A stretch of 63,993 nt of DNA, filler included, from Octopus bimaculoides (lineage: Eukaryota), in assembly GCF_001194135.2 (NCBI RefSeq). It is 6 parts of 5 records of this genome, joined end to end, with 100 filler letters (N's around TTAATTAATTAA, not from the genome) between each part and the next. Parts side by side here need not be neighbours in the genome. Positions count along the whole stretch, not along the records: positions 17,429 to 26,812 come from NC_068982.1; 5 more parts are not named here. One strand, written 5' to 3'. Positions 1 to 63,993 of this stretch are shown piece after piece. How positions within the stretch are numbered: position 1 is the first letter of the stretch; every line of letters begins with the position of its first letter. The position numbers and the translations under genes were made by a program. Under the pieces are notes generated by a model. That model was not told where the DNA came from, searched no databases, and worked only from the letters and a program-made list of their open reading frames with translations.

Positions 1-95
<95 letters not shown>

Positions 96-96
96 T

Positions 97-135
<39 letters not shown>

Positions 136-240
136 GAGGGAGAATGAGAAAGAGAGGTAGAGTGAGAGAGAGATAGAAAGATATATTGATAGACAGATAT
201 AGATAGACAAATATAGGTGGATAACGTTATACACACACAT
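1..240. repeat. (AT)n/(AG)n/(GATA)n compound microsatellite
   Basis: Directly visible dinucleotide and tetranucleotide runs. Confidence 0.98.
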
Positions 241-815
241 ACATACATCAGCAATTGATTATATTTTCATGTGAACTCAATATATTCACATGTGTATAGC
301 GATCAACGGTGAGAAATTTGAGTAATCAGAAGGGCAGACTCTCTGGCTGTGAATGTTTCTTAATACACTTCGATCTTATTACATATCCACTCCACTTCGA
401 TGACCTACAGTGAAATACTAGACGACATTTCGAATGAAAAAGGTAAACAAAAAAATAGGAGAAAGAAAAATATATAAAAGAAAACAAAATCTAAAAAAAA
501 AAAGAGACGAAAATAAACAAAGCAAGAAAAAGAAAATCTACCACACCCCCAGGGTGTAAAACAGCTTTCAAGGTTTGTATTCCGAAGCTGCAATGTTATT
601 GATACTCGGTGTGTTCAATTGTTATAGTGTTGTGTTACAGTAAAACAAGTGTTGGACTGTCAGATACGAGATGTGCTTTTACACCCCTCCTTCATTGGTT
701 GGCAGATCGGAGCATTTGCACCGAGCAGCCATTTACGATTGAAAAGTAAACTAATCCCTGTAAGCAAGAAGAGTTTCTTCGATTCGTGTGACATGATAGG
801 AAAAACAATACATTC

Positions 816-849
<34 letters not shown>

Positions 850-851
<2 letters not shown>

Positions 852-1045
852 GCTTCAAATTTTGGCACAAGGCCAGCAATTTTATGGGAGGATAAATCGA
901 TTACATCAACACCAGTGCTTAACTGGTAATTATTTTATCGAATCCCAAAAGACGAAAGGCAAAATATACCTAAGCGGAATTTGAACTCAGAACATAAAGA
1001 CTGATTAAATCGTGCCAAATATTTTGTCCAGCTCGGCACCTTAGA
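850..1045 (-). mobile_element. tRNA-derived SINE, family A, diverged copy
   Basis: Reverse complement aligns by eye to the full-length copy at 63060-63290 (gagttcaaattccgc B-box region, ctttcgtcttttgg, accagtt..gcactgg). Confidence 0.8.
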
Positions 1046-1076
1046 AAAAAAAAACAAAAAAAAAAAACACGAACAT

Positions 1077-1178
1077 AGGCGTAGGAGTGGCTGTGTGGTA
1101 AGTAGCTTGCTTACGAACAACATGGTTCCCGGTTCAGTCCCTCTGCGTGGCACCTTGGGTAAGTGTCTTCTACTATAG
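1077..1178 (+). mobile_element. tRNA/CORE-type SINE, family B, 5' head
   Basis: ggagtggctgtgtggtaag A-box-like and ggttcagtccc B-box-like head, followed by caccttgggtaagtgtctt, which resembles the CORE-SINE ccttgggcaagt motif. Confidence 0.85.
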
Positions 1179-1239
1179 ACACAAACTCACGCGCGCAAAC
1201 ACACACACAAACACACACACACACACACACACACACATA

Positions 1240-1380
1240 TGTATACGATGGGTTTCTTTCAATCTCCGTCTATCAAATCCACTCACAAGGCCCGAGGCTA
1301 TAGTAGAAGACACTTGCCCAAGGTGCCACGCAGTGGGACTGAACCCAGAACCATGTGGTTGGTAAGCAAGCTACTTACCG
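1240..1380 (-). mobile_element. SINE family B, inverted relative to 1077-1178
   Basis: ctatagtagaagacacttgcccaaggtgccacgcagtgggactgaaccc...gtaagcaagctacttacc is the reverse complement of the head at 1095-1178. Confidence 0.9.
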
Positions 1381-1424
1381 TATAGACACTCTCTTTTCTT
1401 TAAAGATAAATGAATTGACTTAAC

Positions 1425-1640
1425 TTATGGCTGATAGCTTACAGAATCGTTGGAGTGTTCGAAAAAACGTTTTGTGGTATACATTCCGGATTTTTACGTT
1501 CCGAGTCCAATTACCACTGAAGACCACTTTGCATTTTCTCCGCTCAGGTTCATTAAAATAAAGTGCTAGGCCAAGCACTGAAATCGATAGCCTCGACTAC
1601 ATCCCTTCTCCTCAAAATCTTTGGCTTTGTGCTTCAATAA
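1425..1640 (+). mobile_element. SINE family A, old copy
   Basis: cagaatcgttgg...ttacgttccgagtccaatt...actttgcattt similar to 63060-63290. Confidence 0.6.
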
Positions 1641-1654
1641 TAAACCATGTTACA

Positions 1655-1950
1655 GTTTCCGGCTCAAGATCGGAAGACTGTGAGTTCGATTCTCGGTGAC
1701 GCGTTGTGTCTTTATACAATACTCTTTATTTCACGTTCACCAGTACACTCAGCTGACAAAAATGAGTTGTACCTGTAAATTCAAAGGGCCAGCCTCGTCA
1801 TATTCTGTGTCATGCAGAATATCTCTGAGAATACGTTAAGGGTACGCTGTCTAGGGAGCGCTCAGCCACATGCACGTTAATTTCACCAGCGGGCTGTTCC
1901 ATTGATCGGATCACCTGGAACCCTCGTGGTCGTAACCAGGAATGCCAATT
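1655..1950 (+). mobile_element. tRNA-derived SINE, family C
   Basis: gagttcgattc B-box, gcgttgtgtc..., gcacgttaatttc, gaaccctcgtggtcgtaacc; collinear second copy at 37071-37350. Confidence 0.8.
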
Positions 1951-2485
1951 AAACGAATAAATTAACAGGTAATATTTTCAGAAACGTCAAATTCCTCCTC
2001 CTCCATACAGCATATTTATTTATTACACCTTGTAAATCGTATATAAGTATTAAATGCCCATGAAGACTATCGCTACTCTTCTCAAATTCTGCTTTTTCGC
2101 TTAATGTTGCCACTAGTTTGAGATAGAAAAGCGCAACACGGCACGGCTGTGATTCGAAACCCCATATCTATTGCAGGACCAGGAATCACATTACCGATTG
2201 TTCTACAACACACCTCCATCTACACCTCTGATTTCGAATTAGATACTTAAATCTATTTTCTTTTCTGTTATTTTTAAATGTGACATTTTATCTTCCGAAG
2301 TTCACTTATCAGGCATTTAAAATTACGAGGGCATGGGATAAAATGTATGTATGTATGTATATATATANNNNNNNNNNNNNNNNNNNNNNNNNNNNNNNNN
2401 NNNNNNNNNNNNNNNNNNNNNNNNNNNNNNNNNNNNNNNNNNNNNNNNNNNNNNNNNNNNNNNNNNNNNNNNNNNNNNNNNNNNA

Positions 2486-3160
2486 GGACTCAAAGCAGAG
2501 ACTGAAGGATTTTTAATTGCTGCACAAGACCAAAGCTTCCCCACCAGAAATTACCAAAAACATATAATGAAAAGAAACATAACAAGTAACTGCAGAATAT
2601 GTGGCGATGGACAAGAAACAATAAATCATATTATCTCTGGCTGCCTAGTTCTGGCTAAGAAGGAATATATTCACAGACACGACAGAGCTGGGACCTACAT
2701 ACATTGGAAGCTATGCCAACACTATGGAATAGCAACAGAAAAAAGATGGTATAAACACACGCCAGAAAAGGTCACAGAAAACGAGAAAGCAACCATACTC
2801 TGGGATATGCCAATACACACAGATAGAAAAATTAAGTCCAATACACCAGATATAGTTGTCAAAGACCATGAAGGAAAAATATGCTTTCTAATTGATGTAT
2901 CAATACCAGCAGATGACAACGTTTCCCTAAAAGAAATGGAGAAACTTTCAAAATACAAAGACCTGGAAATAGAAGTAACTCGAATGTGGAATCTAAAACA
3001 GAAACAATTCCTATCATAGTAGGCGCCTTAGGTATAATAAAAAAAATATTCAGACAAATACATAACAAAAACACCAGGACTTACAAATATATATAACATA
3101 CAGAAAATTGCACTACTGGGCACTGCACACATCCTACGCAAAACACTTTCAATACAGTAA
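2486..3160 (+). mobile_element. 3' end of RLE-type non-LTR retrotransposon (R4/Dong-like): C2HC zinc knuckle plus restriction-like endonuclease
   Basis: CRICGDGQETINHIISGC (CX2C-X8-H-X4-C), HRHD motif, TPDIVV..CFLIDVSIP..KEMEKLSKY (PD-D/E-K nuclease); frameshift near 3005 continues as PIIVGALGIIKK; 5' part lost in gap. Confidence 0.92.
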
Positions 3161-3259
3161 CCATAAGAGCATCACAGCAAATCACGGCACATACCCAGGG
3201 CACACAGAGCTGCGCTCGGTAGTGAAGTGAAAGTACGTTATAAAAATAAAACTACTGAA

Positions 3260-3288
3260 CAATAATAATAATAATATTGATGATGATG

Positions 3289-3346
<58 letters not shown>

Positions 3347-3355
3347 TAATAATAA
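3260..3355 (+). repeat. (AAT)n tract at the 3' end of the R4/Dong-like LINE
   Basis: Direct sequence; starts ~100 bp after the end of the element's coding region. Confidence 0.9.
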
Positions 3356-3744
3356 CAAAATGTCAATTGTTTTGGTTGCGTGAAATTTGGCCCATGCAGT
3401 GTGTATATATATGTATATATATGAGATAGCTAATACGAACCACACAAATAGAACTAGATTACTTATTAAAATTATAGCCTAGAATCCGATTCAGTGACTC
3501 ACGAGCTTAGAGTTTCATGCTGGAACATTAAACTATGTGTGCGTGCGTGCGTGCGAGCGTACGTGATTGTATACGTGTGTGAGTATGAGTTTGTTGCATG
3601 TGTGTGTGGGAGTGTGCATGTGTGTGTGTGTGCGTGTGTGTGGGTGTGTGCATGTGTGTGTGCGTGCGTGTGCATGTGTGCGTACATATATGTATATATG
3701 CGTGTATGTATGTATGTATGTATCTTTTATCTTTTAACTTTTAC

Positions 3745-4150
3745 ATGTTTCAGTCATTGGACTGCGGCCAATCTGGAGCACGGCCTTGAAAGGTTTTACT
3801 TGAACGAATTGACCCCATTACTTTTTCTAAAGCTGCTGGTACTTATTCTAAGTTACGGGGATCTAAAACCAACACCGGTTATCAAGTGGTGGTGGGGGAC
3901 AAATACATTTACAAAGACACACATATAAACACATAAACATATATATGCAAATATATGTGCGTGTGTATATACATGCATTCATACATGCATACATATACAT
4001 AAATACATACATACATACACATATAATGAGCTTCTTTCAGTTTCCACTCACATGGCTTCGGTCGTCCCAGGGCTATATTAGAAGACACATGCTCGAGATG
4101 CCACGCAGTGGGACTTAACCCAGAACCATGTAGTGGGGAAGCAAACTTCT
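3745..4150 (-). mobile_element. SINE family B, near full length with internal microsatellite
   Basis: Tail (tgtttcagtcattggactgcggcc) plus head (gccacgcagtgggacttaacccagaacc) flanking a TACA-type repeat. Confidence 0.85.
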
Positions 4151-4293
4151 TATCCATGTGTTTTTCAGTTCGATAAAATTAGCGTTATAAGTATTGGTGT
4201 CAACATAATTGATTAAAACCGTTGAAGTCAATATCCTCCATGGCTACAAGCAAATGGATGAATGCAGTGAAATAAATCAAAGAGAGGAAGAAA

Positions 4294-4379
<86 letters not shown>

Positions 4380-4468
4380 AGGAAAGGGGTAGTAGATCGA
4401 AATCCTAATGTTTGCTCACGTTGAAATATTTTATATAGGTCAAGCAAATGACCGAATGTGATACATAT

Positions 4469-4501
<33 letters not shown>

Positions 4502-6249
4502 TACACACATACACACACATACGCACACACACACACACACACAGTGCGTAAACCTTGTATTAAAATGCAAATCTCAACGTCAGCAATTTTATCGATTAAC
4601 TTATATATCTGGGCGGTCGTATTTGCGCAATATGCGATTGCAATCGTTATTTAATCCTAGGTGGAAAAAGATATGTCAGATAGATCTACAAGAAAGATTA
4701 ATGTTAAATATGACAGTCATTATCTACGGTTACAAAATGTAGGAGTTGGTGGAGGGGCGCGTAGTGAATAATCATTAAACACCGTTGCGTATCAATTGCT
4801 CACTCATTGCTATTCCTCATTGTTTTTACGCTATCATGTTTTTTTCTACATGTTTCAACCATTAAAATTAAATCGTACAGCCGTTAAAGAGGCGGTTGGA
4901 GTTGGAGTTTTAATCCAATGTAACTTCAAAGATATATAAAAAGTCCGGCATAAATGAGCTCATAATGGTAAATATACACGTGAAGAAAGAAATATTCTTT
5001 TCTTAGAGTCACTATTTAAAATATATCCTGTCACCACTGTGGAAGCTATAGGCAAGCTGTGATCTCAAAGACCATGACGAATACGGTTAACTAAGTCGAG
5101 AAAGCATGAATGTCATGCGTTTCCCTTACCCTAAAATAATGGGCATTCTTCAAATTAGCTTTCACAGTCTTTAAACTGAGAGGAATGACTGAGATTTAAA
5201 TAACATACTTTCAGATTCACTACAACAATCTATGATCAGAGGCTGGTACTGCTTTGTCAGCGATCACACGAGGATAAGCAGCCAAACTCGAGCATTCGTT
5301 CTTAGAAAGAAAGAAAATATAAACCAGTTTGTTAAATACTGCAAATAAAGCCACGATGTCAAATATGGCGTTGTTTCATTGTTTCCATTTCATGATTACT
5401 GCATCGTTGCTGCCAAAGAGGGAGATGTACTCAACTTACAAGCTGACTAGATTTTATTTTATAATGTCCGAAGTTTTTTTTTTTTAGCATTATTGAATCT
5501 GCTATAAATGTTTTCAACGGAAAATATTTTTACGTATCATAAAACACTTATTTAAGACAGAATGAAAACAGCAACAGTATAGAATCTCATATAGCGAATA
5601 TTTCACTTTACGTTATATCACTAATGTCATAGTGACACAAACATAACAATTACTCATTGATCGTCGGTGAAATTAAAACGGGGCAGAGAGATATACTTTC
5701 AATAGGATACCTTTTCAGATTCCAAATTTAAACACGATCCCAGCCCTTCACATGGGCAACATCTGGTTTGCATCAAAATGTATTTTGTTAAATCTTAGGT
5801 TTGAGCCGCCAGATAGTGGATAACAGTTCCGGTGTGAATGTAGTACTGCAGGGTTTATTTTACTTGACTTTGTTTGCGCTCAACTCTCAATTGTTCTGGT
5901 CTCATCTTCAGATTACATAAAAATCTATAAATATTTTACGACCAATTCATACGTTCACACCCTCTTATCTAATAAAACACTAGTTTAATGTTTACCATTG
6001 TTGATGCTTGTCTAAACCCATATTAGGTCAACTCACTAAGCCTATGACAAAAATGTGTTCCACCTATATTTTCCTCGCCTCTATGAGAGAATCTGTATAT
6101 CAGGAACCACGTATGCGCACACGGATACAAGGTCTTTGGGCAAAGTCTGACTGATTGCATAAGAGGAAAAGAAAACAATATCCTATCCAATAATAAAATT
6201 ATTTTAAAACCTCAAATAATATTAACTAGATTATGGCTAGGAGATACTA

Positions 6250-6760
6250 GTTTACTCAAAGTAGCTGCCCTCAACTTCTACCGCAGCTGCAAGACGGCTC
6301 CAGGACCCGGTGCATGCATTCCTCACTATCTACTGGGAAGCTCTTCGAACACCTTGATTTTGGCCACCAGTTCGGCCTTGATGTTGCAAGTAGTGCAGTT
6401 GGTATCTTTCTCAACGGTGTTCCACACATAGTAATCCATGGGACTTCAGATATGGGAATTAGGGGCCAGAAATTAAGACCGGTCAAGTCAGAGAAATTCT
6501 CCATTCCGGAGAATGACTCATTCCGGAGGTATGACAAAGAGCGGAATCCCGCTTTCAGCGGCAACCCCCTCCAGCCAGTAATTGATCACAGTCTCTATCA
6601 GCTTCCCGTAGCTGTCTGAATTGAGGTTAAAATCCTATCCAAAGATGTGGGTATGTTTTGCAGCATGCTGACGCAGTCAGAACGGCTGCTGTGCCCTTTC
6701 CTGCTGGCCACGGCTTCGTAATGTTCGTTGCAGCTGTAGATGTTATTCATGTCTTAAACT
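6250..6760 (-). pseudogene. Decayed, internally deleted Tc1/mariner-superfamily transposase, maT (DD37D)-like
   Basis: Minus-strand frames give LNSDSY..., DSALCHTS, FWP.NS, SPMDYYVWNTVEKDTN and a C-terminal ..GSYFE*; the third catalytic position is D (PMD); several frameshifts. Confidence 0.85.
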
Positions 6761-7385
6761 GACTTCTAGTCCTCCATGTCAGCTAACTTTTTCTTAGCTA
6801 CAACTTCAATCTTTATGTTCTCCAACGCTATTAACTGTTGACCAATGCATCAAGCTGTTCCTGAAAAAAACAAAAGAAGCAAAACATGAAAAACTCCTTA
6901 AATTTAATCCGAATACCCGGTATATATAGATACACGGATGGTTTTCCTGGTTTGATTATGAGGATATTAATTGTTCGGTCAACTGAATTATCTGCTCCTG
7001 AATTAATGTGTAAGTACTTCACAGGCACTTCACAGGCACTTAACCTAATTCTCTAGGAGAATCAGTGAGAGACAGCGTATCATGCATGCATACACACATA
7101 CACACAAACAACATCGTGGTTTCCAGTTCGATCCCTTCAGGTGTCAAATTCTTTCAACCACACTCTGGGGGCTACAAAAGCTTTGCGAAAGAAATTTTGC
7201 AAATGATACGGTGTGGAAATCAATTGGAGAGAGTATTTCTATTCTCGATTTCACCTCCCCGATCTCAGATGTCTTGAAAAGGGTCACCTCTGACTAACCA
7301 ATTAAATACATAATGCTTTTTCCCCTTTTTTCCATAAATAAAACTCTAGAATTTGATTTGGCCGGAGATTTATCTGCTGCGGTAT

Positions 7386-7443
<58 letters not shown>

Positions 7444-8608
7444 GCACACACGCATGCACACATACATACACATTTAAAAATGTATGTAAAAGATCCCACG
7501 ACCACGTAGAGGCTCTCATTGATTTATTACAATTCTAGAATAGTGAGGACCTACAAGACTTCTTAATCTTGATAAAAAAACAAGCAGTTTGCATGTGAAA
7601 ATTCGACATATCTGTTATATTAAAGTAAATTTAAATTCTATCAATTTGGGCGATGAAATTTCCAGTTTTTCGAGCAGCAGAATTACCTACTCATTATCTT
7701 TTTCAACAGCGATAAAAACGCAATCACTAAAACGCTACTAATATCAAATAAACATTATCGCACACCACCCTATTTAATCGTGAGCAATACTCAGTTAAAG
7801 CAATCATGATCGGTCTAATTGCTGGCACCAACTATCATAGATGATCGTTTTCCGCAAAAACATATTCATAACACAGCTAAGCCCACATACACAAGTCTGA
7901 TCGTTCTTCAGAGACAATGGATAATTCAGCTCCTAACGATTATTGATGCTCTACGGCGCTCATACAAGGCCCATGATAGACTATTACCCTCGCATCTGGA
8001 ACCATACTACATCCACACATACAGACAACGTCCAGAAAAAAAGCCCACCCAGGCGCGCAGTGTTCTTCCTCGGCTTTTTACCGTAATGTAGCAGTCTTTA
8101 ATCCATGGAGCTGACCTGATGTCACCTCCTGTCAGGTTTGCCAAAATTAACCGTCTCTTTCATTTTCGCTCGTTTCCTATAGGATCCTGCATTAATTACT
8201 ACATTCAGTCTTTTCTTCCTAAATATTGGCCGTTGGAATTTCATTCCTGCTCATATATTCCCACAGATGTTGATTCAAAAACGTTGAAGAGGAAACATTT
8301 ATAATATCAGTCTCACTGTTCTACGATGGTCTGCAAAGGTACTTCCTTTTCCTTCGAAACCCAGCAAATGAAAGATGTGCTTCAGTATTCTATCTATCAC
8401 GATCCCTATTGATCACCCCTTTTTTTTTTTTTCTCGATCCCTTTTGATCGAACTCCCCCCTTTTTCCTTCCTACGATCCCTTTTGATCGACACCCCCCAC
8501 CTTTTTTTTTTTCCTTCCCTCTCACAAAAAGAAAAACTCTACATTGTATTTGTCCCATCTTCGTTGAGCCCTGTGTGGCTAATAAAAGAAATGTATCTTT
8601 GTGTGCAC

Positions 8609-8665
<57 letters not shown>

Positions 8666-9297
8666 CGCACGCGCGCGCATGCGTTTTGCAAAACTGTTTG
8701 CTGAATCAATGTGACACCGTGTTTAACAAGGCTGAGGCTTTTGAATCAGATTTACGTCCTCGTACATAACTTCACTGCATGTATTATCACTTTCTATATA
8801 AGAGAAATGATGGAACACCCTCACGGAATTATTGTGTGAATGACTGAACCTTCCAATTCTTTGGAGACTTAAAGTAATTTTCAGAGACAGTCAGTTTGAT
8901 GGTAGACTTTAAAATCACAGGTACAAGCTATCCTCTAGGATTCCATACAGTTTCCGTCTATCCATTTTCACTCAGAGGGCTTTGCTAGATACGGTCTATG
9001 TTACCTGACAATAACCTACGCAACAAAGTAGGATCGAACTATAGACCTCTGGAATGCGGAACGAAATTTGTAACCATACGGCCAAGATTGTGCCATGGTA
9101 TGATATATATATATATATATATGAATATCGCATAGCTGTAAGATGATGCAAGACTGTACCGTCATGGTCTGCTAGTTGAGAAATTATTCCGGTTGAGTAT
9201 CCACAAATGATTGTACATAAGTATATGAATGCAAGCGTGTTTACATGTGTTTGCGTTTATATACTTAACTATGTATGAAAGTGTGCGTGTGTGTGTG

Positions 9298-9328
<31 letters not shown>

Positions 9329-10319
9329 TTGTGTGCGTTCGTGCGCATGTTATGTATGCCTGGGTATGCGTATGTGAGCGGGGATGTAGTTTCGCAAGTT
9401 TATACTGTGTCCGTGACCTGGGCATGTTCGCGAGAGAGACAGTCAAGTGAGAAATGTAATGAAACCTGAATAATGGAAGGATAGCTTCACTTCACACTCG
9501 CCTTCTTCTCTGCTAACTTCTCTCGATCTTCTTTATCCGCGCTACACCTTAAATTCTTTAATTTCCGCCTAATCAGATTCTGAATTCTCTCTCTATATAT
9601 ATTTACGTCTAAAGGATCCAGTTTCAGTTTCCGTTTAGAATCATTTCATTTACGTCACTAATGCCTTCTGACAAAAACGTGAATTTCTCAACGATTCGTT
9701 CTTGATCATTTAAACTGTTTTAGAGATCGTATCTATGTGAGACACATTCTGCTGGAAAACGAGTTCGATGTCACTACTCAGTGAAATGAGCTTATTGGTG
9801 TATATTTGTTTCAAAACTAAAGTTGATACGTTCGTTCTGAATTTGTGAAGTGATCACGTAGATATGTTATTATACCACCAAGATATGTGATCCTAGTTCA
9901 AATATACTTTGGTTATTCCATCGGACTTCTCGACATCTCTAAAAATACAGCCGATCCACTGGCTTAAGAAATGATCTTACGATATTTTCTTTAAGCTGTG
10001 ACTGAAGGCTGAATCATTAAAGTGTGGATAAAATGTAGTGTGATATTTCCCCAGTTTTTTTTTCTTTGGCATTCTGAGTTGAAATCCTGTTAAGATCAAT
10101 CTAGCCCTCCATACTTCCGGGGTTGCTAAAATTATGAACCAGTGTAGGAAGATGGAATGACAGAATTTTTAGAGGATATAGGGCTCGCCTTTCTCTTCGA
10201 CAATACATCTGACGTGGAAAGGGGGAGACTTGAATGCATAAGTAACTGTTAGCCTAGCTTATCTGAGCTTATGCTCTAACGAGGAACTTTCTCTAAAGAA
10301 GAACTTTCCAGGTGTTGCA

Positions 10320-10520
10320 GTCATGATCGTAAGATTGTGGTTTCGATTCCTGGACGGCGCGATGCATTGAGTTCTTGAACAAAAGCTTTTTGTTTCATGT
10401 TGCTCCAATTCATTCAGCTGGCCAAAATGAGTAATCCAGTAACGGACGGGCGCCCAATCCGGGGCAGGAATATATACGTTACAGAATCTACGAAACCGGC
10501 CTCAAGAACCCATGACTGGG
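10320..10520 (+). mobile_element. SINE family C, decayed
   Basis: gtggtttcgattcctgg, gcattgagttcttgaacaaaag, ttgctccaattcattcagctgg match the family C head. Confidence 0.6.
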
Positions 10521-11246
10521 GAAGGACCTTTGATAGTACCTTTAAAATAGGTAACTGATTCAAGTCCTATCACCCAACATTAAATCTAATTCCAGGTATC
10601 TTACCGTTTGCTCCACAATGCTCGCTAAAACATTAATTTCTAAGATCGGTGGATGAAGACACACGTCTGTAGTTTAAAAGAAAAATACATAACTCAGGCA
10701 ATTTAATCAACCACAGCATATTGTTGATATTTTCAACAATCTCCAGTTCATCTCAGCCTTTTACCAGGTGGTGGTGGGGGGGGGGGACAAATATATCAGA
10801 TCTCTACCCAGGTCTCAGCATGACCTGAGTGTGGAATGTAAAGGTGCAAACCTAAAAATTACATGATATTACAAAAACTATTTCTACACCATTATTGTTA
10901 AGACCTTCAGCCTTTCCCCCAAAACATTGATTCCTTCAAAATTCTTAGTGGTTTTTGATCATATAAACGAACCTGTTGTGATTATTGTTTGTTGTTGTTG
11001 TAGATCGTCTACTTAATCTGTGACGCTATGTCACTTTTAGCCATTCTATTGCATACTTAACATAGATTTGTCATAGTTGACAGCCTTATGGCACATTTCA
11101 CAACACTATGACATGTTCTATTATTGTACATCTTATATGTGTACAACTTAACGAATATATGTGTGTGTATGTGTGTGTCTGTATGTACGTTTGGATATGT
11201 GTATGTGTCTATGTGCATGCGTGTATACACACGCACACACTTATGC

Positions 11247-11282
<36 letters not shown>

Positions 11283-12149
11283 GTATACACACATACATAC
11301 ATACATATATTTAGTGAGTGAGAGAAAGAGAGAGTTAAATATGTACATGTATGTATGAATATATATNNNNNNNNNNNNNNNNNNNNNNNNNNNNNNNNNN
11401 NNNNNNNNNNNNNNNNNNNNNNNNNNNNNNNNNNNNNNNNNNNNNNNNNNNNNNNNNNNNNNNNNNNNNNNNNNNNNNNNNNNNNNNNNNNNNNNNNNNN
11501 NNNNNNNNNNNNNNNNNNNNNNNNNNNNNNNNNNNNNNNNNNNNNNNNNNNNNNNNNNNNNNNNNNNNNNNNNNNNNNNNNNNNNNNNNNNNNNNNNNNN
11601 NNNNNNNNNNNNNNNNNNNNNNNNNNNNATATATATATATATATATATACATGTATGTACGTGTATGTATGCAATTTTGCTTGCACACTCACATATACGG
11701 ATATATTAACACGCGCACACATAATTCTTAATGCAGCGTTAACACATTTGACTACAGAGGGATTTAAAGGAAGCTAGCGACATGCATGCATGCACACACG
11801 CATGCACACATTATTATGTGCTAAGATAATATGTTCTGCTTTTAAAGATAAGCCTATGTGCACATCTGTGCACATCTGTACTCATCTGTGTTCATTCTAT
11901 CTGCTTGTAGACACTATAACCGGAATTCTCTGTTTTCAAATGTTAAGATGGAGTTTGAAGATTGTACGGGATAGTATTTCTAGCGGGTTAAACGACCACG
12001 TAAAGACTTTATGACTGGTGCCTCGTTCTCTCTTTACACAAACACACACACACACATAATTATGTATGTATGTATCTTGGTATATGTTTATGAACTTATA
12101 TGCATGTATGTCTATATATTTTATATATACCTGTGTGTGTGTTATAATA

Positions 12150-13030
12150 ATTCAACTGCTTTTCTCAATCTTGTACAACACACTCGATCAAATAAGCCTA
12201 ATAACAGATATAGGGATCAAGATGTCCTCCGGTTCAACCTAATTTTCGGTTTGCATGTTTCAACCAGGATCGCTGGAAACTTTTTTGCTGCTTTAGACAA
12301 GTGTTTTCCTAAATCTAATCGGTATCATGTTATTTTTAATCGACACACCGTGAAGGTATCCTATACCAACTCTTCTAATTTAGAGCAGCTTATGCACCGC
12401 ATAAACAATAGCAAAATGCAGCAAAGATTCAATAACCCACCTACTGGATCTAGCAAACATTTGCATCTAAATACCAACCAAGGAGATGTAAACCGCATTG
12501 ATAAGCATCAACTTCGACTAATTTATAGTAGTAGAAATACTCATGGTACAGCTAGCACGGTAACAACACCGGTAAATAGAGTCGAGATTGCCTTATATAC
12601 AGATAAATACGATAAATTCTCATGAAGAAATGAATCAAAATGTCCTTTGATGAATCTCTGTATAAGTACAAATCTTGTATATAAATGTACCGTTCACACA
12701 AGGGGAGGGAACTATATTTACATTGGGCAAACGGCTGATTCATGTAAGAATCGTTATCGTAACCATGTTGCCAGCTTTAAGTCAATCAATAAGAGACATT
12801 CAACATTCTTAGCAGATTTTATATGGCGACTGAAGGAGGATAAAACGTAGTACAACATTAATTGGTCCATAGTTAGACATGAAAAACCATGTAATATTAT
12901 TTCCAGGAGATGCTGTTTCTGCTCCAAGGAATCCCTGTCTATTCTGTGGATTAACGAGAAGATAATAGAATTTCTGATCGACTATCGAGATGCCTACACG
13001 CATATAAAATGTACTTTCACACAATGCAGT
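12150..13030 (+). mobile_element. Penelope-like element remnant (Neptune-type): RT C-terminal region, Cys linker and GIY-YIG endonuclease
   Basis: RFNLIFGLHVSTRIAGNFF..LDKCFP..IFNRHTVKVSY; then KCPLMNLC-ISTNLVYKCTVH..YIYIGQT..KNRYRNH..SF..ST.L..FIWRLK (VY-YIG, catalytic R). The Cys-rich linker is typical of Neptune PLEs. Stops and frameshifts present. Confidence 0.9.
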
Positions 13031-13514
13031 GATAATGAACTTTGAGTAACCATTAACTTAATTTAATTTAATTTAGTTTAAGGTATGGATGACTTAAGTT
13101 TACTTTTAACCTCCCCATTCTTATAAGCACCAAGTAAATAACTAACTCGCTTTGTGATCATGAGTGCACCAAACCTCGCGTGTGTGTACGCTCAGCTCAC
13201 ATTTTTGCGGATGCTTGTATGAGCGAATGTACTCGTGCCATGCAGCTCGCCCGAGAGCGTTTATACATCCATATCTGTTAACGGTTCTTTTCAATACTTT
13301 TCTCGTTGGATTGCGTGCTCGTTTCTCTTTTTGCCATCTGTGATTTTATTTTTGATCTTCTATATAAATGAAGATATTTCCTCCGTCTGGCTGCTTTTCT
13401 CTCTACAAAACGGAAAGTTACATTGCGGAATTGTCATTTTAACGAGTTGTGTTTATTTATCACCCGACGAGATACATCTGCACCACTGGATGCTCTTGGG
13501 TTAGTTGTTGAGTG

Positions 13515-13565
13515 TCCCACCCATGAGGAATCGATGCTCGATGTGTCGAAACAATTGTCGGGATT
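13515..13565 (+). ncRNA. Degenerate minimal type I hammerhead ribozyme at the PLE 3' end
   Basis: CCCAUGA (for CUGAUGA), ATCGA/TCGAT stem II, GAAAC-AAUU-GUC palindromic helix III, UCCC/GGGA helix I; located 3' of the PLE ORF where HHRs are known to occur. Confidence 0.5.
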
Positions 13566-14400
13566 AATAATAAATTCTCGTTTATTCCATCTTCTGTCTT
13601 TCATTTCTTATTTNNNNNNNNNNNNNNNNNNNNNNNNNNNNNNNNNNNNNNNNNNNNNNNNNNNNNNNNNNNNNNNNNNNNNNNNNNNNNNNNNNNNNNN
13701 NNNNNNNNNNNNNNNNNNNNNNNNNNNNNNNNNNNNNNNNNNNNNNNNNNNNNNNNNNNNNNNNNNNNNNNNNNNNNNNNNNNNNNNNNNNNNNNNNNNN
13801 NNNNNNNNNNNNNNNNNNNNNNNNNNNNNNNNNNNNNNNNNNNNNNNNNNNNNNNNNNNNNNNNNNNNNNNNNNNNNNNNNNNNNNNNNNNNNNNNNNNN
13901 NNNNNNNNNNNNNNNNNNNNNNNNNNNNNNNNNNNNNNNNNNNNNNNNNNNNNNNNNNNNNNNNNNNNNNNNNNNNNNNNNNNNNNNNNNNNNNNNNNNN
14001 NNNNNNNNNNNNNNNNNNNNNNNNNNNNNNNNNNNNNNNNNNNNNNACGGAACGGAGTATGGAAAATCCGGTCTACATAAGTTTCATAACGAGAGAGACC
14101 TCAGAAGTGGTAAAATCCTAGTGAGGTGTAAACCGCCGGCTACTATTCAGGCCAAAGATATACTGATTAGATTAAAGGCTTCATTGTCGCAAGGAGATAC
14201 GTTGACGCAAATGTTCAATCAGAATCATACACACACACACACACACACACACATACACACACACATACACACACACATACGCGCACGCACATACACACAC
14301 ACACACACACATACGCGCACGCACACACACACATACACACACGCACGCACGCACACACACACACGCACACATACACACACACACACACACACACAAACAA

Positions 14401-14555
14401 ACAAGGGGTGTTGAAAAGTTCCTGGTTTTAAGGGTGTTGGGAAAGGCCTGACTGGAGGCCCAAACACCCGAGTTCATTTGCAGGGCTTAGAAAGACTGAA
14501 GGACCCGTGTAATAAGTGTTTAAATCTGCGAGGGGAATATATTAAATAAAATCAT
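14401..14555 (+). mobile_element. Mariner deletion derivative: 5' TIR fused to transposase C-terminus
   Basis: acaaggggtgttgaaaagttcc resembles a mariner TIR; [22 protein letters not shown] matches the mariner C-terminal GI..L..RW.KC...G.Y pattern. Confidence 0.75.
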
Positions 14556-14818
14556 ATATATGTATGTGTGTGTGTGCATGTGTGTGTGTGTGTATGTATG
14601 TACGTACGTATGTATGTATGTATATATATTAATACATATGAATATATATATATATATATATAATGCGAGAGAGTTAGGTGTTGAGGATTCAACCCACTAA
14701 GGGATAGTATCTATCCAATATACTGCTGGGAGGGTACCCAATTATTGCTACACTAGTGTTATACCAAGTGCAATAAATGGGAGCGGGTAAAAAGAGGTTT
14801 TTTTTTACCCCAAATTTG

Positions 14819-14905
14819 TATATCAATTAGAAAATGGAGGATAATATGCTGAACCCAACAAGTAGTTGGGTTCAGCATATTATCCTCCATTTTCTAATTG
14901 ATATA
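14819..14905. repeat. Perfect 41-bp inverted repeat with 5-nt loop
   Basis: tatatcaattagaaaatggaggataatatgctgaacccaac / aagta / exact reverse complement, checked base by base. Confidence 0.97.
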
Positions 14906-15096
14906 TATATATNNNNNNNNNNNNNNNNNNNNNNNNNNNNNNNNNNNNNNNNNNNNNNNNNNNNNNNNNNNNNNNNNNNNNNNNNNNNNNNNNNNNNNTA
15001 TCTATATATGTACATATATATTCAAACGTATACACATACACACACCTTGGGTGAACAACAACTGCAATAGTATCACCAGACAAGATACCTGATTCT

Positions 15097-15302
15097 TTTC
15101 TACTCTAGGCATAAGGCCCGAAGTTTTGGGGGAGGGGGTCAGTCGATTAGATCGGTACGCAACTGGTACTTAATTTATCGACCCCGAAAGGATGAAAGGC
15201 AAAGTTGACCTCGGTGGAATTTGAACTCAGACCGTAAAGACAGACGAAATACCGCTGAGCATTTCACCCGGCGTGCTAACGTTTCTGCCAGCTCGACGCC
15301 TT
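15097..15302 (-). mobile_element. SINE family A with 17-bp target-site duplication
   Basis: Flanked by acaagatacctgattct (15080-15096) and acaagatacccgattct (15303-15319). Confidence 0.93.
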
Positions 15303-16376
15303 ACAAGATACCCGATTCTACCTCAGATCAGCGTCGTCTTGTCTTCTAGGATTACTATTTTGCCATTCTATCTTGACAGTGCTTCTGATCGATTACACTT
15401 TGCATGTTAGTGTCAGTGCGTTCAACAGTTTTATCAACGCTAATTAAGGTAGCACATACCCAGAATAGAAATCAGGTGTGTTTAATATTTTGCAGTCTCT
15501 ACTTATCCGGAGCTGATTTACTATTCGGTGTACCGTGTTGCGTTCGTCACCACTTAATTACATAATATGAACAATAATTACATATAACATTTACCTGGAT
15601 AGTAACGGAAAGATATAGGGTTTAATTGCCACGAATTTCGTATTATGTTCCGCTCCTCTGCTATCCGCTTTGGTTACAACATTAATACGATACATCCATG
15701 TGAATGAAATAGAAGTGAGCATCATGTATGAAAACACGATAGAAGTGACAATAATGACAACAAAAACTAAAACGATTGTAATAAATATAAAAAAAAATAT
15801 GTAAGGAAATAATTAGAAGCACGTGGCTGCTGAAAACTTTAGATATATGATGAACGGAAAACATAATTAAAAGATTAAACTACACTATAAGGTTTTCGAG
15901 ATGGCATGTCCTAAGTGCATATGAAAATCGAGAACTGAAGTCTTACACCTCACATCTATTTGCACCTGATGTCTCCAATTGCATGCATTTAGATATGCTC
16001 TTCTACATATACGTACATGTGCGTTACTCTAACATGGCTACACATGTATGTGTATGTGCGAGCGCGTGTATTTGTACGTGTGTGTGTGTGTGTGTGTGTG
16101 TGCGTGCGACCTTGTGTGCACTGATGCGAGCAGAAGTGCATTTCCATGTGTACCTCTTTGGATATGCAAATACTTCGCGAGAGACAGGTGCATGTGCATA
16201 TACATACAAGCGCATACACGCAATGACACACACAACCCACAAACATATATACATTGACATAAACACATACAGCACATACATTCATACATAACTACACACA
16301 CACACACAGACATGCATACATACACACAAACAAACATACACACATTATATGTATCTGTGCGGGCGAGTGCGTGCGT

Positions 16377-16461
<85 letters not shown>

Positions 16462-16809
16462 GTGCGTGTGCTTGTGTGTCTGGTGCATGTTTGTGTGTGT
16501 GTTTGAAGAGATGTAATAAGAAGCATGTTTAATCTAGACAAAATACAAGATCCCACCATTTTCTCTTTGTAACTGATTCACTTCGAGATGCCAATGACAA
16601 ATCTGAATTTGGAATTTTTAAATTAATCTCAGACCAACAATGAATACTGCTATAGATTATGACATAATTCGTATATAACATTAGCGTTTATAAAAGTAAT
16701 TGGTTATTATTACTAGTCTGTATGATAAGAATATAGTAGTATAGTTTGAATAGACTACTGCCTCACAAAAACTGTTCTCATGCATGCTTCGTCAATAGAC
16801 ATTATTGTA

Positions 16810-17018
16810 AGGCGTTGAGCTGGCAGAAACGTTAGCGTGCCGGGTAAAAGCCTTCGCGGCATTTCGTCCATCCTTACGTTCTGAGCTCAAATTCCGCCGA
16901 GGCCGACTTTGGCTTTCATCCTTTCGGGATCGATAAGATAAGTACCAGTTGAACGCTGGAGTCGGTGTAATAAACTTCCTCCTCAGTCGAAATTGCTGGT
17001 CTTGTGCCAGAATTTGAA
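16810..17018 (+). mobile_element. SINE family A
   Basis: gagctggcagaaacgttagc...gagctcaaattccgccgagg...aagtaccagtt. Confidence 0.9.
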
Positions 17019-17030
17019 AACGATACATAC

Positions 17031-17089
<59 letters not shown>

Positions 17090-17372
17090 CTTCTCACGGA
17101 CGTGCTGTCACATCGGCTGCGAAGGTAAACGTTTATTTGACCATTTACTGTCCACATTTTGTTGGGATTTTTAAATAATTTTGTTGCGAAGCACCTAGGC
17201 TTCATTTGTGTGTATTTTCAAGGGCAGGAATTGACCCCCAGGGGCAGTTTCGGCCCTAGCAAAATACAAAAATTTCCTTCTTGACATTTGAAAAATGTCG
17301 AGAAACATAATTTTGGAACGCTTGTCTTNNNNNNNNNNNNNNNNNNNNNNNNNNNNNNNNNNNNNNNNNNNN

Positions 17373-17384
17373 TTAATTAATTAA
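17373..17384. other. Assembly linker TTAATTAATTAA inside an N-gap (also at ~26837, ~49912, ~60839, ~62928)
   Basis: Identical 12-mer centred in N runs five times; it encodes stops in all six frames. Confidence 0.95.
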
Positions 17385-17428
17385 NNNNNNNNNNNNNNNN
17401 NNNNNNNNNNNNNNNNNNNNNNNNNNNN

Positions 17429-17860
17429 ATTAGTATAATTATACCTAAAATATCCAACAATTTAAGGAGATAGACAAATAACATGGTGTCTTAACTTCAG
17501 CATACTAAATTATCAAGAAGACTCTGCCTGTCACTGATTTTATATTTTTTATGGGGTCAGTTTTAATTTATAGACTAGTTTATGAAATCCTTGTATATCG
17601 AAGGCTGAGAGAATAAAGGGCAGTATCTGTTAGGGGTTGGGCTGTGGGAGCAGAGAGAAATCATAGTTGGTATAGTCTATACCAACTGTAGGATTTCATA
17701 AACTAGTCTATAAATTAAAACTGACCCCATAAAAACAAATAAAATCAGTGACAGACAGAATCTTCTTGATAATTTAGTAACTTCTATGCTGAAGTGAAGA
17801 CAGCATGTTCTTTGTCTATCTCCTTTACTTCTTGGAGATTTTAGGTATAATTATACTAAT
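17429..17860. mobile_element. Fold-back/MITE-like element with ~170-bp imperfect inverted arms
   Basis: Left arm attagtataattatacctaaaa...tttatgaaatcct pairs with right arm aggatttcataaa...ttttaggtataattatactaat; left end abuts a gap. Confidence 0.85.
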
Positions 17861-19194
17861 GTGTCAATCTGTTTTAATTTAATTAAATTCTCTGTCTTTG
17901 CGCAGTTGAAGATTGCTCTGCATTTTAAATTGATGTAATAATTGCATTGTTCAATTAAATGGAGTTGCATGAAACAATCGTACTGCATTACCTCTGGATA
18001 TCCCTGTTGCTTATTTTGATTTTAATCATCTTACTTTGAAATTGTATGGATAATACCGTACTAAATTCTAGTGCCTCAACTTAAGTACCATATTCATTTG
18101 AATCTATGTGTTTGTGTGTGTGTGTGTGTGTGTGTATGTGTGTGTGTGTGTGTGTGTGTGTATGAGAGAGAGAGAATAAAACGGAATTCACGAGATCGTT
18201 TGGACCCATCATGCACCGGTATCTTGTGGGTGAGATGCTGTAGCAATAGACGTGGTGCATCGTGTGTGCTTCTGTGTCTCTTCGGGTGACATTTCAAAAA
18301 GTATCGTTTTTTATTGGCCGTTCCGCTTATTTCTTCAGCAACCCGTTTTACTAATTCTAGCGTAGTACGCGTCTCCATAAGGAACTAAGATGTATATGTA
18401 TGTGCGTTTGTATGGTTGTGTGCATAAAGACCACACATTGCATCATCAATGGCTTTGCTCGTATACGAGAAAGCAGCTACTATATGTACGCTATCTAAAT
18501 TATTTATGACCGATATATGTTTCGATAAATGCATTAAAATAAATCGGAGAGGATGAATTATGTGGAACAATGCATCAATCTCGCCAGCGAGGATATAAAC
18601 AGTGTTCATCAACAAATCATTTTAACAGATCTAAGAAACTACAATATATATGCATATATATATATATATATATATACATATATATATACACTTGCACACA
18701 CACACTACACACATATATATATATATATATACACACATACACATATATACAAACACACGTGCATACATATACACACACATATATACATTCATATATACAT
18801 ACATATACACACACATATAGATATGGGGGAAAAGTTGGATAGGAAACGCTAGTAATTTTTAAAATATCGTTACGAAATTTGACATGATAGGAGGAGAGGA
18901 GGAGAGAAGGAAAAGAGGAAAAGACAAAGAGAATTAAGGAGAACTGGAGGTATAAACAAATAGAGAGTAGTTCTAATCATGTTCATCTTTTAATAATATA
19001 ATTTTAGTTTCAAGAGAACTTAAAAAAAAAACTTTAAAAAAGAACTTACTAGATCTACAAACCAAACTGCAAAATTATATTGTTAAAAAATTGGATTACA
19101 ACTACCAGTGAAGTCATTCTTTTCCTTTTTCAAATTTACCTAACTGCACCAAGGATTTCACACATATATATAATCCTTTTTTCTTTTATTCTTT

Positions 19195-19345
19195 TATTTG
19201 TTTCAGTGATTTGAGTTCGGCCATGCTGGAGTCCTGCGTTTAGTCGAACAAATCGACCCAAGGACTTATTCTTTGTATGCCTAGTACTTATTTCATCGTT
19301 CTTTTTTCCCAACATCAGTTGTCAAGCAATAGGGGGAACAAACAC
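19195..19345 (-). mobile_element. SINE family B 3' tail fragment
   Basis: tgtttcagtgatttg..ggccatgctggag..tttagtcgaacaaatcgacc; also seen at 26600-26790 and 55328-55427. Confidence 0.8.
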
Positions 19346-20634
19346 TGACACACAGACATATGCGTTTATATACATATACATAGATACACATATACATATA
19401 TATTCATATATATATATATATATATATATANNNNNNNNNNNNNNNNNNNNNNNNNNNNNNNNNNNNNNNNNNNNNNNNNNNNNNNNNNNNNNNNNNNNNN
19501 NNNNNNNNNNNNNNNNNNNNNNNNNNNNNNNNNNNNNNNNNNNNNNNNNNNNNNNNNNNNNNNNNNNNNNNNNNNNNNNNNNNNNNNNNNNNNNNNNNNN
19601 NNNNNNNNNNNNNNNNNNNNNNNNNNNNNNNNNNNNNNNNNNNNNNNNNNNNNNNNNNNNNNNNNNNNNNNNNNNNNNNNNNNNNNNNNNNNNNNNNNNN
19701 NNNNNNNNNNNNNNNNNNNNNNNNNNNNNNNNNNNNNNNNNNTGTAACGCATGAAAATAAACAATTAAAACCAGCGAAGTTCTTCAAATGTTCTAGAGGT
19801 ACGTGTATAATTATTTAAGATGTCAAAAAGTTGACCCATATGACACATGCATAAGGAAAGTAATTTTTTTATTTATAAATTTAGGATTAAAATAAATAAA
19901 TAGCAAGATAAAAGGATGAATGAAGCAAAAGATACTGAAGCAAAATAAAATAGATATGATGGCAGGTATTTAATTTATAGGTAGATTATTAGGCTAAGTG
20001 AAATAGATGCTTAAAAACAAATTTGATTTGATATTAGTAATACTAGACGGTAGGAAGAGCTGTGGAGTGCAGATTAACCAAAGACACCGACTACCAGACC
20101 AGGCAAAAGGCTGTAATGGGTTGCAGCTTATCAGTAGCGCTCAAGAGCAACCTGACAGATATATATATATATATATATATAATAGAAATATGTTCCAAAA
20201 AGAAAATAGAAACTACACGTGGAAAAGATATGGGGAAAGTAAGAAGAAAAAAGCGAAAATGCACATTGGATATCAAAAAATAAAGGCCTTTTTTATGAAA
20301 AGTAACGAAAAATATATACAATTAGATGAACTGAGGTAGAATTAAGAGGAATAAAAGAGGAAATGTTAAAGGGATTCAAAGTCATACCGGTATCGTCAAA
20401 CGCTGTTCATGTGAGCAAGAGAGGAGGAGTGAGGGAAAGAGAGTTATAGAATAATAGGATAGAATAGTGGGAGAAGAGGAGGTAAAAGAAAAAGAGAGAG
20501 AAAAAGAGTGAAAAACGAAAGAGTACAAAGATCGTAAGAGTGCACACACACACACACACACACACACACANNNNNNNNNNNNNNNNNNNNNNNNNNNNNN
20601 NNNNNNNNNNAAAATATGTGATAATTATTCGGTA

Positions 20635-20704
20635 GCCATGATAAAACTCCGAGTTTCGGATGCCGGGGCGGAAACCCACGCCGCTATCTCTTCAGTTACA
20701 TGGC
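20635..20704 (-). ncRNA. Type I hammerhead ribozyme with canonical core
   Basis: GCCAUG-UAA / CUGAAGA / GAU(A)GC-GGCG..CGCC..GC-AUC(C) / GAAAC-UCGGA-GUU / UUA(U)CAUGGC; all core positions canonical and three helices can be drawn. Confidence 0.8.
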
Positions 20705-20899
20705 CATTGAAAATTGCTATGGTCATTTTCATAGCAATTTTCAATGGCCAGATAACTGAAGAAATGGCGACGTGTGGTAAGAACTAGATTCTACATTTTT
20801 ATTCTATGTATCATCATTGACCAGTAAATAAAATATTTTTTTATGTAGTCCAAATATAGATCTTAAATTTAATCTTTCTTGTAATAACATACAGGCAGC

Positions 20900-21300
20900 C
20901 ACTGCAATACCTTGTACTGACTATATATCCCACTACAATGTTGTGCTTCCTAAGATTATGGGGGACTACAGATTGAATATTTATATTTATATTTTTGTTT
21001 TCATCTACAATGCAACTAGAACAAAGTAAGAACAAAACTTACCAACCGTGTGAATGTGCACAAACAACAAATTAAAGACGCATTTCTTAGCAGATGTTTA
21101 CTACATTTCTAGATGTTTACTACATGGAAGTGTAGTAAACATCTAGACATTTGTGCAAATGCAAAATTTAAAACCCTCTGTTTTTACAAAATAAAAGATG
21201 GAAATGACCAACTACGAAAGGCAAAAGAAACTAAATCAACACAATTGGTAAAAACTTCTATACGGATTAGCTCAGAACATGTGTTTGAAAAGTTGAACAA
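20900..21300 (+). mobile_element. Highly decayed PLE GIY-YIG C-terminal remnant
   Basis: KLTNRVNVHKQQIKD and CSKHLDICANAKFKTLCFYKI..LRKAKE resemble the R...H..QI and S.H...C...FKI..F.K...R..KE motifs of Penelope/Poseidon endonucleases. Confidence 0.55.
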
Positions 21301-22099
21301 CGAAAGTGCTTACACACAAAATACACTCTACGAAAACTTGCCCACTGATCAGTGACATTCTGTTTTTTAAATAACTTTTTAAATAGTTAATAACTCCATA
21401 ACTCCTAAAAAAAATCTCTTATGTATATATATTCCATTAGATGTGTTAACCTCATGAATGGATGGCTTCATCCAAGTAAATATTTTTAGGGAATTAATTT
21501 CCTTAAAATAAGAGGTATATATATAAAAACATATAGTTTATAATCATATAAAAGATGAAAAAGAAAATGGAGATTGGGAAGTTAATAATTGTTTATTATT
21601 TACAACAAATTAATCACCTTCACTTACAGCTGTTTCAATTAACCCTCAGTAACAATTAAGTAAATATTAAATTTATATTTATTTTGACCTCTGCAGAGGG
21701 AAAAAAATATACCCTTCGATGTTTAGTCTGCTATAATGAATCCATAATCACATATAGCACATCCAAAGGTATGTTTTTCCCTCTGAAGATATTATGGTGA
21801 GGTCATACAAATATAAATTTAATATTGACTTAATATCTACTGAGTATGAATTGCAACAACTACCGGACTACTGACCGTACAGAAAGACTGCCTCGTGGAA
21901 GTGAGCACGGAGTCTATACATTAGAGGTTGAAAGCTAGCTAAACTAAAGAGGCAATAAATGACTCGCTTGCCTAGCCACCTTGGTAGTTTCATCTTAAAA
22001 GCTAAATCAATGCGAAGAAATGGGCCTCAGTATCATACAGGCGAATTGGACCGCTCCATAGTGGCAGAGAGAAATTCGAGCGACCAGAAGCTGCTAAGA

Positions 22100-23070
22100 A
22101 CTTCATGTACAAATAGGCCACCAAGGAATTGGATAACAACCTTTGCCGTATGTAGTTGGGAAAAAGAAAATCAAATGTGATGTGCTAGAGCTCTGTGAAA
22201 CATGTCGAAGGAAAGAAATAAATATGAGATGGACAGAGGGAAGTATCGTGAGAATGGAGGAACAAAATCAACAGGACTCATCGTAAGCAAAGTAAGGGCT
22301 TCGAAAATTGTTTCTTGCCAATTACCTTCATCGTGCATTTGAGTGCTAAACATTCGTCTCTCGCTTGGGTAAAGATTATGATCTATAAAATCAGAGACAA
22401 AAAGTCTCGCATAACTCAATATAAAATCAACACATCAAGGCCTTTGATGTGAAATAGTTGCAGCAAGTTATGAAAAAGAAAATTTGGAGTCAACTTGAAG
22501 AGCTCGATGTGCACTACAATTTACTGGTTCAGAAAATTAAAAGCTCCAAATAGAAAGCAAAATCTGCAAGCCTGCGGGAGCCTGGTGAAAGAACCCCGGA
22601 ACGAGACAAAGAAAATGCTATAGAAACGGAAAACGATGAAGAGGCACATGAAAGATCACTTCGAGGATTCCGCGCTCTGCAAAGCCATCAGACAATATCT
22701 AAGAAATGACTTCAAGTATTGTAGACTGAAGAAATCAATGCAGGCTGCAGAGGAAAGGAGAATTTTAAAAAGATGCAGTTGAGGGTTCACATCCTATAGG
22801 TCAGAGAGAAATGACGTCGCTTTAGAATAAAGATGGGTTCACGAAAGACAAATAGGAAATGGAGGAGGTATGCAAAGCCTTCTTCACCAAAGTGTTTAAG
22901 TCACTAGTGAAGCTCGATCCCATGCCACCACAAATGCTGGAAGAAGTGTCACCTATTCTGATTAGGGAAATTGAAAATACCCTCAAACTGATGAAAGCAG
23001 ACAAAGATCCTGGAAAAGATGGCATCACAACAAAGATGTTAAGATGCTGAGTTGAAGAGCTCTGGAAAAT
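22100..23070 (+). mobile_element. Decayed RTE-clade LINE fragment (APE remnant plus RT domain 0)
   Basis: DVLELCETCRRKE.. and GLIVSK..SKIVSC APE-like motifs; SPILIREIENTLKLMKADKDPGKDGITTKML matches the EV..AI..MK..KAPG.D.I pre-RT motif. Confidence 0.75.
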
Positions 23071-23340
23071 GTACGCTTCAATCGCCATCAGAATATAAAT
23101 CACTCCGACCAATATATTCGCTGCGGTAGTATTTTTGGTCTTAATCACATGTGGTTGAGGTGAATAAATTAAATTCACTGATTCGTAAAAAAAAAGGGTG
23201 AGAGAGAAGATATAATTCTTGTCCATACTTGTTAAATCTAATTTATTCACCTCAACCAAATGAGTTTACGACCAAAAGTAATACAGCAGTGGATATATTA
23301 GTCGGAGTTATTTGTATTTATATGTAATTAAGGATAAAAT

Positions 23341-24310
23341 CATTAGTACCCTTATTGGAATTATATTTACTTTATTATATATTTGTATTAATTGTTATCT
23401 ATATGGTTTTAGTATATGCTGGTTACTTGATAAAATTGATTTTATCCTTAATTATATATAAATATAAATTACTCCGATTAATATATTCGCTGCGATAGTA
23501 TTTTTGGTCTTAATCACATGTGGTTGAGGTGAATAAATTAGATTTAGCTCGTATATACGTGTGAATATTTGTATATATGCGTGTGGATACGTGTTGTTCA
23601 TATGGTTTTGTATAAATATTTGCATTTATGTACAATGTGGTACATTATACTGATGACAGCAAAGGGATTTTATATCTCTAAGCTAGAAATCGATCTATAA
23701 TTAACCCTTCAAAAAAAAAAGATCTTCTTTGTTCACTGTCCTCGCTTTCAACCCGTATTAATGAAGTACATGATCTAGTTTTTAGAGCCATTTGGCGTCT
23801 ATATCTAGCATGTGGTGCTATTTATTAGTACCCTTATTATAATTAAATGTATATAATTATATATTTGTATTAATTGTTACCGATATGGTTTTTATTACAT
23901 CCTGGCTACTTGATAAAGTCTTTTAAATGATTTTATTATCCTTAATTATATATAAACATAAATTGCTCCAGCTATTATACCCACCACGGTATTATTTTTG
24001 GTCGTAAACATATGTGGTTGAAGTGAATAGATTAGATGTAACTCGTGTATACGTGTGAATATGTATTCGTATGGGTATGTATAAATATTTGCATTTATGT
24101 AAAATATGGTATATTTTATATCTCGAAGCTAGAAATCGATTTATAATTAACCCTTTTAAAAACAAATCTTCTTTGTTCAGTTTCCTCGCTTTCAACCCGT
24201 GCTAATGGAGTACTTGATGTAGTTTTTAGAGCCATTTGGCGTCTATATCTTGCATGTGGTGCTATTTATTATGTGCCCTTACTATAATTATACTTATATA
24301 ATTATATATT
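23341..24310 (+). repeat. Tandem repeat, ~2.1 copies of a 445-480 bp unit, carrying a hammerhead (candidate non-LTR retrozyme)
   Basis: Anchor attagtaccctt recurs at 23342, 23824 and 24268; gaagctagaaatcgat-like HHR 3' half at 23686 and 24132. Confidence 0.85.
23644..23701 (+). ncRNA. Minimal type I hammerhead ribozyme
   Basis: AUUAUA / CUGAUGA / CAGC-aa-AGGGAU-uuuau-AUCUCU-aa-GCUA / GAAA-U-CG-AUC / UAUAAU; only defect is a C.A mismatch closing helix II. Confidence 0.75.
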
Positions 24311-37070: not shown

Positions 37071-37350
37071 NGCTCACGATCGTGAGTTCAATTCCTGGTG
37101 ACGCGTTGTGTCCTTAAACAAGACACTTTATTTCACATTGCCCCAGTCGACTCAGCTGGCAAAAATAAGCAGTACCTGTATTTCAAAGGACCAGCCGTGT
37201 CCCACTCTGTGTCACGCTGAATCTCCCTGAGAACTACGTTAAAGGTACACGTATCTGTGGAGTGCTCAGCCATTTGCACGTTAATTTCGCAAGCAAGCCG
37301 TTCCATTGATCGTATCAGCTGGGACCACCCTCGTCGTCGTAACTGATGGA
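37071..37350 (+). mobile_element. SINE family C
   Basis: gagttcaattcc, gcgttgtgtcctt, gcacgttaatttc, ccctcgtcgtcgtaactgatggagtgc; collinear with 1655-1950. Confidence 0.85.
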
Positions 37351-39395
37351 GTGCTCCTTTTATATACATACGAATAATAATTTGTACTCTTGTTTATAAA
37401 AAGTATTAAAAAACCGCATTATTTATGGGATTACCCTATATATATATATCAAATGGATGTCTTATAAAAGTATTCTGCACATACAATAACAGCCATACCA
37501 ATAATCCAACATCCCTCCATCATTAGCTACCCCACGGATATCACTATGGTTTCGACACCTGGGCAGTACCATTCAAACCGGCGGTTTCAACAGCACTAAA
37601 ATAAATGTTGTTTGGGAACAAACACACCTTAGATATCACCACACTCATTCAATCTTAATTCTAGGAAGGATTAAACACTAACATTATTATTAAACTACAA
37701 CAAAGAAACACATTTACCCTATGTACAAAAACAATATCGGTAAATTAATTCCATAAGTAAACCTATCACTAACCCCTAAGTTATCTAACTAAATAGCAAT
37801 CTAGCCCTTGAAGTCCATGCAGATAATATTCCTACGAGTTTTCCATAGTTATTAATATAAAAGTGAAAACTTTTATATTCTATTCTTTCCAAAACAAAAT
37901 AAACTCGATTGAACTTAACTAATAATATAACTCATTCTGAGTGAATTACACTATTTCATGACCCCAAAGTTAATAATTAAAACACTCCATACATGTTAAA
38001 TATTCGTTATTCTTACATGCGCTAATGTTAAACTTATACCAGTAATTTAATAGATAATACTAAAATATCCTTATTAAATCATATATATAGTTTTAGGGAA
38101 AAGAACCAAGGTTCATGAACTCATCGATGAAAATCTACTGTCACATATAGAAAAATTAATAAGTATTATCATTATCTAATATTTACTTTGTATTATATTA
38201 TACTCGTTTATTGTGCTTTTAATTATTAATTTTTCTATATGTGNNNNNNNNNNNNNNNNNNNNNNNNNNNNNNNNNNNNNNNNNNNNNNNNNNNNNNNNN
38301 NNNNNNNNNNNNNNNNNNNNNNNNNNNNNNNNNNNNNNNNNNNNNNNNNNNNNNNNNNNNNNNNNNNNNNNNNNNNNNNNNNNNNNNNNNNNNNNNNNNN
38401 NNNNNNNNNNNNNNNNNNNNNNNNNNNNNNNNNNNNNNNNNNNNNNNNNNNNNNNNNNNNNNNNNNNNNNNNNNNNNNNNNNNNNNNNNNNNNNNNNNNN
38501 NNNNNNNNNNNNNNNNNNNNNNNNNNNNNNNNNNNNNNNNNNNNNNNNNNCTGTCGGAAAAAAAAGACTACTCAATACCATAGTAGAGATTAATGATATA
38601 TTTTAGTTTGGTCTAGTCAATCACTTGCTACTCTGAGTTTCGTCTGTGAGTGCGCATAGCTTCAGACTAGTTGAAATAAAATACCACTAAAATAGTGGAT
38701 CGATGCAATCGATTACACTCTCTTCAAATTGCTGGCCTTGTGTCAGAGTTGGAAAAACTATTAACGAAGATGAAAAGGGATTAAAAATTATAAAAATAAA
38801 AAAAAAATGAGACAATAATATATCTAGACTTTTATTAAATGAATTTGCCATAAGGGTGATGCAAACAAAGCTCAATGTTAGACTCGGCCCTATATTAATT
38901 TCTTTCTCTTCTATTGTCATGGTTACAATGTCACCTGGCTTACAGATGATCAGACTCACTTCCCACTGCATTCCTCCATTCAGCTACGATTTATTGGAAT
39001 TTCAGATTCGTCTCCCCTGTTATTTTTGACCAGAATTAATCAGTAATAGTCTTTTTTTTCTTCACTACTGATCCAATTTTAATTGTGTAAAATGTTTTGT
39101 TTTTGGTTTCGCTACATTTAGTATGTTATAGTACCATCTTGACTATTTGATTTAAATACAGAACGCGTCTTTCTGCAGTTAATTCAAATACATATATGAT
39201 GAATTCAAATGTACTGTTGTAAAAAAAAAAAATACATTGATTTTCATGAACAAGAACTACCAATTATTAGAGAAGAATTCAGAGAAATATCGGCGAATGA
39301 TGAGTAATATGTTTTTTCAATGAGAAATATATTTTCTGTGAGCGTTATGGAAGCGATGATTTCCTAAAGAGAAAATCAATAAAACTAGAAAAAAG

Positions 39396-39473
<78 letters not shown>

Positions 39474-39995
39474 CACACACACATGCATGCATACATGCAT
39501 ACATATACAAACACACAAGCACAAACTTCACTATATATGTTCGAAAGGTGGTCGGAAATTATGAGATTTGAGGGGATAACTTGATGAACAATGATAAGAA
39601 CTGGGAGTAAAATGATTGGAGGCCTCCTTTACTTCTTGGTTTCGAAAGAAGATAAGCGAATAAAAAAACAATAAAACGGTAAAGATACAGAAAGAAGTAA
39701 AAAAAGAAAAAACAAAAACAAAGCAAAACAAAAAAAAGAGTGAGTAAAGAATAAGAAGAGTTATTGCTATTAATAACGTAAGAATATTAGGATTAATTTG
39801 TTCTACACCTGTCGAAAAATGGTCAAAAATGTGTTAGTGATCAGAATTGGTTGAGCGATAAAGGTGAGGGTTACACTGACAGGGAAAAATAAGTAAAAAG
39901 TGAATAAAAGATATATATGATGAGACACAAAGAGGTGAATTATATTTGTACAGATGCATAATGTTTTCGTTGTTTCTTCAAGTTATGTCTGTCTG

Positions 39996-40068
<73 letters not shown>

Positions 40069-41065
40069 NNNNNNNNNNNNNNNNNNNNNNNNNNNNNNNN
40101 NNNNNNNNNNNNNNNNNNNNNNNNNNNNNNNNNNNNNNNNNNNNNNNNNNNNNNNNNNNNNNNNNNNNNNNNNNNNNNNNNNNNNNNNNNNNNNNNNNNN
40201 NNNNNNNNNNNNNNNNNNNNNNNNNNNNNNNNNNNNNNNNNNNNNNNNNNNNNNNNNNNNNNNNNNNNNNNNNNNNNNNNNNNNNNNNNNNNNNNNNNNN
40301 NNNNNNNNNNNNNNNNNNNNNNNNNNNNNNNNNNNNNNNNNNNNNNNNNNNNNNNNNNNNNNNNNNNNNNNNNNNNNNNNNNNNNNNNNNNNNNNNNNNN
40401 NNNNNNNNNNNNNNNNNNNNNNNNNNNNNNNNNNNNNNNNNNNNNNNNNNNNNNNNNNNNNNNNNNNNNNNNNNNNNNNNNNNNNNNNNNNNNNNNNNNN
40501 NNNNNNNNNNNNNNNNNNNNNNNNNNNNNNNNNNNNNNNNNNNNNNNNNNNNNNNNNNNNNNNNNNNNNNNNNNNNNNNNNNNNNNNNNNNNNNNNNNNN
40601 NNNNNNNNNNNNNNNNNNNNNNNNNNNNNNNNNNNNNNNNNNNNNNNNNNNNNNNNNNNNNNNNNNNNNNNNNNNNNNNNNNNNNNNNNNNNNNNNNNNN
40701 NNNNNNNNNNNNNNNNNNNNNNNNNNNNNNNNNNNNNNNNNNNNNNNNNNNNNNNNNNNNNNNNNNNNNNNNNNNNNNNNNNNNNNNNNNNNNNNNNNNN
40801 NNNNNNNNNNNNNNNNNNNNNNNNNNNNNNNNNNNNNNNNNNNNNNNNNNNNNNNNNNNNNNNNNNNNNNNNNNNNNNNNNNNNNNNNNNNNNNNNNNNN
40901 NNNNNNNNNNNNNNNNNNNNNNNNNNNNNNATGATAATTACAACAAAAATCGAAACGCGTGTACAACTTTTAACTCTTTTTCTGTTCGCACACATTGTAA
41001 CACATAGTGTTGGTTAAAAAACCTATAGATATATTCTACAGTAGCATATAGCAATGTGTATGTAT

Positions 41066-41098
<33 letters not shown>

Positions 41099-41341
41099 CT
41101 TGCAAATGGACGCGTCGCGTTCGATAATATAATAATACAAATTATATATATATATATATGGTGGTTGTCTACTCCTTAAACAGAGCTTGAGCACCTCCTG
41201 CACCTACACCTTAGCCCTTTCATGGCGTCTGATGTCGCTTTNNNNNNNNNNNNNNNNNNNNNNNNNNNNNNNNNNNNNNNNNNNNNNNNNNNNNNNNNNN
41301 NNNNNNNNNNNNNNNNNNNNNNNNNNNNNNNNNNNNNNNNN

Positions 41342-41377
41342 CTTTCTGTTGAAGAGCGTAGGCTCGAAACGTAAAAG
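41342..41377 (+). ncRNA. Minimal hammerhead-like fold with non-canonical CUGUUGA core
   Basis: CUUU / CUGUUGA-A / GAGC-GUAG-GCUC / GAAAC-GUA / AAAG. Confidence 0.65.
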
Positions 41378-41550
41378 ACTTTTCCATTTTTTCCGAGTGT
41401 CAAACTGATACACTTCATTGCTTTTCATACACCTGCCTTCGTCTTTTGTTTTTCTATAAATTACAGCTATATATATATATATAGATAGATAGATAGGTAG
41501 ATATCTACCAACGGTGCAAACTACATGAATTACGTAAACAACGAGAGAAA

Positions 41551-41717
41551 AGAAAATGGAAAATGGGACAAGTAAATACAGAGAAAGGGCCCTTCATCTG
41601 TTGTCGGCAGTCTTTCTACTCCTCATTTCGATCTGCTAGAAATGAGGAGTAGATAGACAGCCGACAATTGATGAAGAGCTCTTTCTCTGTGCTTACTTGT
41701 CCCATTTTCCATTTTCT
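41551..41717. repeat. Inverted repeat, ~80-bp arms, 9-nt loop
   Basis: agaaaatggaaaatgggacaagtaa...ctactcctcatttc pairs with gaaatgaggagtag...ttacttgtcccattttccattttct. Confidence 0.92.
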
Positions 41718-41920
41718 ACAAATTTATAGTGTCTAAGACCCAACCACGTTAGTTAGAGACCGTGTCCTTAATGTGACCTTGCGTACCCGGACGCTGCATG
41801 CAGAATTGTTTTCGTTTGAGAGTTGAGTTATCCTCACAACGACCGCACGCTTTTTACGCGAAGAAGTGCACGATTGAACCACGACTATTGATTGCAAACC
41901 GAAATATCTCATGACAGTTT

Positions 41921-41961
<41 letters not shown>

Positions 41962-42440
41962 GTNNNNNNNNNNNNNNNNNNNNNNNNNNNNNNNNNNNNN
42001 NNNNNNNNNNNNNNNNNNNNNNNNNNNNNNNNNNNNNNNNNNNNNNNNNNNNNNNNNNNNNNNNNNNNNNNNNNNNNNNNNNNNNNNNNNNNNNNNNNNN
42101 NNNNNNNNNNNNNNNNNNNNNNNNNNNNNNNNNNNNNNNNNNNNNNNNNNNNNNNNNNNNNNNNNNNNNNNNNNNNNNNNNNNNNNNNNNNNNNNNNNNN
42201 NNNNNNNNNNNNNNNNNNNNNNNNNNNNNNNNNNNNNNNNNNNNNNNNNNNNNNNNNNNNNNNNNNNNNNNNNNNNNNNNNNNNNNNNNNNNNNNNNNNN
42301 NNNNNNNNNNNNNNNNNNNNNNNNNNNNNNNNNNNNNNNNNNNNNNNNNNNNNNNNNNNNNNNNNNNNNNNNNNNNNNNNNNNNNNNNNNNNNNNNNNNN
42401 NNNNNNNNNNNNNNNNNNNNNNNNNNNNNNNNNNNNNNNN

Positions 42441-42479
<39 letters not shown>

Positions 42480-42484
42480 CCTGC

Positions 42485-42525
<41 letters not shown>

Positions 42526-42826
42526 GTACTAGATTCTACAGAAATTCGCTCTCGTAGAGAATGCTACATATAGACATATAAGCGTTAATTATTGAGATAG
42601 AGAATTGGTTAAAATACTTCTCGTTTTCAAAAAAATCTCGAATTATTTGCTCCGTGGAAATATTCGAGATTTATTTGAGAAAACAAGATTTTTAATTGCT
42701 ATCTTAATCTATCAATTAAGATCATTTAAAACCATTACCTGAGAAATCGGTTTTTAAGTTGAAGCATGGTATTGTAATTTAACCAAAGCATACATACTTC
42801 TGCTTTAGAATAACTCTTTCTTATAT

Positions 42827-43215
42827 AGGCGTAACACCAAAAATTTTTTGGGGAGGCGACTAGTCGATTACATCGATCTCACCACCTGACTGGTATTTAT
42901 TTTAAAGATCCGGTCGATGAAAGCTAAAGTTGACTTTAGCGGTATTTGAAGTCAGTACGTAAAAAGAGAAGTGCCGTTAAGCATTTTGTTCGGCGTTCTA
43001 ACGATTCTACCAGTTTACCGCTTTAAAATTTTTTCCTACTTTTAAATTCTTTCACGAGGCCTGACATTTGGGGGAAGGTTTAGTCGATTATATCGAACCT
43101 CAGTGCTCAACTAGTACTCTTTTTTATCGATTTCGAGAGGATGAAAGGCCAATTCGACCTCAGCCGCTAGCATTTTGTCCGATGCAGTAAATTAATTCTA
43201 CCAGGTCACCGCCCT
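42827..43215 (-). mobile_element. Two adjacent diverged SINE family A copies (42827-43023 and 43057-43215)
   Basis: Both show gtcgatta.atcga, gatgaaag, gcatttt, ctaccag..accgc in reverse orientation to the family consensus. Confidence 0.75.
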
Positions 43216-43399
43216 TTTCAACTTTAAAATAATAATTAGAATCTACATTTTCGTACTGAGTTCTTTCTCGAAGAACCATAACAACTTCTTAGGTTCTTCG
43301 TTTACTTTTTTGTCGATTTAAAATAAGGGATCAGATTTAGAAAATTCTTGCGCGCAATTTTTTTCATTCTTTCTTCTAAAATCTCTTATGCGACTAACT

Positions 43400-43542
43400 A
43401 AGAAGCTTGTTTCGTTGCAACGAAGTTTCGGGTTCAGTCCCACTGCGCGGTACTTGGGCAAGTGTCTTCTACAATAGCTCCTGTCCAACCAGGGCCTTTG
43501 TGAGTGAATTTAATAGACGAGAAACTCTGTGAAAGCCCGTCG

Positions 43543-43545
<3 letters not shown>
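43400..43545 (+). mobile_element. SINE family B head plus centre
   Basis: gggttcagtcccactgcgcggtacttgggcaagtgtcttctac...tgtgagtgaattt..gaaagcccgtcg. Confidence 0.8.
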
Positions 43546-43578
<33 letters not shown>

Positions 43579-44790
43579 ACAACCGAAGGTCGTTTGTCCC
43601 TTTTGACCAGAGAGAAGATCAAAAAGGGACAAACAATCCTCACTTAAACATTCCTAAATATTATATCGCCTGAAGAAATAAATCCACGAAGATGATCTAT
43701 CCGATGCCCACGGATACTACGGACTACACTGCAATGACCTCAGGAATGCGAACTGTGATCTTAAGAGACATGTGATTCATAGAAACGCGCATAGCAATGC
43801 ATCAAAGTATTTATTTATAAATTCCATCCAAGGATTATTGTTATTATTACAATATTTATCCTTCCTCATATCGCTACAACACGATGCGACCCTCCCAAAA
43901 CTAGTTCACCAGTCAGCATCATTNNNNNNNNNNNNNNNNNNNNNNNNNNNNNNNNNNNNNNNNNNNNNNNNNNNNNNNNNNNNNNNNNNNNNNNNNNNNN
44001 NNNNNNNNNNNNNNNNNNNNNNNNNNNNNNNNNNNNNNNNNNNNNNNNNNNNNNNNNNNNNNNNNNNNNNNNNNNNNNNNNNNNNNNNNNNNNNNNNNNN
44101 NNNNNNNNNNNNNNNNNNNNNNNNNNNNNNNNNNNNNNNNNNNNNNNNNNNNNNNNNNNNNNNNNNNNNNNNNNNNNNNNNNNNNNNNNNNNNNNNNNNN
44201 NNNNNNNNNNNNNNNNNNNNNNNNNNNNNNNNNNNNNNNNNNNNNNNNNNNNNNNNNNNNNNNNNNNNNNNNNNNNNNNNNNNNNNNNNNNNNNNNNNNN
44301 NNNNNNNNNNNNNNNNNNNNNNNNNNNNNNNNNNNNNNNNNNNNNNNNNNNNNNNNNNNNNNNNNNNNNNNNNNNNNNNNNNNNNNNNNNNNNNNNNNNN
44401 NNNNNNNNNNNNNNNNNNNNNNNNNNNNNNNNNNNNNNNNNNNNNNNNNNNNNNNNNNNNNNNNNNNNNNNNNNNNNNNNNNNNNNNNNNNNNNNNNNNN
44501 NNNNNNNNNNNNNNNNNNNNNNNNNNNNNNNNNNNNNNNNNNNNNNNNNNNNNNNNNNNNNNNNNNNNNNNNNNNNNNNNNNNNNNNNNNNNNNNNNNNN
44601 NNNNNNNNNNNNNNNNNNNNNNNNNNNNNNNNNNNNNNNNNNNNNNNNNNNNNNNNNNNNNNNNNNNNNNNNNNNNNNNNNNNNNNNNNNNNNNNNNNNN
44701 NNNNNNNNNNNNNNNNNNNNNNNNNNNNNNNNNNNNNNNNNNNNNNNNNNNNNNNNNNNNNNNNNNNNNNNNNNNNNNNNTATATATATG

Positions 44791-44821
<31 letters not shown>

Positions 44822-45234
44822 ATATGTATGTATGTATAGCAGGATAATAATCTAATTCTACACTTTAATCACATTCAAGAATATAAACACGTTTTTAAGC
44901 ACAGCACACACGCAGTCAAAAAGAAACACTACCTCTCAGCCGGCGCTGTCGTTCACGCAGTACTCTCCTTCCCTTGTGTGAAGCTTCCTATCTCGGACAT
45001 GTGAGCCAAACACCGCGTCGCTGGAAATGCGCACAGTTCCATACAAGGATTTTTGTATTTTTTTCATAAACTAAGGGATGGCTACTGACGTTAAGCTTAA
45101 GGATTATATAATGTACAAGTATAAAGAAAGAATTAAAGAAAAGAGGACTCATTATATTGAATGCTATCGATAATATCGCGTGGAAATAGGGGGTGCTGCA
45201 GTTCCACAGTTCCTATACACGAGCCGCCACTGCC

Positions 45235-45372
45235 TAGTACTTATTTTATCGATCCCGAGAGGATAAAAGGCAAACTCGATCTTGGCGCCATTTGAATGCA
45301 GAACGTAAAGCTGAAGGAAGTGCCGCTAAAGATTTTGTCCGGCGCATTAGCTATTCAGTCAGCTCGTCGCCT
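45235..45372 (-). mobile_element. SINE family A fragment
   Basis: gtacttattttatcgatcccgagaggataaaaggcaaa...cagctcgtcgcctt. Confidence 0.8.
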
Positions 45373-45715
45373 TACTTGCCCCAATAATTACTGTCACTGA
45401 AAAGTAACAGAAACCTCTTTGAGAGGGGTTTACTAGGGGCATATATAGTAAGGTGGAATGCGAAAATACGTGCAAGGAGCAATATAGGACAAAGACGCGT
45501 ATAAATGTAGACAGTAGACAGATAATCAGTGATGATAAAGAACTAAATAGGGAATCAGTGTTATGAATTCATGGCTGAATGAATTTAGCAAATAGGAAGG
45601 TTAGTCTTCAAATATATTACAAAAATAAAATGTGACATATATGTAAGTTACATTGTGACACATCTGGAGGATGTGCATACAGTTACACATTAACAAACAA
45701 ACATACATACATACA

Positions 45716-45748
<33 letters not shown>

Positions 45749-45910
45749 TCATACACATACATACATACATACATACATACACACATACATACATACGTAC
45801 ATACATACATACGTACATACATACATACGTACATACCTAACAATCTATTCATCTATCTACATTGTGAGTTAAGAAGTTTGTTTCCCAGCCACATGGTTTC
45901 GGTTTCAGTC

Positions 45911-45962
<52 letters not shown>

Positions 45963-46123
45963 ATGCATTAATAATAATAATATGACAACAAAAGAATGAA
46001 TGAGTCCTCTATATAATATCGAGGTATATATAAGTATACATATATATGTGTGCGTGTGCGCGTGCGCATGTATATATATATATATATATATAATATATAT
46101 ATGTATATATATACATGCACACA

Positions 46124-46175
<52 letters not shown>

Positions 46176-46759
46176 AACAATATATGAGTNNNNNNNNNNA
46201 CACACACACACACACACATATATATATAAACAATATATGAGTATATACATATATATGTACATGTATGTACATACCTTCATCTACATGTACATATAGATAC
46301 ATATCTGGGTACATGACGTTGCAAAAAAACATGGACAAAATGATAAACGATGTACAAAAAACAAGCAGGCCACATAGAGAATATATCCTTCATCAGCTGT
46401 CACAAATGGCTCTTCCCACGAACACAAATTAAATTTGTTCCATGGAGGATAGTTGCGGACGGAAAACAAGACAGGAAAACGAAACGGTGAAATAAACAAA
46501 CAAAAAGGCTGTACAGCCAGACGTGGAGAAGTGTGTGTATATTGAACGCTGTGAAGCACGAACTGGAGAGGCGAAGAAGTGCGTGCGAAGCTTAGGGAGT
46601 CCAAGACCGAAAAGAAATGGCAACTGGACACATGTGACCAGCGATGAGTTAGTTAAAATATATATACACATGAAATTTATGTTAGTTTGTCACATATTTC
46701 AACTTTTAAAGGCAAATTCATTGTAGTTACAGGGGAGAAAAAAATCCTCGATGGTAAAA

Positions 46760-48552
46760 GGTGTATAAACACCATAAAACACCGATTTTTACACCTTTTA
46801 CTATTACACTGCAACCAAATCCATATATGATCCGTCCACGGATACGATCTTCAGACGGCAACACTCTCTACAAGGAAAAGACCCAGATCCGCAACATATG
46901 GGCAGAACACTTCAACTCCTTGTTGGACAAGATAAATCCTACAGACACCATACTAATTGATGAGCTCCCTGATCTCCCTCCACTCCTTTAGCTGGATACG
47001 GAACCCTCCCTCATGGAAGTCCGCACACCTCTCTTCTACTTAAGAAAACAGGAAATCACCTGGGTCAGATGGTGTGTCGGGGGAGATCTATAAACATGGT
47101 GGTCCTGCTCTTGTCCAGCGTCTTCATGAGATTATCCTCTACGGTTGGAAAAGTGTCTTGATCCCTGAACGCTGGAAACACGCAGACATAATCACCATCT
47201 TCAAGAAGAAGGGAGATCGCTCAGACTGCAACAACAGCAGAGGTATTTCACTCCTGGATGTTGCAGGCAAGGTCTTGGGACGCGTCCTGCTCTCTCGACT
47301 TCTTGGCCACTTCATTGAGGGAATCCTCCCAGAGTCTCAATGCGGTTTTGGAGCTAACCGTAGCAGTATCGACATGGTCTTCGTCTCTCGCCTCCTGTTA
47401 GAGAAGTGCCGAGAACAACAGCGTGATGCCTCATTTGCCTTTATTGACCTAACTAAGGCTTTTGATACTATTAGCCGCCACTACTATGGAATGTCCTGCA
47501 GAGGTATGGATGCCCCACTAAGCTTCTTGCCATGCTACGCCAGTTCCATGACGGCATGCAAGCACGTATGACATTGGGTGGTGATCAGTCTGACTACTTC
47601 AACGTTCAAGTGTTAAACAAGGCTGTGTCCTGGCCCCTATCCTCTTCAATGTGTTCCTTGTGGCTGTGACCTTACTATCTCGCTACGACCTCAACCCCGA
47701 AGATGGCATCCCAATTCGATATCGCCCCGATGGCAGTCTCTTCAACTTGAAGAGACTAAAATCACTAGCAAAAATTCAGTCCACCACTCTCTTCGAATTA
47801 CAGTATGCCGATGACTGCGAAGCTCTCGCCCACGAACCAACCAGCCTCCAGCAGAACCTAGACGTTATGTGCAGCGCCTATCGTCGGGTTGGACTCCAGG
47901 TCAACACCAAGAAAACAAAGATCCTTCAATGCTCTAAAAAGGGTTCACCCCCGTGACTCTTTCGATCTAAGACAACCAGTTAAAGAACACCGAGAAATTC
48001 ACCTATTTGGGTAGCATCATCTAAAGCAATGGAGTCATTGACCGCGAAATTCAGAAACGTATCCACCAGGCCTCCTCCGCTTTTGGACGTCTCAAGGATA
48101 GGGTCTTCCTTAATCGTGATCTGAATCTCTCCACGAAAATCGAGGTTTATCGTTCTGTTGTAGATTTCCACGCTTCTGTATACCTCAGAAGCCTGGACAC
48201 TTTATCGTCGTCATGTCAAACTCCTCGAATCCTTTCATATCCGCTGTCTCCTGCGCATTCTTCATCTGACCTGGAAGGACAAGATCCCTCACACAGAGAT
48301 CCTGTGACGTGCGAAATTGACCAGCATCGAATGCATGATCCTCGAACGTCAACTGCGCTGGGTGGGGCATGTTATCAGGATGCCGGAAAACCGTATACCC
48401 AAGATTGTCCTTTTTGGGGAGTTAGCAGAGGGTAACCGACCGCACGGAGGTCCAAAGAAGCAATATAAAGATCATCTCAAGAAATCCCTGAAGCTCTGCA
48501 ACATCCCCACTGGTGAACTTGAAACACTGGTTACAGACCGTACTACCTGGAT
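46760..48552 (+). mobile_element. RTE-clade (BovB-like) LINE, 5'-truncated, reverse transcriptase remnant
   Basis: WAEHF..LL, SPG.DG..GEIYK.GG, IITIFKKKGDRSDCNN.RGISLL, LPESQCGF, FIDLTKAFD, VKQGCVLAP, ELQYADD, GL.VN.KKT, RQLRWVGHV.RM..RIPK..LFGEL; many frameshifts. Confidence 0.97.
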
Positions 48553-49269
48553 ATGCACACACATACGGCAGGTTTCTTTCTGTTTCAGTCTAGCAAATCT
48601 GCTAACAAGGCTTTGTTCAGTCCGGAGATATCGAAGAGACCCAAGGTGTCACCCAACCGGTTACANNNNNNNNNNAATGCCACATCGGTCACATCTTTTT
48701 TAGATTTCCATCTTAAATTGAGCGTCAACCTAACACATTTACAGTGTACGTCCTTTTGAATTTTGCTGTTATTGTTTGTATTTTCGCATTTATTTTTGAT
48801 TTGCCTATATCTGCATATATACATACATGCATACATATGTGTGTGAGTGTGTCTGTATATGTGCATGTGTGTGTGTGAATGTGTGTATATGTGTGTGTGT
48901 GAATCACTCAAATAACACGAGTAAGATATATTGTATCACAGAAAACTCAGTTAAATAAATAAATAATATATGGAATTAGACAAATGGAGAACGTGACTGA
49001 AAAAGCGTAGAAATGCAAAGCAAAAAAAAAACAACAATTAAAGAAGTGTGTAATGAAAATAAATACACCAAAAGAAAAAGCATAAGTGAAGCTAACTTTT
49101 CGGGTAATAACTTTATCAAAGACAAGAAGAATAATTAAAGGAGCAAGAGAAAGCGAGGGAAAAACGATACTGAATTTGAGATATCTGTTTACATGGCAGT
49201 CATAAGGCAATATATAAAGCTGTGTCAGGTTCACGTTACTCAAAGTTTCTTGGAGGAACGACGTTGCAT

Positions 49270-49525
49270 GCAGTTGATCTTTCATGCGACTTTAAATCGT
49301 TGACACTCAGCTTTAGAAAGGAGTCCACGGGCACACAATTCACACTTCCAGTTTTTTATGACGACATCAAGGTTCTGTGACAACCCTTCTAAACACAATG
49401 CTTTAACCTTCCGTGCTTAAGGCGACCCTCTTCAAAACTTTTACAACCATCCCGAATACGTTTCCTCCATTCATCTCTTTCAAAAGCTAGCTCTTTCGAG
49501 TTCTTTGCATCGATTCGCAATTCCT
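49270..49525 (-). mobile_element. 3' end of another RTE LINE with C-terminal C2H2-like finger
   Basis: KELRIDAKN.KELAFERDEWRKRIRDGCKSFEE and WKCELCARGLLSKA..LKSH-like in shifted frames. Confidence 0.65.
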
Positions 49526-49630
49526 TTATGTTTCAGAAGAATAAAATACAGTCGGTAGCACATGATAGATCGCTGACCACTACATTTATTTTTTTTCTCC
49601 TTGTTTCTCTCCTTATTTATTTCTGTGTTC

Positions 49631-49665
49631 CTTTCAGTTGAAGAGCGTAGCTCGAAACGTCAAAG
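49631..49665 (+). ncRNA. Second copy of the GUUGA-core hammerhead-like family
   Basis: CUUU / CAGUUGA-A / GAGC-GUA-GCUC / GAAAC-GUC / AAAG; ~90 nt of downstream similarity to 41378-41465. Confidence 0.6.

Positions 49666-63960: not shown

Positions 63961-63993
<33 letters not shown>
63720..63993. repeat. (CCT)n/(TAT/CAT)n trinucleotide tracts
   Basis: Direct sequence. Confidence 0.97.

What the first reader, a model, noticed from the sequence alone, without database searches (positions are those of the whole stretch)
23341..24310. Candidate octopus non-LTR retrozyme: ORF-less tandem ~450-480 nt units punctuated by hammerheads
Seen: ~2.1 tandem AT-rich units. Unit 1 has a nearly intact minimal type I HHR (23644-23701) with palindromic AUCGAU helix III. 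Unit 2 keeps the GCUA-GAAAUCGAUU-UAUAAU half (24128-24147) but has lost the CUGAUGA half by a ~24-nt deletion. Predicted cut sites (after 23695 and 24141) are 446 nt apart. Known: metazoan non-LTR retrozymes are non-coding tandem repeats with such HHRs that self-process to circular RNAs, are usually somewhat shorter, and are thought to use PLE enzymes. Inference: this is such a family; I do not know of a description in octopus.
Basis: partly seen in the sequence, partly recalled or inferred. Interest (0 to 1): 0.85.

Follow-up and report, generated by a model that had tools for sequence, protein, structure and literature searches.

The report
Octopus hammerhead-ribozyme repeat, decayed tandem copy
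This stretch is an old, partly broken tandem copy of a short non-coding mobile repeat of octopus genomes that carries a self-cleaving hammerhead ribozyme; such elements are known in other animals, but I found no description of one in cephalopods.

Summary
Window 23342-24313 is about 2.1 head-to-tail AT-rich units of 482 and 445 nt plus a 45-nt stub. Unit 1 carries a complete type I hammerhead (HHR) at 23644-23701. Unit 2 keeps only the 3' half.

The motif is not chance. A descriptor this loose is expected 0.002-0.004 times in the 9-kb piece.

I reached Octopus sinensis and O. bimaculoides DNA through a decayed LINE beside the repeat. In about 180 kb I found two more HHRs of the same unusual build, plus one 5'-truncated copy without an HHR. 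The shared build is a 6-bp helix I, a 29-nt helix II domain with a 3x3 internal loop, and a palindromic helix III. Across the three HHRs, 11 of 17 base pairs show compensatory double changes.

The roughly 260 nt downstream of the HHR is homologous between loci, and copies end at (TA)n or (ATT)n microsatellites. Both outside copies have the CUGANGA half, so unit 2 lost it by a 23-nt deletion.

Best reading: a decayed locus of a dispersed, ORF-less, HHR-bearing retroelement of the non-LTR retrozyme / Penelope-like pLTR kind. Self-cleavage, circular RNA and the mobilising enzyme remain untested.

The parts
23092..23175 (+). Partial direct copy of the unit's upstream module ('B'). It is 94% identical to 23461-23544 of unit 1 and starts exactly where homology to the LINE ends (23093).
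23225..23342 (-). Inverted partial copy. It spans a unit-to-unit junction: the last ~25 nt of one unit plus the first ~95 nt of the next. It is 86% complementary to 23437-23554 and abuts the start of the direct array head to head.
23342..23823 (+). Tandem unit 1 (482 nt, GC 29%), which carries the complete hammerhead.
23644..23701 (+). Type I hammerhead ribozyme: helix I 23644-49/23696-701; CUGAUGA 23650-56; 29-nt helix II domain 23657-85 (C.A at 10.1/11.1, 3 bp, AAA/UAA internal loop, 5 bp, 5-nt loop); GAAA 23686-89; palindromic helix III AUCGAU 23689-94; C17 at 23695 with the predicted cut after it.
23795..23965 (+). Conserved 3' module of the element (blocks GCATGTGGTG, CCCTTATTATAATTAAAT, CTACTTGATAAAGTCTTTTAAATGATTTTATTATCCTTAATTATATATA). 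It is homologous to L032:17056-17226(-), L032:8190-8380(-) and L033:27060-27215. The same module in part is also at 23342-23470.
23824..24268 (+). Tandem unit 2 (445 nt). Its hammerhead is inactivated by a 23-nt deletion.
24107..24158 (+). Hammerhead relic of unit 2. It keeps the 3' half of helix II, GAAA, AUCGAU, U17 (cut site would be after 24141) and UAUAAU. It lacks the helix I 5' strand, CUGAUGA and the 5' half of helix II.
   Evidence: model R1, 24.8 bits, E 0.06
24269..24313 (+). Start of a third unit (about 45 nt) that runs into the microsatellite.
24314..24390 (.). (TA)n / (TATATATTTA)n microsatellite abutting the 3' end of the array. Related copies in O. sinensis likewise end at (TA)n or (ATT)n.

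Best explanation
What it is. The locus is an old, decayed cluster of copies of a short, non-coding, very AT-rich retroelement family of octopus genomes. The cluster holds 2.1 tandem units plus one inverted and one direct fragment. Each element carries a type I hammerhead ribozyme and is of the non-LTR retrozyme / Penelope-like-element (PLE) pLTR kind.

Shown here:
- The hammerhead is a real, conserved RNA structure shared with copies on other octopus chromosomes.
- The family is dispersed.
- The HHR plus about 260 nt downstream is the conserved module.
- Copies can be 5'-truncated and end at AT-rich microsatellites.
- Unit 2 lost its catalytic half by deletion.

Inferred from published work on related elements (Cervera & de la Pena 2014, 2020; Craig et al. 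2021; Li et al. 2026). Multimeric transcripts of intact arrays would self-cleave after C/U/A17. In the window's HHR and in L033's, helix III is a loop-less 6-nt segment: a perfect palindrome in the window, one mismatch short of one in L033. It can form only between two ribozyme copies, so cleavage would go through a 'double hammerhead'. Unit-length RNAs would then be circularised by a host RNA ligase and copied by a PLE-type reverse transcriptase into tandem or inverted insertions at (TA)n sites.

This particular locus is most likely dead. It has only one catalytic half. In the dimer geometry that half would cut unit 2's site (after 24141) and not its own, so no unit-length RNA can be released.
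For: 1. All core nucleotides are in place (CUGAUGA, GAAA, A15.1-U16.1, C17), with a 6-bp helix I and a 4-position helix IIa, the canonical metazoan type I geometry (PMC4209133).
2. Chance expectation is 0.0015-0.0036 per piece. The same descriptor gives 4 hits in 179 kb of octopus DNA against 0.053 in shuffles.
3. L033:26892-26949 and L032:8522-8459(-) share the unusual 29-nt helix II domain and a palindromic or near-palindromic helix III. On the three-way alignment, 96% of cells pair and 11 of 17 pairs have compensatory double changes, against 0-2 in slid controls. Six of these pairs lie in the inner helix II stem and helix III, which my descriptor did not require.
4. Downstream flank homology: window against L032:17040-17260rc has z=15.5, against L033 z=6.2, and against L032:8190-8447rc z=4.0. 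The two L032 copies give z=34 against each other. The distance from the HHR to the conserved block is similar in all copies (146-170 nt).
5. The units have no ORF longer than 67 aa, the adjacent region gave no meaningful Pfam hit and no tRNA was found. GC is 29%.
6. The layout of tandem units, a head-to-head inverted 5'-truncated copy and a (TA)n flank matches the 'complex tandem/inverted insertions' and microsatellite bias described for PLE-type integration (PMC8557442).
7. The + strand unit RNAs fold more stably than shuffles (z -2.6 to -4.1).
Against: - There are only three HHR copies. The two outside copies were found with a descriptor that imposes the core, helix I and the outer helix II, so those parts are ascertained.
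- The otherwise highly conserved G10.1-C11.1 pair is present in only one of three copies (C.A in the window, A.C in L032).
- No Rfam hammerhead model matches.
- The HHR fold is not the predicted minimum-energy fold of the window's motif: -4.6 against -11.5 kcal/mol for a fold that pairs UGAU of the core with AUCG.
- Sequence upstream of the HHR is not detectably conserved between loci.
- Within this family, only the window shows a tandem arrangement.
- The B copies fall into two sequence types: (23092 copy, unit 1) and (inverted copy, unit 2). This fits later local rearrangement or conversion better than one clean insertion event.
- No PLE reverse transcriptase or GIY-YIG gene was seen near any copy.
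- No expression or cleavage data exist.
Confidence: 0.78

Rival explanations
1. The conserved HHR plus ~260-nt block is the 3' end (pseudo-LTR / 3' UTR) of a longer, possibly autonomous Penelope-like element. The copies seen are then 5'-truncated insertions, and the window's array is a partial-tandem pLTR structure rather than a free-standing ~450-nt retrozyme.
For: - Upstream sequences differ completely between the window, L033 and L032.
- L032:8530-8900(-) shows no microsatellite boundary for at least 380 nt upstream of its HHR.
- A 5'-truncated copy exists.
- A tandem array with an inverted 5'-truncated copy is the classic PLE layout.
- Li et al. 2026 derive retrozymes from pLTRs.
Against: - The window's repeat period is only 445-482 nt, with a head-to-tail junction present in three copies. 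At least this subfamily is therefore a short element.
- No RT or GIY-YIG reading frame lies next to any copy. The six-frame view of L032 upstream is junk and the only gene nearby is a LINE.
- L033's copy sits in a ~530-nt interval bounded by microsatellites.
Confidence: 0.12
2. It is a SINE-like non-autonomous element, with a microsatellite 3' tail, that is mobilised by a LINE. The hammerhead is a passenger, and no circular RNA or PLE is involved.
For: - Copies end in (TA)n or (ATT)n, like the simple-repeat tails of some LINE/SINE partners.
- There is a 5'-truncated copy with a possible ~10-nt target duplication, TA(A)GCAAAA(A)C.
- LINEs are abundant around all loci.
Against: - No tRNA, 5S or 7SL-like head was found.
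- Head-to-tail tandem plus inverted copies are not what LINE-driven insertion usually leaves.
- Strong structural conservation of the HHR, set against weak primary-sequence conservation, argues that the ribozyme matters to propagation.
Confidence: 0.07
3. A chance hammerhead-like string lies inside a local segmental duplication of AT-rich DNA.
For: - Only one of the two units has the motif.
- There is no Rfam hit.
- 10.1/11.1 is mismatched.
- At about 0.4 per Mb, such loose matches would number several hundred to about a thousand by chance in a genome of 2-3 Gb.
Against: - Two further loci on other chromosomes carry the same architecture, with compensatory changes and homologous flanks.
- The descriptor is enriched about 75-fold in the sampled octopus DNA.
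Confidence: 0.03

Closest known systems
Non-LTR retrozymes of invertebrates, e.g. Mytilus galloprovincialis (350-390-bp repeats) and Acropora millepora (220-240 bp) (Cervera & de la Pena 2020, PMC7229834)
   Same: [quoted passage not shown] Helix I is 6 bp and helix II is 4 positions before the loop region. The family is dispersed, with monomers and multimers.
   Different: - Units are longer (445-482 nt here, against a reported range of about 150-450 bp for repeats and 170-400 nt for the RNAs).
- Loop 2 is replaced by a 3x3 internal loop plus a 5-bp hairpin, giving a 29-nt domain.
- Helix III has no loop, as in amphibian or minimal HHRs.
- GC is only 29%.
- Only one complete HHR survives at this locus.
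- No RNA data exist.
Minimal HHRs in the pseudo-LTRs of Penelope-like elements (Cervera & de la Pena 2014, PMC4209133; Craig et al. 2021, PMC8557442)
   Same: Type I HHR with a long helix II and a palindromic 15.2-16.2 segment that implies action as a dimer. High sequence variability with compensatory changes. Tandem and inverted insertion structures, with a bias for (TA)n.
   Different: - Helix I is a full 6 bp (4-5 bp in min-HHRs).
[quoted passage not shown]
- G10.1-C11.1 is present in only 1 of 3 copies.
- No PLE ORF is attached in any copy seen.
Amphibian satellite 2 / axolotl retrozymes (HHR_Amex1/2; PMC7229834)
   Same: A very weak helix III with a palindromic sequence, efficient only as a double hammerhead. 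One axolotl family also tolerates a mismatch (U.U) at the base of helix II.
   Different: A different phylum. Units are 330-350 nt, with canonical loop 1-loop 2 contacts. There is no sequence similarity.
Schistosoma Sm-alpha / W-element HHR repeats
   Same: A dispersed and tandem non-autonomous repeat with a type I HHR in a lophotrochozoan (from my own knowledge and PMC4209133).
   Different: Canonical short helix II and loop contacts. SINE-like features are reported. It is unrelated in sequence.

Membership tests
Hammerhead ribozyme, type I | Conserved core C3 U4 G5 A6 N7 G8 A9 / G12 A13 A14 / A15.1-U16.1 / H17, in the order helix I - core - helix II - GAAA - helix III - site - helix I | tested here: met
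   Window 23644-23701 read directly. The same holds in L033 and L032.
Hammerhead ribozyme, type I | Helices I, II and III supported by covariation | tested here: met
   11 of 17 pairs carry compensatory changes and 96% of cells pair, against 0-2 pairs in slid controls. This rests on only 3 sequences, and helix I and the outer helix II were partly imposed by the descriptor.
Hammerhead ribozyme, type I | G10.1-C11.1 closing pair of helix II (highly conserved in natural HHRs) | tested here: inconclusive
   C.A in the window, A.C in L032 and G-C in L033. The mismatched copies may be decayed or may be tolerated variants.
Hammerhead ribozyme, type I | Match to curated Rfam hammerhead models | tested here: not met
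   No hit at E<=10. There is also none for the canonical-core relative, probably because of the 21-nt insertion in place of loop 2 and the loop-less helix III.
Hammerhead ribozyme, type I | Self-cleavage after position 17 | not testable with these tools
   Needs in vitro transcription of monomer and dimer constructs.
Non-LTR retrozyme (Cervera & de la Pena 2020) | Tandem repeats of about 150-450 bp without LTR, PBS, PPT or ORF, and with low GC | tested here: met
   Units are 482 and 445 nt, at or just above the upper limit. GC is 29% and no ORF exceeds 67 aa. LTR, PBS and PPT were not searched for specifically; none is apparent.
Non-LTR retrozyme (Cervera & de la Pena 2020) | A type I HHR in every unit; at least two consecutive complete HHRs for an active element (working rule of Li et al. 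2026) | tested here: not met
   Only unit 1 is complete. Unit 2 has a 23-nt deletion. The locus is therefore a relic and not an active retrozyme.
Non-LTR retrozyme (Cervera & de la Pena 2020) | Multi-copy, dispersed family in the genome | tested here: met
   Three related copies lie in about 180 kb of O. sinensis and O. bimaculoides DNA, on two chromosomes. The true copy number is unknown and the sampling was near LINEs.
Non-LTR retrozyme (Cervera & de la Pena 2020) | Expressed as unit-length linear and circular RNAs | not testable with these tools
   No transcriptome access.
PLE pseudo-LTR / PLE-dependent element | Physical or sequence link to a PLE (RT plus GIY-YIG ORF) that shares the HHR module | not tested
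   No PLE ORF lay within the loci fetched. A whole-genome search was not possible.
PLE pseudo-LTR / PLE-dependent element | Complex tandem/inverted insertion structure and a microsatellite target | tested here: met
   Direct array, head-to-head inverted fragment and (TA)n flank. Other copies end at (TA)n or (ATT)n.

The most novel reading that the evidence does not exclude
Octopus genomes may hold a large, undescribed family of hammerhead elements, on the order of 10^4 copies. That figure is a crude extrapolation from 2-3 copies in about 180 kb. The ribozyme would be a distinct structural variant: loop 2 replaced by a conserved AAR/UAA internal loop plus an extra hairpin, a loop-less palindromic helix III, and tolerance of an A.C pair at 10.1/11.1. 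Intact arrays would produce unusually large (~450-530 nt) circular RNAs in cephalopod tissues.
Probability: 0.3. Interest if true: 0.62.

Novelty: new member of a known kind. Interest (0 to 1): 0.5.

Why it matters
Hammerhead-bearing retrozymes and PLE ribozymes are known from cnidarians, bivalves, flatworms, arthropods, fishes and amphibians. I found no paper in the held library that reports them in cephalopods.

If the family is as common as the small sample suggests, octopus tissues may contain abundant small circular RNAs of ribozyme origin. That matters for cephalopod transcriptomics and for annotating the repeat-rich octopus genomes.

The helix II variant gives ribozyme biochemists natural sequences for testing two things: how loop 2 can be replaced, and whether an A.C pair at 10.1/11.1 is tolerated. 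It also exposes a blind spot, since the current Rfam models miss this architecture entirely.

Tried and rejected
- Rfam scans of the piece, of a 201-nt slice and of the related loci gave no ribozyme family. Only microsatellite-driven miRNA look-alikes appeared.
- Exact 18-mer scans of JGI metagenomes and GTDB genomes gave only chance matches of 18-27 nt. A viral-contig scan gave nothing.
- I tried a protein 'back door', translating junk ORFs of the repeat and the LINE fragment for the search for homologous proteins. It gave nothing, because the word index is too insensitive for decayed sequence.
- Exact look-ups of four window ORFs found none on record.
- What worked was a full HMMER search with the LINE ORF. 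Its octopus hits could then be used to fetch genomic DNA.
- L030 (GCA_965140255.1) and L031 (an ENA contig) share no repeats with the window and were excluded from the counts.
- A rod-like circular RNA fold is not evident. The units fold into many local AU hairpins, and units 1 and 2 fold differently.
- A continuation of the LINE downstream of the array was not found, so no clean target-site duplication could be defined for the window's cluster.
- Pfam on the LINE-flank frames gave nothing meaningful.
- Model R1 found no further copies in about 200 kb beyond its training sequences and the unit 2 relic.

Full report
**1. The observation**

Repeat finding, alignment and self-BLAST give unit 1 at 23342-23823 (482 nt), unit 2 at 23824-24268 (445 nt) and a 45-nt start of a third unit. 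That stub runs into a (TA)n-rich microsatellite. Ungapped blocks shared by the units are 80-91% identical, and three indels of 11, 25 and 23 nt separate them. Tandem Repeats Finder did not report the array.

The proposed hammerhead reads as follows:
- helix I: AUUAUA (23644-49) with UAUAAU (23696-701)
- CUGAUGA: 23650-56
- helix II domain: 29 nt, 23657-85
- GAAA: 23686-89
- helix III: AUCGAU, 23689-94
- C17 at 23695

Unit 2 has GCUAGAAAUCGAUUUAUAAU at 24128-47. The whole 5' half (helix I strand, CUGAUGA, 5' strands of helix II) lies in a 23-nt segment that unit 2 lacks. The two predicted cut sites are 446 nt apart.

**2. Is it more than chance?**

It requires CUGANGA, helix II of at least 3 bp with one closing mismatch allowed, GAAA, 0-14 nt, U-H, and helix I of at least 5 bp. 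It hits only this site in the 9.4-kb piece. Dinucleotide shuffles of the piece give 0.0015 hits per shuffle. A 20-Mb Markov simulation gives 0.0036 per 9 kb.

That rate is low for one piece. It would still give several hundred to about a thousand chance hits in a genome of 2-3 Gb, so the motif alone was not decisive. Rfam found no hammerhead at E<=10, either on the piece or on a 201-nt slice.

**3. Getting related sequences**

None of the searchable DNA collections holds cephalopod genomes. Exact-word scans gave only chance hits. Word-indexed protein searches with junk ORFs also failed.

Immediately upstream of the repeat lies a decayed LINE ORF2 fragment (about 22017-23093, + strand), with the motif KDPGKDGITTKML just before the RT domain. 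A full HMMER search with its 63-aa ORF gave as best hits uncharacterised proteins of Octopus bimaculoides (XP_014775241) and O. sinensis. The longer hits carry Exo_endo_phos and RVT_1.

These ids could be used to fetch genomic DNA. I obtained L029 (O. bimaculoides) and L032-L036 (O. sinensis GCA_006345805.1), about 180 kb in all. The window shares several interspersed repeats with these loci at 72-93% identity. The octopus origin is therefore confirmed.

**4. The family**

The same descriptor finds 4 sites in the 179 kb, against 0.053 in shuffles. Two of them have the window's architecture.
- L033:26892-26949(+): AUUAUA-CUGAAGA-[29 nt]-GAAA-CGCAU-U-UAUAAU. Its helix I is identical to the window's.
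- L032:8522-8459(-): GUUCUA-CUGAUGA-[29 nt]-GAAA-UCACAGGUGAU-A-UAGAAC.

In all three, the 29-nt domain has the same parts:
- the 10.1/11.1 position
- 3 bp
- a 3x3 internal loop, AAA, AAG or AGA opposite an invariant UAA
- 5 bp
- a 5-nt loop

The alignment is gap-free apart from helix III. On it, 96% of cells pair and 11 of 17 pairs show compensatory double changes. Sliding the partners by 1-3 columns gives 0-2. All five pairs of the inner helix II stem co-vary, as does the central pair of helix III (C-G against G-C). My descriptor did not require these pairs, so this evidence is independent of how the copies were found.

The geometry is that described for canonical metazoan type I hammerheads: a 6-bp helix I, four positions in helix II before the loop region, and a very short palindromic helix III (PMC4209133). 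The difference is that loop 2 is replaced by an internal loop and an extra hairpin.

The 10.1/11.1 pair is G-C only in L033. It is C.A in the window and A.C in L032.

Rfam also fails on the canonical-core L033 copy. Its silence on the window is therefore a limit of the models and not evidence against the ribozyme.

**5. Flanks**

BLAST links window 23823-23963 to L032:17198-17056(-) (72%, E 4e-11). That L032 copy is 74% identical to the region downstream of the L032:8516 hammerhead (E 2e-28).

Local-alignment scores against dinucleotide shuffles for the ~260 nt downstream of the HHR:

| Pair | z |
|---|---|
| window vs L032:17040-17260rc | 15.5 |
| window vs L033 | 6.2 |
| window vs L032:8190-8447rc | 4.0 |
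| the two L032 copies | 34 |

The distance from C3 of the HHR to the conserved block GC(A/G)TG(T/A)GG is 146-170 nt in all three HHR-bearing copies. Upstream of the HHR no similarity is detectable between loci.

L032:17040-17260 is a 5'-truncated copy without the HHR. It has (TA)n on both sides and a possible target duplication, TA(A)GCAAAA(A)C. The 3' ends of the copies run into (TA)n (both L032 copies, and the window's array) or (ATT)n (L033).

Covariance model R1 scores the relic at 24.8 bits with that half missing.

**6. Anatomy of the window's cluster**

With the family's 3' end known (...GATTTTATCCTTAATTATATATA), the head-to-tail junction lies near 23446-23475 in unit 1 and near 23940-23968 in unit 2.

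Upstream of the array there are two fragments:
- An inverted fragment (23225-23342). It spans such a junction and meets the array head to head.
- A direct 84-nt fragment (23092-23175). It begins exactly where LINE homology stops.

This is the 'complex tandem/inverted insertion' pattern, with an inverted 5'-truncated copy and a (TA)n bias, reported for PLE-type integration.

The copies fall into two sequence types: (23092 fragment, unit 1) and (inverted fragment, unit 2). The present arrangement therefore also reflects later local duplication or gene conversion, or a heterogeneous multimeric template.

**7. How it most likely works**

*Shown.* A conserved hammerhead fold, a dispersed non-coding family, 5' truncation, and microsatellite-associated 3' ends.

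*Inferred from the literature on retrozymes and PLE ribozymes (PMC7229834, PMC4209133, 10.64898/2026.07.22.740005).* Arrays would be transcribed, cleaved after position 17, circularised by a host ligase, and reverse-transcribed into new tandem copies by a PLE enzyme.

In the window and in L033, helix III is a loop-less 6-nt segment: AUCGAU, a perfect palindrome, and ACGCAU, one mismatch short of one. It cannot close on itself, so two ribozyme copies must pair as a double hammerhead. L032's AUCACAGGUGAU could form a 4-bp hairpin on its own, and its predicted homodimer is the domain-swapped double hammerhead.

Energetically these AU-rich hammerheads are weak (-3 to -6 kcal/mol). In the window's copy an alternative pairing of UGAU with AUCG is favoured (-11.5 kcal/mol).

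At this locus only unit 1 has a catalytic half. In the dimer geometry that half would act on unit 2's site. Unit 1's own site would have no partner, so no unit-length RNA could be released. Together with the 9-20% mismatch between the units, this marks the locus as a relic.

**8. Comparison and novelty**

The element works like, and by sequence criteria belongs with, the non-LTR retrozymes and PLE-pLTR hammerhead repeats. It differs in four ways:
- unit length, at or above the top of the reported range
- the extended helix II
- the non-canonical 10.1/11.1 in two of three copies
- very low GC

The locus fails the working rule of at least two consecutive complete HHRs. I therefore file it as a decayed member of a family of that kind.

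Whether the family is a free-standing retrozyme or the 3' module of longer PLEs is open, since the upstream sequence is not conserved. Searches of the held literature found no report of hammerheads or retrozymes in octopus or other cephalopods. Subscription journals and Repbase were not searchable.

**9. Verdict**

This is a new member of a known kind, of moderate interest.

Noticed in passing
window 22017-23093 (+): Decayed LINE ORF2 fragment, covering the linker between the endonuclease and RT domains, with the motif KDPGKDGITTKML. Its best relatives are O. bimaculoides XP_014775241 and O. sinensis LINE-like proteins carrying Exo_endo_phos and RVT_1. Homology stops at 23093, exactly where the repeat cluster begins, and does not resume downstream.
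   Followed up: yes
window 19164-19310 and 26584-26812; also 25753-25934 and 17856-18019: Short interspersed repeats shared with O. bimaculoides and O. sinensis loci at 74-93% identity, for example with L029:771-1004, L032:5205-5436 and L032:3357-3554. They are probably octopus SINEs and were not classified.
   Followed up: partly
L033:8813-8922 and 9224-9333 (O. sinensis CM016866.1): A second, different hammerhead family in a partial tandem with 411-nt spacing. The first copy is GGGGUG-CUGAUGA-AAGAUCAAUAAUUCUU-GAAA-UAUACAUAU-A-CAUUC. The second is decayed (UUGAUGA...GGAA). It is preceded by (TAC)n(TAA)n. This suggests octopus has several retrozyme-like families.
   Followed up: partly
L032:18080-18260: A long, near-perfect palindrome whose right arm contains CUGAUGA...GAAA and passes the loose hammerhead descriptor. 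It could be a foldback element, a pair of opposite-strand minimal HHRs, or chance.
   Followed up: no
L032:17027-16990 (-): A weak hammerhead-like string (CUGU-CUGAUGA-ACGGCAACGA-GAAA-CUCAGAGU-A-ACAG) lies in the DNA flanking the 5'-truncated copy, just past its (TA)n. It passes only the most relaxed descriptor.
   Followed up: no
L033:61563-61613 (-): Model R1 gives a weak hit (15 bits, E 7) containing AAAUCGAUCUAU, the same string as the window's helix III and cut site. It may be a relic with helix II deleted.
   Followed up: no
window 25248-25453, 18644-18830, 19345-19434, 24465-24570: Rfam 'mir-297/mir-466/mir-3149/mir-5014' hits, all below gathering scores, fall on (TATG)n, (CA)n and (TA)n microsatellites. 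They are low-complexity artefacts.
   Followed up: yes
window about 19430-19760 and about 20570-20612: Runs of N (assembly gaps) inside the piece.
   Followed up: no
window 23559-23625: Unit 1 has a 25-nt insertion relative to unit 2. Together with a neighbouring stretch shared with unit 2, it forms a 17-bp AU-rich hairpin (GUGUGAAUAUUUGUAUA / UGUAUAAAUAUUUGCAU). This accounts for much of unit 1's low folding energy.
   Followed up: partly
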